In this document: one piece after another, positions 1-64,000 of the stretch | How positions within the stretch are numbered: the stretch's first letter is position 1 | How the letters are laid out: the number at the start of each line of letters is the position of its first letter | Origin: Escherichia coli | GTDB taxonomy: Bacteria > Pseudomonadota > Gammaproteobacteria > Enterobacterales > Enterobacteriaceae | Direction: 5' to 3' (one strand) | Assembly: GCF_013122565.1 (NCBI RefSeq) | Contig: NZ_CP053258.1 | DNA length: 64,000 bases | Notes under the pieces: model-generated | The model's database searches: none | The model's input: the letters and a program-made list of their open reading frames with translations, nothing else | What the model was told of the DNA's origin: nothing | Translations under genes and position numbers: made by a program

Positions 1-119
1 ACAACATAGACCTGGTTGATTCGGTCAAAATATTGCTCAAGTTTGGCAAATTTGGCTGTAACAAATTCGCGCAGTGCCTCGGTGATCTCGACGTTATTTC
101 CGGTAATGTTGAGCTGCAT
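1..119 (-). CDS. hpf: Ribosome hibernation promoting factor, N-terminal part only (gene runs off the window start)
   Basis: Reverse-complement translation from ATG at 117-119 gives MQLNITGNNVEITEALREFVTAKFAKLEQYFDRINQVYVV, the Hpf N-terminus; lies just downstream of rpoN as in E. coli. Confidence 0.85.
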   Translation of the reverse strand, partial: MQLNITGNNVEITEALREFVTAKFAKLEQYFDRINQVYV

Positions 120-141
120 AGTGTCTTCCTTATCGGTTGGG

Positions 142-1575
142 TCAAACGAGTTGTTTACGCTGGTTTGACGGCGGAATGGATAAAGACTCTCGGTACTTCG
201 CAACAGTGCGGCGTGCCACCATGATACCTTGTTCCGACAGCAAAGAGGTTAACTTGCTGTCGCTCAACGGTTTCGCTGGGTTTTCCGCCGCGATTAATTT
301 CTTCACCAGCGCACGAATCGCCGTGGAGGAAGCTTCGCCGCCGTCCTCGGTATTGACGTGACTGGAAAAGAAATACTTCAGTTCAAAAATGCCTCGTGGA
401 CTATGCAGGTATTTTTGCGTGGTCACGCGAGATATCGTCGATTCATGCATTTCGACAGCCTGGGCGATATCGGCCAGTACCATCGGTTTCATATATTCTT
501 CGCCTTGCTCAAAGAAGGCTTGCTGCTGTTCAACGATACAGCGACTCACGCGCAGTAGCGTATCGTTACGGCTTTCCAGACTCTTGATCAACCATTTGGC
601 ATCCTGCAGATTGCTGCGGATAAACTGGCTGTCACCATCATTGCGCGCGTTATTGCACATCGAGGCGTAGTGCTGGTTGATTTGCAGACGCGGAATGCTG
701 TCACTGTTGAGTTCTACCGTCCAGTGACCGTTATGCTTACGCACCAGCACATCTGGAATGACATACTCAGGTTCGCCAGTCTGGATCGACTGCCCGGGGC
801 GCGGATCGAGCGACTGGATCAGATTGACGGCTTCTTTCAGCACATCTTCTTTCAGACGCGTGACGCGCATTAAAGTGCGGAAGTCGTGATTGGCTAACAG
901 ATCGAGATGATCGCTAATGATCAGTCTGGCCTCTTCCAGCCACGGCGTGGTTTTATCGAATTGGGAGAGTTGGATCAGCAGGCAGTCACGCAGATCTTTT
1001 GCCGCCACACCGACCGGATCAAACCGTTGGATCCGCTTAAGGACGGCTTCAACTTCGTCGATGTCGATCTCTTCATCGCCCATACTTTCGAGAATATCTT
1101 CCAGCGGGACAGTCAGATAACCGGTGTCATCAACGGCATCGACGATAGAGGTAGCAATAGCGCGGTCAGTGTCGGAAAACGGTGTCAGCTCGACCTGCCA
1201 CATCAGGTAATCCTGCAAGGTCTGCGTCGTTTCGCCCTGATAGACCGGCAGCTCGTCGTCAATGTAGTCACCGCTGGTGCCGGATGGTGTACCAGCGGTG
1301 TAAATGGTGTCCCAACTGGCATCGAGCGGCAGCTCTTCCGGCATCTCTTTTTGTTCGAGCGCGTCGGCGGTGTCCAGCGTTTCACTGTCTTGCGTTTCGC
1401 GGGTGTCGATTTCTTCATGAGTGTCGATTTGCTCAAGCAGCGGATTACTCTCCAGCGCCTGCTGTAGCTCCTGCTGAAGTTCCAGCGTCGACAACTGCAA
1501 CAGACGAATTGCCTGTTGGAGCTGTGGCGTCATCGCCAGTTGTTGGCTAAGCCTGAGTTGCAAACCTTGCTTCAT
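142..1575 (-). CDS. rpoN: RNA polymerase sigma-54 factor
   Basis: 477 aa ORF; Gln-rich N-terminus, C-terminal RpoN box region; synteny with lptB. Confidence 0.97.
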
Positions 1576-1622
1576 GTTCAGAATCGTACTCTCCTGCTAA
1601 AACGTCGCAAACTTCTACCCTA

Positions 1623-2348
1623 TCAGAGTCTGAAGTCTTCCCCAAGGTATACACGCTTAACGTGTTCGTCTTGTAAGATTTCTGTAGGCGTGCCGTGGGC
1701 GATCAAATGCCCCTGACTGACGATATAAGCGCGTTCACAAACCGCCAGTGTTTCACGCACGTTGTGGTCAGTGATCAGCACGCCCAGGCCGCTGTCGCGC
1801 AGGTGCTCAATGATGCGTTTAATGTCGATAACCGAGATCGGGTCAACCCCGGCAAACGGTTCGTCGAGCAGAATAAATTTCGGATTCGCAGCCAGTGCGC
1901 GGGCAATTTCTACACGGCGACGTTCACCCCCGGAGAGTGACTGCCCCATGCTGTCACGCAGGTGCTCAATGTGAAACTCTTCCATCAGCTCGTTCGCGCG
2001 GTCTTCACGTTGTTCAGCAGACAAGTCGTCACGAATTTGCAGTACCGCCATCAGGTTATCGTAAACGCTGAGGCGACGGAAAATGGAGGCTTCCTGTGGC
2101 AGATAGCCGATACCGCGGCGCGCGCGTGCATGCAGAGGCAGCAGACTGATATCGTCATCATCAATAATGATGTTGCCCGCATCGCGCGGCACAATGCCTA
2201 CAACCATGTAGAAAGTGGTGGTCTTACCGGCACCGTTTGGCCCCAGCAGACCGACAATTTCCCCGGAGTTGACGGTCAGGCTGACGTCTTCTACCACGCG
2301 ACGGCCTTTATAGGCTTTTGCAAGGTTCTTTGCAGTTAATGTTGCCAT
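1623..2348 (-). CDS. lptB: LPS export ABC transporter ATPase
   Basis: 241 aa ORF with Walker [10 protein letters not shown] and ABC signature LSGGERRR. Confidence 0.97.
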
Positions 2349-2354
2349 AACGAA

Positions 2355-2912
2355 TTAATTACCCTTCTTCTGTGCCGGGGTCTGGCCTTTGTTGTTTTTG
2401 TCCTGCAGCTGCGACGGCACCAGAACGGTGGTTACGCGCTTACCTTTGTCGCTGAAAGCCTGCATTTTCTGCTCTTTCACCAGGTAAGTGATCTTATCGC
2501 CCTTAATGTTGCTATCGACCTGCTGCAGATAAGCATTACCCGTCAGAACGACAAAATCTTTTGCCAGTTCGTAGTGCATCTGGGAAGCGTGACCTTCAAC
2601 GGGTTTACCGTTGTCCTGCATCTGGTAGAACGTTGCCGGTTTACCGTAGCCGTCAATCACTTCTTTACCTTGTTCGCCGCCCGGACGGGTAACGACCACT
2701 TTGTCGGCATTAATTTTTATGGTGCCCTGGGTGACGATGACATTACCGGTAAAGGTAACCACGTTGCCTTGCATATCAAGAGATTGCTGGTCCGATTCAA
2801 TGTGGATCGGCTGATCAGTGTCTCCGGTTACGGCAAATGCCGGAATGCTGGCGGCCAGAAGTGAGCTGGCAAGCACAAGATTAAGGCTGAGTTTGTTTGT
2901 TTTGAATTTCAT
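2355..2912 (-). CDS. lptA: LPS transport periplasmic protein LptA
   Basis: ORF 2355..2933 trimmed to internal Met (MKFKTNKLSLNLVLASSLLAASIPAFA signal peptide); overlaps lptC 3' end. Confidence 0.9.
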   Translation of the reverse strand: MKFKTNKLSLNLVLASSLLAASIPAFAVTGDTDQPIHIESDQQSLDMQGNVVTFTGNVIVTQGTIKINADKVVVTRPGGEQGKEVIDGYGKPATFYQMQDNGKPVEGHASQMHYELAKDFVVLTGNAYLQQVDSNIKGDKITYLVKEQKMQAFSDKGKRVTTVLVPSQLQDKNNKGQTPAQKKGN

Positions 2913-3456
2913 AGGATGTTCTAACCTTTTCAATCAGCTCGGCGTTCTTGCTGCGTAAGTTGCCGCGCATTTTCAGACCGCTGGAGTTAAATGTTGTTCC
3001 GTATAACGTGACGAGGTCTTCAGAGGTAACATCCTGCGTCACCAGATTGATCTGCGCGTTATCCGTCGTGATTCTGCGAAGTTGAGAGTCCGGCACAAGT
3101 GCGTTGACTTCAACGTGTCCATATAAATAGAGCATCCGGTCATTGGTCAGCTTGGCTTTATCTGCTTTTACGGACCATGTCGGGATTTTATCCTTATCAA
3201 ACGTGGTAAGTACCGGCTGCGTAAACCACGAAACGGCCTGATCGGAATAATATTCAACGTGTTGAGCAATCAATCGATAGCTTAGTGCCCCTTCTGGGTT
3301 ATAGACGAGCGTGTCCGTATGCTCGCTTTTATAGGTGGGATCATTGTTGTTGACGACCACCTGGGCGGTATCGTCTTTTTCGGCCATATTAATGCCGATC
3401 ATCACCAGAACCGCCAGTGATAGCACAATGATAACCCAACGTCTGGCTTTACTCAT
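2881..3456 (-). CDS. lptC: LPS export system protein LptC
   Basis: 191 aa ORF with N-terminal membrane anchor; position between kdsC and lptA. Confidence 0.93.
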   Translation of the reverse strand: MSKARRWVIIVLSLAVLVMIGINMAEKDDTAQVVVNNNDPTYKSEHTDTLVYNPEGALSYRLIAQHVEYYSDQAVSWFTQPVLTTFDKDKIPTWSVKADKAKLTNDRMLYLYGHVEVNALVPDSQLRRITTDNAQINLVTQDVTSEDLVTLYGTTFNSSGLKMRGNLRSKNAELIEKVRTSYEIQNKQTQP

Positions 3457-4019
3457 ATCGATTGCCCTTTGGCTTCATCCAGTTTGCCCTGCGCCAGGAG
3501 TAATAAGTCGCAAACTTCTCGCACTGCGCCACGACCGCCAGCAATGCGCGTCACGTAATCGGCGCGCGGGAGCAACAGTGGATGCGCATCGGCCACGGCG
3601 ACGCTTAAACCCACTTTTTCCATTACCGGCCAGTCGATGAGATCATCGCCGACATAAGCCACATTTTCCGGGGCAATCGCCAGTTTTTCCAGCAGATCGC
3701 TAAAAGCGATCAGTTTGTTTGACTGCCCCTGATACAAGTGAGTGATCCCCAATGTGGCACAACGATCTTCTACCAGTTTAGCCTTTCGCCCGGTAATGAT
3801 AGCGACTTCAATATCAGAGGTGAGCGCACAACGAATGCCATAACCGTCACGAACATTGAACGCTTTCAGCTCTTCGCCATTATTGCCCATATAAATCAGG
3901 CCATCTGACAGTACGCCATCGACATCGAGGATCAGCAGACGAATGTTCTCTGCTTTTGCTATAACGTCGGCGCTGACAGGGCCGTAACAGGTCGCAAGCG
4001 ACGCACCTGCTTTGCTCAT
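3453..4019 (-). CDS. kdsC: 3-deoxy-D-manno-octulosonate 8-phosphate phosphatase
   Basis: 188 aa HAD-family ORF (DVDGVL motif); overlaps lptC start by 4 nt. Confidence 0.95.
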   Translation of the reverse strand: MSKAGASLATCYGPVSADVIAKAENIRLLILDVDGVLSDGLIYMGNNGEELKAFNVRDGYGIRCALTSDIEVAIITGRKAKLVEDRCATLGITHLYQGQSNKLIAFSDLLEKLAIAPENVAYVGDDLIDWPVMEKVGLSVAVADAHPLLLPRADYVTRIAGGRGAVREVCDLLLLAQGKLDEAKGQSI

Positions 4020-4038
4020 TGTTTTTATCCTTGAATCT

Positions 4039-5025
4039 TTACACTACGCCTGCACGCAGTAAATCATGCATATGTAACACACCGAGTAAATGGTCGCCAT
4101 CGGCAACCATCACGGAGGTGATATGGCGGGACTGCATTAAGTTCAGTGCCTCAACGGCCAGAATGCCAGGGCGCACGCGTATTCCCCCCGGCGTCATCAC
4201 ATCGGCAATACTTAACTGACGAACATCCACGCCCATATCGAAGACACGGCGTAAATCACCGTCGGTAAAGATGCCTTCAATCATCATATTGTCATCGCAA
4301 ATGACAGTCATACCAAGATTTTTGCGGGTAACTTCCAGCAATGCGTCACGCAGACTGGCCGTTTTCTTAACATGCGGGATCTCATCGCCCGTATGCATAA
4401 TATCGTTTACGCGCAGCAGAAGTTTACGACCCAGTGCGCCGCCTGGGTGTGAGAGCGCAAAATCTTCAGCAGTAAAGCCGCGTGCTTTTAACAGCGCGAC
4501 AGCGAGGGCATCGCCCATAACCAGCGTGGCGGTGGTGCTGCTGGTCGGTGCCAGCCCTAACGGACAGGCTTCTTTCGCTACTTTAACACACAGATGCACA
4601 TCTGCGGCGCGCGCCATGCTGCTCTCCGGGCGACCGGTGATGCAGATTAACGGTACGTGAAGACGCTTAAGCACTGGAATTAAGGCCGTGATTTCGCTGG
4701 ATTCACCTGAGTTAGAGATAGCAATCACCACATCCTGTGGGGTGACCATGCCTAAATCACCATGCGCGGCTTCACCAGGATGGACGAAAAATGAAGGTGT
4801 ACCGGTGCTGGCAAACGTTGCCGCCATTTTGCGCCCAATATGCCCCGATTTCCCCATCCCCATGACGACAACTTTCCCTTTACACCAGAACATCTTTTCA
4901 CAGGCAAGCGTGAAATTCTGATTGATGTATTGATCAAGCTCCGCCAGGCATTCACGTTCAATCGCCAGGACTTCTTTACCTGCTTGCTGAAAGTCAAAAC
5001 CCGGTTGTAACTCTACGTGCGACAT
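4039..5025 (-). CDS. kdsD: D-arabinose 5-phosphate isomerase (SIS + tandem CBS domains)
   Basis: ORF 4039..5046 trimmed to Met of MSHVELQPGFDF; SIS motif GMGKSGHIGRK. Confidence 0.92.
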   Translation of the reverse strand: MSHVELQPGFDFQQAGKEVLAIERECLAELDQYINQNFTLACEKMFWCKGKVVVMGMGKSGHIGRKMAATFASTGTPSFFVHPGEAAHGDLGMVTPQDVVIAISNSGESSEITALIPVLKRLHVPLICITGRPESSMARAADVHLCVKVAKEACPLGLAPTSSTTATLVMGDALAVALLKARGFTAEDFALSHPGGALGRKLLLRVNDIMHTGDEIPHVKKTASLRDALLEVTRKNLGMTVICDDNMMIEGIFTDGDLRRVFDMGVDVRQLSIADVMTPGGIRVRPGILAVEALNLMQSRHITSVMVADGDHLLGVLHMHDLLRAGVV

Positions 5026-5038
5026 AATGCGTTTCCAG

Positions 5039-6016
5039 TTATTCAACGAGTATTGGCGATAACCAGTACAACATCGCCAGCCATACGATAAATCCGCCAG
5101 TTAATAATACCCCTACACCACGGCCCGGTTGCGGGGAGCGCCGCCAGCACAGCAACGCAAAAATAATGCTCACCAGCAACATCACGCTGTAGTCACGACT
5201 GTACGCCAGTGGATCAATCTCTCCTGGCGTTATCAGCGCGGGTAAACCCAACACGATGACAATATTAAAAATGTTTGCGCCAATGATATTTCCGACAGCA
5301 ATGTCGTTTTCACCTTTGCGAACCCCCGCTATTGCGGTTGCCAGTTCCGGCAGGCTGGTTCCGATAGCAATTGCCGTCAGACCCATCGTCAACTCGCTGA
5401 TGGCAAAGTAATTCGCCAGCACCGTGGCGTTATCAACTACCATCCGCGTGGCCACTGGCATGATGATAAGCGCAATGCCGAGCCATAAAAACGCGACGGG
5501 CAATCCGCCGTCACGCGGCAGCTCTGCAAGCTGCTCTCTGGTCAGGCTGTCAGTCCCCTGACGTTCAGCCTGACGTGCAATTTTAACAATGAACAGCAGC
5601 CATAGCACAGCCAGAAAGAGGAGAAAGATACCATCGCTGCGACTAAGTTGTCCGTCATAGAGTACGGAACCGGCCACCACGCTGACCAACAACATTAAGG
5701 GTAATTCACGGCGCAGAACATCGGAATGGACGGTAAAAGGACGAACCAGCGCAGCCAGACCGAGGATCAGCAATATATTGATAATGTTTGAGCCGAGGGC
5801 TGTACCAACGGCTAAATCACGTTGTTCGTGCAGTGATGCGGCAAGCGAGACGATGATTTCTGGTAACGATGTACCAATACTGACCACCGTCATGCCGATG
5901 ATCAGCGGCGGGATGCCAAAGGTTCGGCAAAGAATAGACGCGGCAAAAACCAGGCGGTCGGCACTGTAAACGACCAAAAGTAAACCAACAATTAACAGTG
6001 CCGTAGCTAAAAGCAT
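5039..6016 (-). CDS. yrbG: Putative Na+/Ca2+ exchanger family inner membrane protein
   Basis: 325 aa polytopic ORF with two GTSLPE alpha-repeat motifs. Confidence 0.93.
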   Translation of the reverse strand: MLLATALLIVGLLLVVYSADRLVFAASILCRTFGIPPLIIGMTVVSIGTSLPEIIVSLAASLHEQRDLAVGTALGSNIINILLILGLAALVRPFTVHSDVLRRELPLMLLVSVVAGSVLYDGQLSRSDGIFLLFLAVLWLLFIVKIARQAERQGTDSLTREQLAELPRDGGLPVAFLWLGIALIIMPVATRMVVDNATVLANYFAISELTMGLTAIAIGTSLPELATAIAGVRKGENDIAVGNIIGANIFNIVIVLGLPALITPGEIDPLAYSRDYSVMLLVSIIFALLCWRRSPQPGRGVGVLLTGGFIVWLAMLYWLSPILVE

Positions 6017-6225
6017 CTAACATCCTTTCTTCAGGTATACTCGCCGGTCCGCTGAAGATTTTCAGAAAGCCGTAACGGATTCTTAATTTTGACTTTATGC
6101 GGCTAAAAAGTAAAACAAATGCCAGCTTTCGCTAACCACGGCGGGTAATATTCTGTAAATATGTTGGGTTCAAGGTTAAATTGAGCGCCATGCTTAGAAA
6201 ATCAACGCAAGACGAAGGGTGAATT

Positions 6226-7825
<1,600 letters not shown>

Positions 7826-7829
7826 GTTC

Positions 7830-8381
7830 ATGCAAACGAAAAAAAATGAAATTTGGGTGGGTATCTTTTTATTAGCAGCACTGCTGGCGGCGCTGTTTGT
7901 TTGCCTGAAGGCGGCGAACGTGACGTCAATACGTACTGAACCGACCTACACGCTTTATGCGACGTTCGATAACATTGGCGGCCTGAAAGCGCGCTCTCCG
8001 GTCAGCATTGGTGGTGTTGTTGTGGGCCGGGTGGCGGATATTACGCTGGACCCGAAAACCTATCTGCCACGCGTAACACTGGAAATTGAACAACGTTATA
8101 ACCACATTCCTGATACCAGTTCGCTGAGCATTCGTACTTCTGGCCTGCTGGGGGAACAATATCTGGCATTAAACGTTGGTTTTGAAGACCCGGAACTGGG
8201 GACTGCTATCCTGAAGGATGGCGATACAATTCAGGACACCAAGTCTGCGATGGTGCTGGAAGATCTCATTGGTCAGTTCCTTTACGGTAGTAAAGGCGAT
8301 GACAATAAGAATAGTGGCGATGCGCCAGCTGCTGCGCCAGGTAATAATGAAACCACTGAACCTGTGGGTACAACGAAATAA
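7830..8381 (+). CDS. mlaD: MCE-domain phospholipid-binding protein MlaD
   Basis: ORF 7815..8381 trimmed to Met of MQTKKNEIWVGIFLL. Confidence 0.93.
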   Translation: MQTKKNEIWVGIFLLAALLAALFVCLKAANVTSIRTEPTYTLYATFDNIGGLKARSPVSIGGVVVGRVADITLDPKTYLPRVTLEIEQRYNHIPDTSSLSIRTSGLLGEQYLALNVGFEDPELGTAILKDGDTIQDTKSAMVLEDLIGQFLYGSKGDDNKNSGDAPAAAPGNNETTEPVGTTK

Positions 8382-9034
<653 letters not shown>

Positions 9035-9035
<1 letters not shown>

Positions 9036-9328
9036 TGAGCGAGTCACTGAGCTGGATGCAGACGGGTGACACGCTGGCGTTATCCGGAGAGCTGGATCAG
9101 GACGTTCTGCTACCGCTTTGGGAAATGCGTGAGGAAGCGGTGAAGGGGGTTACCTGCATCGATCTTAGCCGTGTGTCCCGCGTGGATACGGGGGGACTGG
9201 CACTGCTGCTCCATCTTATCGATCTGGCGAAAAAGCAGGGCAACAACGTGACGCTTCAGGGGGTAAACGACAAAGTGTATACCCTGGCGAAATTGTATAA
9301 TTTGCCTGCTGATGTTCTGCCTCGTTAA
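9035..9328 (+). CDS. mlaB: STAS-domain protein MlaB
   Basis: ORF 8939..9328 trimmed to ATG at 9035 (MSESLSWMQTGDTL); ATG overlaps mlaC stop in ATAATG. Confidence 0.9.
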
Positions 9329-9487
9329 ATTTTTTCAGGCCGGATATGGCGTTAACCGCCTGTCCGGCAAACCTGCCTGCAAGTCGAGCCTTGTCTGATT
9401 TATCAGCGAGGCTTTTTGCTTATTTATGCCAGCGCAACTTTGCTCTAAGATGTTTCGCTGGTTTATTAACTGATGATTGAAGAGCCC

Positions 9488-9742
9488 ATGGAAAATAATG
9501 AAATTCAGAGCGTGTTGATGAACGCTCTCTCCCTCCAGGAAGTCCACGTTTCCGGCGATGGCAGCCACTTTCAGGTTATTGCCGTGGGTGAGTTGTTTGA
9601 CGGCATGAGTCGGGTTAAAAAACAGCAGACGGTCTATGGTCCGCTGATGGAATATATTGCGGATAACCGCATTCATGCTGTGTCGATCAAAGCGTATACC
9701 CCTGCGGAGTGGGCGCGCGATCGCAAACTGAACGGCTTTTGA
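9488..9742 (+). CDS. ibaG: BolA-family acid-stress protein IbaG
   Basis: ORF 9473..9742 trimmed to [16 protein letters not shown]. Confidence 0.9.
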
Positions 9743-9796
9743 GCTATGGGCGATTCGCCGGTAGCGGATATGAATTGTTAACTGAGAACAAACTAA

Positions 9797-11056
<1,260 letters not shown>

Positions 11057-11103
11057 TCGTCTGAGAGCTGGCAGCCCCGTTCGCGGGGCTACCGCCAGAC
11101 CAC

Positions 11104-11382
11104 TCATTTTTTCGGTTTAGTGTAGCTACGCATCAACTGCGTTCTGTCGATAAACTCATGGGTCTGCGGATCATGGTAGCGTGATGGCCAGATAACCCAG
11201 GGGTCAGTTCCCAGGGCTTTCGCAATAATCATCTCTCCTTTCGGCCATGGGCGCGATAATGCATTCGCCAGCGTTGAGGAACTCAAACCATTTCTGCGAG
11301 ACTCCGCCGCCATTGACGTTCCCTTCTTGCGCAAACCCGCAATGATGTCAGCGGGATGCCAGTCAATGAAATTACTTTCCAT
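11104..11382 (-). CDS. sfsB: Ner-like DNA-binding regulator
   Basis: 92 aa ORF MESNFIDWHPADIIAGLRKKGTSMAAESRRNGLSSSTLANAL. Confidence 0.93.
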   Translation of the reverse strand: MESNFIDWHPADIIAGLRKKGTSMAAESRRNGLSSSTLANALSRPWPKGEMIIAKALGTDPWVIWPSRYHDPQTHEFIDRTQLMRSYTKPKK

Positions 11383-11609
11383 CTTTCCTCACTCCTTAAG
11401 TTAGTCGCTTTCATTCAGAACACTTCTTCTGTCGAGCATCACTATACTCCTGATGGCCTATTGCTCTAAAAAGTTCCTGTAAAGAGTGTGAATATTCAGA
11501 ATATATAAAGATGTATAGCCCTGTTTTTCTGGTGTTATAGAGCTTAATAAGTATTTTTATGGAATTTACAGGAATCATCCCACGCACTGCGCGGGATGAG
11601 GGGAGGGGA

Positions 11610-12581
11610 TTAACGATCGCGTTGAACAGCGATGTGCGCGAGGCCGATGAGTGCCTCTCGCCAAGGGGTGTCCGGGAGCACCTGTAACGCTGCGATGGCT
11701 TTGTCTGCTTCTTCCTCAGCACGCTGACGCGTCCATTCAAGAGATCCACAAGCGTTCATTGCTTCCAGAACCGGTTCCAGAAGATGGCGACCGTTACCCT
11801 GTTCGATGGCGGTACGGATCATCTGTGCCTGTTCTGGTGTGCCATGATGCATCGCATGCAGCAGCGGCAGCGTCGGTTTACCTTCGTTCAGATCGTCGCC
11901 GACGTTTTTACCTAACTGTTCGCCATCGGCATTGTAATCGAGTAAATCGTCGATCAACTGGAAAGCAGTGCCGAGATAGCGCCCATAATCCTGCAGGCCT
12001 TTCTCCTCCTCCGGCGTACAGCCAGCCAGAATTCCGGAACACTGCGCGGCAGCCTCAAACAGACGCGCGGTTTTGCTATAGATAACGCGCATGTAGTTTT
12101 CTTCAGTGATGTCCGGATCGTTAACATTCATCAGTTGCAGAACTTCACCTTCTGCGATGACGTTTACGGCTTCTGACATGACTTCCAGCACTTTGAGTGA
12201 ACCGAGGCTGGTCATCATCTGGAACGCGCGGGTATAAATAAAATCGCCTACCAGCACACTGGCGGCATTGCCAAATGCGGCGTTGGCGGTAGCTTTACCC
12301 CTGCGCATATCTGATTCATCCACAACGTCGTCGTGCAGCAGAGTCGCCGTGTGGATAAACTCGATCAGGGCAGCAATGGTGACATGCGCATTTCCTTCAT
12401 AGCCAACAGCTCGTGCAGCCAGTACAGCAATCATCGGACGAATACGTTTACCGCCGCCGCTGACAATGTAATAGCCTAACTGATTGATCAGTTGGACGTC
12501 GGAATTAAGCTGCTCAAGGATTGCCGCATTAACACCCGCCATATCTTGCGCGGTTAACTCATTGATTTTTTCTAAATTCAT
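11610..12581 (-). CDS. ispB: Octaprenyl diphosphate synthase
   Basis: 323 aa ORF with polyprenyl synthase DDxxD motifs (LLHDDVVDESDMRRG, FQLIDDLLDY). Confidence 0.96.
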   Translation of the reverse strand: MNLEKINELTAQDMAGVNAAILEQLNSDVQLINQLGYYIVSGGGKRIRPMIAVLAARAVGYEGNAHVTIAALIEFIHTATLLHDDVVDESDMRRGKATANAAFGNAASVLVGDFIYTRAFQMMTSLGSLKVLEVMSEAVNVIAEGEVLQLMNVNDPDITEENYMRVIYSKTARLFEAAAQCSGILAGCTPEEEKGLQDYGRYLGTAFQLIDDLLDYNADGEQLGKNVGDDLNEGKPTLPLLHAMHHGTPEQAQMIRTAIEQGNGRHLLEPVLEAMNACGSLEWTRQRAEEEADKAIAALQVLPDTPWREALIGLAHIAVQRDR

Positions 12582-12803
12582 CGCAAAAGCCGGGCTTTTC
12601 GCCCCGATTACCTTACTGTGAACAAAGGCAACTTAGGGTTTATGGTTAGGAATATAGGGTGATTGTACTGAAAAAATGGCACAGATAAACGTTACCGTAC
12701 AAGTTGTGTTTTTTTTCTTCGTGTATTGACTGTAGCACTTGTCAAAGGCGTGCGTTTTGCGTAATATTCGCGCCCTATTGTGAATATTTATAGCGCACTC
12801 TGA

Positions 12804-13429
<626 letters not shown>

Positions 13430-13456
13430 GTTTTTCGCGTCCCGGTAACGGATGAA

Positions 13457-13485
13457 AGCCCCGCAACACGTTGCGGGGCTTTTTA
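13457..13485 (+). terminator. Intrinsic terminator downstream of rpmA
   Basis: GC stem AGCCCCGCAAC...GTTGCGGGGCT followed by a T-run. Confidence 0.7.
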
Positions 13486-13555
13486 CATTCGATAACCGGT
13501 AAAAATGCGCATGGTGCGACGTTAATCCGCAAATGCGCTTTGCAGGGAATACGGT

Positions 13556-14521
13556 ATGAAGCAGCAGGCAGGCATTGGCATTCTTTTGGCGCTCACCACA
13601 GCAATTTGCTGGGGGGCGTTGCCAATCGCAATGAAGCAGGTGCTGGAGGTGATGGAACCTCCGACAATCGTGTTTTACCGTTTCTTGATGGCGAGTATTG
13701 GCCTTGGTGCCATTCTTGCGGTGAAGAAGAGGTTGCCGCCATTACGCGTGTTTCGTAAGCCACGCTGGTTGATTTTGTTGGCAGTGGCGACCGCCGGGCT
13801 GTTTGGGAACTTCATCCTGTTCAGCTCATCCTTGCAATACCTGAGTCCGACCGCTTCGCAGGTGATTGGGCAACTCTCGCCAGTTGGCATGATGGTTGCC
13901 AGCGTATTTATCCTGAAAGAGAAAATGCGCAGCACTCAGGTTGTAGGGGCATTGATGCTCCTGAGCGGCCTGGTGATGTTTTTTAACACCAGTCTGGTCG
14001 AGATATTTACAAAGCTCACCGATTACACCTGGGGAGTTATCTTTGGGGTCGGTGCGGCGACGGTTTGGGTGAGTTATGGCGTGGCGCAAAAGATTTTATT
14101 GCGTCGGCTGGCCTCACCGCAGATCCTGTTTTTACTGTACACTTTATGTACAATTGCGCTCTTCCCTCTGGCAAAGCCAGGAGTGATAGCGCAGCTTAGC
14201 CACTGGCAGCTCGCATGTTTAATTTTTTGCGGACTGAATACATTGGTAGGATATGGCGCCCTGGCGGAAGCGATGGCTCGCTGGCAGGCAGCGCAGGTGA
14301 GCGCGATCATCACGCTCACCCCACTGTTTACGCTGTTTTTTTCAGATCTTTTATCACTGGCCTGGCCCGATTTCTTCGCCAGACCGATGTTAAACCTTTT
14401 AGGTTATCTCGGTGCGTTTGTCGTGGTTGCGGGCGCGATGTATTCCGCCATTGGTCATCGTATTTGGGGCGGATTACGTAAGCATACAACGGTGGTATCG
14501 CAACCCCGCGCAGGCGAATGA
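13556..14521 (+). CDS. yhbE: EamA/DMT-family inner membrane transporter
   Basis: 321 aa polytopic ORF between rpmA and obgE. Confidence 0.92.
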   Translation: MKQQAGIGILLALTTAICWGALPIAMKQVLEVMEPPTIVFYRFLMASIGLGAILAVKKRLPPLRVFRKPRWLILLAVATAGLFGNFILFSSSLQYLSPTASQVIGQLSPVGMMVASVFILKEKMRSTQVVGALMLLSGLVMFFNTSLVEIFTKLTDYTWGVIFGVGAATVWVSYGVAQKILLRRLASPQILFLLYTLCTIALFPLAKPGVIAQLSHWQLACLIFCGLNTLVGYGALAEAMARWQAAQVSAIITLTPLFTLFFSDLLSLAWPDFFARPMLNLLGYLGAFVVVAGAMYSAIGHRIWGGLRKHTTVVSQPRAGE

Positions 14522-15709
<1,188 letters not shown>

Positions 15710-15732
15710 TCACTGATGATAAACGCCAAATA

Positions 15733-15832
15733 AGCCTGATGCGCTACGCTTATCAGGCCTACAAGAGAATTGCAATATGTTGAATTTGCACGATTTTGTA
15801 GGCCGGATAAGGCGTTCACGCCGCATCCGGCA
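15733..15832. repeat. REP/BIME palindromic elements in obgE-dacB intergenic region
   Basis: GCCTGATGCGCTACGCTTATCAGGCCTAC and GTAGGCCGGATAAGGCGTTCACGCCGCATCCGGCA match the E. coli REP consensus. Confidence 0.8.
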
Positions 15833-15862
15833 TAAACAAAGCGCACTTTGTCAATAATCTGA

Positions 15863-15892
15863 AGCCCCGGCCATGTGCCGGGGTTTCTTTTT
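15863..15892 (+). terminator. Intrinsic terminator after obgE operon
   Basis: Stem CCCCGGCC...GCCGGGG followed by TTTCTTTTT. Confidence 0.65.
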
Positions 15893-15894
15893 GA

Positions 15895-17328
15895 CTAATT
15901 ATTCTGATAAATATCTTTATACAAACGGCTTTCAAAACGCACTAACGGAATACGGCGATTACGCTGATCTGCTGGTTCTACTGCATAGCCAGAAAGATAT
16001 TGTACAAATGCCATTCGTTGCCCGCTCGCCGTGGTAATGAATCCCGCCAGGTTATATACCCCCTGCAGCGAACCTGTTTTCGCTGAGACTTTACCATCCA
16101 CGCCCGCCTGATGCAGACCTGCACGGTACTGTAAAGAGCCGTCATAGCCCGCCAGCGGCAGCATGGAGATAAAGTTAAGTTCATTGTCGTGTTGGGCAAT
16201 GTATTGCAGCACCTGCATCATGGTGGCGGGGGCAATCAGGTTATGCCGCGAAAGCCCTGAACCATCGGCAATAATGGTGTTTCCAATATCGACACCGGCT
16301 TGCTGGCGCAGGATCTGACGTACGGCGTCCGACCCGGCCCGCCATGTTCCAGGCACATTGAAGCGCGCATGGCCTATCATGCGGAAAACCGTATCGGCGA
16401 TCATGTTGTCTGACTTTTTCAGCATAATCTTAAGCAGATCGTGCAGCGGGGCCGATTGTTTACTGGCAACTACCGTTCCAGGTTCATTAACCTGAGTCTG
16501 GCGCAGCAGTGTTCCGCTCCAGGTGATACCCGCCTGTTTTAACTCATCTTTCAGAATTGCCCCGGCATAGCTGGCTCCATCCTGCACGGCAAAAGCCAAC
16601 GGGAGCGGCTCAGAACGTTGTGGCAGGCATCCCGTCAGCGTAAAGCGGTTCAGGTCGCCTGGTACGACATCCAGTTCGCAGTATTGCGCTTCGGCAGAAC
16701 CACGGGGGAGGGTGCGTACCTGGCTGAACATCGTAACGGGGTAATAAGATGCCACGCGTATAAAAGCCATATCACCAGTTTTTGGGGCACTGTAGAGCGA
16801 GACGGAGAAACAGTTGCGGTCAACTATGGCAGCGGCAGGCGGAGCGCTAAAGCACTGTGTCATATCATTCCATGGCCAGCCGGGGGCTTTATCGTGGCTG
16901 GCGAAAATGGAGGTATCTATAAACACATTGCCATCGATTTCGTTGACGCCAGATTTTTTCAAAGTCGCGACCATATTGCGAATATCCTGACGTTTTAACG
17001 TCGGATCGGCGCCAAATCGTGCTACTAAGTCACCCTTAAGTACGCCGTTTTCCACATTGCCTTTGGTTTCAAGTGTCGTGGTGAAACGAAAATCGGGGCC
17101 GAGTTGAATCAACGCCGCCAGCGCAGTAATCACTTTCTGCGTACTGGCGGGCAGCGCCATCTGCTGACTGTGGTAATCAATAGCGGGGGCCGACGCGCCA
17201 ACTTTTTGCACCATCAGGGCAAGGTTGGCACCTGCGGGGAGTTGAGTAATGTACTCATCAACATTCGCGGCCTGAACACTGAACGCTATACAGCTGGTCA
17301 ATCCGATGATAAATCTGGAAAATCGCAT
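15895..17328 (-). CDS. dacB: D-alanyl-D-alanine carboxypeptidase/endopeptidase PBP4
   Basis: 477 aa ORF with signal peptide; STQK active-site motif (ASTQKVITALAAL). Confidence 0.96.
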   Translation of the reverse strand: MRFSRFIIGLTSCIAFSVQAANVDEYITQLPAGANLALMVQKVGASAPAIDYHSQQMALPASTQKVITALAALIQLGPDFRFTTTLETKGNVENGVLKGDLVARFGADPTLKRQDIRNMVATLKKSGVNEIDGNVFIDTSIFASHDKAPGWPWNDMTQCFSAPPAAAIVDRNCFSVSLYSAPKTGDMAFIRVASYYPVTMFSQVRTLPRGSAEAQYCELDVVPGDLNRFTLTGCLPQRSEPLPLAFAVQDGASYAGAILKDELKQAGITWSGTLLRQTQVNEPGTVVASKQSAPLHDLLKIMLKKSDNMIADTVFRMIGHARFNVPGTWRAGSDAVRQILRQQAGVDIGNTIIADGSGLSRHNLIAPATMMQVLQYIAQHDNELNFISMLPLAGYDGSLQYRAGLHQAGVDGKVSAKTGSLQGVYNLAGFITTASGQRMAFVQYLSGYAVEPADQRNRRIPLVRFESRLYKDIYQNN

Positions 17329-17389
17329 AATCTCGCGCTAACAACCTGGAATCGAGCCGTCATACTACGGCGCAACGCCCTATAAAGTA

Positions 17390-17481
17390 AACGATGACCC
17401 TTCGGGAACTTCAGGGTAAAATGACTATCAAAATGTGAATTGTAGCTGACCTGGGACTTGTACCCGGGTCGGTATTTTTTT
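17390..17481 (+). ncRNA. graL: greA leader / GraL-type attenuated small transcript (approximate bounds)
   Basis: Promoter-like TAAAAT upstream and a stem (GACCTGGG...CCCGGGTC) followed by T7 within the greA 5' leader; coordinates approximate. Confidence 0.4.
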
Positions 17482-17575
17482 GCTTCTGGTCCCGGTGAGG
17501 AGTTATGCCGGGCAGGCCGAACAGCCGGGGTGGGTGAAGACTTGCCCCATCAGGAATATTCAAGAGGTATAACAA

Positions 17576-18052
<477 letters not shown>

Positions 18053-18098
18053 GAATTACCCAATACTCAAGATGTTGATGTATTGTAAAGAAAGGAAA

Positions 18099-18123
18099 AA
18101 GGCCGCTATGCGGCCTTTTATCA
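18099..18123. terminator. Bidirectional terminator between convergent greA and yhbY
   Basis: Stem GGCCGCTATGCGGCC flanked by A-run upstream and T-run downstream. Confidence 0.7.
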
Positions 18124-18207
18124 ACGAACAGAGCGTGGCATTTTGCTCTCCTGCCTGCGGAAAACCCCTCGTTTTACACAGCAAATGTGTGTAACTTTAG
18201 GATAATC

Positions 18208-18501
18208 TTAGCGTGGCAGCGAGATTTTACGTTCTTTAGTTGGGCGATAAAGCACCAGCGTTTTACCGATGACCTGTACATTACAGGCGCCGGTTTCGCG
18301 CACGATAGCTTCCACGATCAAGGTTTTAGTTTCGCGATCTTCGGTGGCGATTTTCACCTTGATGAGTTCATGGTGCTCTAACGCTTGTTCAATCTCGGCC
18401 AGCACCCCTTCGGTCAAACCATTACTGCCAAGCAGAACAACTGGCTTGAGCGGATGTGCCAGACCTTTCAGGTGCTGTTTTTGTTTAGTACTCAGATTCA
18501 T
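18208..18501 (-). CDS. yhbY: CRS1/YhbY-type RNA-binding protein
   Basis: 97 aa ORF MNLSTKQKQHLKGLAHPLKPVVLLGSNGLTEGVLAEIEQALEHHELIKVK. Confidence 0.95.
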   Translation of the reverse strand: MNLSTKQKQHLKGLAHPLKPVVLLGSNGLTEGVLAEIEQALEHHELIKVKIATEDRETKTLIVEAIVRETGACNVQVIGKTLVLYRPTKERKISLPR

Positions 18502-18626
18502 CGTATTTTTTGCTTACGTTGGGATTGAAAACGGGTCATTCTACCGCCATCTCCCATATATCACCAAATAGGCGCGTAAAAATTTACGCAATTGGTTACG
18601 ATGAGTTATCCCCATGGGAAAGTTAA

Positions 18627-19256
18627 ATGACAGGTAAGAAGCGTTCTGCCAGCTCCAGCCGCTGGCTTCAGGAACACTTTAGCGATAAATATGTTCAACA
18701 GGCACAGAAAAAGGGGTTACGTTCCCGTGCCTGGTTTAAACTTGATGAAATACAGCAAAGTGACAAACTCTTTAAACCGGGAATGACGGTTGTCGACCTT
18801 GGTGCTGCTCCGGGTGGTTGGTCACAATATGTGGTTACCCAAATTGGCGGCAAAGGCCGCATCATCGCTTGCGATCTTTTACCTATGGATCCTATCGTTG
18901 GTGTGGACTTTCTTCAGGGCGATTTTCGTGATGAACTGGTGATGAAAGCACTGCTGGAGCGCGTTGGCGACAGCAAAGTCCAGGTTGTCATGTCCGATAT
19001 GGCACCAAACATGAGCGGAACACCGGCGGTGGATATCCCCCGTGCCATGTATCTGGTGGAACTGGCGCTAGAAATGTGTCGTGATGTATTAGCGCCAGGT
19101 GGCAGTTTTGTAGTGAAGGTGTTCCAGGGCGAAGGTTTCGATGAGTATCTAAGGGAAATTCGCTCCCTGTTTACGAAGGTCAAAGTTCGTAAGCCGGACT
19201 CTTCTCGTGCACGTTCGCGGGAAGTGTATATTGTAGCGACCGGGCGTAAACCCTAA
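18627..19256 (+). CDS. rlmE: 23S rRNA U2552 2'-O-methyltransferase
   Basis: 209 aa ORF with SAM motif [14 protein letters not shown]. Confidence 0.96.
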
Positions 19257-19355
19257 CCGGGAGATTTCAGACGAAAGTTTGAAAGATGCTGGATATAGAG
19301 TATCCTGACGCTGTTTTTAACACAGTTGTAATAAGAGGTTAATCCCTTGAGTGAC

Positions 19356-21290
19356 ATGGCGAAAAACCTAATACTCTGGCTGGTCATTGCCGTTGTGCTG
19401 ATGTCAGTATTCCAGAGCTTTGGGCCCAGCGAGTCTAATGGCCGTAAGGTGGATTACTCTACCTTCCTACAAGAGGTCAATAACGACCAGGTTCGTGAAG
19501 CGCGTATCAACGGACGTGAAATCAACGTTACCAAGAAAGATAGTAACCGTTATACCACTTACATTCCGGTTCAGGATCCGAAATTACTGGATAACCTGTT
19601 GACCAAGAACGTCAAGGTTGTCGGTGAACCGCCTGAAGAACCAAGCCTGCTGGCTTCTATCTTCATCTCCTGGTTCCCGATGCTGTTGCTGATTGGTGTC
19701 TGGATCTTCTTCATGCGTCAAATGCAAGGCGGCGGTGGCAAAGGTGCCATGTCGTTTGGTAAGAGCAAAGCGCGCATGCTGACGGAAGATCAGATCAAAA
19801 CGACCTTTGCTGACGTTGCGGGCTGCGACGAAGCAAAAGAAGAAGTTGCTGAACTGGTTGAGTATCTGCGCGAGCCGAGCCGCTTCCAGAAACTCGGCGG
19901 TAAGATCCCGAAAGGCGTCCTGATGGTCGGTCCTCCGGGTACCGGTAAAACGCTGCTGGCGAAAGCGATTGCAGGCGAAGCGAAAGTTCCGTTCTTTACT
20001 ATCTCCGGTTCTGACTTCGTAGAAATGTTCGTCGGTGTGGGTGCATCCCGTGTTCGTGACATGTTCGAACAGGCGAAGAAAGCGGCACCGTGCATCATCT
20101 TTATCGATGAAATCGACGCCGTAGGCCGCCAGCGTGGCGCAGGTCTGGGCGGTGGTCACGATGAACGTGAACAGACTCTGAACCAGATGCTGGTTGAGAT
20201 GGATGGCTTCGAAGGTAACGAAGGTATCATCGTTATCGCCGCGACTAACCGTCCGGACGTTCTCGACCCGGCCCTGCTGCGTCCTGGCCGTTTCGACCGT
20301 CAGGTTGTGGTCGGCTTGCCAGATGTTCGCGGTCGTGAGCAGATCCTGAAAGTTCACATGCGTCGCGTACCATTGGCACCCGATATCGACGCGGCAATCA
20401 TTGCCCGTGGTACTCCTGGTTTCTCCGGTGCTGACCTGGCGAACCTGGTGAACGAAGCGGCACTGTTCGCTGCTCGTGGCAACAAACGCGTTGTGTCGAT
20501 GGTTGAGTTCGAGAAAGCGAAAGACAAAATCATGATGGGTGCGGAACGTCGCTCCATGGTGATGACGGAAGCGCAGAAAGAATCGACGGCTTACCACGAA
20601 GCGGGTCATGCGATTATCGGTCGCCTGGTGCCGGAACACGATCCGGTGCACAAAGTGACGATTATCCCACGCGGTCGTGCGCTGGGTGTGACTTTCTTCT
20701 TGCCTGAGGGCGACGCAATCAGCGCCAGCCGTCAGAAACTGGAAAGCCAGATTTCTACGCTGTACGGTGGTCGTCTGGCAGAAGAGATCATCTACGGGCC
20801 GGAACATGTTTCTACCGGTGCGTCCAACGATATTAAAGTTGCGACCAACCTGGCACGTAACATGGTGACTCAGTGGGGCTTCTCTGAGAAATTGGGTCCA
20901 CTGCTGTACGCGGAAGAAGAAGGTGAAGTGTTCCTCGGCCGTAGCGTAGCGAAAGCGAAACATATGTCCGATGAAACTGCACGTATCATCGACCAGGAAG
21001 TGAAAGCACTGATTGAGCGTAACTATAATCGTGCGCGTCAGCTTCTGACCGACAATATGGATATTCTGCATGCGATGAAAGATGCTCTCATGAAATATGA
21101 GACTATCGACGCACCGCAGATTGATGACCTGATGGCACGTCGCGATGTACGTCCGCCAGCGGGCTGGGAAGAACCAGGCGCTTCTAACAATTCTGGCGAC
21201 AATGGTAGTCCAAAGGCTCCTCGTCCGGTTGATGAACCGCGTACGCCGAACCCGGGTAACACCATGTCAGAGCAGTTAGGCGACAAGTAA
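19356..21290 (+). CDS. ftsH: ATP-dependent zinc metalloprotease FtsH
   Basis: ORF 19347..21290 (TTG) trimmed to ATG 19356 ([10 protein letters not shown]); Walker A GPPGTGKT, zinc motif HEAGH. Confidence 0.95.
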
Positions 21291-21322
21291 GTTCCCACAT
21301 CAGATGACTGTATTTGTACCAA

Positions 21323-21353
21323 AAACCCCGGGGCGTGCTCCGGGGTTTTTTCT
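21323..21353 (+). terminator. Terminator/attenuator between ftsH and folP
   Basis: Stem CCCCGGGGCGTGCTCCGGGG followed by TTTTTT. Confidence 0.65.
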
Positions 21354-21379
21354 TATCAATTCATACCAGGGATAACATC

Positions 21380-22228
21380 ATGAAACTCTTTGCCCAGGGT
21401 ACTTCACTGGACCTTAGCCATCCTCACGTAATGGGGATCCTCAACGTCACGCCTGATTCCTTTTCGGATGGTGGCACGCATAACTCGCTGATAGATGCGG
21501 TGAAACATGCGAATCTGATGATCAACGCTGGCGCGACGATCATTGACGTTGGTGGCGAGTCCACGCGCCCAGGGGCGGCGGAAGTTAGCGTTGAAGAAGA
21601 GTTGCAACGTGTTATTCCTGTGGTTGAGGCAATTGCTCAACGCTTCGAAGTCTGGATCTCGGTAGATACATCCAAACCAGAAGTCATCCGTGAGTCAGCG
21701 AAAGTTGGCGCTCACATTATTAACGATATCCGCTCCCTTTCCGAACCTGGCGCTCTGGAGGCGGCTGCAGAAACCGGTTTACCGGTTTGTCTGATGCATA
21801 TGCAGGGAAATCCAAAAACCATGCAGGAAGCTCCGAAGTATGACGATGTCTTTGCAGAAGTGAATCGCTACTTTATTGAGCAAATAGCACGTTGCGAGCA
21901 GGCGGGTATCGCAAAAGAGAAATTGTTGCTCGACCCCGGATTCGGTTTCGGTAAAAATCTCTCCCATAACTATTCATTACTGGCGCGCCTGGCTGAATTT
22001 CACCATTTCAACCTGCCGCTGTTGGTGGGTATGTCACGAAAATCGATGATTGGGCAGCTGCTGAACGTGGGGCCGTCCGAGCGCCTGAGCGGTAGTCTGG
22101 CCTGTGCGGTCATTGCCGCAATGCAAGGCGCGCACATCATTCGTGTTCATGACGTCAAAGAAACCGTAGAAGCGATGCGGGTGGTGGAAGCCACTCTGTC
22201 TGCAAAGGAAAACAAACGCTATGAGTAA
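21380..22228 (+). CDS. folP: Dihydropteroate synthase
   Basis: ORF 21314..22228 trimmed to ATG 21380 ([32 protein letters not shown]). Confidence 0.94.
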
Positions 22229-23558
22229 TCGTAAATATTTCGGTACCGATGGGATTCGTGGTCGTGTCGGGGATGCACCGATCACACCTGATTTTGTGCT
22301 TAAGCTGGGTTGGGCCGCGGGTAAAGTGCTGGCGCGCCACGGCTCCCGTAAGATTATTATTGGTAAAGACACGCGTATTTCTGGCTATATGCTGGAGTCA
22401 GCACTGGAAGCGGGTCTGGCGGCAGCGGGCCTTTCCGCACTCTTCACTGGCCCGATGCCAACACCGGCCGTGGCTTATCTGACGCGTACCTTCCGCGCAG
22501 AGGCCGGAATTGTGATATCTGCATCGCATAACCCGTTCTACGATAATGGCATTAAATTTTTCTCTATCGACGGCACCAAACTACCGGATGCGGTAGAAGA
22601 GGCCATCGAAGCGGAAATGGAAAAAGAGATCAGCTGCGTTGATTCGGCAGAACTGGGTAAAGCCAGCCGTATCGTTGATGCTGCGGGTCGCTATATCGAG
22701 TTTTGCAAAGCCACGTTCCCGAACGAACTTAGCCTCAGCGAACTGAAGATTGTGGTGGATTGCGCAAACGGTGCGACTTATCACATCGCGCCGAACGTGC
22801 TGCGTGAACTGGGGGCGAACGTTATCGCTATCGGTTGTGAGCCGAACGGTGTAAACATCAATGCCGAAGTGGGGGCTACCGACGTTCGCGCGCTCCAGGC
22901 TCGTGTGCTGGCTGAAAAAGCGGATCTCGGCATTGCCTTCGACGGCGACGGCGATCGCGTGATTATGGTTGACCATGAAGGCAATAAAGTCGATGGCGAT
23001 CAGATCATGTATATCATCGCGCGTGAAGGTCTTCGTCAGGGCCAGCTGCGTGGTGGCGCTGTGGGTACATTGATGAGCAACATGGGGCTTGAACTGGCGC
23101 TGAAACAGTTAGGAATTCCATTTGCGCGCGCGAAAGTGGGTGACCGCTACGTACTGGAAAAAATGCAGGAGAAAGGCTGGCGTATCGGTGCAGAGAATTC
23201 CGGTCATGTGATCCTGCTGGATAAAACCACTACCGGTGACGGCATCGTTGCTGGCTTGCAGGTGCTGGCGGCGATGGCACGTAACCATATGAGCCTGCAC
23301 GACCTTTGCAGCGGCATGAAAATGTTCCCGCAGATTCTGGTTAACGTGCGTTACACCGCAGGTAGCGGCGATCCGCTTGAGCATGAGTCAGTTAAAGCCG
23401 TGACCGCAGAGGTTGAAGCTGCGCTGGGCAACCGTGGACGCGTGTTGCTGCGTAAATCCGGCACCGAACCGTTAATTCGCGTGATGGTGGAAGGCGAAGA
23501 CGAAGCGCAGGTGACTGAATTTGCACACCGCATCGCCGATGCAGTAAAAGCCGTTTAA
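22221..23558 (+). CDS. glmM: Phosphoglucosamine mutase
   Basis: 445 aa ORF with phospho-Ser loop SASHNP; start overlaps folP stop by 8 nt. Confidence 0.97.
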
Positions 23559-23579
23559 AGCGTCAGATAACTGGCTAAA

Positions 23580-23606
23580 AAGGCGGCGATTGTCGCCTTT
23601 TTTCTC
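23580..23606 (+). terminator. Hairpin plus T-run after glmM
   Basis: AGGCGGCGATTGTCGCCTTTTTTC. Confidence 0.55.
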
Positions 23607-23785
23607 GGCGAACACATCGGTTTTGCTGTTTTTTTCCGCAGTTGATACAATGCGATAAAATTGCCCTTGCGAAGGTCATTCGCTTTGGTTAGTATTCACA
23701 CCCGCTTCAGTGGGAAAGATTAAAAACTCCCGCTTTATTGGTTGAAGCATTGGTACGCGGCAACTCCGCAAGGAACAGGTTGATT

Positions 23786-24118
23786 ATGTACGAAGCTCTT
23801 TTGGTAGTTTTCCTTATTGTGGCAATTGGCCTTGTTGGTCTGATCATGCTGCAGCAAGGTAAAGGCGCTGATATGGGAGCCTCCTTCGGAGCAGGCGCTT
23901 CCGCTACGCTGTTTGGTTCAAGTGGTTCTGGTAACTTCATGACCCGCATGACGGCGTTGCTGGCAACGTTATTCTTCATCATCAGTCTGGTGCTGGGTAA
24001 CATCAATAGCAACAAAACCAATAAAGGTAGCGAATGGGAAAACCTGAGTGCGCCGGCGAAAACCGAACAAACTCAGCCAGCTGCTCCGGCTAAGCCGACC
24101 AGCGATATCCCGAACTAA
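23786..24118 (+). CDS. secG: Preprotein translocase subunit SecG
   Basis: ORF 23738..24118 trimmed to ATG 23786 (MYEALLVVFLIVAIGLVGLIMLQQGKG). Confidence 0.95.
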   Translation: MYEALLVVFLIVAIGLVGLIMLQQGKGADMGASFGAGASATLFGSSGSGNFMTRMTALLATLFFIISLVLGNINSNKTNKGSEWENLSAPAKTEQTQPAAPAKPTSDIPN

Positions 24119-24132
24119 AAAGTAGTATCCGT

Positions 24133-24219
24133 GCCGAGGTGGTGGAATTGGTAGACACGCTACCTTGAGGTGGTAGTGCCCAATAGGGCTTACGGGTTCA
24201 AGTCCCGTCCTCGGTACCA
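24133..24219 (+). tRNA. leuU: tRNA-Leu (anticodon GAG)
   Basis: 87 nt GCCGAGGTGGTGGAATTGGTAGACACGCTACCTTGAGGTGGTAG...GGTACCA; long variable arm, CCA end encoded; immediately 3' of secG. Confidence 0.95.
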
Positions 24220-24230
24220 AATTCCAGAAA

Positions 24231-24256
24231 AGAGACGCTGAAAAGCGTCTTTTTTC
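24231..24256 (+). terminator. Intrinsic terminator after secG-leuU
   Basis: AGAGACGCTGAAAAGCGTCTTTTTT. Confidence 0.8.
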
Positions 24257-24677
24257 GTTTTGGTCCTGGTCTGAGGAATGGTTGTCAGGTATCTGTATCT
24301 CGTCCAGTTGCTTTACTCGTAGCTGGTACCTTGAAACGATGGTGCCGGTACGCCTTAGTTATAAATTTTTCCCTTCTGCTGACATAATTGGCACTTTATT
24401 GTGTCAACTCCAGTTCCGGTACGAATACGGATATGTTTACTTCTCGATAAACCATCCTGCTCCTGTCAGTATAACGACTGATGGCTACGTTCTGCGTAAT
24501 GTTTAGAGACGCATTGATAATGTTATTTAATTACTGAGAACGCAATGGCCGCATCATTTAAAAAGAAAAAACTAACAGTGTTTCGTTCTGATATGGATCA
24601 GAGTTGAAAAATATGTCTGATATAAAATTGAACATTGTTGATAATTGTTTATATTGGTTGTGAACTTGGATTTCTGG

Positions 24678-26303
24678 ATGACAGTATTCAACAAATTTGC
24701 TAGAAGTTTTAAATCTCATTGGTTGTTGTATCTTTGTGTTATTGTTTTTGGTATTACGAACTTAGTCGCCTCTTCCGGAGCGCATATGGTTCAGCGCTTG
24801 CTGTTCTTCGTCCTGACCATCCTGGTTGTTAAACGTATATCATCCCTTCCGCTTCGCCTGCTTGTTGCCGCACCATTTGTGTTACTGACTGCGGCAGACA
24901 TGAGTATTAGCCTCTATTCATGGTGTACCTTTGGTACAACTTTCAATGATGGATTTGCGATTAGTGTGCTCCAGAGTGATCCGGATGAAGTTGTCAAAAT
25001 GCTGGGGATGTATATCCCTTATCTATGTGCTTTTGCTTTTTTATCCCTTCTTTTTTTGGCAGTAATAATAAAATATGATGTTTCCTTGCCGACAAAAAAA
25101 GTGACAGGAATATTATTGCTGATTGTCATTTCGGGCAGTTTATTTTCTGCTTATCAATTTGCTTATAAAGATGCAAAAAATAAAAATGCGTTCAGTCCAT
25201 ATATACTAGCGTCGCGATTTGCTACCTATACGCCGTTTTTCAATCTCAATTATTTTGCTTTAGCAGCGAAAGAGCATCAAAGATTACTCTCAATTGCAAA
25301 CACGGTGCCGTATTTTCAATTATCAGTCAGGGATACAGGTATTGATACCTACGTGTTGATTGTGGGGGAGTCTGTACGTGTCGACAATATGTCTTTGTAT
25401 GGATATACACGCTCTACGACACCGCAAGTCGAAGCACAAAGAAAACAGATCAAACTGTTTAATCAAGCAATAAGCGGCGCACCTTACACTGCGCTGTCGG
25501 TTCCCCTTTCTTTAACTGCTGATTCTGTTTTGAGTCATGACATTCATAATTACCCCGACAACATTATTAATATGGCTAATCAGGCAGGATTTCAGACTTT
25601 CTGGCTAAGTTCGCAATCCGCTTTTCGGCAGAATGGTACAGCAGTTACCAGTATCGCCATGCGCGCCATGGAAACAGTTTATGTCAGAGGATTTGATGAA
25701 TTGTTGTTGCCGCATTTATCGCAAGCATTACAGCAAAATACGCAGCAAAAGAAACTGATTGTTCTTCATTTAAATGGAAGCCATGAACCGGCTTGTAGCG
25801 CCTATCCGCAGTCCAGCGCCGTGTTTCAACCGCAGGACGATCAGGATGCCTGCTATGACAACTCCATTCATTACACAGATAGTTTGCTAGGTCAGGTTTT
25901 TGAATTATTAAAAGAGCGCCGCGCCTCGGTCATGTATTTTGCCGACCACGGCCTGGAACGTGACCCTACGAAGAAGAACGTCTATTTTCATGGAGGCAGG
26001 GAGGCTAGCCAGCAGGCATATCATGTCCCGATGTTTATCTGGTATAGCCCCGTTCTTGGGGATGGCGTGGATCGCACAACGGAAAACAACATCTTTTCGA
26101 CAGCTTACAATAATTACCTTATTAATGCGTGGATGGGGGTAACAAAGCCGGAACAGCCGCAAACGCTTGAGGAAGTGATTGCACACTATAAAGGAGACTC
26201 ACGGGTTGTGGATGCAAACCATGATGTTTTCGATTATGTGATGCTCAGAAAGGAGTTTACAGAGGATAAGCAAGGTAACCCCACCCCTGAAGGGCAGGGT
26301 TGA
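24678..26303 (+). CDS. yhbX: Putative phosphoethanolamine transferase (sulfatase-domain, EptA/OpgE-like)
   Basis: ORF 24645..26303 trimmed to MTVFNKFARSFKSHW; N-terminal TM helices plus C-terminal sulfatase domain; AT-rich codon usage. Confidence 0.88.
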   Translation: MTVFNKFARSFKSHWLLYLCVIVFGITNLVASSGAHMVQRLLFFVLTILVVKRISSLPLRLLVAAPFVLLTAADMSISLYSWCTFGTTFNDGFAISVLQSDPDEVVKMLGMYIPYLCAFAFLSLLFLAVIIKYDVSLPTKKVTGILLLIVISGSLFSAYQFAYKDAKNKNAFSPYILASRFATYTPFFNLNYFALAAKEHQRLLSIANTVPYFQLSVRDTGIDTYVLIVGESVRVDNMSLYGYTRSTTPQVEAQRKQIKLFNQAISGAPYTALSVPLSLTADSVLSHDIHNYPDNIINMANQAGFQTFWLSSQSAFRQNGTAVTSIAMRAMETVYVRGFDELLLPHLSQALQQNTQQKKLIVLHLNGSHEPACSAYPQSSAVFQPQDDQDACYDNSIHYTDSLLGQVFELLKERRASVMYFADHGLERDPTKKNVYFHGGREASQQAYHVPMFIWYSPVLGDGVDRTTENNIFSTAYNNYLINAWMGVTKPEQPQTLEEVIAHYKGDSRVVDANHDVFDYVMLRKEFTEDKQGNPTPEGQG

Positions 26304-26310
26304 TGTCGAA

Positions 26311-27669
<1,359 letters not shown>

Positions 27670-27695
27670 TTAATTAACTGATGATGAGCCTGGAT

Positions 27696-27732
27696 TTCCG
27701 CTCTCACTGAATTTTTATGCAAAATAAATGAG
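27696..27732 (-). promoter_or_regulatory. Candidate ARG boxes (ArgR operator) upstream of argG
   Basis: Two adjacent TGAAT/ATTCA-like palindromic 18-mers (TGAATTTTTATGCA, TAAATGAGTTTTCATT) 40-80 bp upstream of argG start. Confidence 0.4.
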
Positions 27733-27879
27733 TTTTCATTTAATCATCTTTTATCGGAGACAGGAAGAGTTTAGTGTGTTTTTTGTAAAATAATGCGCTT
27801 AAGGGAGAGCAGGAGAAGGCAAAAGTATTCAACAAATGAAAGTGAACTGGATATTCATTCACGTGATTAGCAATAAACG

Positions 27880-27909
27880 TTGACAAAATGTGGCATGGAT
27901 CACTATAAT
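27880..27909 (+). promoter_or_regulatory. Sigma-70 promoter upstream of metY operon
   Basis: TTGACA (27880-27885), 18-bp spacer, TATAAT (27904-27909). Confidence 0.55.
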
Positions 27910-28001
27910 GCCTGCAGATTTTACGTCCCGTCTCGGTACACCAAATCCCAGCAGTATTTGCATTTTTTACCCAAAACGAGTAGAATTTGCCACGTTTCAG
28001 G

Positions 28002-28078
<77 letters not shown>

Positions 28079-28200
28079 CTTTCCCTTAGAGTCCTTTTTC
28101 AAATATACTGTGAAGACTTCGGCCTTCGTAGTGGGATTTGAAAAAATCCTTCTGGAAAGTGCTCCAGACCGCAGTTGCGGTTATAGGGTTCAGTTATATA

Positions 28201-28226
28201 AAGCCCCGATTTATCGGGGTTTTTTG
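28201..28226 (+). terminator. First terminator/attenuator between metY and rimP
   Basis: AAGCCCCGATTTATCGGGGTTTTTTG. Confidence 0.75.
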
Positions 28227-28247
28227 TTATCTGACTACAGAATAACT

Positions 28248-28268
28248 GGGCTTTAGGCCCTTTTTTTA
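28248..28268 (+). terminator. Second terminator/attenuator between metY and rimP
   Basis: GGGCTTTAGGCCCTTTTTTT. Confidence 0.65.
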
Positions 28269-28284
28269 TGTCTTGGGGGTGGGC

Positions 28285-28737
28285 TTGTCCACATTAGAGC
28301 AAAAATTAACAGAGATGATTACTGCGCCAGTTGAGGCCCTGGGTTTTGAACTGGTTGGCATCGAATTTATTCGCGGTCGCACATCCACACTGCGCATCTA
28401 TATTGATAGTGAAGATGGCATCAATGTTGATGATTGTGCTGATGTGAGCCACCAGGTAAGTGCTGTGCTGGATGTTGAAGATCCCATCACCGTTGCTTAT
28501 AACCTGGAAGTCTCCTCACCGGGTCTCGATCGCCCACTGTTCACGGCTGAACACTACGCCCGTTTTGTCGGAGAAGAGGTGACTCTGGTTCTCCGTATGG
28601 CGGTACAAAACCGTCGTAAATGGCAGGGCGTTATCAAAGCGGTAGACGGTGAAATGATCACAGTTACCGTCGAAGGTAAAGATGAAGTGTTCGCGCTGAG
28701 TAATATCCAGAAGGCGAACCTGGTTCCCCACTTTTAA
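28285..28737 (+). CDS. rimP: Ribosome maturation factor RimP
   Basis: ORF 28273..28737; TTG at 28285 gives (M)[24 protein letters not shown]. Confidence 0.88.
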
Positions 28738-28764
28738 TAGTCTGGATGAGGTGAAAAGCCCGCG

Positions 28765-30252
<1,488 letters not shown>

Positions 30253-30276
30253 TAAACTGTAGCAGGAAGGAACAGC

Positions 30277-32949
30277 ATGACAGATGTAACGATTAAAACG
30301 CTGGCCGCAGAGCGACAGACCTCCGTGGAACGCCTGGTACAGCAATTTGCTGATGCAGGTATCCGGAAGTCTGCTGACGACTCTGTGTCTGCACAAGAGA
30401 AACAGACTTTGATTGACCACCTGAATCAGAAAAATTCAGGCCCGGACAAATTGACGCTGCAACGTAAAACACGCAGCACCCTTAACATTCCAGGTACCGG
30501 TGGAAAAAGCAAATCGGTACAAATCGAAGTCCGCAAGAAACGCACCTTTGTGAAACGCGATCCGCAAGAGGCTGAACGCCTTGCAGCGGAAGAGCAAGCG
30601 CAGCGTGAAGCGGAAGAGCAAGCCCGTCGTGAGGCAGAAGAATCGGCTAAACGCGAGGCGCAACAAAAAGCTGAACGTGAGGCCGCAGAACAAGCTAAGC
30701 GTGAAGCTGCTGAACAAGCGAAACGTGAAGCTGCGGAAAAAGACAAAGTGAGCAATCAACAAGACGATATGACTAAAAACGCCCAGGCTGAAAAAGCCCG
30801 CCGTGAGCAGGAAGCTGCAGAGCTCAAGCGTAAAGCCGAAGAAGAAGCGCGTCGTAAACTCGAAGAAGAAGCACGTCGCGTTGCTGAAGAAGCACGTCGT
30901 ATGGCGGAAGAAAACAAATGGACTGATAACGCGGAACCGACTGAAGATTCCAGCGATTATCACGTCACTACTTCTCAACATGCTCGCCAGGCAGAAGACG
31001 AAAGCGATCGTGAAGTCGAAGGCGGCCGTGGCCGTGGTCGTAACGCGAAAGCAGCGCGTCCGAAGAAAGGCAACAAACACGCTGAATCAAAAGCTGATCG
31101 TGAAGAAGCACGCGCAGCAGTACGTGGCGGTAAAGGCGGAAAACGTAAAGGTTCTTCGCTGCAGCAAGGCTTCCAGAAGCCAGCTCAGGCCGTTAACCGT
31201 GACGTTGTGATCGGCGAAACTATCACCGTTGGCGAACTGGCGAACAAGATGGCGGTTAAAGGCTCTCAGGTCATCAAAGCGATGATGAAACTGGGCGCAA
31301 TGGCAACCATCAACCAGGTTATCGATCAGGAAACCGCACAGCTGGTTGCTGAAGAGATGGGCCACAAAGTTATCCTGCGTCGTGAAAACGAGCTGGAAGA
31401 GGCGGTAATGAGCGACCGTGACACGGGTGCTGCGGCTGAACCGCGCGCGCCGGTTGTGACCATCATGGGTCACGTTGACCACGGTAAAACCTCTCTGCTG
31501 GACTACATTCGTTCAACGAAAGTGGCCTCTGGCGAAGCGGGCGGCATTACCCAGCACATTGGTGCATACCACGTTGAAACTGAAAACGGCATGATCACCT
31601 TCCTGGACACCCCGGGGCACGCCGCGTTTACTTCAATGCGTGCACGTGGTGCGCAGGCAACGGACATCGTAGTCCTGGTTGTTGCTGCCGACGACGGCGT
31701 AATGCCGCAGACCATCGAAGCAATCCAGCACGCGAAAGCGGCGCAGGTACCGGTGGTGGTTGCAGTGAACAAGATCGATAAACCAGAAGCCGATCCGGAT
31801 CGTGTTAAGAACGAACTCTCCCAGTATGGCATCCTGCCGGAAGAGTGGGGTGGTGAAAGCCAGTTCGTACACGTATCTGCGAAAGCGGGTACCGGCATCG
31901 ATGAACTGCTGGACGCTATCCTGCTGCAGGCGGAAGTTCTGGAGCTGAAAGCGGTACGTAAAGGTATGGCGAGCGGTGCGGTTATCGAATCCTTCCTCGA
32001 TAAAGGTCGTGGTCCGGTTGCTACCGTTCTGGTACGTGAAGGTACTCTGCACAAGGGCGATATCGTTCTGTGTGGCTTCGAATACGGTCGTGTTCGTGCG
32101 ATGCGTAACGAACTGGGTCAGGAAGTGCTGGAAGCGGGTCCGTCCATTCCGGTGGAAATCCTCGGCCTGTCCGGCGTTCCGGCTGCGGGTGATGAAGTTA
32201 CCGTTGTACGTGACGAGAAGAAAGCGCGTGAAGTTGCACTCTATCGTCAGGGTAAATTCCGCGAAGTTAAACTGGCGCGTCAGCAGAAATCTAAACTCGA
32301 GAACATGTTTGCCAACATGACCGAAGGCGAAGTTCACGAAGTGAATATCGTCCTGAAGGCAGACGTACAGGGTTCTGTGGAAGCGATCTCCGACTCCTTG
32401 CTGAAACTGTCTACTGACGAAGTTAAAGTGAAGATCATCGGTTCTGGCGTAGGTGGTATCACCGAAACCGACGCCACCCTGGCTGCGGCGTCCAACGCCA
32501 TCCTGGTTGGCTTCAACGTACGTGCTGATGCCTCTGCACGTAAAGTGATTGAAGCGGAAAGCCTGGATCTGCGTTACTACTCCGTCATCTATAACCTGAT
32601 CGACGAAGTGAAAGCGGCGATGAGCGGTATGCTGTCTCCGGAACTGAAACAGCAGATTATCGGTCTGGCGGAAGTTCGTGACGTGTTCAAATCGCCGAAA
32701 TTTGGTGCCATCGCAGGCTGTATGGTTACCGAAGGTGTGGTTAAACGTCACAACCCGATCCGCGTTCTGCGTGACAACGTGGTTATCTATGAAGGCGAGC
32801 TGGAGTCCCTGCGCCGCTTCAAAGATGACGTTAACGAAGTCCGTAACGGTATGGAATGTGGTATCGGCGTTAAGAACTACAACGACGTCCGCACTGGCGA
32901 TGTGATCGAAGTATTCGAAATCATCGAGATCCAACGTACCATCGCTTAA
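30277..32949 (+). CDS. infB: Translation initiation factor IF-2
   Basis: 890 aa ORF; charged repeat N-terminal region, G-domain [12 protein letters not shown] / DTPGH / NKID. Confidence 0.97.
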
Positions 32950-32966
32950 GGTTTTTAGGGTTCCAT

Positions 32967-33036
32967 GCGGGATAAGGCGTTTACGCCGCATCCGGCATGG
33001 ATTGCATGATGCGACGCTGGCGCGTCTTATCAGGCC
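32967..33036. repeat. REP palindromes in infB-rbfA intergenic region
   Basis: GCGGGATAAGGCGTTTACGCCGCATCCGGCA and GATGCGACGCTGGCGCGTCTTATCAGGCC. Confidence 0.75.
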
Positions 33037-33074
33037 AACGTGAACAGCCCTTCCACCTGAAATTAATTTTTAAA

Positions 33075-33097
33075 AAGGGGCTAACAGCCCCTTTTTT
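33075..33097 (+). terminator. Hairpin plus T-run upstream of rbfA (attenuator)
   Basis: AAGGGGCTAACAGCCCCTTTTTT. Confidence 0.65.
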
Positions 33098-33113
33098 GTC
33101 AGGAGAATTTATT

Positions 33114-33515
33114 ATGGCGAAAGAATTTGGTCGCCCGCAGCGCGTAGCGCAGGAAATGCAAAAAGAGATCGCTCTCATCCTGCAGCGTGAAATTAAAGAT
33201 CCTCGCCTGGGCATGATGACCACCGTTTCCGGTGTCGAAATGTCTCGCGACCTGGCGTATGCCAAAGTATATGTGACGTTCCTCAACGACAAAGATGAAG
33301 ACGCGGTTAAAGCGGGCATCAAAGCGTTGCAGGAAGCTTCTGGTTTCATCCGCAGCCTGCTGGGTAAAGCGATGCGCCTGCGTATCGTGCCGGAACTGAC
33401 CTTCTTCTACGACAACTCTCTGGTTGAAGGGATGCGTATGTCAAACCTGGTGACCAGCGTGGTCAAACATGACGAAGAACGTCGTGTTAACCCGGACGAC
33501 AGCAAGGAGGACTAA
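33114..33515 (+). CDS. rbfA: Ribosome-binding factor A
   Basis: ORF 32997..33515 trimmed to ATG 33114 ([26 protein letters not shown]). Confidence 0.94.
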
Positions 33516-34459
33516 TGAGTCGTCCTCGTCGTCGCGGTCGCGACATTAACGGCGTTTTGTTGCTGGATAAACCGCAGGGTATGTCCAGCAACGATGCGCT
33601 GCAAAAAGTGAAACGGATTTATAACGCCAACCGTGCCGGGCATACCGGTGCGCTGGACCCGCTGGCGACCGGCATGTTGCCGATTTGCCTCGGGGAAGCG
33701 ACGAAGTTTTCCCAGTATCTGCTGGACTCCGACAAACGCTATCGGGTCATTGCGCGTCTTGGACAGCGTACCGATACTTCTGACGCCGACGGACAAATCG
33801 TTGAAGAGCGTCCGGTAACCTTTAGTGCAGAACAACTGGCGGCGGCACTGGATACTTTCCGTGGCGATATCGAACAGATCCCATCGATGTATTCAGCACT
33901 GAAATACCAGGGCAAAAAACTGTACGAATATGCGCGTCAGGGCATTGAAGTTCCGCGTGAAGCGCGTCCGATTACCGTTTATGAATTGCTGTTTATTCGC
34001 CATGAAGGCAATGAGCTGGAGCTGGAAATTCACTGCTCAAAAGGCACTTATATCCGCACTATCATTGACGACCTGGGTGAGAAACTCGGCTGTGGCGCGC
34101 ATGTTATTTACCTGCGCCGTCTGGCGGTAAGTAAATATCCGGTTGAACGGATGGTGACCCTGGAACATCTGCGTGAACTGGTCGAACAAGCCGAACAGCA
34201 GGATATTCCAGCTGCGGAGTTACTTGATCCATTACTGATGCCAATGGACAGTCCAGCTTCGGACTATCCGGTGGTGAATCTTCCGTTAACGTCTTCTGTT
34301 TACTTCAAAAATGGTAACCCGGTTCGTACATCTGGCGCGCCGCTGGAAGGACTGGTTCGCGTCACGGAAGGTGAGTACGGCAAATTTATCGGTATGGGCG
34401 AAATTGACGATGAAGGCCGCGTTGCGCCTCGTCGTCTGGTGGTTGAATACCCGGCGTAA
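33515..34459 (+). CDS. truB: tRNA pseudouridine-55 synthase
   Basis: 314 aa ORF; catalytic Asp motif [15 protein letters not shown] overlaps rbfA stop. Confidence 0.97.
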
Positions 34460-34511
34460 TGTTAACCGTCTTGCGATAACAGGTCGCTACGAGTAGAATA
34501 CTGCCGCTTAA

Positions 34512-34877
<366 letters not shown>

Positions 34878-34894
34878 TTCTTGCGAGTTTCAGA

Positions 34895-34921
34895 AAAGGG
34901 GGCCTGAGTGGCCCCTTTTTT
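34895..34921. terminator. rpsO terminator, palindromic with U-runs on both strands
   Basis: AAAAGGGGGCCTGAGTGGCCCCTTTTTT. Confidence 0.8.
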
Positions 34922-35068
34922 CAAGCTGACGGCAGCAATTAACTGGAAACTAATGTATTGTTGCTATGAATGATCTTCCGTTGCAGAGGTTCGCGCGGCT
35001 AATGAGAGGCTTTACCCACATAGAGCTGGGTTAGGGTTGTCATTAGTCGCGAGGATGCGCAGAAGATC
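34895..35068 (-). ncRNA. sraG: SraG-type small RNA antisense to the pnp leader (bounds approximate, by position)
   Basis: Known position of SraG in the rpsO-pnp intergenic region on the opposite strand; the palindromic rpsO terminator supplies a minus-strand 3' end; no independent sequence proof of 5' end. Confidence 0.3.
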
Positions 35069-35123
35069 GGGTATTAACACCAGTGCCGTAAGGTACTGTC
35101 TAAGAAAGAGAAAGGATATTACA

Positions 35124-37259
35124 TTGCTTAATCCGATCGTTCGTAAATTCCAGTACGGCCAACACACCGTGACTCTGGAAACCGGCATGATGGCTCGTCA
35201 GGCTACTGCCGCTGTTATGGTTAGCATGGATGACACCGCGGTATTTGTTACCGTTGTTGGCCAGAAAAAAGCCAAACCAGGTCAGGACTTCTTCCCACTG
35301 ACCGTTAACTATCAGGAGCGTACCTACGCTGCTGGTCGTATCCCGGGTAGCTTCTTCCGTCGTGAAGGCCGCCCAAGCGAAGGCGAAACCCTGATCGCGC
35401 GTCTGATTGACCGCCCGATTCGCCCGCTGTTCCCGGAAGGCTTCGTCAACGAAGTTCAGGTTATCGCCACCGTGGTTTCTGTTAACCCGCAAGTTAACCC
35501 GGATATCGTCGCGATGATTGGTGCTTCCGCAGCACTGTCTCTGTCTGGTATTCCGTTCAATGGTCCGATTGGTGCTGCCCGCGTAGGTTACATCAATGAC
35601 CAGTACGTACTGAACCCGACTCAGGACGAGCTGAAAGAGAGCAAACTGGATCTGGTTGTTGCCGGTACTGAAGCCGCTGTACTGATGGTTGAATCTGAAG
35701 CTGAACTGCTGAGCGAAGACCAGATGCTGGGCGCAGTAGTGTTCGGTCATGAACAACAGCAGGTTGTTATTCAGAACATCAATGAACTGGTGAAAGAAGC
35801 CGGTAAACCGCGTTGGGACTGGCAGCCGGAGCCGGTAAACGAAGCGCTGAACGCGCGCGTTGCTGCACTGGCTGAAGCTCGTCTGAGCGATGCTTACCGC
35901 ATCACCGACAAACAAGAGCGTTATGCGCAGGTTGATGTCATCAAATCTGAAACCATCGCGACGCTGCTTGCTGAAGACGAAACCCTGGACGAAAACGAAC
36001 TGGGTGAAATTCTGCACGCTATCGAGAAAAACGTTGTTCGTAGCCGCGTACTGGCAGGCGAACCGCGTATCGACGGTCGTGAAAAAGATATGATCCGTGG
36101 TCTGGATGTGCGTACTGGTGTGCTGCCGCGTACTCACGGTTCTGCGCTGTTCACCCGTGGTGAAACGCAGGCGCTGGTTACCGCAACGCTGGGTACTGCT
36201 CGTGACGCGCAGGTTCTTGATGAACTGATGGGCGAACGTACCGATACCTTCCTGTTCCACTACAACTTCCCTCCGTACTCCGTAGGCGAAACCGGCATGG
36301 TCGGTTCTCCGAAGCGTCGTGAAATTGGTCACGGTCGTCTGGCGAAGCGCGGCGTGCTGGCAGTCATGCCGGATATGGACAAATTCCCGTACACCGTACG
36401 TGTTGTGTCTGAAATCACTGAATCCAACGGTTCCTCTTCTATGGCTTCCGTGTGCGGTGCGTCTCTGGCGCTGATGGACGCAGGTGTGCCAATCAAAGCT
36501 GCCGTTGCGGGTATCGCAATGGGTCTGGTGAAAGAAGGCGACAACTACGTTGTACTGTCTGACATTTTGGGCGACGAAGATCACCTGGGCGATATGGACT
36601 TCAAAGTTGCAGGTTCCCGCGACGGTATCTCTGCACTGCAGATGGATATCAAAATTGAAGGTATCACCAAAGAGATCATGCAGGTTGCACTGAACCAGGC
36701 TAAAGGTGCGCGTCTGCACATCCTGGGTGTAATGGAACAGGCGATCAACGCGCCGCGTGGCGATATCTCTGAGTTCGCACCGCGTATCCATACCATCAAG
36801 ATCAACCCGGACAAGATCAAAGATGTTATCGGTAAAGGCGGCTCTGTTATCCGTGCCCTGACCGAAGAAACCGGCACCACCATCGAAATCGAAGATGACG
36901 GTACTGTGAAGATCGCAGCGACCGACGGCGAGAAGGCGAAAAACGCTATTCGTCGTATCGAAGAGATCACTGCAGAAATTGAAGTGGGCCGCGTCTACAC
37001 TGGTAAAGTGACCCGTATCGTTGACTTTGGCGCATTTGTTGCCATCGGCGGCGGTAAAGAAGGTCTGGTACACATCTCTCAAATCGCTGACAAACGCGTT
37101 GAGAAAGTGACCGATTACCTGCAGATGGGTCAGGAAGTACCGGTGAAAGTTCTGGAAGTTGATCGCCAGGGCCGTATCCGTCTGAGCATTAAAGAAGCGA
37201 CTGAGCAGTCTCAACCTGCTGCAGCACCGGAAGCTCCGGCTGCTGAACAGGGCGAGTAA
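35124..37259 (+). CDS. pnp: Polynucleotide phosphorylase
   Basis: ORF 35037..37259 trimmed to TTG 35124 ((M)[20 protein letters not shown]), 711 aa; two RNase PH domains, KH and S1. Confidence 0.95.
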
Positions 37260-37367
37260 GGTTGCCATTTGCCCTCCGCTACGGCGGGGGGCTTTTAACC
37301 GGGCAGGACGCCTTGTTAGCAACCGGGAACAGGACGTTCATTCAACCGTGGTCTTCGGGAGTGGGAA

Positions 37368-38252
37368 ATGAAGCCTTTTTTGCGCTGGTGTTTCGTTGCG
37401 ACAGCACTTACGCTTGCAGGATGCAGTAATACTTCCTGGCGTAAAAGTGAAGTCCTCGCGGTACCATTGCAACCGACTTTACAGCAGGAAGTGATTCTGG
37501 CACGTATGGAACAAATCCTTGCCAGTCGGGCTTTAACCGATGACGAACGCGCACAGCTTTTATATGAGCGCGGAGTGTTGTATGATAGTCTCGGTCTGAG
37601 GGCATTAGCGCGTAACGATTTTTCGCAAGCGCTGGCAATCCGACCGGATATGCCTGAAGTATTCAATTACTTAGGCATATATTTAACGCAGGCAGGCAAT
37701 TTTGATGCTGCCTATGAAGCGTTTGATTCTGTACTTGAGCTTGATCCAACTTACAACTACGCGCACTTGAATCGCGGGATCGCATTATATTACGGCGGTC
37801 GTGACAAGTTAGCGCAAGATGATCTGCTGGCGTTTTATCAAGACGATCCCAATGATCCTTTCCGTAGTCTGTGGCTTTATCTCGCCGAGCAGAAGCTCGA
37901 TGAGAAGCAGGCTAAAGAAGTGTTGAAACAGCATTTCGAAAAATCGGATAAGGAACAGTGGGGATGGAACATTGTCGAGTTCTACCTGGGCAACATTAGC
38001 GAACAAACGTTAATGGAAAGGCTCAAGGCGGACGCAACGGATAACACCTCGCTCGCTGAGCATCTCAGTGAAACCAACTTCTATTTAGGTAAGTACTACC
38101 TAAGTCTGGGGGATTTGGACAGCGCCACGGCACTGTTCAAACTGGCGGTTGCCAACAACGTTCATAACTTTGTTGAGCACCGATACGCATTGTTGGAATT
38201 ATCGCTCCTGGGCCAGGACCAAGATGACCTGGCAGAATCGGACCAGCAATAG
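37368..38252 (+). CDS. nlpI: TPR-repeat lipoprotein NlpI
   Basis: 294 aa ORF with lipobox LAGC and TPR repeats. Confidence 0.96.
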
Positions 38253-38431
38253 CTGACGTACACATCAGCCCGTAATCTTTTTTGATTGCCATCACCTTAA
38301 CGGGTGAGGGCGTTGTTGTTCGTTAATACACCTACTTTGAGCCGGTTCACACTTTTCAATGAAAATTGCTGATCAATTTCATGATGAGTTATGTAGACTG
38401 GCCGCCATTAATTTTGAGGCACACGTACTAC

Positions 38432-40321
38432 ATGGCTGAATTCGAAACCACTTTTGCAGATCTGGGCCTGAAGGCTCCTATCCTTGAAGCCCTTAACGAT
38501 CTGGGTTACGAAAAACCATCTCCAATTCAGGCAGAGTGTATTCCACATCTGCTGAATGGCCGCGACGTTCTGGGTATGGCCCAGACGGGGAGCGGAAAAA
38601 CTGCAGCATTCTCTTTACCTCTGCTGCAGAATCTTGATCCTGAGCTGAAAGCACCACAGATTCTGGTGCTGGCACCGACCCGCGAACTGGCGGTACAGGT
38701 TGCTGAAGCAATGACGGATTTCTCTAAACACATGCGCGGCGTAAACGTGGTTGCCCTGTACGGCGGCCAGCGTTATGACGTGCAATTACGCGCCCTGCGT
38801 CAGGGGCCGCAGATCGTTGTCGGTACTCCGGGCCGTCTGCTGGACCACCTGAAACGTGGCACTCTGGACCTCTCTAAACTGAGCGGCCTGGTTCTGGATG
38901 AAGCTGACGAAATGCTGCGCATGGGCTTCATCGAAGACGTTGAAACCATTATGGCGCAGATACCGGAAGGTCATCAGACCGCTCTGTTCTCTGCAACCAT
39001 GCCGGAAGCGATTCGTCGCATTACCCGCCGCTTTATGAAAGAGCCGCAGGAAGTGCGCATTCAGTCCAGCGTGACTACCCGTCCTGACATCAGCCAGAGC
39101 TACTGGACTGTCTGGGGTATGCGTAAAAACGAAGCACTGGTACGTTTCCTGGAAGCGGAAGATTTTGATGCGGCGATTATCTTCGTTCGTACCAAAAATG
39201 CGACTCTGGAAGTGGCTGAAGCTCTTGAGCGTAACGGCTACAACAGCGCCGCGCTGAACGGTGACATGAACCAGGCGCTGCGTGAGCAGACACTGGAACG
39301 CCTGAAAGATGGTCGTCTGGACATCCTGATTGCGACCGACGTTGCAGCCCGTGGCCTGGACGTTGAGCGTATCAGCCTTGTAGTTAACTACGATATCCCG
39401 ATGGATTCTGAGTCTTACGTTCACCGTATCGGTCGTACCGGTCGTGCGGGTCGTGCTGGCCGCGCGCTGCTGTTCGTTGAGAACCGCGAGCGTCGTCTGC
39501 TGCGCAACATTGAACGTACTATGAAGCTGACTATTCCGGAAGTAGAACTGCCGAACGCAGAACTGCTGGGCAAACGCCGTCTGGAAAAATTCGCCGCTAA
39601 AGTACAGCAGCAGCTGGAAAGCAGCGATCTGGATCAATACCGCGCACTGCTGAGCAAAATTCAGCCGACTGCAGAAGGTGAAGAGCTGGATCTCGAAACT
39701 CTGGCTGCGGCACTGCTGAAAATGGCACAGGGTGAACGTACTCTGATTGTTCCGCCTGATGCGCCGATGCGTCCGAAACGTGAATTCCGTGACCGTGATG
39801 ACCGTGGTCCGCGCGATCGTAACGACCGTGGCCCGCGTGGCGACCGTGAAGATCGTCCGCGTCGTGAACGTCGTGATGTTGGTGACATGCAGCTGTACCG
39901 CATTGAAGTGGGCCGCGATGATGGTGTTGAAGTTCGTCATATCGTTGGCGCGATTGCTAACGAAGGCGACATCAGCAGCCGTTACATCGGTAACATCAAG
40001 CTGTTTGCTTCTCACTCCACCATCGAACTGCCGAAAGGTATGCCGGGTGAAGTGCTGCAACACTTTACGCGTACTCGCATTCTCAACAAGCCGATGAATA
40101 TGCAGTTACTGGGCGATGCACAGCCGCATACTGGCGGAGAGCGTCGTGGCGGTGGTCGTGGTTTCGGTGGCGAGCGTCGTGAAGGTGGTCGTAACTTCAG
40201 CGGTGAACGCCGTGAAGGTGGTCGTGGTGATGGTCGCCGTTTTAGCGGTGAACGTCGTGAAGGCCGCGCTCCGCGTCGTGATGACTCTACCGGTCGTCGT
40301 CGTTTTGGTGGTGATGCGTAA
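38432..40321 (+). CDS. deaD: DEAD-box ATP-dependent RNA helicase DeaD/CsdA
   Basis: ORF 38366..40321 trimmed to ATG 38432 ([13 protein letters not shown]); motifs [17 protein letters not shown]-rich C-terminal tail. Confidence 0.95.
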
Positions 40322-40346
40322 TCATCGCTGAACAGCGAAAACAATC

Positions 40347-40364
40347 TGTAAAATAATATATACA
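40347..40364 (+). promoter_or_regulatory. Candidate TyrR box upstream of mtr
   Basis: TGTAAA-N6-TATACA (consensus TGTAAA-N6-TTTACA). Confidence 0.5.
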
Positions 40365-40394
40365 GCCCCGATTTTAACAATCGGGGCTTTTTTT
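40365..40394 (+). terminator. Intrinsic terminator after deaD
   Basis: GCCCCGATTTTAACAATCGGGGCTTTTTTT. Confidence 0.8.
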
Positions 40395-40403
40395 CTGTCT
40401 TTT

Positions 40404-40421
40404 GTACTCGTGTACTGGTAC
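40404..40421 (+). promoter_or_regulatory. Candidate TrpR operator upstream of mtr
   Basis: GTACTCGTGTACTGGTAC resembles trp operator half-sites (GTACT...AGTAC). Confidence 0.5.
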
Positions 40422-40474
40422 AGTGCAATGCATAACAACGCAGTCGCACTATTTTTCACTGGAGAGAAGCCCTC

Positions 40475-41719
40475 ATGGCAACACTAACCACCACCCAAAC
40501 GTCACCGTCGCTGCTTGGCGGCGTGGTGATTATCGGCGGCACCATTATTGGCGCAGGGATGTTTTCTCTGCCAGTGGTCATGTCCGGTGCGTGGTTCTTC
40601 TGGTCAATGGCGGCGCTGATCTTCACCTGGTTCTGTATGCTGCATTCCGGCTTGATGATTCTGGAAGCTAACCTGAATTACCGAATCGGTTCGAGTTTTG
40701 ACACCATCACCAAAGATTTGCTGGGCAAAGGCTGGAACGTGGTCAACGGTATTTCCATTGCCTTTGTGCTCTATATCCTGACCTATGCCTATATTTCTGC
40801 CAGCGGTTCGATTCTGCATCATACCTTCGCAGAGATGTCATTGAACGTCCCGGCACGGGCAGCGGGTTTTGGTTTTGCACTGTTGGTGGCGTTTGTGGTG
40901 TGGTTGAGCACTAAAGCCGTCAGCCGCATGACGGCGATTGTGCTGGGGGCGAAAGTCATTACCTTCTTCCTCACCTTCGGTAGCCTGCTGGGGCATGTGC
41001 AGCCAGCGACATTGTTCAACGTCGCCGAAAGCAATGCATCTTATGCGCCGTATTTGCTGATGACGCTGCCGTTCTGCCTGGCGTCGTTTGGTTATCACGG
41101 TAACGTGCCGAGCCTGATGAAGTATTACGGCAAAGATCCGAAAACCATCGTGAAATGCCTGGTGTACGGTACGCTGATGGCACTGGCGCTGTATACCATC
41201 TGGTTGCTGGCGACGATGGGCAACATCCCTCGTCCGGAGTTTATCGGCATCGCCGAGAAGGGCGGTAACATTGATGTGCTGGTACAGGCGTTAAGCGGCG
41301 TGCTGAACAGCCGTAGTCTGGACCTTCTGCTGGTCGTGTTCTCAAATTTTGCGGTAGCGAGTTCGTTCCTCGGCGTAACGCTGGGCCTGTTTGACTATCT
41401 GGCAGACCTGTTTGGTTTTGACGACTCAGCCCTGGGCCGCTTTAAAACGGCATTGCTGACCTTTGCCCCGCCTGTCGTGGGTGGCCTGCTGTTCCCGAAT
41501 GGATTCCTGTACGCCATTGGTTATGCTGGCTTAGCGGCTACCATCTGGGCGGCAATCGTTCCGGCACTGCTGGCCCGCGCATCGCGTAAACGCTTTGGCA
41601 GCCCGAAATTCCGCGTCTGGGGCGGCAAGCCGATGATCGCGCTGATTCTGGTCTTCGGTGTTGGCAACGCACTGGTGCATATCTTATCGAGCTTTAATTT
41701 GCTGCCGGTGTATCAGTAA
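40475..41719 (+). CDS. mtr: Tryptophan-specific permease
   Basis: 414 aa polytopic [36 protein letters not shown]. Confidence 0.96.
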
Positions 41720-41724
41720 TCAGC

Positions 41725-41827
41725 GGTGCCTTATCCGACATTTCTGCTGCCTACACAATGCCTGATGCGCTTCGCTTATCAGGTCTACGTAGGACAGCGT
41801 TGCCAGCTCGGATAAGGCTTCCCGCGT
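41725..41827. repeat. REP/BIME cluster between mtr and yhbW
   Basis: GCCTGATGCGCTTCGCTTATCAGGTCTAC flanked by CCTTATCCGACA / CGGATAAGGC palindromic units. Confidence 0.7.
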
Positions 41828-41836
41828 TAAGACACA

Positions 41837-42844
41837 CTATCCCAACAACTCTTCCTTAACATCCATCGCCAGCTCAAACGAATGCAGGCGCGCCTGGTGG
41901 TCGAAAATCTGCCCGTTAACCATAATTTCATCGGCGTCGGTTTCGCGCAGGATCGACTGCAAACCATGACGCACTTTCGCTTTATCGCCCACCAGCGACA
42001 TGCTCAGCGCCTGCTGCACGCCATACTGCTCAGACGGTGACCAGAACTGATCCATATTTTGAATCGGCGGCGGCAGTTGCCCGGTTTCGCCACGGCGTAA
42101 CTTCACAAAGGCTTGCTGCATTGAGGTAAACAGAAATTCAGCGTCGCGGTTGCTGTCGGCGGCGATAATATTGATGCACACCATCGCGTATGGTTTCTCC
42201 AGCCGAGCCGACGGTTTGAAGTTGCTGCGATAAAGATGCAGCGCCTGGAACAACATATCCGGCGCGAAGTGTGAGGCAAACGCAAACGGCAGACCAAGCT
42301 GCCCCGCCAGTTGCGCGCTGTAAAGGCTGGAGCCTAACAACCACACGGGGATTTTCTCGCCATAGCCCGGCACTGGGCGCACATGCGGATTGGGATCGCG
42401 GGCGTCAAACCAGTCCACCAGCTCCGCGACATCGCGGGGGAAATTATCAATATCGCCGCTCATATGACGACGCAGCGCCATCATGGTTCGCTGATCGCTA
42501 CCCGGTGCACGACCCAGCCCCAAATCGATTCGCCCCGGATAGAGCGTATTGAGTGTGCCGAACTGTTCGGCAATCACCAACGGTGAGTGGTTAGGCAACA
42601 TCACGCCGCCGGACCCAAGATGCAGCGTGGTGGTATTCGCCGCCAGATAGCCAATTAACACAGACGTTGCAGCACTGGCAATGCCGGTCATATTGTGGTG
42701 TTCCGCCAGCCAGTAGCGATGATAGCCGCGCTTTTCAGCCAGACGGGCGAGATCGAGAGAGTGGGAGAATGCTTCTCGTGCTGAAGAACCTTCGGGGATG
42801 GGGGCCAGATCGAGTAGCGAAAACGCAATGGTTTTATCAGTCAT
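41837..42844 (-). CDS. yhbW: Luciferase-like (LLM-class) flavin-dependent monooxygenase
   Basis: 335 aa [29 protein letters not shown]. Confidence 0.93.
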
Positions 42845-42924
42845 AACAGCTCACTTTGTTACCGATTAATCTTTAATACTGCATTAAAGAGTAGTTAACG
42901 TTGTTAACAAAGTGAGCTATATAT

Positions 42925-43803
42925 TTACGCTTGCAGCTCCAGCCCCGCCAGCCGCCGCCAGTAGCCGTTACAGTCGCTGTTCGCCGTCAACGGTAGTGGC
43001 GCAGCGCCATTTTCATTAGCGCGGAAGGCGTCGAGCATCGCGAAAGTGTCACTGCCCTGCGGTGACAGGCGGACCACATCAACCAGCCCTTGCATGGATG
43101 CCAGCTCGTTACCGAGGTTGTACACGTAGCCGCTCATGGTCTGAATGCCATTGAGTACAAACACTTGTTGGTTCTCCTGCGACAGCACGTTGCGCCCGTT
43201 CGGATACTTAATGCAGCAGGTTTCGCACTCATCTTTCGGGCGGTCTTCCGAACGCGCGGTAAAGCAGCGGGCGGAGTAGGCCAGCGGCAGGTGACCGTAA
43301 CTCAGGACTTCCACTTCAAACTGGTTGCGAATGCCCAGTTCATCGCACTGGGTAAGCAGATTCACCAGCCAGTCGCGGGAAAGCTCCACCGGCATACACC
43401 AGCGCATCATGCCCTGTTTGAGCAATATTTTCAGCGTCACCGCGTTGTAGCAGTTCAGCGCGTGCCCGGCGACAAACGGCAGTTTACGTTCAGCGCACAT
43501 ATTCACCACGCCGAGATCGCTGGCTTCAATCAGAAACTCACCGTTCTCAACATAGCGTTTCAGTTCGCCCAGTTCAGATGATGCCTGCACCAGCGCCAGC
43601 GTGGAGAGCACTATCTGCTTACCACTTCCGGCGAGCGATTTTGCCATCTCCAGCCAGTCGCCAACTTTGGTTGCCCGGCGCTTGCTGCAAACCGCTTCAC
43701 CGAGATAAATCACGTCGGCGCTGCTGGTGGCGGCCTGCTGATAAAATTCTTCCAGCGTCTCTTTTGGCCAGTACCACAGCACTGGCCCTAAGGAATATTT
43801 CAT
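42925..43803 (-). CDS. ubiV: U32-family protein UbiV (O2-independent ubiquinone biosynthesis)
   Basis: ORF 42925..43821 trimmed to MKYSLGPVLWYWPKE; Cys cluster compatible with Fe-S binding. Confidence 0.88.
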   Translation of the reverse strand: MKYSLGPVLWYWPKETLEEFYQQAATSSADVIYLGEAVCSKRRATKVGDWLEMAKSLAGSGKQIVLSTLALVQASSELGELKRYVENGEFLIEASDLGVVNMCAERKLPFVAGHALNCYNAVTLKILLKQGMMRWCMPVELSRDWLVNLLTQCDELGIRNQFEVEVLSYGHLPLAYSARCFTARSEDRPKDECETCCIKYPNGRNVLSQENQQVFVLNGIQTMSGYVYNLGNELASMQGLVDVVRLSPQGSDTFAMLDAFRANENGAAPLPLTANSDCNGYWRRLAGLELQA

Positions 43804-43811
43804 TGCTTTTC

Positions 43812-44807
43812 TCACTGCCATTTACGGTGATACGCGCCAAGGGTGGTCTGCGTGCCTTCGGACATCGACCCGAGCGTCTCCATCCACGCGCTTTGCGGTA
43901 TGAAGTTTTGCGGATCGGCCTTACAACGGTCGATAGCCTGACGCCAGACTTTCGCCACCTGGCTGACATACGCCGGGCTACGCTGGCGGCCTTCAATTTT
44001 CACCGAAGCAATATTCGCTGCCATTAACTCCGGCAGCAGTTCCAGGGTATTGAGACTGGTTGGTTCTTCCAGCGCGTGATAGCGCTCGCCGTCCACCAGA
44101 TAACGCCCTTTACACAACGTCGGATAACCTGCGTTTTCGCCGTCCTGATAACGGTCGATCAGCACTTCGTTCAGGCGGGATTCCAGCCCCTGCGGCGTTT
44201 GTTGCCAGCGCACGAAACGGGCCGGAGAACACGCGCCTACGGTGTTGGGCGACTCACCCGTCAGATACGACGACAGATAGCAACGACCTTCCGACATAAT
44301 GCACAGGCTGCCGAAAGCAAAGACTTCCAGTGGTACAGGTGTGACCCGTGCCAGTTGTTTCACCTGATGAATCGACAACACGCGCGGCAGCACCACGCGG
44401 GCAACGTCAAAATGGCGATGATAAAAGTTAATCGCCTCTTCATTGGTCGCCGAAGCCTGCACTGACACATGACGCTCAATATGCGGGTAATGCTCGGCGG
44501 CGTACTCCAGCATGGCGAGGTCGGCGAGGATCAGCGCGTCGGCACCCAGCTGCGCCGCCATATCCACGGCGCGCTGCCAGCGGGCGTAACCGTCCGGATG
44601 CGCAAAAGTGTTAATCGCGATGTGAAGTTTGCGGCGATGTTGATGGACAAAACTCACCGCTTCCTGCAATTTTTTCTCGGTAAAGTTAAGGCCGGCGAAG
44701 TGACGGGCATTGGTATCATCTTTTAGCCCGATATAAACAGCATCTGCGCCGTTTTCGATGGCCGCCTTAAGCGCCGGGAGATTTCCGGCAGGGCAGAGCA
44801 GCTCCAT
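43812..44807 (-). CDS. ubiU: U32-family protein UbiU (O2-independent ubiquinone biosynthesis)
   Basis: ORF 43812..44834 trimmed to MELLCPAGNLPALKAAIENGADAVYIG. Confidence 0.88.
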   Translation of the reverse strand: MELLCPAGNLPALKAAIENGADAVYIGLKDDTNARHFAGLNFTEKKLQEAVSFVHQHRRKLHIAINTFAHPDGYARWQRAVDMAAQLGADALILADLAMLEYAAEHYPHIERHVSVQASATNEEAINFYHRHFDVARVVLPRVLSIHQVKQLARVTPVPLEVFAFGSLCIMSEGRCYLSSYLTGESPNTVGACSPARFVRWQQTPQGLESRLNEVLIDRYQDGENAGYPTLCKGRYLVDGERYHALEEPTSLNTLELLPELMAANIASVKIEGRQRSPAYVSQVAKVWRQAIDRCKADPQNFIPQSAWMETLGSMSEGTQTTLGAYHRKWQ

Positions 44808-45015
44808 AATTTTTCCTGAAGGTTGCGCTATCAAAACGCAAAAATGTTAACGAACTGGGATTTTAGTTAACCTTGCTGCGACAATTTTTGATTTAAGGCA
44901 GTTAAAGTTGTATTGGTGGTAGCAGCAATTTCATATGGAATTGTTGATTTATACCGCTATGTTATTTTTCTGATATGGCAAAATAGGATGATTGTTGAAA
45001 CAGGGAGTAAAACTC

Positions 45016-45540
45016 GTGTTGGATAAACTGCGTTCCCGTATTGTGCATTTGGGGCCATCTCTGTTGAGTGTACCGGTAAAACTGACGCCATTTGCGCTAA
45101 AACGCCAGGTTCTTGAGCAGGTCTTAAGCTGGCAATTCCGCCAGGCGCTGGATGATGGCGAGCTGGAGTTTCTTGAAGGCCGCTGGTTAAGTATTCATGT
45201 GCGTGATATTGACCTGCAATGGTTTACCTCGGTGGTGAATGGCAAACTGGTGGTCAGCCAGAACGCGCAAGCTGATGTGAGTTTTAGTGCCGACGCCAGC
45301 GATCTGCTGATGATTGCGGCGCGTAAACAAGATCCGGATACGCTCTTCTTCCAGCGTCGGCTGGTGATTGAAGGCGATACGGAGCTGGGGCTGTATGTGA
45401 AAAACCTGATGGACGCCATTGAACTGGAGCAAATGCCGAAAGCCTTACGCATGATGCTGCTGCAACTGGCGGATTTTGTTGAGGCGGGAATGAAAACCGC
45501 GCCTGAAACCAAACAGACATCGGTAGGTGAACCATGCTAA
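45016..45540 (+). CDS. ubiT: SCP2-domain protein UbiT
   Basis: ORF 44992..45540; GTG at 45016 gives (M)LDKLRSRIVHLGPSLLSVPVKL; divergent from ubiUV. Confidence 0.85.
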   Translation: MLDKLRSRIVHLGPSLLSVPVKLTPFALKRQVLEQVLSWQFRQALDDGELEFLEGRWLSIHVRDIDLQWFTSVVNGKLVVSQNAQADVSFSADASDLLMIAARKQDPDTLFFQRRLVIEGDTELGLYVKNLMDAIELEQMPKALRMMLLQLADFVEAGMKTAPETKQTSVGEPC

Positions 45541-46037
45541 TTCGAGTAGAAATTCCCATTGATGCGCCGGGTATTGATGCCCTGCTGCGTCGCTCATTCG
45601 AAAGTGATGCGGAAGCGAAGCTGGTTCACGATCTGCGTGAAGATGGCTTTCTGACGCTGGGGCTGGTGGCGACAGATGACGAAGGTCAGGTCATTGGCTA
45701 TGTGGCATTTAGTCCGGTTGATGTGCAGGGCGAAGACCTGCAATGGGTCGGCATGGCACCGTTGGCGGTTGATGAAAAATACCGTGGACAGGGGCTGGCA
45801 CGCCAACTGGTCTATGAAGGACTCGATTCGCTTAATGAGTTCGGCTATGCCGCAGTGGTGACGCTGGGCGATCCGGCGCTGTACAGCCGTTTTGGCTTTG
45901 AACTGGCGGCACATCACGACCTGCGTTGCCGCTGGCCAGGCACTGAAAGCGCCTTCCAGGTACATCGTTTAGCGGATGACGCGTTGAATGGCGTAACTGG
46001 TCTGGTTGAGTATCACGAGCATTTCAATCGCTTTTAA
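45534..46037 (+). CDS. yhbS: GNAT-family N-acetyltransferase
   Basis: 167 aa [25 protein letters not shown]; overlaps ubiT stop. Confidence 0.92.
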
Positions 46038-46326
46038 TCTCCGGGGTTTGCAGACTGCTTAACAGCTCTGCAAACCCTGCGCCTTCCGCTACCAGACGCT
46101 CTTTTTGCCGTTTGGTCAGTTGCTTAACGCGATATTCCGCCCGTAACGCCAGCGAACGATCGCCCACTGGTGCAGAAAACGCCAGCGTCAGTTCTCCTTT
46201 CCCGCGCAGTGCTTTCGCCCCTTTGCCGCTTTGGTGCTGCTGATAGCGGCGTTCGACATCCGTGGTGATCCCGGTATAAAGCTTATTGTCGGCGGTACGG
46301 ATCAAGTAAAGAAACCAGGGTGTCAT
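46024..46326 (-). CDS. yhbQ: GIY-YIG domain protein
   Basis: 100 aa [37 protein letters not shown]. Confidence 0.92.
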
Positions 46327-46376
46327 CGTCTGCGTCGCATGTTAAGGTCAGGCCCACAGTATAAAAGAGAACAGCA

Positions 46377-46799
46377 ATGGAAACACTCATCACCATCAGC
46401 CGTTGGTTGGCAAAACAACATGTTGTCACCTGGTGTGTGCAGCAGGAAGGGGAACTCTGGTGCGCTAATGCTTTTTATCTTTTTGATGCGCAGAAAGTCG
46501 CCTTCTACATTTTGACGGAAGAAAAAACGCGCCACGCGCAGATGAGTGGGCCGCAGGCTGCGGTTGCCGGAACGGTAAACGGTCAGCCGAAAACGGTAGC
46601 GTTAATTCGCGGCGTGCAGTTTAAAGGTGAGATCCGCAGGCTGGAAGGTGAGGAAAGCGACCTCGCGCGCCAGGCGTACAATCGTCGCTTTCCGGTTGCC
46701 AGAATGCTGTCGGCCCCGGTGTGGGAAATCCGGCTCGATGAAATCAAATTCACCGACAACACGCTGGGCTTTGGTAAAAAAATGATTTGGCTACGCGAC

Positions 46800-46820
<21 letters not shown>
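46377..46820 (+). CDS. yhbP: Pyridoxamine 5'-phosphate oxidase-like FMN-binding protein
   Basis: 147 aa ORF at the expected position. Confidence 0.9.
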
Positions 46821-47354
<534 letters not shown>

Positions 47355-47355
47355 A

Positions 47356-48081
<726 letters not shown>

Positions 48082-48153
48082 TTATTCCCAAGAATTGATA
48101 GTGAGCGTAATATTCACGCGCTCAATTATCATAACTTATTCCTGGGGAATGCT

Positions 48154-49194
48154 ATGACTGGTCAGTCTTCATCTCAGGCGGCAACGCCCATTCAGTGGTG
48201 GAAACCCGCGCTTTTCTTTCTCGTTGTCATTGCCGGTCTCTGGTATGTGAAATGGCAACCTTACTACGGCAAAGCGTTTACTGCTGCCGAAACCCACAGT
48301 ATCGGTAAATCTATCCTTGCGCAGGCGGATGCTAATCCATGGCAGGCGGCGTTGGATTACGCGATGATCTATTTCCTCGCGGTATGGAAAGCGGCGGTGC
48401 TGGGGGTGATCCTCGGTTCGTTGATTCAGGTGCTGATCCCGCGTGACTGGTTGTTGCGTACGCTTGGGCAATCGCGCTTTCGCGGCACGCTGCTGGGAAC
48501 GCTGTTTTCGCTGCCGGGCATGATGTGTACCTGCTGTGCGGCTCCGGTTGCGGCGGGAATGCGTCGCCAACAGGTGTCGATGGGCGGTGCGCTGGCATTC
48601 TGGATGGGCAATCCGTTGTTAAACCCGGCAACGCTGGTATTTATGGGCTTTGTCCTCGGCTGGGGTTTTGCCGCAATTCGTCTGGTGGCGGGGCTGGTGA
48701 TGGTGTTGCTGATTGCGACCCTGGTGCAAAAATGGGTGCGTGAAACAGCGCAAACGCAGGCACCGGTCGAAATTGACATACCGGAAGCACAGGGCGGGTT
48801 TTTTAGCCGCTGGGGCAGGGCGTTATGGACGCTTTTCTGGAGTACGATCCCGGTTTACATCCTTGCAGTACTGGTGTTGGGTGCCGCTCGCGTCTGGTTA
48901 TTCCCCCATGCCGATGGTGCTGTCGATAACAGCCTGATGTGGGTGGTGGCGATGGCGGTGGCAGGATGCTTGTTTGTCATTCCCACGGCAGCAGAAATTC
49001 CGATTGTACAAACGATGATGCTGGCAGGTATGGGAACTGCTCCGGCGCTGGCATTGTTGATGACGCTCCCGGCGGTGAGTTTGCCGTCACTGATTATGCT
49101 GCGCAAAGCGTTCCCGGCGAAAGCCTTATGGCTGACGGGGGCGATGGTGGCAGTGTCTGGTGTGATTGTCGGCGGGCTGGCGCTGTTGGCCTAA
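48154..49194 (+). CDS. yraQ: Inner membrane permease
   Basis: 346 aa polytopic ORF. Confidence 0.92.
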   Translation: MTGQSSSQAATPIQWWKPALFFLVVIAGLWYVKWQPYYGKAFTAAETHSIGKSILAQADANPWQAALDYAMIYFLAVWKAAVLGVILGSLIQVLIPRDWLLRTLGQSRFRGTLLGTLFSLPGMMCTCCAAPVAAGMRRQQVSMGGALAFWMGNPLLNPATLVFMGFVLGWGFAAIRLVAGLVMVLLIATLVQKWVRETAQTQAPVEIDIPEAQGGFFSRWGRALWTLFWSTIPVYILAVLVLGAARVWLFPHADGAVDNSLMWVVAMAVAGCLFVIPTAAEIPIVQTMMLAGMGTAPALALLMTLPAVSLPSLIMLRKAFPAKALWLTGAMVAVSGVIVGGLALLA

Positions 49195-49228
49195 CATGTT
49201 GGATGCTCTTGAATACAGCACTGGACGG

Positions 49229-49260
49229 TCCCCTCTCCCCTTTGGGGAGAGGGTGAGGGG
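49229..49260. terminator. Strong palindromic hairpin between convergent yraQ and dolP
   Basis: TCCCCTCTCCCCTTTGGGGAGAGGGTGAGGGG. Confidence 0.45.
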
Positions 49261-49309
49261 AACAGGTCGGCTAAGATGTGAATATTTACTTCAACGACCG
49301 ATCAATGGC

Positions 49310-49885
49310 TTATTTAATAAACGTAAACGCCGTAGTTACCCGCTTCACGCCGCTCACCCGGCTGGCAATATCTGCCGCCGCTTTCGCTTCACGTTCAGTC
49401 ACCAGCCCCATCAGGAACACTTCACCGTTTTCGGTGGTCACTTTCACGTTGGACGATTTCACCAGGTCGCTGGTTAAGAGCTGCGAACGCACTTTGGTGG
49501 TGATCCACGTATCGTTAGACGCTTCGCCCAGACCAATCGGCTGGCCCTGACGAATCTCGTTATACACTTCGTTGGCACCGTCTACGCCCATAGCAATCTG
49601 TTTGGCGCGAGCCGAAAGTTCAGCGTTTGGTGACTGCCCAACCAGCAGCACTTTGCCCTGATAGGCTGTTACATTAATGCGCGCTTCTTTCTTAATTTGT
49701 TCGTCTTTCGACAATGCGCTGTTCACGCGCACTTCCAGGGTACCATCGTCCACCTGGGTGCCGACACTGCGTGGGTCAGTTGCGGCTTTGGTACCCACAG
49801 CAGCGGTACCCACTACGGCAGCGGCAACACAACCTTGCAACAGCAGCGCGGAAATAAGGACTGCGATTGGCGATAATGCCTTCAT
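49310..49885 (-). CDS. dolP: Dual-BON-domain outer membrane lipoprotein DolP
   Basis: 191 aa ORF MKALSPIAVLISALLLQGC (lipobox). Confidence 0.95.
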   Translation of the reverse strand: MKALSPIAVLISALLLQGCVAAAVVGTAAVGTKAATDPRSVGTQVDDGTLEVRVNSALSKDEQIKKEARINVTAYQGKVLLVGQSPNAELSARAKQIAMGVDGANEVYNEIRQGQPIGLGEASNDTWITTKVRSQLLTSDLVKSSNVKVTTENGEVFLMGLVTEREAKAAADIASRVSGVKRVTTAFTFIK

Positions 49886-49894
49886 GTATTCTCC

Positions 49895-50485
49895 TTAATC
49901 ATCCTGGTGAGGGAAAAGCGTGTTATCGATCAGATCGCACAGGCAATTTACCGTCAGCATATGCATTTCCTGAATGCGAGCACTGCGATGCGAAGGGATG
50001 CGGATCTCCACATCCTGTGGCCCTAACAAACCTGCAAGTTCACCGCCGTCATAGCCGGTCAATGCCACAATGGTCATATCACGCGTAACGGCAGCTTCTA
50101 CCGCTTTTACAATATCGCGGCTGTTGCCACGGGTGGAAATGGCTAACAATACATCTCCCGCATGACCCAGCGCCCGCACCTGTTTTGCATACACTTCATC
50201 ATGTAAGCGATCGTTGGCAATCGCCGTTAAGACAACATTATCAGTATTTAGTGCAATGGCAGGTAAGCTGGGCCGCTCCGTTTCGAAACGGTTGATCATG
50301 CTGGCAGCAAAATGCTGTGCATTGGCAGCGGAAGTTCCATTACCACAACAGAGGATTTTGTTGCCATTGAGCAGAGACTGAACCAGCGTTATGGCCGCAC
50401 GGGAGATGGCATCCGGAAGCGCCTCTGCCGCCGCAATTTGAGTTTGAATGCTTTCAGTGAAGCAAGCTTTAATTCTTTCTTGCAC
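49895..50485 (-). CDS. diaA: DnaA initiator-associating SIS-domain protein
   Basis: 196 aa [34 protein letters not shown]. Confidence 0.95.
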
Positions 50486-50504
50486 GCTAATCCTTAAACC
50501 TTAA

Positions 50505-50900
50505 TTATGAGTGGTCATTAAAGGCATCCTTAATCCACTCAACCTCATTCCCGGTGAAGGCTACCACATCGAACCGGCAATCCACAGTATCAAAACTCCC
50601 ATTATGACGCGCGAGCCACAAGCGGGCAGTCTGTAATAATTTGTGTTGTTTGCTGCGGGTCACACTGGCTGCCGCGCCGCCATAAAGCGCAGAGCGGCGA
50701 TAACGTACCTCGACAAAAACGGTGATCCGGCCTTCACGCATTATCAGATCGATCTCACCGCCACGCTCATTCACGTTAGCGGCGATAAACCGCAGTCCTT
50801 TGCCTTCCAGCCAGCGACGCGCTTGTACTTCCCACGCATCGCCGGTCTGTTTGGTGGTTAACTGGCGGGGACTACCTGACCTTGTTGGTACTGTAGCCAT
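50505..50900 (-). CDS. yraN: UPF0102 (YraN-family) protein
   Basis: 131 aa ORF; overlaps lpoA 3' end. Confidence 0.9.
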
Positions 50901-52885
50901 GATAACTTCCTGTTAATCACGCAATCCGGGTTAGCCGTCAGGCTTCCGGTATTGCCGTTGATTTCAAAACCCTGAACCTGGCGCATTTGTGAGAAATGAT
51001 TTGCCAGCGACCAGGCATCGACGCCCATCGCATACATGCGAGCCAGTGAATAATCGTTATTCACCGCGCTGAGTGCCTGCTGCATTAACGGTAGATTACC
51101 GCCTGCCAGCATCGGGATTTCGCTGTACTGCAAGCCTTCCATCTCCAGACGGAAATCCGGGCCAGCGGTCCCTTGCGCACTGCGGGAGCTGGCGTACAGC
51201 GTTGCACCGCTCTGGCTACCGTTACGCATGGCGATCATCGGTTTGATAAAAGCGATTTCACCCGGCGTTGCCACAATGTACACCGCATCGACACGACCGC
51301 CATTATTGGTGAACTGGTCATCGGTTGGCGTGGTTTGCAGCGTTGGATTGTTGGTCGTCATGCCGGAGTCGGTTGTCGCTCTGGGAGTAATCGGGCTACC
51401 CGTTAAAGCGATACCAGAACCGCCGTTAACACCCGCGCGTAATTCGCTGGTGGAACCAAATTTTTGTTGCAGAACGGTGCCGCCGCCCAGTTTCTGCCAC
51501 TCTTGCGCAAACGCATTGGCTACGCGATCGCCCAATGAACTGCGTGGGATCAGCACCAGCGGCGCTTGTTTACCCTGGTCACGAATATGACGCGCTGCAT
51601 CGCGCGCTTCGTCTTCCGGCGAAAGCGCGAAGTAACAAATATTGACGCGGTTTTCGATATTCTCCGGCTGGTTCAGTGCCAGCACGTTCAGCGGGGTGTT
51701 GCTCTTAAGCAACTCTTCAACGTTATTTTTCAGCAACGGACCGACCATAATACTTGCACCATCCTGCTGAACCTGGCTTAAGATCTGGCTAAGTGGTTGT
51801 GATGAGGTATCGTAGATTTTTAGCTCTGCGGATGGATTTGCGGGTGCGCTTACCGCTGCGGTGCTTGTCGCCGGGGCGCTTACAGGCACCGGCTGGGCCG
51901 CAGGCTGTTCACCGGTCAGATCGCTAACCGAGGCTTGTGCCGGGCTGGCAACGCCATCCACGGTTTGCGGTTGAGGTTGTTCTGCTACGTCTGCGGCAGC
52001 TACCTGAGCCGCCACTGGCTGAGTGCCGATATTTTTCGCCGCTTCAAAGCCTTGCTGAATAGTGCGACCAAATACCGCTGCCTGGCCATTCAGTGGCAAC
52101 AGCAGGGCGATTTTGTTGGTTGATGCTGGTTTAAACGCTTTTACGTTAACCAACTGCGTGGGCAGCATTTTCGCGCCCGGGTTGTTCGGATAACGTTTCT
52201 GCCAGTCGGCGATCCCGGCTTTCATCATGTCGGGATCGTTACGGTTATCAAACCAGACGCGCTGCAGATCCAGCCAGCCTTGCAGAATATTTTCGTCGGC
52301 GTTGATCACCAGCGTATTCGCCTGTTCCTGAGTCATGGAGGAGAGCGCCTGCCAGGTGGCGTCAATATTCTGCTGCTTTTCTTTCGCGCCGAGCAGCGGT
52401 TCCTGAGCAATTAACGCACGCAGTAAATCAATGGAAGGACGCCCCTGGCTGGCATCGATTTTTGCCTGCCAGTAACGCGCTTGCTGGTTTTGTTCTAAAT
52501 CGGCAGGTGTGATTTTCGCCAGCAAGTTTTGCGCGCCAGCAAAATCTTTCTGTACCAGTTTAATCTCTACCGCCAGCAGTGTTTTCTCGCGGCGCTGAGC
52601 ATCGTTCAGTTCTTGCGGTAGTTGGTTAAACAACTCCACCGCCTGCCCGGTTTTACCTTCTTTCACCAGTGCACGAATGGCGAGTAATTGCCAGTTGATC
52701 CTGGTATCATCAGAGCTTTGCTGCATCTGCTGAAGATAAAAGGCAGAATCAGCCTGCGCCGTGCCCTGCATATAAGCAGTGGACTGATCGGGAGTATGGG
52801 TGCCACAACCGGCGAAAATCAGGGCTGCCAGAACAACAGGCAGACAACGCGCGGCTTTCAAACGAGAAAATGTTGAGGGTACCAT
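50858..52885 (-). CDS. lpoA: Outer membrane lipoprotein activator of PBP1A
   Basis: 675 aa ORF with lipobox (LIFAGC), N-terminal TPR-like and C-terminal periplasmic-binding-like domain. Confidence 0.95.
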
Positions 52886-52948
52886 AATGTATCCAGTGAT
52901 ATTTTTTTACGCAATGCTCAATATTAAATCGGCAATACGGACGACACA

Positions 52949-53812
52949 ATGAAACAACACCAATCGGCGGATAATTCTCAGGGCCAGCTTTACATCGTAC
53001 CAACACCAATCGGCAATCTGGCGGATATCACCCAGCGTGCGTTAGAGGTATTACAGGCCGTTGATCTGATTGCCGCCGAGGATACTCGTCACACCGGTTT
53101 ATTGCTGCAACATTTTGGGATTAATGCCCGGTTGTTTGCACTGCACGACCATAACGAACAACAAAAAGCCGAAACGCTGCTGGCGAAGCTGCAAGAGGGG
53201 CAAAACATTGCGCTGGTTTCCGATGCCGGAACGCCGCTAATTAACGATCCTGGCTACCATCTGGTGCGTACCTGCCGTGAAGCGGGGATTCGCGTGGTGC
53301 CGCTACCCGGGCCGTGTGCTGCTATCACTGCGTTAAGCGCCGCAGGTTTACCCTCTGACCGTTTCTGTTACGAAGGCTTTTTACCTGCCAAATCAAAAGG
53401 CCGCCGTGATGCGCTAAAAGCCATTGAAGCGGAGCCGCGCACGCTGATTTTTTATGAATCTACCCACCGTCTGTTAGATAGCCTGGAAGATATCGTTGCG
53501 GTATTAGGCGAATCCCGCTACGTAGTTCTGGCGCGTGAGCTCACCAAAACCTGGGAAACCATTCACGGCGCGCCTGTTGGCGAGCTGCTGGCGTGGGTCA
53601 AAGAAGATGAAAACCGTCGCAAAGGCGAAATGGTGCTGATTGTCGAAGGCCATAAAGCGCAGGAAGATGACCTGCCTGCTGATGCCCTGCGCACGCTGGC
53701 GCTGCTACAGGCAGAACTGCCGCTGAAAAAAGCGGCGGCGCTAGCCGCAGAAATTCACGGCGTGAAGAAAAATGCGCTGTATAAGTATGCGTTGGAGCTG
53801 CAGGGAGAGTGA
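52949..53812 (+). CDS. rsmI: 16S rRNA C1402 2'-O-methyltransferase
   Basis: 287 aa [38 protein letters not shown]. Confidence 0.96.
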
Positions 53813-53923
53813 TATCTCTCCGTGGCCCCGTTTGAAGAACCCAGGGGCCGCCTGCTAAACAATTAGTCTTTTTAGTGCATACCGCGCCGTAAATCCTCGC
53901 TCCGTGCGGACTGACCTCTTAAA

Positions 53924-54880
53924 TCAGGGGGCTAGTTGCGTGGTATAGTTGGCAGCGACCCAACGATAACCCTTGCTGTCGCTTTTAACATGCCCCAGGC
54001 CTGGGAATGAGATATGGGCTGCTGCCACCCAGTAACCACCCTGAGCCGCATGTTTTAATACTCGCTCACGGGTTTTTACCGCTTGCTGTTGATCCACATC
54101 GAAATGTATCGCCACGTGAGGATCCGGCATCTGCACTGCTTTGGCATGAATAATATCGCCCCACAACACTAGCGTCTGGCCTTCACTCTCCACTGTGTAC
54201 ATCACGCTACCAGGAGTATGGCCGGCCGTTGAGGTGGCTGCAATGCCTGCAATTACCGTTGCCGGTGCGATAAAGGTCTTCAGCTGACCTGCGTTGATCA
54301 CTGGGCGGATGGTCTGCTCCGATTCGACAAAGGTGTGCTTCTGACTATCTTCTACTTGCGAGGCATTCGCCGGATTAAGCCAGAAATCCGCATCTTTCTG
54401 CTCAACGAATACCTGGGCGTTAGGGAAAGCTGGTTTGCCCTGACGGGAGATGCCACCAGAGTGGTCGGCATGAATATGCGTCAGCAGCACGGCATCAATG
54501 GTTTCAGCCGGATAGCCAGCAGCTGCCAGGTTTTCAAGCAATTGGCCTCCATTGTTGCCAAACAGATCGCCCGCACCGGCATCAACCAACACGCGCTGCT
54601 GGCCATTATCAATAACAAATGCATTGATTGAAGTCTCCGTATGGGGTGTCAGTGAATCCTTTGCCAGTTGTTGGCGCAGTTTATCGGCAGGAATGTGGGT
54701 GAGTAATTTATCTAGCGGAATTGTCACCGTGCCGTCGGAGACAGCGGTAATACGTAGTTTGCCCAATATCATGCGGTAATAGCCCGGTGCTTGTGTATCA
54801 GGAGGGGGCACAGGTATAGGCGTTGCTAACGCATTTACGGAGAGTACCAGTGAGGTTACCAGAGTCAGCAAAAGTTTCAT
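53924..54880 (-). CDS. Secreted metallo-beta-lactamase-fold hydrolase, MPH-like (putative lactonase / phosphotriesterase-type enzyme)
   Basis: 318 aa ORF; N-terminal signal peptide MKLLLTLVTSLVLSVNALA; MBL motif THIHADHSGG (HxHxDH) plus downstream His/Asp ligand motifs AGHTPGS, WGDIIH, AAHISFPG; N-terminal APGYYRM...ITAVSDGTV region recalled as characteristic of methyl parathion hydrolase family; not present at this locus in K-12. Confidence 0.75.
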   Translation of the reverse strand: MKLLLTLVTSLVLSVNALATPIPVPPPDTQAPGYYRMILGKLRITAVSDGTVTIPLDKLLTHIPADKLRQQLAKDSLTPHTETSINAFVIDNGQQRVLVDAGAGDLFGNNGGQLLENLAAAGYPAETIDAVLLTHIHADHSGGISRQGKPAFPNAQVFVEQKDADFWLNPANASQVEDSQKHTFVESEQTIRPVINAGQLKTFIAPATVIAGIAATSTAGHTPGSVMYTVESEGQTLVLWGDIIHAKAVQMPDPHVAIHFDVDQQQAVKTRERVLKHAAQGGYWVAAAHISFPGLGHVKSDSKGYRWVAANYTTQLAP

Positions 54881-54890
54881 TCTATCCTCG

Positions 54891-54904
54891 ATAAGTTCTG
54901 TTAT
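54891..54904. promoter_or_regulatory. Candidate LysR-type regulator binding dyad in divergent promoter region
   Basis: ATAAGTTCTGTTAT (ATAA-N6-TTAT inverted repeat, T-N11-A-like) midway between the two divergent start codons. Confidence 0.3.
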
Positions 54905-54961
54905 TACAGTACGGGCACCAGTATCCTTTTGCGAATAACATCATTCAAATTGATTAATATA

Positions 54962-55906
54962 ATGAACTCTATCAGAGAAAATGATTTAAACCGGGTCGAC
55001 CTCAACCTGCTAATCGTGCTCCTGGTGCTACATCGAGAGGGGAGCGTTTCACGTGCAGCCAGCAAGTTACACTTGGGGCAGCCAGCAGTTAGTGGCGCGC
55101 TGGCACGGCTGAGAGAAATGTTTAACGACCCGTTATTTGTGCGCACGGCAAAGGGGATGGCACCGACACCACGTGCACAAGCTCTGGTTACGGCACTACT
55201 GCCGGTGATGGATCAAATGCAGCAGGTGATTTTTCAAAGGCCGGTTTTTACCCCAGAACAGGATCAGCATACGTTTCGCCTGGGGATGAGTGACTGGGTC
55301 GAACGCTGGCTGATGCCTGGAATGATGGCAGATATAGCCCAAATGGCACCCGGGATTCGCTTACAAGTCACGGCATCCGATCCTTTCCAGGATGGCGAAA
55401 AAGTGCAACAGGATAAGGTGGACGTAGCAATCTCCGTCGTGGAGCAGGTGCCCACCGGAGTGGAACGAGAAGTGATCACTCAAATGGGGTTTTGCACGAT
55501 GTGGCATCCGCTCCAGTTATCCCTCACTTCACCGTTAAGCCTTGATGTATATACTGAAACCGATCATCTTTTGGTCTCTTATCGCGGTGCCAGCAGTAGC
55601 TCTATCGATCTGATTTTGGCTGACTGCGGGCGTAAAAGGGAAGTGCGTTACGTCACGCCAAATTTCTCATCGTTACCGTTGATGTTGAGACAGATACCGG
55701 CTTTAGCGACCGTACCGCAGGGGCTGGCAGTAGGCTGGGTAGCCGATTATGGGTTGCAATTTGCCGATGTCCCACTCGAGGTTCCTGCTTTTACGCTCTC
55801 TCTACTCTGGAATAAGCGGCGTAATAATGATGAGGCGCTGCGCTGGTTACTGGAGAAATTACGCACACGAATGCAGGGCTGGGAGATGTTTTCAGAATGC
55901 GTTTGA
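54962..55906 (+). CDS. LysR-family transcriptional regulator
   Basis: ORF 54929..55906 (TTG) trimmed to ATG 54962; N-terminal HTH (VDLNLLIVLLVLHREGSVSRAASKLHLGQPAVSGALARLRE) and LysR substrate-binding domain; divergent from the MBL-fold gene. Confidence 0.8.
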   Translation: MNSIRENDLNRVDLNLLIVLLVLHREGSVSRAASKLHLGQPAVSGALARLREMFNDPLFVRTAKGMAPTPRAQALVTALLPVMDQMQQVIFQRPVFTPEQDQHTFRLGMSDWVERWLMPGMMADIAQMAPGIRLQVTASDPFQDGEKVQQDKVDVAISVVEQVPTGVEREVITQMGFCTMWHPLQLSLTSPLSLDVYTETDHLLVSYRGASSSSIDLILADCGRKREVRYVTPNFSSLPLMLRQIPALATVPQGLAVGWVADYGLQFADVPLEVPAFTLSLLWNKRRNNDEALRWLLEKLRTRMQGWEMFSECV

Positions 55907-56183
55907 AAACGTAAAAATGTGAACAGGAAATAAGGGCTTGCTAAATTAAATAACTCCTGTCAGATAATTTAGCGTATAGGTGCAATCGTGCCCTAATGGC
56001 CGTTAAACATGTCTTGCAGCTAATTGGGTTAATAAGTATTTGAATCGCTTTTCAGGATTAGTGAGTCGTATGAGGGAGCTGTGCTCTGTCACCATGTACC
56101 TGATATTATGTATTTTTTGTCAACCTTTAGGTTTACATTGTGATGGAATAATAGCGGGGGACGATCAAACTGAACCGTAATGA

Positions 56184-56218
56184 AGTGCTCAAAAGACATG
56201 AGCACTTTTCTTATTTTT
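56184..56218 (+). terminator. Orphan plus-strand intrinsic terminator in LysR-agaI spacer
   Basis: AGTGCTCAAAAGACATGAGCACT followed by TTTCTTATTTTT. Confidence 0.6.
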
Positions 56219-56235
56219 CCGGGCTAAGAGGGATG

Positions 56236-57003
56236 TTAATGACGACAAATCTCATCAATCATGCATGTGAAATGGTTATGCAGCCATAAAAATGAAGCCG
56301 GGATAGCGGTAGAGACTTTAGCCGTGAGAAAACGTTCTGTCGCATCCTGCTTTCCTTCGCCAGTCACCAGTAACAAAACTTCGCGGGCATTGAGAATATC
56401 TTTCAGGCCTAAGGTGATCCCACGTGTCACGGGGCGACCCGCGGTTTTTAACATCTCATGTTGCTGTGTTCTGGCATCAAGATGACTGATATGGCAGGCC
56501 GGTTGCAGGCTTTCTCCCGGTTCGTTCAGCCCAAGGTGACCGTTTTTCCCCAATCCGAGAACGCATAAATCCAGACCGCCTTTGCGCGCAATCAGGTTCG
56601 TTACCCGTTCGCACTCTGTCTCATTTATCTCTTCGGAGCGAAAGCTGATGAGCTGGTCTTCACGTAGCCCCAGCGGCTGCACGATATGCTGTTGCAGGAA
56701 AGTTTCGCAGGTGCCAGGCATCGTTAATGGCAGATCCACCCATTCGTCGAGCTTCACGAAGGTGAGCTGGCTGACATCAACCTGCTGCTGGTGGATTTTT
56801 TCTACCAGATAATGATACGTCAGTAATGGCGTCGCTCCGGTCGCCAGGCAAATCACGGCATCCGATTTACTACGGATCACGGCCAATAAATATTCGCTGG
56901 CACGTTCACTTAACGCCGTATAGTTTTCAACTTGCTGAAGGGTTTGCACAGGATGAAATTCCTTAAGTAAAGAGGCACCGCCAGAAGCAGTGCCTCGTTC
57001 CAT
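56236..57003 (-). CDS. agaI: Galactosamine-6-phosphate deaminase/isomerase (NagB-like)
   Basis: 255 aa ORF; NagB-family; last gene of aga operon, stop adjacent to agaD. Confidence 0.9.
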   Translation of the reverse strand: MERGTASGGASLLKEFHPVQTLQQVENYTALSERASEYLLAVIRSKSDAVICLATGATPLLTYHYLVEKIHQQQVDVSQLTFVKLDEWVDLPLTMPGTCETFLQQHIVQPLGLREDQLISFRSEEINETECERVTNLIARKGGLDLCVLGLGKNGHLGLNEPGESLQPACHISHLDARTQQHEMLKTAGRPVTRGITLGLKDILNAREVLLLVTGEGKQDATERFLTAKVSTAIPASFLWLHNHFTCMIDEICRH

Positions 57004-57795
57004 TTACAAAATGCCGAATGCGGAACAAACAATAGAGAGCACAAAAGTTACGCCGATTAACAGCACCGGATGCGCTTTTTTCACCCGCAGGAAGTAATAC
57101 ATCAGCAGGGTGTAGGCCATCGGTAAAATGTTCGGGAAGACTTTATCGAAGAAATCCTGCTGCAGCGCGACGCTGTGGGTACTGTCGATGGCAAACGACG
57201 TCACCACGTTAATATGCACATACGAAGCGATCAGACCGCCGATTACCGTGATCCCGAGGATGGTTGCCGAACGGGCAATCATCTGCGAGTTCTCTCGTAC
57301 TTTATCGATCGCCTTCACGCCGACTGAATAACCGACGTGGGTCCAGCCGACGCGCAGGAAAAAGATAAGCAGGTAAACGGCGAAAAATAGAATCGGCCCC
57401 AGCAGGTTTCCCTGACTGGCAAACGATGAGCAAATCCCCGCCATAATTGGCAATAAGGTAAACCAGAAAATCGCATCTCCAATCCCGGCGATTGGGCCAA
57501 ACAGTGCCACTTTGAGGCCTTTAATGGTGTCGCGGTTTTCTCCTTTTTCTTCCATCGAAATTAATAACCCCATCAGGAATCCGACCAGATTCGGGTGGGT
57601 ATTAATAAATTCGAGGTTATCTTTCATCGCTGCGCTTAGGCCCGGTTTGTCGTCCTTATAAATCTTTTTCAGGATCGGCAACATCGCCCAGGTAAAACCG
57701 CCCGCCTGCATCCTTTCGTAGTTAAAGCTCGCTTGCAGCAGCGACGAACGAAAGCCCAGACGGGTGATATCTTTTTTACTGATTTCAGATCCCAT
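57004..57795 (-). CDS. agaD: PTS mannose-family IID component (GalNAc/galactosamine)
   Basis: ORF 57004..57942 trimmed to MGSEISKKDITRLGFRSSLLQASFNYERMQ. Confidence 0.9.
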   Translation of the reverse strand: MGSEISKKDITRLGFRSSLLQASFNYERMQAGGFTWAMLPILKKIYKDDKPGLSAAMKDNLEFINTHPNLVGFLMGLLISMEEKGENRDTIKGLKVALFGPIAGIGDAIFWFTLLPIMAGICSSFASQGNLLGPILFFAVYLLIFFLRVGWTHVGYSVGVKAIDKVRENSQMIARSATILGITVIGGLIASYVHINVVTSFAIDSTHSVALQQDFFDKVFPNILPMAYTLLMYYFLRVKKAHPVLLIGVTFVLSIVCSAFGIL

Positions 57796-58588
57796 TGCTG
57801 TAGTCCTCTTCTTCATTTTTACTGGCAACGGGCTGCGGTTGCGCTTGCTGCCGGGATTTCGCATTGAAAAACTCATACACCGCAAAGCCTGCACCCAGTA
57901 CGGCAACCGGCAACAGGTTGCTGACCTGGATGTAGCAAACAAACAGGAAGCCGGCGATCAGATAAGGGATATATTGTGCTTTGAACATCACGCGCAGCAG
58001 CAAGCCAAAACCAACGGCAGGCAGAATACCGCCAGCCACTTCAAAGCCGTGGGTCAGCCAGGCGGGCATCGCTTTCACCAGCGCCTGCATCGCCCCTTGT
58101 GCCAGGTAAGTACAGAGGAAAGCAATCACCGCATACGCTGAAGCGACGATGAGCATCGTTGTCCAGTTAAGTCGGGAAAACGCTGCCGTATCCGCTTCTT
58201 TCGCGCATTTATCGGCTTTGGTCATAAACAATGAGAAAGCAGAATAGAAGAACAGAATGACGTACTGCATTAACAAACTAAACGGTAGGCCAAGACCAAT
58301 TGCCGTTTTGGCATCAACGCCCGTAGACCATGCAATGACGGTGGTCATCAGACCCGCCATAATAGGGTTGGGCGGCTGAACACCACCTGCAGGGGTTAAT
58401 CCGGCGAAAGCCAACTCTGTCAGACCACCGGTAATTAAGCCAGTCTGAATATCACCGAGAATAGCGCCAGTTAGGGTACAAACGATTATCGGGCGGAATA
58501 AAAATAAGGCTTCCAGCCAAAAATCAATCCCCAGAACGAAAACTAACGCCGCCAGGGATAATCCCTGAAGTAGGGTTATTTCATGCAT
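57785..58588 (-). CDS. agaC: PTS mannose-family IIC component
   Basis: 267 aa polytopic ORF; overlaps agaD start. Confidence 0.92.
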   Translation of the reverse strand: MHEITLLQGLSLAALVFVLGIDFWLEALFLFRPIIVCTLTGAILGDIQTGLITGGLTELAFAGLTPAGGVQPPNPIMAGLMTTVIAWSTGVDAKTAIGLGLPFSLLMQYVILFFYSAFSLFMTKADKCAKEADTAAFSRLNWTTMLIVASAYAVIAFLCTYLAQGAMQALVKAMPAWLTHGFEVAGGILPAVGFGLLLRVMFKAQYIPYLIAGFLFVCYIQVSNLLPVAVLGAGFAVYEFFNAKSRQQAQPQPVASKNEEEDYSNGI

Positions 58589-58626
58589 TTTTATTACCTC
58601 AAACCAATATTAAGGCGATTTTAGAT

Positions 58627-59103
58627 TTAGTCAGGGATTTGTTCTTTTTGATCGCCAGGGACGTCCTGAATGAAAACATTCACGCCACGTTGTTTAATAA
58701 AACGTAAGTCCGCGAGATCCTGGTCATCGACATAAACTTTACTGCTGATTTGCTTTTTCCCTTCCGAGAAATGCATATTGCCGACGTTGACATCGTTCAG
58801 GTCAATACCACCTTCTACCAATTTACGTACCGTTTGTGGCGTACGGCAAATCAGGAAGATCTTCTGATGTGGTGCAGCTTTGCCGATGACGTTAATGGTT
58901 TTTTCGATAGTAAAGAAACGAATGCCAAAGCCGTAGGTTTCCGCGGTAATACCCATTAATTTCTGTTGAATATCATCGTTAGCGACAACATCATCCACGA
59001 CTACCAGCAGATTTGCACCGATGGTGGATGTCCAGGTCACGCCAACCTGGCCATGAACCAGACGGTTATCAATACGGGTTAAGAGAATATTTGGACTGCT
59101 CAT
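58627..59103 (-). CDS. agaB: PTS mannose-family IIB component
   Basis: 158 aa ORF with phosphorylation-site region NILLTRIDNRLVHGQV. Confidence 0.92.
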   Translation of the reverse strand: MSSPNILLTRIDNRLVHGQVGVTWTSTIGANLLVVVDDVVANDDIQQKLMGITAETYGFGIRFFTIEKTINVIGKAAPHQKIFLICRTPQTVRKLVEGGIDLNDVNVGNMHFSEGKKQISSKVYVDDQDLADLRFIKQRGVNVFIQDVPGDQKEQIPD

Positions 59104-59269
59104 TGTGTAATCCTCACCATAAAGTTGAATAATATAATCTTTTTAAATATATTATTGTTGCGATATTGTACTGATGTATTTATTAAGGTTTAGTTATCTC
59201 CTTTACCATTAAAGTACTCCCCGATATTAATCGGGAAGTACTTTGGGATAAATCATAAAAAACTAATGA

Positions 59270-60142
<873 letters not shown>

Positions 60143-61297
60143 TTATGCCTGCCACGGATGAATGATTACGCCTTGCACCACGCGGTTAACGGTGCCACTG
60201 GCTGATGGGGTATCCGGCGTATTGCCCATGTGCAGCGATTGCATCAGTGCAAACGTCTGGGCGTACATCAGAAAGCAAAATGCCTGTTCAACGTCGATAA
60301 AGTGACGGGATGGCGGCAGGATGATATGTGGACCGGCAGCGACGATGTCGGTGCTTTCCGCGGCGATGGCGATTACGCGCATTGCCTGGTTGTCACGGCG
60401 GAGTTCTGCCAGCAGATCAAGATCATACTGACGGGTGTAAAGGTGGCTGGAGACAAATACCACCACCAGCGTTTCGTTATCGACCAGCGATTTTGGGCCA
60501 TGACGGAATCCGGTTGGGGAATCATAAAAGGCCGCCAGTTTACCCGCCGTCAGTTCCAGCACTTTCAACGCCGACTCGCGTGCTGCGCCCTGTAAGCCAC
60601 CGCTGCCGAGATAAACGATCCTTTTCCACGGTGCGTAACCAAACACACCTTCGCTGAAATCGCCCAGTGAGGTCAGGATCGCCTGGCAACGATCCGCCAC
60701 GTCGCGGAAGGTTTGGCTGTTGACCGCCTCAGGTGCGAAAACCGCGAGGCAGCTGGCCATCATGGTGGTAATGCTGCTGGTCATCGCAAAGCCGCGATCG
60801 TGCGTTTCTGCGGGCATCAGCAGGGCAAACGCGTTGTCGCTGTTGATCGCGTTTTGGTAAAGAGCGCCCGCTTCGTTGCAAGTGATCGGCAGGTGATAGC
60901 ATTCTGGTACAAATTGATTTGCCAGTTCCACGGCAGCGACGCTTTCCGGGCTGTTGCCGGATCGACCGAAGGAGATCAACAACAGCGGATGAGCTGGATT
61001 CAGGTAGTCCATCGGATTAGTGACCAGATCGGTGGTCGGTACGGCGCTGAAGTTTTTACCGGTATGGCTGGCGAGCCACGGCGCGATGATGTCACCGATA
61101 AATGCCGAGGTTCCGGCTCCGGTCAGGATAATCCGCAGATTCTCTTTGCGCAGTAATGGTTCAAGGAAGTTATTGAGCGCGGAACGTAGCGCGTCGATGT
61201 TGGTGAGTGAACGGATCCATGCGCGAGGCTGATGGCGGATCTCTTCTTCAGTCCATGTACCGGTTGCGGCAGCAGCAGGGGTGTAATTTTCTGGCAT
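60143..61297 (-). CDS. agaS: SIS-domain sugar isomerase/deaminase AgaS
   Basis: 384 aa ORF with tandem SIS domains. Confidence 0.93.
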   Translation of the reverse strand: MPENYTPAAAATGTWTEEEIRHQPRAWIRSLTNIDALRSALNNFLEPLLRKENLRIILTGAGTSAFIGDIIAPWLASHTGKNFSAVPTTDLVTNPMDYLNPAHPLLLISFGRSGNSPESVAAVELANQFVPECYHLPITCNEAGALYQNAINSDNAFALLMPAETHDRGFAMTSSITTMMASCLAVFAPEAVNSQTFRDVADRCQAILTSLGDFSEGVFGYAPWKRIVYLGSGGLQGAARESALKVLELTAGKLAAFYDSPTGFRHGPKSLVDNETLVVVFVSSHLYTRQYDLDLLAELRRDNQAMRVIAIAAESTDIVAAGPHIILPPSRHFIDVEQAFCFLMYAQTFALMQSLHMGNTPDTPSASGTVNRVVQGVIIHPWQA

Positions 61298-61517
61298 AAC
61301 TCAATCCTTAGTCTGATGAACTTGACGTCGGGCGTTGTCGCTTTCACTTGCCTTTCGTTTCATTTCACTTGGTGATGTCTTTCGTTGATTAAAATCTATA
61401 GAAAAGAAACTGAAAGTTCAATGGAGAAAAAGGAAATAAAACGAAATCTGTGATCATTGAAAGAAAAGACAAGGGAAGATTAAAGAATTGCGTAATGACG
61501 TCGCTATGTTCACCGAT

Positions 61518-61574
61518 TGCCGGATGCGGCGTACCGTAGGTCAGATAAGACGCGTCAGCGTCGCATCCGACACC
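61518..61574. repeat. REP-like palindrome in agaS-agaA intergenic region
   Basis: TGCCGGATGCGGCGTACCGTAGGTCAGATAAGACGCGTCAGCGTCGCATCCGACACC. Confidence 0.55.
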
Positions 61575-61647
61575 GCTGCACAGATCAAAAAGAAAGAAAA
61601 AGAAAGGCCTTACGGGGGAAGTGAAGGCCCAATAATGGAGCAAACCA

Positions 61648-62781
61648 TCAAAACGAAGCTAATTGACCCTGAATCCAGATTTGTTGCACATGCAGCCCGC
61701 TATCCAGCGCAACGACGCTGGCGCGTTTGCCCGGTTTAAGCGATCCCAGAACACCATCAACACCCAGCATTCGCGCCGGATGCAGCGATGCCATATGAAT
61801 GGCTTCCGCAGGCGTTACGCCCGTCAACTCGACCATATTGCGCACTGCCGCATCAACAGACAGCGTACTGCCCGCCAGCCCACCGGACGCGGTACGGACA
61901 ACGCCACCGTGCATCTGCACTTCTTCGCCACATAACGTATAGCGACCATCCGGCATCCCGGCTGCCTGCATCGCGTCGGTGATCAGCACGATTCTCTCTT
62001 TCGCACAGCAACAACACAGCGACATCGCCGCCGGATGCACATGATGACCATCGGCTATCAGTTCCAGCCAGGCGCGCTTGTCCGTTAATCCCGCGCCAAC
62101 CATTCCCGGTTCGCGGTGATGTAAACCTGTCATCCCGTTATAGCAATGCACCAGGCCGTCGGCACCAGCATCAAACGCGGCGCGGGTTTGTTGCCAGGTC
62201 GCCGCGCTATGCCCCAGCATCACTCGTACATTTTGCTGTTTAAGATGGCGGATGGCCTGCAATGCCCCTTCTTTTTCCGGTGCCAGCGCTACCACGCGTA
62301 AGGTGTGCTGAGAAACGGCAATCAACTGATCCAGCTCGGCAATTTCAAGCTCGCGAAACAGCTCCGGCGGATGCGCGCCTTTATTCTGCGGCGTGAAGTA
62401 CGGTCCTTCGAGATAACTCCCCAGCACTTGCGCACCAGGCCCGCCGCGTTGGCAACGTTGAGCAATACGTTTCAGCACCGCATGAATGGTACTAAGCGGC
62501 GCGGTTACGGTGGTCGGTAACCAACTGCCGACACCTTCGCGTGCCTTGTGCATTGCCAGCTTGTCGAGTACATCCGGCGCGTCATCCATTACATCAACGC
62601 CCGCACCACCGTGTACATGGGTGTCGATGTAAGCGGGGCAGAGCAGTTCCGCATCGCGTTCAGTCACGCCCACTGGAATCGGTTCGATTGCTGCGATGAC
62701 ACCGTCAGCAATACGCAACTGATGGTCATCGAGCCATCCCTCTTCAGTCAGCAGCCTTCTGGCGCGCAGAACGTGTGTCAT
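61648..62781 (-). CDS. agaA: N-acetylgalactosamine-6-phosphate deacetylase, full length
   Basis: 377 aa ORF; amidohydrolase metal ligands (HVHGG region); full-length unlike the truncated K-12 allele. Confidence 0.9.
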   Translation of the reverse strand: MTHVLRARRLLTEEGWLDDHQLRIADGVIAAIEPIPVGVTERDAELLCPAYIDTHVHGGAGVDVMDDAPDVLDKLAMHKAREGVGSWLPTTVTAPLSTIHAVLKRIAQRCQRGGPGAQVLGSYLEGPYFTPQNKGAHPPELFRELEIAELDQLIAVSQHTLRVVALAPEKEGALQAIRHLKQQNVRVMLGHSAATWQQTRAAFDAGADGLVHCYNGMTGLHHREPGMVGAGLTDKRAWLELIADGHHVHPAAMSLCCCCAKERIVLITDAMQAAGMPDGRYTLCGEEVQMHGGVVRTASGGLAGSTLSVDAAVRNMVELTGVTPAEAIHMASLHPARMLGVDGVLGSLKPGKRASVVALDSGLHVQQIWIQGQLASF

Positions 62782-63212
62782 ATTCCTTCCTCAACCGGAC
62801 ATTCCTCATGGCAGCGGCCTAACTCGTCCACCAGACTGGTCAGCCCTCGGTGTCCACACTCCAGCGCCTGCACTCGGAACTCTTCACCGCTTAACCCTTC
62901 GCGCTCCAGCACCATCTCCAGTAGCAGTTGTAAATTGGTTCCGGTAATCACTTCACAGCCCGGTTTTTGCATCGCCAGCGTTGACGCTACGCGAAACGGC
63001 GTGCCGCCCAGCAAATCCGTCAGAAAAACAATGCCGTCTTCACAATCCAGTTGGGCGATGGCCTCTTCAAGCTGCGATGTAAGTAGCGCGGTGCTTGAGG
63101 TTTCGGGAAAATCGATGGCGATAAACTGCGATTGCTCACCGAGAATTTGCTTCATTGCTTTTTCCATGCCGCTGGCAAACCCGCCGTGCCCTGTCAAAAT
63201 AATACTTAACAT
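62778..63212 (-). CDS. agaF: PTS mannose-family IIA component
   Basis: 144 aa ORF MLSIILTGHGGFASGMEKAMKQILGE; overlaps agaA start. Confidence 0.9.
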   Translation of the reverse strand: MLSIILTGHGGFASGMEKAMKQILGEQSQFIAIDFPETSSTALLTSQLEEAIAQLDCEDGIVFLTDLLGGTPFRVASTLAMQKPGCEVITGTNLQLLLEMVLEREGLSGEEFRVQALECGHRGLTSLVDELGRCHEECPVEEGI

Positions 63213-63229
63213 CTAATACCTCATTGTAT

Positions 63230-64000
63230 TTAAAGGAAATGGCAGAATTTACCGACGATGCCGAGAACCACGGTAACTGCAATCAGGCGCAGCGGACTCC
63301 AGCCGCGGCGTACCAGCCAGAACATGGTCAGGGTGTAGACCAGCGGTAAGAAGGCAGGCATCAGTTTGTCGATAACATCAGCCTGTAACTTAACCACTGC
63401 GTCGCCCGCTGTGATTTCCAGCGTGGTGCTTAAACGTACATAGGTTGCCACCAGCGCGCCGATTACCGTCATCCCAACGATAGACGCAGCATGACCGACT
63501 TTTTTGGTATTCGCTTTAATGAGTGGAATCGCCGCCACGCCCATGCGGTAAGCATAATGCGCCAGACCAAAACGCAGCCCCAGGTGTACCACGTTGAACA
63601 GCACAATAAAGACGACTGCGCCAAGAATAGAGCCTTGCAATGCCAGACTGGCTCCAATCCCGCCACAAATCGGCAGTAGCGTTAGCCAGAACATTGCATC
63701 GCCAATCCCGCCAAGTGGCGCACCGACGGCAATTTTGGTGCTCTGAATACTGTTAACGTCCTGCTTAGAACGCTCCATCGCGAGGATAATGCCGATAACA
63801 AACGTCACCAGAAACGGATGGGTATTGAAGAAACCCATATGCCCCTTCATGGCGCGCGCCAGGTCGCGTTTATTAGTGTGGATCTTTTTCAGAGCAGGCA
63901 GCAGACCGTACAACCAGCCGGAAGCCTGCATACGTTCGTAGTTAAAAGACGCTTGTAACAGCATGGAACGCCAGGCGACGCGGTTGATATCTTTTTTCGT
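63230..64000 (-). CDS. agaE: PTS mannose-family IID component, partial (start beyond window end)
   Basis: Reading frame continues to window edge (…TKKDINRVAWRSMLLQASFNYERMQASGW), paralogous to agaD. Confidence 0.85.
   Translation of the reverse strand, partial: TKKDINRVAWRSMLLQASFNYERMQASGWLYGLLPALKKIHTNKRDLARAMKGHMGFFNTHPFLVTFVIGIILAMERSKQDVNSIQSTKIAVGAPLGGIGDAMFWLTLLPICGGIGASLALQGSILGAVVFIVLFNVVHLGLRFGLAHYAYRMGVAAIPLIKANTKKVGHAASIVGMTVIGALVATYVRLSTTLEITAGDAVVKLQADVIDKLMPAFLPLVYTLTMFWLVRRGWSPLRLIAVTVVLGIVGKFCHFL

Follow-up and report, generated by a model that had tools for sequence, protein, structure and literature searches.

The locus lies in a 64,000-nucleotide stretch of Escherichia coli DNA (contig NZ_CP053258.1; hereafter the window), in which genes were located by transferring K-12 gene coordinates. 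Two genes on the minus strand, ubiU (yhbU; 43812-44807, 331 aa) and ubiV (yhbV; 42925-43803, 292 aa), form the first and second genes of the ubiUV operon, are separated by a gap of 8 nt, and each encode a U32-family [4Fe-4S] protein. On the plus strand, ubiT (yhbT; 45016-45540) encodes a 174-aa SCP2-domain accessory factor from a GTG start and overlaps by 7 nt with yhbS (hqbA; 45534-46037), the second gene of the ubiT operon, identified from its ORF and annotation as an Hfq-binding GNAT acetyltransferase. The two operons diverge from a 208-bp spacer (44808-45015) with a G+C content of 34.1% compared to 51.8% for the window. The coordinates and layout of a divergent ubiT / ubiU-ubiV trio around an AT-rich 208-bp spacer, as given by an earlier sequence-only reading, were therefore borne out by the K-12 transfer and the base composition. 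That reading had placed the unit at 42925-45540; the gene coordinates stand, but the right end does not, since the ubiT transcription unit continues into yhbS. Co-transcription of yhbS with ubiT was established by RT-PCR in K-12, with Fnr-dependent induction (PMC10470549; PMC10710024). A generic sigma-70 and terminator scan found neither a terminator nor a promoter in the ubiV-yhbW gap, and an Rfam scan of 41000-47500 (E <= 1) yielded no known RNA element, the matches to mir-1285 and a CRISPR repeat being noise far below gathering scores.

Protein assignments were examined with curated models. UbiU matched the NCBIfam equivalog NF047963 over residues 1-331 of 331 (559.7 bits; threshold 440) and Pfam PF01136 (E = 8e-68). 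UbiV matched NF047965 over its full length (362.4 bits; threshold 275) as well as PRK15447 (439.2 bits against 283), and UbiT matched NF047962 (153.6 bits; threshold 46.9) and Pfam SCP2 (E = 8e-20). The families proposed earlier were thus recovered (Peptidase_U32 in Pfam for UbiU and UbiV, SCP2 for UbiT) with all NCBIfam equivalogs passed, which supports the predicted identity of the trio as UbiT, UbiU and UbiV. Furthermore, ubiT is divergent and next to ubiU in the window, as it is in each of the 78 loci whose upstream sequence is long enough. The [4Fe-4S] cluster of UbiU is held by C169, C176, C193 and C232 (CX6CX16CX38C), and that of UbiV by C39, C180, C193 and C197 (CXnCX12CX3C; Pelosi 2019, PMC6747719). 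All eight published cysteines, whose alignment the sequence-only reading had suggested as a check, are kept in the window proteins; the four of UbiU are cysteine in 80/80 orthologous loci and the four of UbiV are kept in 77 of 78 orthologues. Compared with K-12, UbiV has two amino acid differences (N151T, T251S), none at a ligand, UbiU has three away from the Fe-S ligands, and UbiT is 100% identical. The K-12 UbiUVT proteins carry out O2-independent hydroxylation in anaerobic UQ8 synthesis (PMC6747719; PMC10470549), and the 99-100% protein identity suggests that the pathway is probably active in this strain as well.

Over 10.9 kb, the window aligns without gaps to K-12 MG1655 with 97.67% identity. 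There are 49 differences in the flanking genes, whereas the 208-bp spacer is 100% identical, with zero differences against 4.1 expected (P(0) = 0.017). Of 5426 complete E. coli genomes, 5424 match a 421-bp stretch that includes the spacer at 99% identity or more, whereas identity over the whole 2.9-kb unit is only 95-99%. Since the spacer is base-for-base that of K-12, it holds both Fnr boxes validated by Arias-Cartin et al. 2023 (PMC10470549). Genes, order, orientation, spacer and the two boxes, F1 and F2, are all shared with the K-12 ubiT-yhbS / ubiUV locus (b3156-b3159; PMC6747719, PMC10470549); the window differs from it only by neutral-looking divergence in coding regions, and the control region is without differences. 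The locus is almost certainly the ubiT-yhbS / ubiUV divergon by which E. coli synthesizes ubiquinone independently of O2, and the regulatory architecture described in the literature is preserved in it. Its genes, biochemistry, both FNR boxes, three promoters and conservation across Pseudomonadota have already been published (2006-2024). Gene identity, cysteine ligands, K-12 sequence identity, site positions and spacing, and conservation come from the present analysis; the K-12 literature supplies FNR binding in vivo, dependence on FNR, start sites and biochemistry.

Box F1 (TTGATTTAAGGCAG; 44888-44901) and box F2 (TTGATTTATACCGC; 44944-44957) are exact matches to the published boxes. In each the left half is perfect and the right half has three mismatches, retaining two of five bases, one of them the C at position 12, for a total of 7/10 consensus positions. 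The earlier observation that no clean TTGAT-N4-ATCAA is present is correct: the only spacer sites within three mismatches start at 44888 and 44944, each with exactly three, and no perfect site is visible by eye because both published boxes are imperfect. Across the whole window, the consensus TTGATNNNNATCAA with up to three mismatches was uninformative (286 matches, 238 expected). A position weight matrix (PWM) was built with pseudocounts from 63 ChIP-supported FNR sites, which biases it towards consensus-like sites because these were selected at ln p <= -10.75. In the scan of 44808-45015 that had been proposed, F1 was the top match (8.40 bits, ln p -8.78; rank 20 of 63,987 in the window), yet its score was reached by 10% of dinucleotide shuffles of the spacer (P = 0.10). 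F2 scored at chance level (1.41 bits, p = 2.4e-3, with about 0.5 such matches expected in 208 bp), so sequence scanning alone proves nothing here. The ln p of F1 reproduces the PatSer value of -8.72 given by Myers for the same peak, a score short of the -10.75 that the study required for high confidence (PMC3688515).

Such poor PWM significance, together with right halves mismatched at three of five bases, would fit an explanation in which the AT-rich DNA produced both boxes by chance and induction under anaerobiosis is indirect, e.g. through ArcA or another anaerobic regulator. This explanation is exceedingly improbable, and in K-12 it is refuted by published mutagenesis. Five-base substitutions at the chromosomal locus showed that F1 and F2 drive ubiUVp and ubiTp2, respectively, with mutF1 abolishing induction of UbiV and mutF2 that of UbiT (Arias-Cartin 2023, PMC10470549). 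FNR ChIP peaks were observed at the locus in two independent studies, by ChIP-chip in 2006/7 (Grainger 2007, PMC1802558, which also predicted the F1 site) and by ChIP-seq/chip in 2013 (PMC3688515); the summit of the latter maps to about 44891-44894, inside F1. Anaerobic expression of yhbU and yhbV was 14-fold and 9-fold higher (Table S12 of PMC3688515), induction is lost in an fnr mutant (PMC10710024; PMC3688515; PMC10470549), and induction of UbiT is unaffected by deletion of arcA (PMC10710024). The sequence-only reading had named the lack of an FNR site and of anaerobic induction as the outcomes that would speak against it; neither is the case, because the K-12-identical spacer carries the proven boxes, the peaks and the induction. 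Its expectation of an FNR-responsive promoter holds for FNR control itself but not for a single promoter, as two FNR-dependent promoters and one constitutive ubiT promoter are present.

The three promoters were placed from the start-site distances stated in PMC10470549, and the exact -10 and -35 assignments are putative. For ubiUVp, the -10 hexamer is TAAAAT on the minus strand (44860-44865; 99% conserved), with a predicted start at about 44852-44853 that agrees with the published transcription start site (TSS) 36 nt from F1 (PMC10470549). The Shine-Dalgarno sequence of ubiU (CAGGAA, minus strand, 44813-44818), read from the sequence, has a mean identity of 91% across 79 sequences compared to 40% for the adjoining 5'UTR. 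For ubiT, the constitutive promoter ubiTp1 has a probable -10 of TATTGG on the plus strand (44911-44916) and a start at about 44924-44925; the published TSS lies 19 nt upstream of F2 (PMC10470549), and the primer end of the p1 fusion maps to 44928. The second promoter, ubiTp2 (TGGCAAAAT), has an extended -10 on the plus strand (TGG CAAAAT, 44976-44984; 97% conserved) and a start at about 44990-44991, with the published TSS 33 nt downstream of F2 (PMC10470549) and an anaerobic sigma70 ChIP peak (PMC3688515) mapping to about 44987. The Shine-Dalgarno sequence of ubiT (GGGAG, plus strand, 45003-45007; 96% conserved) lies 8 nt before the GTG start, which is itself conserved in the alignment blocks. 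A generic sigma-70 scan of the spacer missed all three real promoters, its single match being one that overlaps the start codon of ubiU. The first base of TAAAAT lies 29.5 bp from the centre of F1, and CAAAAT lies 28.5 bp from that of F2. Published start sites put the centres at -42.5 and -39.5, and with the predicted starts they fall at about -41.5 to -42.5 and -39.5 to -40.5. Both are within the range of class II FNR-activated promoters (box at -41.5 +/- 4; Myers 2013, PMC3688515), and ubiUVp and ubiTp2 likewise have a recognizable -10, lack a -35, and are FNR-dependent according to the literature. F1 and F2 differ from such promoters in being half-site-like, with a perfect TTGAT and a degenerate half that is itself about 99% conserved.

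A phylogenetic footprint of 79 sequences was generated (the window and 78 other Enterobacteriaceae species, in which the layout is always divergent). F1 is exact in 75 of the 79 sequences, reading TTGATTT[AG]AGGCAG, and F2 is exact in 71/79, reading TTGATTTA[CT][AG]CCGC. Of the 75 orthologues whose F1 is exact, 72 have the ubiUVp -10 at a distance of exactly 22 bp from it; in the remaining three, no ATTTTA was found upstream. In each of the 71 orthologues that have F2, the ubiTp2 -10 ([CT]A[ACG]AAT) starts 21 bp past the box. Wherever both elements were located, this box-to--10 spacing is constant, while the distance between F1 and F2 varies from 56 to 67 bp, a pattern in keeping with the independence of the two modules seen in the F1 and F2 mutants. 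Including their non-consensus halves, the boxes are about 99% conserved compared to 40-57% identity in neighbouring DNA, a further argument against chance matches. These findings agree with the divergent ubiT / ubiUV "architecture 3" of Pseudomonadota in both layout and FNR motif, which was found between ubiU and ubiT in 96% of loci (Kazemzadeh et al. 2024, PMC11707229). That study gives motif presence, whereas the present footprint adds two-box resolution, fixed box-to--10 spacing and extra conserved blocks.

In the best-supported model, [4Fe-4S]-FNR dimers bind two independent half-site-like boxes as O2 falls. At F1, some 41.5-42.5 bp before the start of ubiUV, FNR serves as the class II activator of ubiUVp, which has a good -10 (TAAAAT) but lacks a -35, and FNR at F2, about 40 bp upstream of the ubiTp2 start, activates an extended -10 promoter. 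The Fnr-independent ubiTp1 (TSS about 44925) maintains basal aerobic levels of UbiT and YhbS. The products are a UbiU-UbiV heterodimer with one [4Fe-4S] cluster per subunit, predicted to perform O2-independent ring hydroxylations, and UbiT, the SCP2 lipid-binding factor.

The TTGATT of F1 is likely also the -35 of ubiTp1. It is separated by a 17-bp spacer from TATTGG, and the arrangement TTGATT-N17-TATTG[AG] is preserved in 72/75 orthologues. The published p1 start (about 44925) is 8-9 nt past the TATTGG hexamer, and the centre of F1 would sit near -30 of p1. F1 might then serve a dual role, with FNR bound there both activating ubiUVp and occluding ubiTp1, thereby switching anaerobic ubiT transcription from p1 to p2. 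This fuller proposal is possible but doubtful. The TATTGG hexamer has no T at -7, where one is usual, and was not picked up in the sigma-70 scan, p1 was reported as "not activated" by Fnr (PMC10470549), and mutF1 (TTGAT to GATGA) had no effect on UbiT under anaerobic conditions, where p2 dominates (PMC10470549).

Two further conserved blocks flank the core of ubiUVp. The first GTTAAC (44846-44851), which falls at about +2 to +8 in the transcript of ubiUV, has a mean identity of 95%; its G, T, T and A are present in 79/79 sequences, its fifth base is A in 75/79, and its sixth is C in 58/79 and T in 20. The second, GTTAACC (44866-44872), lies immediately upstream of the ubiUVp -10, and its TTAACC is essentially invariant in the 79 sequences. 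Together they form GTTAAC-N14-GTTAAC around the -10 and TSS, which may represent an operator for a second DNA-binding protein, or an mRNA 5'-end element, additional to FNR. We consider this rather unlikely. The blocks are 95-96% conserved with an invariant TTAA (79/79), compared to just 40-57% for the -35-to--10 spacer and the mid-5'UTR, and the -10 hexamer is definable without either block. However, conservation beside the -10 and at +1 to +8 may reflect constraints on the core promoter or initial transcript, and it is inflated by shared ancestry, as all 79 sequences belong to one family, the Enterobacteriaceae. By-eye comparison with regulator site patterns gave no fit of GTTAAC to ArcA, NarL, IscR type 2, IHF, CRP, LacI-family or marbox sites, and the 20-bp spacing is not known to fit any dimer. 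The ArcA pattern has an 11-bp direct-repeat spacing. In PMC10470549, PMC3688515, PMC1802558, PMC11707229 and PMC10710024, which were searched on other subjects, no role for the blocks emerged.

The locus therefore offers a calibration case with two FNR sites proven by mutagenesis. When AT-rich intergenic sequence is scanned with a PWM, F2 does not stand out statistically and F1 does so only marginally, whereas the spacing to the -10 elements and the phylogenetic footprint reveal both clearly. A combined scheme can also be put forward, with a low probability, in which the GTTAAC pair and the non-consensus halves GGCAG (F1) and CCGC (F2) contact a second regulator or form an mRNA 5'-end element, with F1 also serving as the -35 of ubiTp1 and FNR switching ubiT from p1 to p2. 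If this were true, the second element would, e.g., hold ubiUV off under aerobic conditions or adjust its expression to nitrate or iron. The leftover conserved blocks represent a small, cheap lead for ubiUV regulation.

Window positions 38292-49188 aligned without gaps to the reverse complement of K-12 MG1655 3,297,104-3,308,000 (~10.9 kb, 97.67% identity), and K-12 gene coordinates were transferred through this alignment. This placed ubiV (K-12 yhbV; 42925-43803) and, after an 8-nt gap, ubiU (yhbU; 43812-44807) on the minus strand, divergent from ubiT (yhbT; 45016-45540, GTG start) and yhbS/hqbA (45534-46037) on the plus strand. The G+C content of the spacer (44808-45015) was 34.1% versus 51.8% for the window; the divergent arrangement around an AT-rich 208-bp control region described in the sequence-only reading was thus borne out. 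Longer ORFs from a mechanical ORF list, available for all three ubi genes, were rejected in favor of the K-12 starts, since a conserved Shine-Dalgarno precedes each of these and the published cysteine numbering fits only a 292-aa UbiV. The unit had been drawn as 42925-45540, and its gene coordinates stand but its right end does not: yhbS/hqbA is carried on the ubiT transcript according to RT-PCR (PMC10470549; also PMC10710024), and the right-hand unit therefore reaches 46037. The window DNA is E. coli-like, yet no complete RefSeq E. coli genome is close to it: of the 5426 compared, the best matched at 99.2% (first 20 kb) and 98.7-98.8% (ubi region).

All 208 bases of the spacer were identical to K-12, versus 49 differences in the flanking genes; the rate in those genes predicts 4.1 differences for the spacer (P(0) = 0.017). 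Furthermore, of 5426 complete E. coli genomes, 5424 matched a 421-bp stretch across the spacer at 99% identity or more, against only 95-99% for the 2.9-kb unit as a whole. Because the DNA is identical, K-12 experiments apply directly to the window spacer. Arias-Cartin et al. 2023 (PMC10470549) described two Fnr boxes: F1 (TTGATTTAAGGCAG), 36 nt upstream of the start site of the ubiUV promoter ubiUVp, and F2 (TTGATTTATACCGC), with the constitutive ubiT promoter ubiTp1 19 nt upstream of it and the Fnr-dependent ubiTp2 33 nt downstream. The boxes were located by sequence at 44888-44901 and 44944-44957, respectively. Five-base substitutions in F1 abolished UbiV production, substitution or deletion of F2 abolished anaerobic UbiT induction, and mutations in each box spared the other promoter (PMC10470549). 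An FNR ChIP-chip target at yhbT/yhbU, with F1 as the predicted box, was reported by Grainger et al. (NAR 2007; PMC1802558), and Myers et al. 2013 (PMC3688515) found a ChIP-seq/chip peak, classed yhbUV as directly activated and gave aerobic/anaerobic expression ratios of 0.07 (yhbU), 0.115 (yhbV), 0.49 (yhbT) and 0.47 (yhbS). With an old-to-new K-12 coordinate offset of 1978 bp, calibrated on two flanking predicted sites, the Myers FNR summit mapped to ~44891-44894, within F1, and an anaerobically enriched sigma-70 peak to ~44987, adjoining ubiTp2. Identity to K-12, mutagenesis, ChIP peaks and expression ratios together uphold the FNR-responsive control anticipated from sequence.

The sequence-only reading saw no clean TTGAT-N4-ATCAA, in agreement with the only two spacer sites within three mismatches, F1 and F2, each having a perfect left half and three mismatches in the right. 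The FNR PWM scan of 44808-45015 that it suggested was performed with a symmetrised matrix built on the 63 sites with ChIP support that Myers' Table S6 lists. F1 was the top spacer match (8.40 bits, ln p = -8.78, rank 20 of 63,987 window positions; Myers' own ln p for the peak is -8.72, PMC3688515), but 10% of dinucleotide shuffles of the AT-rich spacer reached its score. F2 was at chance level (1.41 bits, p = 2.4e-3, about half a match this good being expected in 208 bp). The PWM scan by itself would not have decided the FNR question. With both strands counted together, the 8-mer TTGATTTA occurred only three times in the 64-kb window, two of them forming the F1 and F2 left halves (44888 and 44944), which point the same way at a distance of 56 bp. 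Elsewhere, the fifth-best window match (TTGATTGCCATCAC, 38282-38295, 11.2 bits) lies ~35 bp from the mapped Myers 'deaD' FNR ChIP peak (old 3,306,070; window ~38245-38252) and is possibly the site beneath it.

A UbiU scan with one genome per species yielded 80 loci, all Enterobacteriaceae (92-99% protein identity), and ubiT was divergently upstream in all 78 with enough upstream sequence (spacers 205-259 bp). Aligned spacers averaged 75% identity to the window in sharply marked blocks: F1 (95%), F2 (87%, its two spacer positions varying), the ubiUVp -10 TAAAAT (44865-44860, minus strand; 99%), the ubiTp2 extended -10 TGGCAAAAT (44976-44984; 97%) and two Shine-Dalgarno regions (91-96%), versus 40-57% in the mid ubiU 5'UTR, promoter spacer and p1 start region. 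F1 read TTGATTT[AG]AGGCAG in 75 of 79 sequences and F2 TTGATTTA[CT][AG]CCGC in 71 of 79. The distance to the -10 was 22 bp for F1 (72/72 with the -10 located) and 21 bp for F2 (71/71 with F2). Box centres lie 29.5 bp (F1) and 28.5 bp (F2) from the first -10 base, a class II geometry (-41.5 +/- 4 in Myers' definition, PMC3688515). The F1-F2 distance, 56 bp in Escherichia and 63-67 bp elsewhere, fits two independent modules. On the computational side, the FNR question is settled by geometry and conservation. Across Pseudomonadota, 96% of divergent loci were reported to have FNR motifs in the ubiU-ubiT interval (Kazemzadeh et al. 2024, PMC11707229).

Other conserved blocks, to which no known motif was found to fit, are minor leads. 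GTTAAC (44846-51) and GTTAACC (44866-72), nearly invariant, flank the ubiUVp -10 and start site, and the non-consensus halves GGCAG (F1) and CCGC (F2) are ~99% conserved, each retaining the C of position 12. In 72 of 75 sequences 17 bp separate the TTGATT of F1 from TATTG[AG], a spacing at which TTGATT would be the -35 of ubiTp1. FNR might occlude p1; in the published work, UbiT in mutF1 (TTGAT to GATGA) was assayed under anaerobiosis only (PMC10470549).

The anticipated protein families were recovered: Pfam assigned Peptidase_U32 to UbiU and UbiV and SCP2 to UbiT, and all three were well over the curated cut-offs of their NCBIfam equivalog models. Alignment of the published [4Fe-4S] ligands (UbiU C169/C176/C193/C232, UbiV C39/C180/C193/C197; Pelosi et al. 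2019, PMC6747719), a check also suggested earlier, found cysteine at all eight positions in the window and, among other Enterobacteriaceae, in 80 of 80 UbiU and 77 of 78 UbiV orthologues. Compared with K-12, UbiT is identical, while UbiU and UbiV differ at three and two residues, all non-ligand.

Downstream of ubiV, the entire 80-bp gap to the yhbW start (42845-42924) is a long imperfect palindrome, present in 56 sequences (the window and 55 Enterobacteriaceae loci). The minus-strand RNA has a folding energy of -29.5 kcal/mol (z = -5.3), matched by none of 200 shuffles. There is almost no variation in its 12-bp outer arms, GCTCACTTTGTT and AACAAAGTGAGC (two G-U changes in 41 distinct sequences), and the 3' arm stops 4 nt short of the yhbW ATG; in 6 of 56 sequences (e.g. 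Klebsiella, Raoultella, Kluyvera) the element is split by an insertion and ~65 bp longer. The left arm looks marbox-like. In many E. coli strains an additional ~125 bp are inserted between the palindrome and the ubiV stop codon (e.g. E2865, L001 620-745, versus window 42918-42925). This insert contains GTGAATCCCCAGGAGCTTACATAAGTAAGTGACTGGGGTGA, which we take to be an ERIC/IRU repeat; the window and K-12 both lack the insert. The gene yhbW (41837-42844), on the same strand as yhbU and yhbV and downstream of both, is a direct MarA/SoxS/Rob/RamA target (PMC4310594). Its wild-type aerobic/anaerobic ratio is 6.8, higher in air, versus 0.07 for yhbU and 0.12 for yhbV (Myers 2013 Table S12, PMC3688515). 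O2 regulates ubiV and yhbW in opposite directions, though no terminator was predicted in the gap; speculatively, where transcription runs on from ubiUV into yhbW, the hairpin might keep yhbW from being translated.

Overall, the original observation is confirmed and its interpretation supported, for a system already known in full experimental detail. At low O2, holo-FNR bound at F1 and F2 would act as a class II activator to switch on ubiUVp and ubiTp2, while ubiTp1 would provide basal UbiT and YhbS in air. UbiU and UbiV, translated from a single mRNA, would perform the hydroxylations that need no O2, and UbiT would be their lipid-binding partner.

Follow-up and report, generated by a model that had tools for sequence, protein, structure and literature searches.

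Between the convergent genes rsmI and agaI of Escherichia coli, the window analysed here, a stretch of 64,000 nucleotides from contig NZ_CP053258.1, carries a 2.4-kb segment that is one of at least four alternative alleles of this junction, made up chiefly of a gene for a LysR-type regulator, a divergent gene for an MBL-fold hydrolase and an AT-rich spacer. The best explanation overall, which we hold to be probable, is that the segment houses an old, horizontally mobile sense-and-hydrolyse unit, in which a LysR regulator would be coupled to a periplasmic hydrolase of lactones or aryl esters and which in E. coli forms one allele of the junction. As a combination of LysR regulator and hydrolase, the unit is an accessory module of an ordinary kind.

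The rsmI–agaI junction and its alternative contents

The left border of the segment is the core gene rsmI (52949-53812, plus strand), which finds a match in 5,424 of 5,426 complete E. coli genomes, and the right border is the core-like gene agaI (56236-57003, minus strand); both were taken from the list of open reading frames and are so annotated in carrier genomes. The 2,423 bp between them in the window hold the hydrolase gene (53924-54880, minus strand, 318 aa), recognised by PDB and Pfam matches, a divergent promoter region of 81 bp that separates the two genes (54881-54961), and the LysR gene (54962-55906, plus strand, 314 aa), followed by an AT-rich spacer (55907-56113) that comparison with other haplotypes and with relatives finds in carriers of the pair only. 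The initial annotation had described such an arrangement, namely 2.4 kb with a divergent regulator and hydrolase and an AT-rich spacer, and both the coordinates and the base composition agree with it, the stretch 55907-56235 having 38.9% GC and the whole window 51.8%.

At either end the segment carries a 'frame' in common with the toxin-antitoxin haplotype introduced below. On the left this is a stretch of 65 bp (53813-53877), about 97-100% identical between the two haplotypes and not present in the empty or yra haplotypes, which includes a GC-rich inverted repeat of the form GGCCCC...GGGGCC (53824-53849); on the right it is a stretch of 122 bp (56114-56235), 91-95% identical, with a hairpin at 56182-56208 that resembles a terminator and precedes a T-run on the plus strand. 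Between the left frame and the hydrolase gene, 3' of its stop codon, lie 46 bp (53878-53923) that are bounded by the homology ends at 53877 and 53922/53923 and are matched neither in the other haplotypes of the junction nor in related species. The AT-rich spacer at 55907-56113 likewise yielded no open reading frame, RNA family or homologue in relatives, and no Rfam family was matched in the spacers even at E <= 1. In O145-type carriers, which have a rearrangement on the aga side of the junction, this spacer is common to the other carriers up to 55960 only. A 23-nt inverted match between 55108-55130, in the part of the LysR gene that codes for the HTH, and 55998-56020 (83%) had hinted at a dead second LysR gene within the spacer, but a translated search of the spacer gave nothing significant.

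A census of the 5,426 complete genomes distinguishes at least four states of the junction. The yraHIJK genes are near-complete in 3,264 genomes and have some match in 3,523; an empty junction of 49 bp, in which the match reaches the agaI stop codon at 56235/56236, is found in 1,808; the LysR–hydrolase pair occurs in 63 (1.2%), among them O145:H28, O169:H41 and animal isolates; and a toxin-antitoxin state, consisting of an HTH and RelE/ParE pair, occurs in 13. Strain K-12 MG1655 has the order agaI-yraH-yraI-yraJ-yraK-rsmI, as the initial annotation had stated. In all 63 carriers the pair is single-copy and chromosomal, and each of the five carrier contexts examined places it at this same junction. 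The cargoes are thus mutually exclusive within one species, with sharp borders at the stop codons of the core genes, and in that sense the junction is a replacement hotspot.

The earlier reading of the segment as an alternative cargo at such a hotspot, rather than a recent IS insertion, is borne out by the four states and by the lack of an IS signature. Insertion of a mobile element was considered and rejected, the segment having no transposase- or integrase-type open reading frame in the list, no direct or inverted repeats at its flanks apart from short matches attributable to chance and no RNA-family match. Fimbrial remnants, whose absence had also been claimed, were sought by comparing the K-12 Yra proteins with the segment and with the whole window, which gave chance-level matches only, and K-12 DNA aligns with the flanks alone, up to 53805 and from 56279. 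The claim that the window is colinear with K-12 everywhere else did not hold, since it differs at 49189-49310, which carries another intergenic repeat, and at 62207-64000, where there are aga genes that K-12 lacks. A search of the JGI metagenomes for further cargo types between the shared frames, made with an exact 43-mer from the left frame, returned 0 matches.

That yra is polymorphic for presence and absence is already known, its gain having been assigned to the E/B1/A lineage (PMC6896753), and the pattern of one junction with several cargoes is the same as in that polymorphism and in known E. coli core-gene hotspots. For the LysR–lactonase and toxin-antitoxin alleles of the rsmI–agaI junction we found no description in the literature searched.

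Relatives and origin of the pair

DNA homology to relatives is confined to 53922-55909, and outside E. coli the regulator and the hydrolase are closely associated. All 45 loci of other species in which both genes occur together have them as divergent neighbours, the closest relatives also keeping the spacing of 81-82 bp, and across 80 species genomes every locus with a hydrolase at least about 55% identical has an orthologous LysR gene divergently upstream. The pair co-occurs strictly in about 40 Enterobacterales species and in some Betaproteobacteria, in surroundings that are unrelated, and in every locus that has the pair LysR and hydrolase have diverged together. When all open reading frames of 40 loci were clustered, no third conserved neighbour gene emerged, the next 'families' being antisense frames within the two genes themselves; together with the 45 divergent pairs, this upholds the earlier description of the unit as self-contained. 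The host species are often plant-associated, and some orthologues are borne on plasmids, in Erwinia and Pantoea from plants. Among the best 80 species-representative matches, the lowest of which is listed at about 43% identity, the closest named relative is Erwinia aphidicola (87% amino-acid identity), and no Escherichia genome is included.

Under the preferred explanation, E. coli would have acquired the unit from a donor resembling Erwiniaceae, and homologous recombination in the core genes on either side would later have passed it from one lineage of the species to another, a step toward which the rsmI dS of 0.09-0.15 between junction haplotypes was counted. There is a small but appreciable chance that the pair is instead ancestral to Escherichia at this junction and was lost from most lineages or overwritten there, by yraHIJK, the toxin-antitoxin pair or a deletion that left the 49-bp state, with no import at all. 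Comparison of GC and codon usage with the flanks, which the initial annotation had suggested, sets apart the AT-rich spacer but not the two genes, which equal the flanks in GC and GC3 and have no compositional signature of foreign DNA. Carrier alleles within E. coli have diverged to a core-like degree (dS 0.053, with DNA differences of up to about 3%); since this and the matching GC and GC3 go together, a recent import is excluded, and both observations would also suit an ancestral pair, as would the single site occupied in all five contexts and the absence of mobility genes. Against an ancestral pair stand its presence in only 1.2% of genomes, the absence of Escherichia from the best 80 loci, and the closest relatives, which are Erwiniaceae and have the genes in unrelated contexts and on plasmids. 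Gain of yra on a yra-less background (PMC6896753), moreover, agrees with the 49-bp state being older.

The hydrolase, its predicted export and its divergent regulator

A search of the PDB aligned the full mature length of the hydrolase with AncDHCH1 (5hif/6c2c, E 1e-89), MPH (1p9e, 6e-80) and OPHC2 (2e-72), residues 23-313 corresponding to residues 8-297 of the 299-residue AncDHCH1 chain, and Pfam gave a match to Lactamase_B (9e-18). Because of its sequence identity to solved structures, which is 48.6% for AncDHCH1 and 43.5% for MPH, the fold is fixed. All seven metal ligands are kept (H135, H137, D139, H140, H221, D242 and H289) and are invariant in 15 orthologues; this two-metal set, HxHxDH + H + D + H, corresponds to H147, H149, D151, H152, H234, D255 and H302 of MPH. 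[quoted passage not shown] About half of the residues differ from those of the DHCHs, the Enterobacterales clade being placed by sequence alone, and for the characterised DHCHs we found no LysR partner described, unlike the paired Enterobacterales hydrolase. As it can be placed in the MPH/dihydrocoumarin-hydrolase family, the enzyme is less mysterious than the initial annotation implied. The further statement there that the pair has no assigned function in E. coli stands: it occurs in 1.2% of genomes and so is not core, we found no functional characterisation of it, and databases call the enzyme an 'MBL fold metallo-hydrolase' or, by homology, a 'methyl parathion hydrolase'. An Erwinia lactonase is mentioned in PMC8537011, where membership in the MPH/DHCH family is not shown.

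The first 19 codons of the hydrolase gene (54824-54880, minus strand) encode a predicted Sec-type signal peptide, MKLLLTLVTSLVLSVNALA, with n-, h- and c-regions and an AxA site, after which the protein continues with TP; there is neither a Cys lipobox nor a twin-Arg motif. The N-termini of the 15 orthologues are variable yet hydrophobic, and the signal sits where crystallised DHCH constructs are trimmed. Native MPH is periplasmic (PMC8222346), and the periplasm is likewise the predicted destination here, so that of the earlier term 'secreted' the predicted export survives, whereas the location is better given as periplasmic.

Whether such an enzyme might act on AHLs deserves attention, as its top NCBIfam model is that of the AHL lactonase AidB (NF047979), matched nearly end to end (E 9e-60), and the AHL lactonase AidC (4zo2) is homologous too (E 1e-32). 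With AidB and AidC the hydrolase has whole-domain homology, and the opening of a lactone ring at a two-metal centre would be their common chemistry. It would then degrade neighbours' AHLs in the periplasm, with LysR sensing AHLs or their ring-opened products, and many of the host genera do live among AHL producers on plants. We nevertheless judge this clearly improbable. The AidB score of 202.3 bits falls far under the equivalog cut-off of 360, the hydrolase belonging to no NCBIfam equivalog; it lies much closer to the DHCHs, MPH and OPHC2, the last of which does not hydrolyse AHLs (PMC3817169); and His245 stands, as in DHCHs, three positions past the bridging Asp, where the spacing of the motif would put the Tyr of AiiA-type enzymes.

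The regulator has the two domains expected of its type, HTH_1 (PF00126, residues 14-73, 3.5e-17) and LysR_substrate (PF03466, residues 99-304, 1e-20), and starts at a conserved ATG at 54962, which is also the start used by RefSeq in carrier genomes. It scores below every curated cut-off for the named equivalogs of its class (BsrA, LeuO, YidZ and others), the best being BsrA with 197.6 bits against a cut-off of 480, with LeuO at 112.4 against 262, and is thus not the equivalog of any of them. Its domains, the divergent arrangement and a dyad near the regulator start are nonetheless those of known divergent LysR/target pairs, such as NodD with its nod box (ATC-N9-GAT) and the LeuO/BsrA-like subgroup.

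The dyad in question is a LysR-type box, ATCATTCAAATTGAT (54940-54954), of the form ATC-N9-GAT and the T-N11-A type, which precedes the LysR ATG by 8 nt and the hydrolase ATG by 60-74 nt. It keeps the same offset in all 45 pair-bearing loci and is exact in 37, its columns being 100% conserved and the neighbouring ones 35-60%. That only about 67 nt separate its centre from the hydrolase ATG is a point against a settled promoter geometry. A second element, GGATACTG in the direction of the hydrolase (54919-54926, column conservation 60-91%), is a candidate for an activation site or for the -35 region of the hydrolase promoter.

Both genes are under purifying selection. The hydrolase has a dN/dS of 0.16 within E. 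coli and of 0.07-0.10 against relatives, and LysR one of 0.08-0.12 against relatives; within E. coli the LysR value is 0.6-0.7, computed from only 3-10 differences. This last figure, the rarity of the pair and a frameshift in the LysR gene of carrier strain 2012C-4221 could be taken as signs that the module is mere baggage, silent and in decay, and at present without a function in E. coli. Such decay is very unlikely, given the constraint on the hydrolase, the intact catalytic residues and regulatory box, and the state of the genes, both frames being intact in all but one of the five carrier contexts and both genes annotated under the match in all 63 listings.

Substrate, mechanism and significance

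The five sites that separate lactonases from organophosphate hydrolases (72, 193, 258, 271 and 273 in MPH numbering) were taken from PMC8222346 and 10.1101/504811. At positions 72, 258, 271 and 273 the hydrolase has the ancestral L, H, I and F (L59, H245, I258 and F260, all invariant in the 15 orthologues), as do the DHCHs, and its loop at position 193 is one residue shorter than in MPH, has the DHCH length and aligns with AncDHCH1 without a gap. Judged from these alignments, it is a member of the MPH/dihydrocoumarin-hydrolase family with the ancestral lactonase-type state at all five sites, and it lacks every one of the five changes that create efficient organophosphate hydrolysis in MPH, for which reason it would be expected to act as a lactonase or esterase and to have no more than a trace of phosphotriesterase activity.

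Extant DHCHs with the ancestral states reach a kcat/KM of at least 1e6 on dihydrocoumarin and stay below 1e2 on organophosphates (10.1101/504811). OPHC2 also hydrolyses dihydrocoumarin, its best substrate among those tested, and its authors conclude that the native substrate is unknown (PMC3817169). Dihydrocoumarin undergoes spontaneous hydrolysis in water (PMC13200227), a point in favour of regarding it as a proxy and not as the physiological substrate. Since identity to the characterised enzymes is only 44-49%, the five sites are a weak guide to the substrate.

A bona fide organophosphate (methyl-parathion) hydrolase that confers pesticide degradation is suggested by the homology to MPH and OPHC2 and by one E. 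coli GenBank record named 'methyl parathion hydrolase'; with MPH identity at just 43.5% and the low efficiency on organophosphates of enzymes in the ancestral states, the chance of this is very slight. Next to no probability attaches to a subclass B3 metallo-beta-lactamase conferring antibiotic resistance, for beyond the MBL fold, the predicted export and weak matches to B3 models and to the L1/AIM-1 structures (E 1e-5 to 1e-6, against 1e-89 for DHCH), the score on the B3 model NF033105 is 44.1 bits against a cut-off of 240.

In the sense-and-hydrolyse unit that we favour, the LysR protein would bind the ATC-N9-GAT box and repress its own gene, and a small ligand, either substrate or product, would on binding LysR lead to activation of the hydrolase promoter. 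The hydrolase would then act in the periplasm and cleave a lactone or aryl ester. Aromatic lactones of the dihydrocoumarin type, made by plants or microbes, are the likeliest candidates, and not organophosphates or beta-lactams. In a bolder version, possible if unlikely, the pair would be a sensor-effector dedicated to a lactone made by plants or microbes, for instance a phytoalexin of the coumarin type or a signal resembling AHLs; it would have spread from plant-associated Erwiniaceae, and in E. coli, notably in produce-associated STEC O145:H28, it may serve adaptation to a plant or environmental niche as the allelic alternative to Yra fimbriae.

The analysis leaves current understanding intact, the enzyme family, the type of regulator and the hotspot phenomenon all being well known. 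What it provides is a precise and testable annotation for a pair labelled only generically in databases and carried by about 1% of E. coli, including the food-borne O145:H28 and the O169:H41 pathogen lineages, and a documented four-state hotspot at the rsmI–agaI junction beside the known yra polymorphism. Used as a biosensor for inducers, the regulator and its promoter may also offer a route to the native substrate of the DHCH/MPH family.

Contents of the rsmI-agaI junction

Between rsmI (52949-53812, plus strand) and agaI (56236-57003, minus strand) lie a 318-aa ORF bearing the MBL-fold hydrolase signature (53924-54880, minus strand), a divergent 314-aa LysR-type ORF (54962-55906, plus strand) and an AT-rich spacer (55907-56235; 38.9% GC versus 51.8% window-wide); these coordinates bear out the gene content and spacer that the initial annotation gave for 53813-56235. 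The mechanical ORF list opens the LysR frame at TTG 54929; the start is placed at ATG 54962, since all orthologues begin there and RefSeq annotates 314 aa in carriers. K-12 MG1655 has the order agaI-yraH-yraI-yraJ-yraK-rsmI, as the initial annotation stated for this junction. The segment was searched for fimbrial remnants, transposase and integrase genes, Rfam families and flanking repeats, and none was found; the earlier impression that fimbrial remnants, transposase and direct repeats were absent holds on each count. At 55108-55130, in the LysR HTH-coding region, a 23-nt stretch recurs inverted (83% match) in the spacer at 55998-56020, where the minus-strand reading is LQDMFNG (LysR counterpart LREMFND). 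The spacer copy may be a chance match or the relic of another LysR gene, and a translated search of the spacer for a LysR remnant gave nothing significant.

The remainder of the window had been described as colinear with K-12, which is true of most of it (98-99% identity), but besides the junction (53806-56278) colinearity is also broken at 49189-49310, a 122-bp intergenic repeat swap, and at 62207-64000. At the former, between yraQ and dolP, the window has a different repeat, GGTCCCCTCTCCCCTTTGGGGAGAGGGTGAGGGGAAC, which resembles a boxC repeat, where REP-type palindromes occur in K-12, 536, LHM10-1 and O145. The latter has no K-12 counterpart: full-length nagA/agaA-like (61648-62781), agaF-like (62778-63212) and agaE-like (63230-63964) ORFs stand where K-12 has only agaW and agaA pseudogenes. 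LpoA (lpoA, 50858-52885) has 675 aa in the window versus 678 in LHM10-1, O145, 536 and JX21CE8, a difference of three codons.

Across 5,426 complete E. coli genomes, four junction states were counted: the yraHIJK segment (3,264 genomes at ≥80% coverage; 3,523 with any match), an empty junction with the rsmI and agaI stop codons 49 bp apart (1,808, e.g. strain 536), the LysR-MBL pair (63) and an HTH plus RelE/ParE toxin-antitoxin pair (13). The site is thus an ordinary replacement hotspot flanked by core genes, as proposed from its alternative cargo, and the pair is indeed non-core. All 63 pair matches are chromosomal and single-copy, and the five carrier contexts inspected all place it at this junction. 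Among the carriers are about 30 O145:H28/NM STEC genomes and several strains typed O169:H41, together with isolates whose sources are pig, pigeon, poultry, cattle, baboon, bear, fish and vegetables. Some carriers show signs of local decay: LysR is frameshifted in E. coli 2012C-4221, at 3642-4577 of its locus, and agaI of E. coli 32F4, at 4815-5582 of its locus, has an internal stop. In the toxin-antitoxin example, JX21CE8 (L002:5001-5851, equivalent to window 53813-56235), the annotated toxin CDS is 148 aa, long for RelE/ParE; its start may lie too far upstream, because the CDS runs into the right-hand sequence shared with the pair haplotype.

Junction borders, probable recombination and origin of the pair

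Homology to the empty haplotype stops precisely at the rsmI and agaI stop codons. In the yra haplotype the terminal codons of rsmI and agaI are swapped out as well (window 53806-53812 and 56236-56278 versus K-12); RsmI has 286 aa in K-12 versus 287 in the window and AgaI 251 versus 255, with unrelated C-terminal ends. The pair and toxin-antitoxin haplotypes share 65 bp beside rsmI (53813-53877) and 122 bp beside agaI (56114-56235) and differ in between, and these common frames around different cargo suggest that two or more nested events took place. In carriers of the O145 type, what follows LysR changes at the equivalent of 55960, and agaB-agaC-agaD-agaI is replaced by a PTS IIB fragment, a MalY/PatB-like gene and a malX-like PTS gene (8093-11131 in the O145:H28 RM12581 locus), so that another replacement directly adjoins the pair. 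Between junction haplotypes, rsmI dS is 0.09-0.15 and that of diaA and lpoA 0-0.08; between two pair carriers, the window and O145, it is 0.154 for rsmI and 0.053 for the pair itself. The high diversity of rsmI is consistent with repeated recombination through the flanks, and its excess over the pair, diaA and lpoA suggests that breakpoints cluster in rsmI. A published reconstruction in which the yra operon was gained by the E/B1/A lineage (PMC6896753) agrees with a 49-bp empty state that predates yra.

Within the segment, only 53922-55909, which comprises both genes and the promoter region between them, has DNA homology to relatives; for 53878-53923 (46 bp) and for about 200 bp at 55907-56113, no counterpart was found in the sequences searched. 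Recent import is counted against by the GC and GC3 of the pair, which equal those of the flanks and so carry no foreign signature in the comparison proposed earlier, and by E. coli alleles up to about 3% apart. The pair has therefore either been long resident in E. coli or is ancestral and mostly lost. Import is rated likelier than ancestry, since other Escherichia representatives are without the pair (none among the best 80 species-representative loci). Orthologues (76-82%) on 100-590-kb plasmids of the plant-associated Erwinia rhapontici, E. persicina and Pantoea agglomerans make such plasmids plausible vehicles.

Conservation and family placement

Homologues of the hydrolase numbered 1,965 in a protein search; outside E. 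coli, the nearest of them (87-89%) come from metagenome assemblies. When a single genome was scanned for each species, the nearest named relative among the best 80 loci was Erwinia aphidicola (87%), followed by Winslowiella, Yersinia rohdei, other Erwinia, Pantoea, Kosakonia, Phytobacter and Citrobacter freundii, with further hosts in Serratia, Cedecea, Trabulsiella, Xenorhabdus and Pectobacterium and, below about 55% identity, Betaproteobacteria. Every one of these 80 loci with a hydrolase at least about 55% identical has an orthologous LysR (43-87%) divergently upstream, and a few Betaproteobacteria also retain the pair. Surroundings vary by genus, and clustering of all neighbouring ORFs gave no third conserved gene, in keeping with the self-contained unit first envisaged. 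The closest relative, a Logan assembly (L012:702-1583, 89% hydrolase identity), has another LysR-family gene placed tail-to-tail with that of the pair, as well as a glyoxalase-family gene 3' of the hydrolase. Purifying selection acts on both members of the pair (dN/dS 0.07-0.16 for the hydrolase; 0.08-0.12 versus relatives for LysR).

The hydrolase matches, over its whole mature length, the reconstructed dihydrocoumarin hydrolase (DHCH) AncDHCH1 (5hif/6c2c, E 1e-89), methyl-parathion hydrolase (MPH; 1p9e, 6e-80) and OPHC2/PoOPH (2e-72), and far more weakly the AHL lactonase AidC (1e-32) and B3 beta-lactamases (about 1e-5). No NCBIfam equivalog is assigned: the best model, AidB lactonase, reaches 202 bits where 360 are required, and the B3 beta-lactamase model 44 where 240 are required. 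With MPH numbering transferred by alignment, all seven metal ligands are present (H135, H137, D139, H140, H221, D242 and H289). Conversion of the ancestral lactonase to MPH reportedly needs five changes, which are necessary and sufficient (l72R, an insertion at 193, h258L, i271T and f273L; PMC8222346; 10.1101/504811), and the hydrolase is ancestral at all five sites (L59, no insertion, H245, I258, F260), the four residues being invariant among 15 orthologues of 65-89% identity. Extant enzymes in the ancestral state hydrolyse dihydrocoumarin with kcat/KM ≥1e6 and organophosphates at <1e2 (10.1101/504811), and OPHC2 hydrolyses dihydrocoumarin but not AHLs (PMC3817169). The protein represents a new clade of the DHCH/MPH family, placed there by sequence. 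Since identity to characterised enzymes is only 44-49% and dihydrocoumarin hydrolyses spontaneously in water (PMC13200227), the assignment goes no further than a probable chemistry, that of an aromatic lactone or aryl ester. It had been called secreted; its destination is most likely the periplasm, given a Sec-signal-like N-terminus without a lipobox (MKLLLTLVTSLVLSVNALA, followed by TP) and the native periplasmic location of MPH (PMC8222346).

Proposed regulation and function

The regulator has HTH_1 and LysR_substrate domains and scores under the cut-off for all named LysR-type transcriptional regulator (LTTR) models (BsrA, 198 bits versus 480). The hydrolase-LysR intergenic region contains an ATC-N9-GAT dyad (54940-54954) and a second, weaker element (54919-54926). 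In 45 of 45 loci the dyad begins 8 nt away from the start codon of LysR, exact in 37 and with one mismatch in eight, its columns 100% conserved versus 35-60% for their neighbours; the regulator is an ordinary LTTR whose box resembles the NodD box.

Set beside the demonstrated anatomy, family placement, intact catalytic and regulatory motifs, selection and co-inheritance, the proposed mechanism is that the regulator would bind the dyad adjoining its own start codon and repress itself and, when ligand-bound, would activate the divergent hydrolase promoter; the enzyme would be exported by Sec, acquire its two metal ions on reaching the periplasm and open a lactone or aryl-ester bond. These exact proteins are already in databases with generic names, and one record names the hydrolase 'methyl parathion hydrolase' on the basis of homology. 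The observation stands, and its initial interpretation is supported. The pair is present in produce-associated STEC O145:H28, and the tight conservation of regulator with enzyme offers a handle on the native substrate of the DHCH/MPH family.

Follow-up and report, generated by a model that had tools for sequence, protein, structure and literature searches.

The nearest known systems to the enzyme described here are the reconstructed ancestor AncDHCH1 / Anc1-MPH (5HIF, 6C2C) and the extant dihydrocoumarin hydrolases (DHCHs) JsDHCH, BbDHCH and SmDHCH (Yang et al.). Extant and ancestral DHCHs hydrolyse dihydrocoumarin with a kcat/KM of at least 1e6 M-1 s-1 and organophosphates with less than 1e2 M-1 s-1 (bioRxiv 10.1101/504811). 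Five changes, namely l72R, the insertion S193, h258L, i271T and f273L, are necessary and sufficient to lead from a DHCH to methyl parathion hydrolase (MPH), and the two studies that describe them (Anderson et al., PMC8222346; Yang et al., bioRxiv 10.1101/504811) are the source of the five positions that we use below. In MPH itself D255 is the bridging carboxylate of the metal site and D151 hydrogen-bonds to the bridging hydroxide (PMC5052733).

Here we describe a related gene from Escherichia coli, which lies in a window of 64,000 nucleotides (the whole stretch of DNA that was analysed) and which is paired with a divergent gene for a LysR-family regulator. The reading that we prefer, and that we regard as reasonably probable, is that of a Sec-exported two-metal lactonase/aryl-esterase in the ancestral DHCH state, encoded by a LysR-controlled accessory cassette.

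The hydrolase gene and its placement in the family

The coding sequence of the hydrolase precursor (53924..54880, minus strand, stop codon included) was delimited from the ORF list, the phmmer search of the PDB, the match to PF00753 and the RefSeq annotation; it starts with ATG and encodes a product of 318 aa assigned to the MPH/DHCH family. A Shine-Dalgarno sequence GAGGA (54885..54889, minus strand) can be read 4 nt before the ATG, and a comparison of the intergenic regions revealed a purine-rich element also in the leaders of the orthologues. In a 99.7% identical genome RefSeq names the product 'MBL fold metallo-hydrolase', and the exact protein belongs to a cluster of 230 members called 'MBL fold metallo-hydrolase [Escherichia coli]'. 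Because of its E-value of 1e-89 to a solved structure, the 230-member cluster and the RefSeq annotation, the reading frame is a real gene and not a chance ORF. A literature search by accession numbers found no mention of it, and no assay of any member of the enterobacterial clade was found in the searchable literature.

Using phmmer against the PDB, the best match was AncDHCH1 / Anc1-MPH (5hif), the reconstructed lactonase ancestor, with 304 bits, an E-value of 1e-89 and 48% identity, followed by MPH (1p9e; 272 bits, 43% identity, full-length alignment), OPHC2 (4le6) and PoOPH (4o98) with about 246–247 bits, AbOPH (4xuk; 211 bits), LrsL (7y7u; 166 bits) and AidC (4zo2; 117 bits), and the B3 enzymes AIM-1 and L1 reached just about 26–30 bits. 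The alignments at 304, 272 and 247 bits span residues about 23–313, which amounts to full-length homology to solved MPH/DHCH-like members. Pfam gave the generic domain only (PF00753, Lactamase_B; E 8.8e-18, residues 82–273); this profile match and the matching structures with the alpha-beta/beta-alpha sandwich of the MBL fold place the protein in the metallo-beta-lactamase superfamily, and within it the hydrolase is a member of the MPH/DHCH branch. A further Pfam match to the Anti-Pycsar protein Apyc1 (E 3.8e-4, 39 residues around HxHxDH) was rejected as superfamily-level similarity only.

The predicted structure leads to the same group of enzymes. An AlphaFold2 model built on an alignment of 21 sequences (19 enterobacterial sequences, MPH and the ancestor) has a mean pLDDT of 82 and a pTM of 0.84, its poorest parts being the signal peptide and the stretch 241–260, an active-site loop with a pLDDT of about 61–63. 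Its best fold matches in Foldseek were 5hif, MPH, PoOPH, LrsL, AbOPH and AidC, in an order as by sequence, and the E-values to MPH/DHCH-like structures ranged from 1e-37 to 1e-27. The initial annotation, which was made from the letters without database searches, had suggested a resemblance to MPH-family enzymes, and both the sequence scores (304 and 272 bits) and the predicted fold bear this out. All motifs that it quoted (THIHADHSGG, AGHTPGS, WGDIIH, HFD and AAHISFPG) and both of its longer blocks (APGYYRM...ITAVSDGTV and SFPGLGH...KGYR...NY) are indeed present in the translation. It had also named two ways of checking the family, and both turned out in its favour: in a comparison with PF00753, MPH, AidC, AiiA and B3 enzymes MPH was far ahead of AidC and B3, and the top neighbours of the predicted structure are AncDHCH1 and the MPH group.

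None of the NCBIfam equivalogs passes its cut-off, and their scores bear on two other readings of the gene. One is a subclass B3-like metallo-beta-lactamase that would add to beta-lactam resistance, for which the MBL fold, the HxHxDH motif, the predicted periplasmic targeting and a weak match to B3 models could be put forward. However, the B3 model (NF033105) reaches 44 of the 240 bits required by its cut-off, the named B3 families reach 20–30 bits where 400–675 are required, there is no B3 structure among the top 50 Foldseek matches of the model, and the hydrolase has an extra bridging Asp (D242) that is typical of lactonase/MPH-type centres. We find this reading hardly credible. An identity as beta-lactamase was rejected on the NCBIfam scores and the fold ranking, and beta-lactamase activity is very unlikely, in line with the low rank that had been given to beta-lactam hydrolysis from the beginning.

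The other reading is quorum quenching: an exported N-acyl-homoserine-lactone (AHL) lactonase could destroy the AHLs of neighbouring bacteria before they arrive at SdiA, the presumed receptor in E. coli. The top NCBIfam model is that of the quorum-quenching lactonase AidB (NF047979, 202.3 bits), the AHL lactonases LrsL (34% identity) and AidC (25%) are clear relatives in sequence and fold, and AHL lactonases with a signal peptide such as MzmL and MomL do exist in the wider family. Nevertheless, the hydrolase stays short of every AHL-lactonase cut-off (360 bits for AidB; 68 against 425 for YtnP; 34 against 375 for AiiA), as it does for AttM (26 against 390), and the DHCH/MPH branch is much nearer with its 304 bits than LrsL with 166 or AidC with 117. 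We consider quorum quenching as the purpose of the enzyme to be unlikely. For EaAiiA, a lactonase from Erwinia amylovora, no link to the clade of the hydrolase was established; a later paper presents it as a homologue of AiiA.

Export, metal site and specificity positions

Codons 1–19 (54824..54880, minus strand) encode a predicted Sec/SPase-I signal peptide, MKLLLTLVTSLVLSVNALA, with cleavage after A19 and TP as the next two residues. This call was rule-based, using the charge of the n-region, the h-region, small residues at -3/-1 and the lack of a lipobox and of a twin-arginine motif. The N-terminus shows an n-region with a charge of +1, a hydrophobic core with a mean Kyte-Doolittle value of 2.5 over a 10-residue window and an A-L-A site after residue 19, and both a Cys (lipobox) and twin arginine are absent from the signal-peptide region. 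The same pattern with variable letters was found in 19 out of 19 sequences (the query and 18 orthologues), so that the cleavable-looking signal peptide reported earlier is a predicted feature of the whole set. In the AlphaFold2 model the region forms a low-confidence N-terminal helix, and strong conservation starts at QAPGYYRM, near the start of the crystal chains of MPH and the ancestor. Judging from these features, Sec-dependent export to the periplasm is likely.

The mature enzyme (residues 20–318; 53927..54823, minus strand) was defined by mapping to MPH 1P9E and by invariance in the alignment. Aligned to the 1P9E numbering, H135, H137, D139 and H140 correspond to H147, H149, D151 and H152 of MPH, and H221, D242 and H289 to H234, D255 and H302. 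All seven metal ligands of MPH are retained and are invariant in the 21 aligned sequences, and the binuclear-metal motif HxHxDH proposed in the initial annotation thus belongs to a complete set of ligands. Its description of the later motifs as ligand-bearing holds in part: H221, D242 and H289 align as ligands, but the HFD block carries none, its H259 being opposite Gln272 of MPH in the alignment, and of the residues in WGDIIH only D242 is a ligand, whereas H245 is a specificity residue.

At the five positions that separate MPH from the DHCHs the query has L59, no insertion in the loop equivalent to position 193, H245, I258 and F260, which are all ancestral states. The alignment shows the same ancestral states in 18 of 18 enterobacterial orthologues; none of the derived MPH states (R72, the S193 insertion, L258, T271 and L273) was found in either the query or these 18 sequences. 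Since all five states are ancestral, the enzyme is predicted to be a DHCH-type lactonase/aryl-esterase and not a dedicated phosphotriesterase, and lactonase is the best-supported activity that can be predicted for it. As the identity to characterised DHCH/MPH enzymes is just 43–48%, pocket residues beyond the five could shift the substrate preference.

We take H250 and I263 of PoOPH to be equivalent to positions 258 and 271, that is to H245 and I258 of the query. The PoOPH double mutant H250I/I263W in the PDB title of 4o98 then points the same way as our reading of H245 and I258 as a lactonase state.

The pocket positions also bear on the idea that the product serves in pesticide detoxification, as an active hydrolase of organophosphates (methyl-parathion/paraoxon). 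Its attraction lies in the 43% identity to MPH over a full-length alignment, in one old GenBank record that labels a member of the 230-member cluster as 'methyl parathion hydrolase', and in the measurable promiscuous organophosphate activity of DHCH-type enzymes (bioRxiv 10.1101/504811). Against this, not one of the five derived specificity states is present, enzymes in the ancestral state are 100–1000-fold or more below MPH in their activity on organophosphates (bioRxiv 10.1101/504811), and the His at the 258-equivalent position is the very residue whose mutation (H250I) is part of turning PoOPH into a phosphotriesterase according to the 4o98 title. Membership in 'MPH proper' is ruled out by the lack of all five defining substitutions, a pesticide-detoxifying role seems very improbable to us, and we expect organophosphates to be hydrolysed weakly at best, as a side reaction. 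Of the class suggested in the initial annotation, lactonase and phosphotriesterase, the lactonase part, which it had ranked high, is supported by the ancestral pocket and by the best match to the DHCH/MPH branch; for organophosphates the proposal needs refinement.

For the preferred lactonase/aryl-esterase we propose the following mode of action. After Sec export the hydrolase would reside in the periplasm with a two-metal (Zn-type) centre, where a metal-bound hydroxide would open the ring by attacking the carbonyl group of the lactone or aryl ester. Asp139 would assist this attack and Asp242 would bridge the two metals. The main activity would be the hydrolysis of lactones and aryl esters, dihydrocoumarin-like ones and possibly other lactones, and organophosphates would be turned over in a weak promiscuous side reaction only.

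The LysR partner and the accessory segment

Head-to-head with the hydrolase gene lies the gene of a LysR-family regulator (54962..55906, plus strand, 314 aa), assigned from the RefSeq ATG and from LysR-type matches in NCBIfam, all of which are under their equivalog cut-offs (the best one, BsrA, with 197 bits against 480). The mechanical ORF list lets this gene begin at a TTG at 54929 (325 aa) instead of the RefSeq ATG at 54962. We favour the ATG because a conserved operator-like box falls inside the TTG extension (54929–54961), and with this start the intergenic region between the two genes measures 81 bp (54881–54961). The head-to-head pair was present in eight of eight genomic contexts, with flanking genes that are otherwise unrelated; besides the E. 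coli locus the contexts come from Enterobacter kobei, Pantoea agglomerans, Serratia proteamaculans, Serratia rubidaea and Cedecea neteri as well as from two metagenomic Enterobacteriaceae contigs, which carry the closest homologues (87–89% identity). The partner regulators have HTH_1 and LysR_substrate domains at all eight loci, and those from E. kobei, P. agglomerans and S. proteamaculans are orthologous with 57–64% identity.

Inside the intergenic region we found a dyad box, ATCAATTTGAATGAT (54940..54954; ATCA-N7-TGAT, which includes T-N11-A), as a candidate LysR binding site. In the E. coli window it lies upstream of both start codons, 66 bp from the ATG of the hydrolase gene and 7 bp from that of the LysR gene, and its consensus AATCAATT(T/G)G..TGAT recurs in eight of eight otherwise divergent intergenic regions from five or more genera, 60–76 bp upstream of the hydrolase ATG. 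A second element, GGATACTG (54919..54926, read towards the hydrolase gene), occurs in six of the eight regions and is degenerate in the two Serratia loci. The dyad box is likely an operator, and GGATACTG may be a promoter-associated site. A promoter scan gave 4 matches where 3.7 were expected from shuffling, which is not above chance, and no promoter is claimed; likewise, the 4 matches of a terminator scan were not above the shuffled expectation of 2.9. From the arrangement of the two genes and the conserved box we infer that the regulator binds the box and induces the hydrolase gene. The divergent LysR protein would probably control expression via the T-N11-A dyad in the 81-bp region, and would probably respond to the substrate or to a small molecule related to it.

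Both genes and their spacers make up an accessory segment (53813..56235), which reaches from the rsmI stop to the agaI stop and was delimited by comparison with an empty-site E. coli genome: homology to this genome ends right after the rsmI stop and returns just before the agaI stop. The chromosomal neighbours are lpoA, yraN, diaA and rsmI on one side and agaI, agaD, agaC and agaB on the other. At least four alternatives occur in the rsmI–agaI gap, a hypervariable site of E. coli: an empty spacer of 49 bp, the fimbrial operon yraHIJK (K-12), a toxin-antitoxin pair (HTH plus RelE/ParE) and the MBL-LysR cassette. Among 5,426 complete genomes of E. coli, 63 (about 1.2%) carry the complete cassette, always on the chromosome, and 76–77 have any match to the segment; the carriers include O145:H28 STEC and O169:H41 (ETEC) strains. 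The cassette borders show neither convincing flanking repeats, direct or inverted, nor an IS, an integrase or other mobility genes, and the GC content of 52–55% is host-like except for the AT-richer right-hand spacer. No genes for the catabolism of lactone products lie beside the cassette in any of the contexts compared here, which counts against the preferred reading, and no catabolic genes are shared between the loci, the flanks being different in each genus. Taken together, LysR and hydrolase look like a self-contained accessory cassette of a regulator plus its target.

Some further observations concern the borders of the segment. The toxin-antitoxin variant and the cassette variant have short ends in common (8% of the query, 94–98% identity). 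The spacer of 330 bp after the LysR gene (55907–56235) has about 41% GC and a terminator-like hairpin at 56182–56208. In genomes of the O145:H28 type the cassette is matched only up to about 55960, and the annotation of the right flank is a PTS IIB gene, which means that carriers differ in their right border and in the aga genes next to it. On the other side, rsmI and the hydrolase gene converge on a spacer of 111 bp (53813–53923) with a hairpin GGCCCC-N14-GGGGCC, which lacks a T-run and may be a shared non-canonical terminator.

Outside of E. coli, orthologues with 65–82% identity are common in Enterobacterales, including Winslowiella, Erwinia, Pantoea, Enterobacter, Atlantibacter, Yokenella, Serratia and Cedecea, and the enterobacterial clade as a whole shows 65–89% identity to the query. 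The cassette, too, is widespread in this order, often in plant-associated members. In the plant-associated Erwinia rhapontici, E. persicina and Pantoea agglomerans the orthologues (77–82%) are located on plasmids of 100–590 kb. Such a plant-associated distribution is compatible with a plant-derived lactone as substrate, without being a proof of it. Remoter relatives are plentiful on plasmids of Rhizobium, Sinorhizobium and Agrobacterium, which is a further ecological hint at substrates from plants.

Significance and comparison with described systems

In terms of its family the enzyme is an ordinary, uncharacterised further member of a well-studied group that has a LysR partnership. The annotation 'MBL fold metallo-hydrolase' can now be sharpened to 'exported MPH/DHCH-family lactonase, LysR-linked', and neither methyl parathion hydrolase nor beta-lactamase is a suitable name for the hydrolase. 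If the prediction is true, some E. coli, including the food-borne O145:H28 and O169:H41, own an exported lactonase together with a sensor-regulator, which could change how they handle plant lactones, mycotoxin-type lactones and the AHL signals of other bacteria. A broader idea, which is speculative and in our view rather improbable, is that the cassette is an inducible periplasmic module for the degradation of signals or toxins, with native hydrolysis of AHLs or of plant or fungal lactones in the gut and on plants by a minority of E. coli lineages (STEC O145:H28 and ETEC O169:H41 among them), and that it is at the same time a natural reservoir only a few substitutions (e.g. H245L) away from an organophosphate hydrolase. 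Being a natural 'pre-MPH' genotype that is available in a tractable host, from a clade that is not known to have been sampled biochemically, the locus with its five ancestral states is also useful for testing how general the published adaptive landscape from DHCH to MPH is. Otherwise this is a routine refinement of an annotation, the value of which lies chiefly in the annotation itself and in the 'pre-MPH' genotype in E. coli.

Compared with the known systems, the hydrolase is most like AncDHCH1 and the DHCHs, with which it shares the best match in sequence and fold, the seven ligands and the five states L, no insertion, H, I and F. It differs from them in about half of its residues, in its origin from Enterobacterales, in carrying a native signal peptide and in being paired with a LysR regulator dedicated to it; also, the activity is a predicted one here. 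[quoted passage not shown] In contrast to MPH it is without R72, the S193 insertion, L258, T271 and L273, and since these five changes are absent a high phosphotriesterase activity is not expected. PoOPH, the lactonase from Pseudomonas oleovorans (4O98), and OPHC2 (4LE6) show about 37–40% identity and TM-scores of 0.84–0.89; they are farther from the query than DHCH and MPH and come from another host lineage, and PoOPH is a natural lactonase that becomes a phosphotriesterase only after H250I/I263W. LrsL (7Y7U), AidB (NF047979) and AidC (4ZO2) are alike in belonging to the wider family, in the fold (TM-scores of about 0.82–0.91) and in dizinc lactone chemistry, but the identity is only 34% to LrsL and 25% to AidC, and the query is under the AidB cut-off (202 against 360).

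Follow-up and report, generated by a model that had tools for sequence, protein, structure and literature searches.

A probable nod-box-type LysR control region between divergent genes for an MBL-fold hydrolase and a LysR-family regulator in Escherichia coli

In the window, which is the whole stretch of 64,000 nucleotides analyzed here from contig NZ_CP053258.1 of Escherichia coli, the genes for an MBL-fold hydrolase and a LysR-family (LTTR) regulator diverge from a short spacer, which raises the question of which sequence at this junction could serve as the operator. The spacer (54881-54961) is 81 bp long with 33% GC and separates the start codon of the hydrolase (CAT at 54878-54880, minus strand) from that of the regulator (ATG at 54962-54964, plus strand). 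The original prediction, which was made from the sequence alone, had placed the two starts at 54880 and 54962 with a gap of about 80 bp, and the open reading frames agree with it, as do the RefSeq/PGAP boundaries of both genes, which are identical in a strain with 99.7% identity. We propose, with a probability of roughly 0.7, that a canonical nod-box-type LTTR control region extends over the spacer and the initial 25 bp of the regulator ORF and would work by the mechanism outlined below. The coordinates of the features are collected in Table 1.

Table 1. Features of the hydrolase/LysR junction, given as positions in the window.
Feature	Position	Strand	Basis or reading
MBL-fold hydrolase, 318 aa	53924..54880	-	ORF and PGAP annotation; presumed regulated target
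Hydrolase Shine-Dalgarno GAGGA	54885..54889	-	4 nt before ATG; read from the sequence
Dyad of the original prediction, ATAA-N6-TTAT, ATAAGTTCTGTTAT	54891..54904	.	Chance level, unconserved, outside the operator
Zone of two candidate regulator promoters	54898..54941	+	Putative
Predicted hydrolase -10, GATACT	54920..54925	-	Register conserved, 14-15 nt from box A
Box A, ATCATTCAAATTGATT (ATC-N9-GAT = ATCA-N7-TGAT = T-N11-A)	54940..54955	.	Candidate promoter-proximal activation site (ABS)
Predicted hydrolase -35, TTGAAT	54943..54948	-	Inside box A
Box B, ATTGATTAATATAAT (AT[T/C]-N9-[G/A/T]AT, T-N11-A)	54949..54963	.	Candidate second ABS sub-site
LysR-family regulator, 314 aa	54962..55906	+	ORF, PGAP and Pfam
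Box C, ATCAGAGAAAATGATT (ATC-N9-GAT)	54971..54986	.	Candidate recognition site (RBS) inside regulator codons 4-8 (I-R-E-N-D)

In RefSeq, the gene order is rsmI, "MBL fold metallo-hydrolase" on the opposite strand, the divergent "LysR family transcriptional regulator" and agaI. The hydrolase/LysR pair is an accessory module between rsmI and agaI that about 1% of the complete E. coli genomes carry: region 53800-56100 was matched at 95-99.7% identity in 77 of 5426 such genomes, with at least 80% of its length covered in 63 of them. The 141-bp control region was found at 98.6-100% identity in 63 complete E. coli genomes. An O145 strain carried two SNPs in the control stretch, at 54937 and 54965, both of which were outside the arms of the boxes described below. 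An Rfam scan of 53700-56300 returned zero matches at E <= 1 and so gave no evidence of an RNA element. A literature search with dihydrocoumarin and LysR together gave no papers, nor did any publication on the locus turn up.

What lies between rsmI and agaI varies among E. coli strains. The site is occupied by the yraHIJK fimbrial operon in K-12, by an HTH/RelE-ParE toxin-antitoxin pair in strain 23CRST027 and, between 53813 and 56235 of the window, by the hydrolase/LysR pair. The O145 strains differ downstream of the pair, where they have a PTS IIB pseudogene, a MalY/PatB gene and a malX-like gene in place of agaI. The gap between the LysR stop codon and agaI is 329 bp of non-coding sequence, and its last 122 bp (56114-56235) are 91.8% identical to another E. 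coli strain, in which the matched stretch overlaps an annotated RelE/ParE-family toxin gene beside agaI. No intact ORF is left in 56114-56235, which looks like a remnant of an earlier occupant of the site. In Erwinia rhapontici H1, the pair, with an 81-bp spacer and intact boxes, is on a contig labeled as an unlocalized plasmid, which hints at horizontal mobility of the module.

The hydrolase matches Pfam Lactamase_B and contains the metal-binding motif HxHxDH (THIHADHSGG). Its N-terminus reads by eye as a Sec-type signal peptide, MKLLLTLVTSLVLSVNALA, in which the twin-arginine motif is absent. The closest solved relatives are the reconstructed dihydrocoumarin hydrolase (DHCH) AncDHCH1 (5hif/6c2c), to which residues 23-313 align end to end with E = 1.1e-89, and methyl parathion hydrolase (MPH; 1p9e), with E = 6e-80. 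DHCH and MPH enzymes are separated by five positions, i.e., 72, an indel at 193, 258, 271 and 273 (PMC8222346), and the hydrolase is of the ancestral DHCH type at each of them (L72, no insertion at 193, H258, I271 and F273 in MPH numbering). By full-length homology and by motif, the hydrolase belongs to the DHCH/MPH family of MBL-fold lactonases (PDB 6c2c, 5hif and 1p9e; PMC8222346), although, in difference from those enzymes, it is known here from its sequence. An assignment to the AidB family of quorum-quenching AHL lactonases as an equivalog was rejected, as the score of 202.3 bits against NCBIfam NF047979 is below the curated cutoff of 360. To our knowledge, no MPH gene is under the control of a LysR regulator.

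The regulator has the two domains of an LTTR, HTH_1 at residues 14-73 (E = 3.5e-17) and LysR_substrate at residues 99-304 (E = 1e-20). Its nearest NCBIfam families are BsrA (197.6 bits; cutoff 480) and LeuO (112 bits; cutoff 262), both of which it matches below cutoff, so that the protein was not accepted as an equivalog of BsrA (PA2121; NF050187, curated cutoff). The NodD family was not among the best 25 of the 39 NCBIfam families matched.

A scan for relatives of the hydrolase, with one genome per species, yielded 80 loci. In 41 of them, a homolog of the regulator (43-83% identity) was directly upstream on the opposite strand, and a 42nd locus had a partial LysR match at this place. The Enterobacterales with the pair included Erwinia, Winslowiella, Yersinia rohdei, Kosakonia, Phytobacter, Pantoea, Citrobacter, Serratia, Rahnella, Cedecea, Trabulsiella, Xenorhabdus, Franconibacter, Pectobacterium and Samsonia, while five loci were from Betaproteobacteria (Parachitinimonas, two from Chromobacterium, Aquabacterium and Massilia). 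The spacer was 72-91 bp long in the Enterobacterales, up to 139 bp in the Betaproteobacteria and exactly 81 bp in ten. The divergent adjacency of regulator and target gene that typifies LTTR-controlled promoters is thus kept in 41 orthologous loci. The compact divergent layout that had been proposed for the junction holds, and the conservation of the pair in 41 species of two classes strengthens it.

The original prediction had also proposed that an ATAA-N6-TTAT dyad in the spacer is a candidate LysR box, which would control both promoters. The dyad does exist, and the pattern occurs three times in the window versus 0.52 expected; its right arm also overlaps a candidate regulator -35 (CTGTTA, 54898-54903). 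The pattern was, however, chosen after the sequence had been seen, and dyads of this kind are expected by chance: with 4-bp arms and spacers of 3-12 bp, five are found in the 81 bp against a shuffle mean of 3.8, and at least one occurred in 96% of the shuffles. Among nine loci with an 81-bp spacer in the same register, the dyad is intact in only one, that of Erwinia aphidicola, which is the closest; the other eight keep 0-3 of the four complementary arm positions with no compensating changes, while boxes A and C are kept at these loci. The dyad furthermore reads T-N10-A, not T-N11-A, and would occupy about +9 to +22 of the predicted hydrolase leader, just before the Shine-Dalgarno sequence and beyond the usual range of LTTR footprints. 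The conserved boxes are 36-95 bp to the right of the dyad, and box C is inside the regulator ORF, beyond the interval 54881-54961 that the prediction had covered. We consider it extremely improbable that this dyad is the LysR box.

Further analyses revealed what is conserved instead. The window and the 41 loci (42 sequences) were aligned with box A as an anchor; the alignment is ungapped from about 54920 into the regulator gene and gives the consensus ATCAnTCAAATTGATT ... ATCAnaGAaAAtGATTTt. On average, a position carries 1.68 bits of information in box A and 1.64 bits in box C, compared with 0.50 bits in the 14 bp that adjoin box A on the left. The dyad proper is ATCATTCAAATTGAT (54940-54954) in box A and ATCAGAGAAAATGAT (54971-54985) in box C, and the two boxes, which each read ATCA-N7-TGAT and T-N11-A, have a common 16-bp core, ATCAnnnAAAnTGATT, with dyad arms. 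In all 42 sequences, box A and box C are 31 bp apart, i.e., about three helical turns, despite the varying spacer length (72-139 bp) and the varying position of the regulator ATG, which is 3 nt further to the right in most orthologs than in the window.

In the 64 kb, the 16-mer ATCANNNAAANTGATT is matched perfectly at two sites only, boxes A and C, and the looser ATCA-N7-TGAT was observed six times in the window versus 1.09 expected, a count that none of 100 shuffles reached. A single copy of the tandem pattern AT[CT]-N9-GAT-N16-AT[CT]-N9-[GA]AT marks the gene junction in each of the 41 paired loci and in the locus with the partial LysR match, and the 38 hydrolase loci without the regulator have none. 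Loci whose regulators have as little as about 43% identity still retain boxes A and C. The control region therefore contains the ortholog-conserved LTTR box (T-N11-A with dyad arms) in two copies and, as box B, in a third that is degenerate.

Box B, the weakest of these boxes, has 6 bp in common with box A, is 22 bp from box C and shows its pattern in 42 of 42 sequences. Its invariant AT (54962-63) belongs to the start codon in E. coli and, in most orthologs, to a trinucleotide [G/A/T]AT, mostly GAT, that is 5' of the ATG. Because the box is degenerate and shares sequence with both the ribosome-binding region and the start codon, it may have been conserved for other reasons. In 54881-55000, a search for dyads found a single one with 5-bp arms (TCATT-N15-AATGA at 54941, which spans boxes A and B) and none with 6-bp arms. 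Boxes A and C, with the weaker box B that overlaps the former, are likely the operator of the LysR regulator.

It could be argued that the conserved blocks are no operator at all, such that box C is conserved as coding sequence for I-R/K-E-N-D-F and box A as a -35 element plus translation initiation signals, or that both are bound by a different factor. Box C is indeed coding and its conservation is partly confounded by this, and box A overlaps promoter and ribosome-binding-site functions. The synonymous positions of box C are, however, frozen when compared with nearby conserved codons. Its Asp codon is GAT in 41 sequences and GAC in none, versus 28 GAT and 14 GAC at a conserved Asp five codons downstream (Fisher p = 3e-5), and its Asn codon is AAT in 35 and AAC in one, versus 22 and 20 at the control codon (p = 5e-6), where both tests treat related sequences as independent and are only indicative. 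The third-position information content is likewise 1.30 bits in box C versus 0.66 bits over the next 23 codons. A coding explanation would also have to account for two boxes that follow one 16-bp pattern with dyad arms, for a 31-bp spacing that stays invariant while the start of the reading frame moves and for boxes that are found only where the regulator gene is present and that have the motif of a textbook LTTR box. We therefore regard a non-operator origin of the boxes as very unlikely. The presumed recognition site in the first codons of the regulator seems to constrain synonymous sites across two bacterial classes, which is mildly unusual.

To the left of box A, a promoter-like element of the hydrolase is found in a fixed register. 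A hexamer nAnnnT is in the -10 register, within 1 nt, in 42 of 42 sequences, and its A2 and T6 are always kept; the variants include GATACT, CATAAT, AATAAT and GATCAT as well as three that match at 3/6 positions (GACACT, GAACAT). The information content of the hexamer is 1.14 bits versus 0.50 bits in the adjacent 14 bp. A hexamer that starts with TTG is 17-18 nt from this -10 in 41 of the 42 sequences. Transcription of the hydrolase would accordingly be predicted to start near 54913, with a 33-nt leader that ends in the GAGGA Shine-Dalgarno sequence, at the position of which the orthologs have CTC/TCC-rich blocks. With the positions counted from this predicted -10, the centers of the boxes would be at about -34 (A), -43 (B) and -65 (C).

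In the published LTTR architecture, an RBS with T-N11-A is near -65 and an ABS is near -35, and a dimer slides by about one helical turn upon induction (PMC8407307). The predicted centers of the three boxes would match this layout. By analogy, the regulator, presumably as a tetramer, would anchor one dimer on box C (about -65) and place the second on box A (about -34), within which lies the weak -35 hexamer for leftward transcription of the hydrolase. Upon binding of an effector, the promoter-proximal dimer would slide by one helical turn to box B (about -43), and this slide would free the -35 hexamer such that the periplasmic lactone hydrolase could be transcribed. With boxes A to C occupied, the start region of the regulator gene itself would be covered, which would result in negative autoregulation. 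The ATAA-N6-TTAT dyad would play no part in this mechanism. With an enzyme of the dihydrocoumarin-hydrolase type as the presumed target, a reasonable and likely effector would be an aromatic lactone or the product of its hydrolytic ring opening.

The same boxes could also serve a regulator that acts purely as a repressor, in which case boxes A and C would form an operator that covers the -35 of the hydrolase and the regulator's own start, and the effector would release the protein with no activation. The -35 hexamer is inside box A, the hydrolase promoter (TTGAAT-17-GATACT) is weak but not hopeless and the related BsrA mainly represses at T-N11-A sites (PMC8407307). The predicted -65/-35 geometry with an overlapping box B one turn away in 42 of 42 sequences is, however, an arrangement of the activator type, and suboptimal -10 and -35 hexamers that are kept across 42 sequences are typical of activator-dependent promoters. 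Pure repression thus appears unlikely, although less so than the two alternatives discussed above.

It had been left ambiguous whether the regulator starts at TTG 54929 or at ATG 54962. The in-frame TTG is real, but the ambiguity resolves to ATG 54962, which is the supported start because PGAP uses it, no ortholog starts at the position of TTG 54929 and a GGAG precedes the homologous ATG. Several orthologs lack any in-frame alternative. The GGAG is 5-7 nt 5' of the homologous ATG in most orthologs, and translation from ATG 54962 places the start of the HTH_1 domain at residue 14. TTG 54929 was accordingly rejected as a start.

Neither TTG 54929 nor ATG 54962 has a Shine-Dalgarno sequence in front of it; the original prediction had noticed that neither has a strong one. 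The Shine-Dalgarno sequence of most orthologs, TTGATTGGAG, gives way at 54955-54961 to TTGATTAA in E. coli, Erwinia, Winslowiella, Yersinia rohdei, Phytobacter and related loci (compared with loci L011-L030 and L042). Given that TTGATTAA is found only in the E. coli/Erwinia/Phytobacter group, the weak Shine-Dalgarno sequence is real but reflects a lineage-specific loss. Translation of the regulator may therefore be weak in the TTGATTAA clade, and the loss of the Shine-Dalgarno sequence from the E. coli copy may mean that expression of the regulator is poor or that the circuit is in decay in this lineage.

It should be noted that six loci from Pectobacterium and Samsonia (L031-L035 and L060) have no ATG at the usual start. 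Their only ATG is inside box C (ATCATGGAAAATGAT), and the upstream in-frame TTGs fall in box B. The start codon of the regulator in these loci would itself be within the presumed operator.

For the regulator's own promoter, neither of two candidates is conserved across all clades examined. Conservation of the first (CTGTTA-N18-TATCCT, 54898-54927) is confined to the E. coli/Erwinia/Phytobacter clade, and the second, a -10 TAACAT (54936-54941) that abuts box A, has the form TAnnAT in 28 of 42 sequences. Either candidate would put the boxes at or downstream of the transcription start of the regulator, which would be consistent with autorepression, and the suggestion that the regulator is autoregulated is probably right as a general reading. 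The only match in a consensus promoter scan was ATAACA-17-TATAAT (54935-54963, plus strand), which is near-consensus for sigma-70 with 10 of 12 positions. It was rejected as the regulator promoter: its -10 overlaps the ATG, so that transcripts, if it were active, would begin after the start codon, and it is unconserved outside the closest clades. This sequence arose where most orthologs have the GGAG ribosome-binding site.

The sequence ATC-N9-GAT is the nod-box or LTTR box of Goethals et al. (1992), as cited in PMC2794183 and PMC5596368. As with the nod box bound by NodD in rhizobia, ATC-N9-GAT dyads recur at the junction on one face of the helix, upstream of a divergent target gene, the regulator's own start is in or beside a box and plant-type phenolic inducers are plausible. 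The locus is nevertheless not a NodD system, in that it has the repeated ATC-N9-GAT palindromes but neither a NodD ortholog nor nodulation genes: the regulator has BsrA and LeuO as its best NCBIfam families, both below cutoff, and the presumed target is a single periplasmic hydrolase gene. The element also differs in being 46 bp long, with spacings of 31 bp and 22 bp, and in including the first codons of the regulator.

The layout likewise resembles that of BenM, AtzR, CbnR and DntR (PMC8407307; PMC4730206), which have T-N11-A near -65, a site over the -35 and an overlapping sub-site in a divergent arrangement for which autoregulation is expected. It differs from them in that the positions in the window are derived from a predicted -10 and that the candidate RBS is in regulator codons 4-8 and not intergenic. 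With this RBS placed inside the coding sequence, the intergenic region is therefore only 81 bp. The operator of MexT of Pseudomonas aeruginosa, ATCA-N5-GTCGAT-N4-ACYAT, to which binding has been confirmed experimentally (PMC2794183), has a nod-box-like ATC-N9-GAT core and an ATCA left arm in common with the boxes in the window, to which LTTR binding is predicted. The inner and flanking bases are different, however, and the core ATCAnnnAAAnTGATT is present in the window in two full copies; in addition, MexT has a regulon, whereas the regulator in the window has one evident local target.

A more far-reaching reading is rather doubtful. In this reading, the recognition site would be permanently embedded in the first codons of the regulator, where the peptide I-(R/K)-E-N-D-F would be a dual-coded by-product of the operator, retained for the sake of DNA binding and fixed in both bacterial classes. 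The regulator would then be a NodD-like sensor of plant aromatic lactones of the coumarin/dihydrocoumarin type and would induce a periplasmic lactonase for detoxification, in plant-associated Enterobacterales and sporadically also in E. coli.

The locus is probably an ordinary LysR-type divergent control region, and the current understanding of LysR regulation is unchanged by our results. A chance dyad is replaced by a phylogenetically supported operator map with three boxes, a predicted promoter and a settled start codon, for a regulator/lactonase pair that is uncharacterized, that is widespread in plant-associated Enterobacterales and whose E. coli carriers include O145:H28 strains. The locus is also a small, clean example of how a transcription-factor site would limit the choice of synonymous codons at the start of the factor's own gene.

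Follow-up and report, generated by a model that had tools for sequence, protein, structure and literature searches.

The 350-bp agaA-agaS gap of an Escherichia coli aga cluster very probably joins two AgaR-controlled operons

Repressors of the DeoR/GlpR family are known to act through arrays of operators, as exemplified by the tandem operators of GlpR and the multi-operator looping of DeoR. For the GalNAc/GalN (aga) cluster of Escherichia coli, three promoters called PR, PZ and PS have been described, according to the passages of PMC3668189 that cite Ray & Larson 2004 (Mol Microbiol 51:813; PMID 14731281). The same passages state that PS is bound by AgaR and that a Ps-lacZ fusion was induced about 20-fold on GalNAc, and AgaR binding for K-12 is restated, with the same citation, in PMC4694137. 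By qRT-PCR, GalNAc induced agaA 32-fold versus 62-fold for agaS, and in a delta-agaR strain the corresponding values were 50-fold and 175-fold (PMC3668189). Overexpression of SlyA raised agaS-kbaY-agaBCDI transcripts 2.5-fold (PMC5797941), an effect that would be compatible with H-NS-type silencing of the AT-rich PS promoter. In BL21(DE3), kbaZ-agaVWEFA and agaS-kbaY-agaBCDI are separate operons with a gap of about 350 bp between them (PMC10101011). The second class of described elements relevant here are REP sequences, which in E. coli are defined by a GTAG preceding an imperfect palindrome with a mismatched stem (PMC8266576). One well-described case, REP325, attenuates read-through, acting as a terminator that depends in part on Rho, and renders the upstream mRNA more stable; more generally, REPs located in tandem gene pairs go along with upstream-biased expression, with effects that are variable and context-dependent (bioRxiv 10.64898/2026.03.23.713779).

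The window analysed here is the whole 64,000-nucleotide stretch of E. coli contig NZ_CP053258.1, and it contains an aga cluster in which agaA and agaS are both encoded on the minus strand. agaA (61648..62781) encodes a full-length GalNAc-6-P deacetylase and is the last gene of kbaZ-agaVWEFA, as indicated by its open reading frame, a TIGR00221 (N-acetylglucosamine-6-P deacetylase) match of 286 bits and annotation. agaS (60143..61297), the first gene of agaS-kbaY-agaBCDI, encodes GalN-6-P deaminase/isomerase based on its open reading frame, a TIGR02815 (agaS_fam) match of 629 bits and near-identical RefSeq loci. Between them, the open reading frames leave a non-coding gap of exactly 350 bp at 61298-61647, the length given in an earlier note on this DNA. 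That note had also described an AT-rich part beside agaS and a GC-rich palindrome, and both are borne out: GC content is 0.28-0.35 across 61340-61489 versus 0.65 across 61520-61579, with the inverted repeat arms (14 nt, 86% complementary) lying at 61518-61531 and 61559-61572. The agaA-agaS gap is present in 5,307 of 5,426 complete E. coli genomes, with RefSeq names of agaS and nagA/agaA for the flanking genes and the same synteny. A near-identical RefSeq genome carries the complete cluster, namely agaR, kbaZ-agaV-W-E-F-A and agaS-kbaY-agaB-C-D-I. K-12, by contrast, has a known 2.3-kb deletion, and its RefSeq annotation lists agaW and agaA as pseudogenes with agaA truncated, whereas agaW, agaE, agaF and agaA are intact in this strain, as in E. 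coli C, B and O157.

Two statements of the earlier note about the setting of the gap need to be revised. It had placed the gap inside a single operon; the gap is instead the boundary between two published operons, kbaZ-agaVWEFA and agaS-kbaY-agaBCDI, so that an annotation of the aga cluster should list two operons in addition to agaR. The operon had further been called otherwise tightly packed, yet a second non-coding gap of 166 bp, which is very AT-rich, separates kbaY from agaB within the agaS operon (59104-59269). This second gap contains a minus-strand hairpin at 59211-59244 (AAAGTACTTCCCGAT-TAAT-ATCGGGGAGTACTTT) with nearly perfect 15-bp arms, located about 25 nt past the kbaY stop codon and lacking a T-tract. 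It might be related to the distance-dependent polarity on agaBCD described in PMC3668189.

The existence of PS rests on the literature, while the hexamer and box positions reported here were mapped from consensus and conservation. A sigma-70 and terminator scan with a threshold of 9/12 returned no promoter in the gap, and its only terminator match was internal to the REP. These thresholds were too strict to recover PS, and a custom sigma-70 scan combined with folding was used instead. The sole candidate scoring at least 8/12 on the agaS strand within the gap is TTGAAC-17-TAGATT, which is predicted to be the PS core promoter (61393..61421, minus strand): a -35 hexamer TTGAAC at 61421-61416, a 17-nt spacer and a -10 hexamer TAGATT at 61398-61393, with the start of transcription predicted near 61386. 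At 8/12, the candidate hexamers are weak. The spacer is itself an array of TTTC repeats (CTTTCAGTTTCTTTTC, 61416-61401), and the block as a whole, ATTGAACTTTCGNTTTCTTTNCTATAGATTT, is conserved among about 68 distinct Enterobacterales sequences. A Shine-Dalgarno sequence AAGGA (61305..61309, minus strand) lies 7 nt upstream of the agaS ATG and is invariant in a cross-genus alignment of 20 sequences. A literature search for reports of the agaS start site found none, and searching paper texts for the box sequences gave irrelevant matches only.

Candidate AgaR operators were located with the consensus WRMMTTTCRTTTYRTTTYNYTTKK, which we take to be that of Ray & Larson 2004. A search of the whole window with this consensus would be expected to give 0.1 matches by chance, and the consensus used is supported by the finding of a match with zero mismatches. 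This match, box 1 (61349..61372, plus strand; with an exact core, TTTCGTTTCATTTC, at 61353-61366), is antisense to agaS and falls into the predicted 5' UTR at about +14 to +37; its sequence GAAAYRAAACGAAAG is invariant across genera. Box 2 (61427..61450, minus strand) has 2 mismatches to the consensus and contains an exact core at 61433-61446 (TTTCGTTTTATTTC) that is near-invariant across genera. Counted from the agaS start it lies at -153..-130, which places it a short distance upstream of the -35 hexamer. The AgaR core TTTCNTTTNNTTTC has 4 exact matches in the 64-kb window versus 0.04 expected, and 3 of them are in the agaA-agaS gap. When one full aga cluster was searched with up to 1 mismatch allowed, core matches were confined to the agaA-agaS gap and the divergent region between kbaZ and agaR. 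The only core-like match of the window outside the aga gap (TTTCATTTTTTTTC, 7832-7855, minus strand) has 3 mismatches to the full consensus, sits where the open reading frames 7043-7825 and 7815-8381 join and is probably a chance T-rich run.

A heptamer GATCACA (61449..61455, minus strand) abuts box 2 and is shared by most of the 68 sequences. Its assignment as a CRP half-site, which it resembles, is uncertain; of TGTGA-N6-TCACA, only the TCACA half is kept across genera. A full CRP site at 61449-64 has 3 mismatches, a level at which matches in the pattern search were not above chance (177 found versus 227 expected).

The comparison across genera is based on an AgaS scan of one genome per species, which returned 71 loci. 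With agaA adjacent, the agaA-agaS gap of Escherichia loci measures 343-350 bp, compared with 237-308 bp in other genera. Boxes 1 and 2 keep fixed offsets from the agaS start (-75..-52 and -153..-130, respectively), and a block with the order GATCACA, TTTCGTTTTATTTC, ATTGAAC, TTTCGNTTTCTTT, TATAGATTT, GAAAYRAAACGAAAG, AAGGA is conserved among about 68 distinct sequences that range from Escherichia to Yersinia and Buttiauxella; the predicted hexamers and candidate boxes agree with this phylogenetic footprint. In Escherichia sp. MOD1-EC7003, a 7-bp deletion removes part of GATCACA together with the 5' edge of box 2, resulting in a gap of 343 bp. In the E. albertii type strain NBRC 107761 (locus 142-2825), the part of the gap with the hairpin and the REP has given way to an insert of about 2.7 kb, on whose minus strand open reading frames encode a DUF302 protein and a solute-binding protein (PF13531). 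The promoter block proximal to agaS is retained there.

The GC-rich palindrome is a genuine REP unit plus the remnant of a second one. The REP-like character proposed in the earlier note thus holds for a complete 36-nt, z2-like unit (61536..61571, minus strand) that has 3 mismatches to the 36-nt REP consensus, with 0 matches expected; as a positive control, the six REP325 units were retrieved with this pattern. Its sense is that of the agaA and agaS mRNAs, and it carries GTAG at 61536-61539 (plus strand); on the minus strand this reads CTAC, at the 3' terminus of the match. It is extragenic, similar in sequence to the REP family and forms a mismatched stem-loop within the 20-50-nt range: a 41-nt fold, in which each side has one internal mismatch, reaches -19.6 kcal/mol (z = -4.46; none of 200 shuffles was as stable). 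The remnant is a 13-nt head (GCCGGATGCGGCG, 61519..61531, plus strand) of a second, inverted REP, which pairs with the outer arm of the full unit and lacks the GTAG tetranucleotide. The window allele therefore consists of one REP and a 13-nt head and is not a BIME in the sense of two complete inverted REPs. When the REP part is taken by itself, it matches one further place in E. coli genomes. A search of Rfam gave nothing above the gathering score; the only match, naRNA4 (28 bits, E = 0.007, gathering threshold 59.5), is explained by the REP-derived nature of naRNA4. No REP feature is annotated at the aga locus in the K-12 RefSeq record NC_000913.3, and since none is annotated even at REP325, this absence is uninformative. 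Elsewhere in the window, an exact y-type consensus is found at 15798-15831, an inverted pair resembling a BIME occupies 32984-32996 and 33004-33039, and 10686-10698 and 39754-39766 are isolated REP heads. A REP-head-like 13-mer with 1 mismatch inside the agaA coding sequence (GCCGGATGCAGCG, 61775-61787) is most likely due to chance.

Two structural alleles of the REP region exist in E. coli (window 61475-61535 versus 5738-5800 of the K-12 locus extract). The window type combines the 13-nt REP remnant with about 29 nt of unique sequence, while the K-12 type has a full second REP and a linker, yielding two REP-length units, the second with a degenerate GTAG (GCAA). The K-12 two-REP region folds at -40.6 kcal/mol. 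Alignment places the two-REP allele in K-12, strain 720632 and the N56/MS20658 variant, and O157:H7 is matched by the K-12-type segment. Of the 5,426 genomes, 2,846 carry the window type and 1,387 the exact K-12 type; most of the remaining genomes probably have the N56/MS20658 variant. An inversion between the two alleles was considered and ruled out on reading the sequences; the difference is a complex replacement of equal length, which is why both gaps measure 350 bp. The window type is also found in two further Escherichia species and in E. whittamii and is therefore probably ancestral. REP heads were absent from the agaA-agaS gap of every non-Escherichia genus examined, where the corresponding position is a variable AT-rich spacer. 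Its restriction to one lineage and its polymorphism speak against the REP as a core component of aga regulation. The two alleles could serve as a natural pair for testing REP effects on read-through.

Directly downstream of agaA lies a terminator-like hairpin, GGGCCTT...AAGGCCT (61605..61630, minus strand), which begins 17 nt past the agaA stop codon and folds at -10.2 kcal/mol. It was missed by the terminator scan because of an internal mismatch and its loop size. In E. coli the fold is modest (z = -1.8) and the stem is weaker than those of other genera. RNAalifold analysis of 51 sequences revealed compensatory double changes in 8 of 8 hairpin pairs, with stem pairs such as GGCCTTCG/CGAAGGCC, GGTTTGTGG/CCACAAACC, GTCTGTCG/CGACAGAC and CCCTGCG/CGCAGGG among the 51 distinct sequences. 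This covariation speaks for an RNA structure, the simplest candidate being a terminator for kbaZ-agaVWEFA. The hairpin is directly followed by the U-rich UUUCUUUUUCUUUCUUUUU, giving the combination of GC-rich stem and U-tract expected of an intrinsic terminator, and the element as a whole looks like one. In most non-Escherichia genera, the agaA stop codon is immediately followed by a conserved CCCTTTCATTGTGT, one more CTTTC unit, versus TGGTTTGCTCC in Escherichia.

The T/C-rich tract that would form the U-tract of such a terminator, CCTTTCTTTTTCTTTCTTTTT (61586..61609, minus strand), is at the same time a candidate AgaR box 3, with 3 mismatches to the full consensus and a core at 61592-61605 that is exact to TTTCNTTTNNTTTC. 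Within it, CCTTTCTTTTYCTTTC is at least 90% conserved across the 51 sequences, including the C residues that interrupt the U-tract, while the adjacent stem varies. This pattern counts against a plain U-tract, which would not predict the conserved C's. Loci that carry agaF instead of agaA upstream keep both the hairpin and the tract. The distance between box 3 and box 2 is 47 bp in Enterobacter, 100-103 bp in most genera and 159 bp in Escherichia, with one outlier at 62 bp; these classes differ by about 55-57 bp, or approximately five helical turns, with a jitter of 1-2 bp. Helical phasing of box 3 relative to box 2 was rejected as a formal argument because there are too few independent spacing classes for significance.

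Taken together, we are confident that this gap joins two AgaR-controlled operons of the GalNAc/GalN (aga) cluster, comprising a putative terminator, a REP and the PS promoter. kbaZ-agaVWEFA ends with agaA, and, as judged from structure and covariation, the hairpin and U-rich tract (61630-61586) would terminate or 3'-protect most of its transcript. The REP and its remnant (61571-61519) would represent a genomic repeat gained in the Escherichia lineage that fills the spacer. By analogy, its contribution may at most be secondary, attenuating or stabilising RNA that reads through from agaA. The agaS-proximal 170 bp or so are PS for agaS-kbaY-agaBCDI, with arrays of TTTC pentamers flanking and overlapping the predicted core: box 2 upstream of the -35, a further array between the hexamers and the inverted box 1 in the 5' UTR. 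The DeoR-family repressor AgaR would bind these arrays and hold back transcription as long as neither GalNAc nor GalN is available; binding and induction are taken from the literature. The difference in expression between the two halves of the cluster would then result mainly from the separate promoters PZ and PS, and RNA processing is not needed to explain it.

The earlier note had named two of these elements, the promoter and the REP, correctly, and had overlooked the conserved TTTC-repeat AgaR boxes as well as the covarying hairpin after agaA. Its proposed internal promoter for agaS-kbaY-agaBCDI corresponds to the published PS, which PMC3668189 describes as AgaR-bound and induced about 20-fold by GalNAc; the operon limits are those of PMC10101011. 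The agaS-proximal segment of about 170 bp is therefore already known as the PS promoter and AgaR operator region. The overall layout of operon end, REP and repressor-controlled promoter is a textbook one and matters little beyond correct annotation, for which it should be noted that the conserved regulatory part comprises the proximal 170 bp and the hairpin/T-tract by agaA, not the REP.

A different reading would put the REP, or the K-12-type two-REP BIME, at the centre of regulation, as a dual 3'-UTR element that stabilises kbaZ-agaVWEFA mRNA and attenuates read-through into agaS, so that the ratio of the two halves would be set post-transcriptionally. The aga REP is genuine, mRNA-sense and oriented like the REP325 units relative to yjdM-yjdN, and its hairpin is as stable as the values given above indicate for one unit and for the two-REP region; by likeness to REP325, with its reported dual activity, and to the upstream bias reported for tandem pairs, a role as mRNA stabiliser or attenuator of read-through is plausible. 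We consider it unlikely, however, that this is the key regulatory element. REP heads are missing from other genera even though the rest of the region is conserved there, and the REP varies within E. coli itself, where one REP plus a remnant is seen in 2,846 of 5,426 genomes and two REPs in most others. As for its position, it lies downstream of the hairpin/T-tract and more than 95 bp upstream of the predicted -35. It is therefore not transcribed from PS, RNA reading through from agaA is all that it can act on, and with a conserved terminator-like hairpin preceding it most agaA transcripts may never contain it. The preprint on REP325 itself stresses how context-dependent such effects are (bioRxiv 10.64898/2026.03.23.713779). 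That the gap instead hides a small gene, encoding either a protein or a known small RNA, has a negligible chance of being correct. Two mechanical open reading frames span the gap (61389-61643, minus strand, 84 aa; 61488-61739, plus strand, 83 aa) and there is the weak Rfam match to naRNA4, but neither frame matches any NCBIfam family, both cross the REP and spacer, which other genera lack or have replaced and which differ from one E. coli allele to the other, and the naRNA4 score, far below its gathering threshold, reflects the REP origin of that family. Both frames were rejected as genes, given the missing family match and a reading frame that is not conserved across genera.

The element after agaA allows a further alternative, in which its main role would not be termination: the tract would serve AgaR as a distal operator that loops to the proximal boxes, and the hairpin would act in processing or 3' protection. 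The exact match to an AgaR core that is otherwise found only in AgaR-controlled regions, the conservation of the C positions next to a freely varying stem, the persistence of the tract with agaF rather than agaA upstream and the roughly five-turn steps in spacing all speak for it. The tract nevertheless has at least 3 mismatches to the full 24-nt consensus, a GC-rich hairpin followed by a T-rich run is what any intrinsic terminator looks like, and the spacing argument, with three classes, its jitter and the one outlier, is not statistically significant. Moreover, because a co-oriented gene ends at the hairpin and tract in every case, terminator and operator roles are inseparable. We regard this alternative as doubtful, if worth keeping in mind. 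A combined version, in which the tract would serve both as the U-tract of the agaA terminator at the RNA level and as a third, distal AgaR operator looping to the proximal boxes at the DNA level, appears rather improbable. If true, the spacer between distal and proximal sites would be expected to change only in steps of about five helical turns, and both the tolerated insertion of a REP and the equal 350-bp length of two unrelated REP alleles would be explained. One sequence acting as terminator tail and operator would still be a modest finding; such a dual role of 61586-61609 may be the sole remaining reading that adds anything new.

With the junction of two AgaR-controlled operons as the preferred interpretation, the locus can be compared with described systems element by element. 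Its closest counterpart is the PS/AgaR operator region of the E. coli aga/gam regulon, with which it shares the locus, the downstream operon and boxes that follow the AgaR consensus. Relative to PS of K-12, the proximal 170 bp are identical except for a few substitutions and nothing functional differs; the two strains are distinguished by the full-length cluster here versus the 2.3-kb deletion in K-12 and by a different REP allele, located more than 100 bp upstream of the promoter. As in the operator arrays of the DeoR/GlpR family, short repeats extend over more than 200 bp, overlap and flank the core promoter and include a putative distal site, the AgaR boxes being built from TTTC pentamers. 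The hairpin after agaA resembles intrinsic terminators in consisting of a GC-rich stem followed by a U-rich tract, in this case with a covarying stem that begins 17 nt past the stop codon; it departs from the typical form in that the U-tract is broken by conserved C residues and the E. coli stem is weaker than those of other genera. With the E. coli REP/BIME elements (y, z1, z2; substrates of RAYT/TnpA-REP), the aga REP has in common the GTAG, the imperfect 36-nt palindrome, the extragenic location and the occurrence in multiple copies, and its 3 mismatches to the REP consensus are located in the outer stem. Finally, like REP325 between yjdM and yjdN, the aga REP is mRNA-sense and positioned between co-oriented genes, but where REP325 comprises six tandem units, the aga element consists of one unit and a 13-nt remnant and, unlike REP325, has a conserved hairpin/T-tract upstream and an independent promoter downstream.
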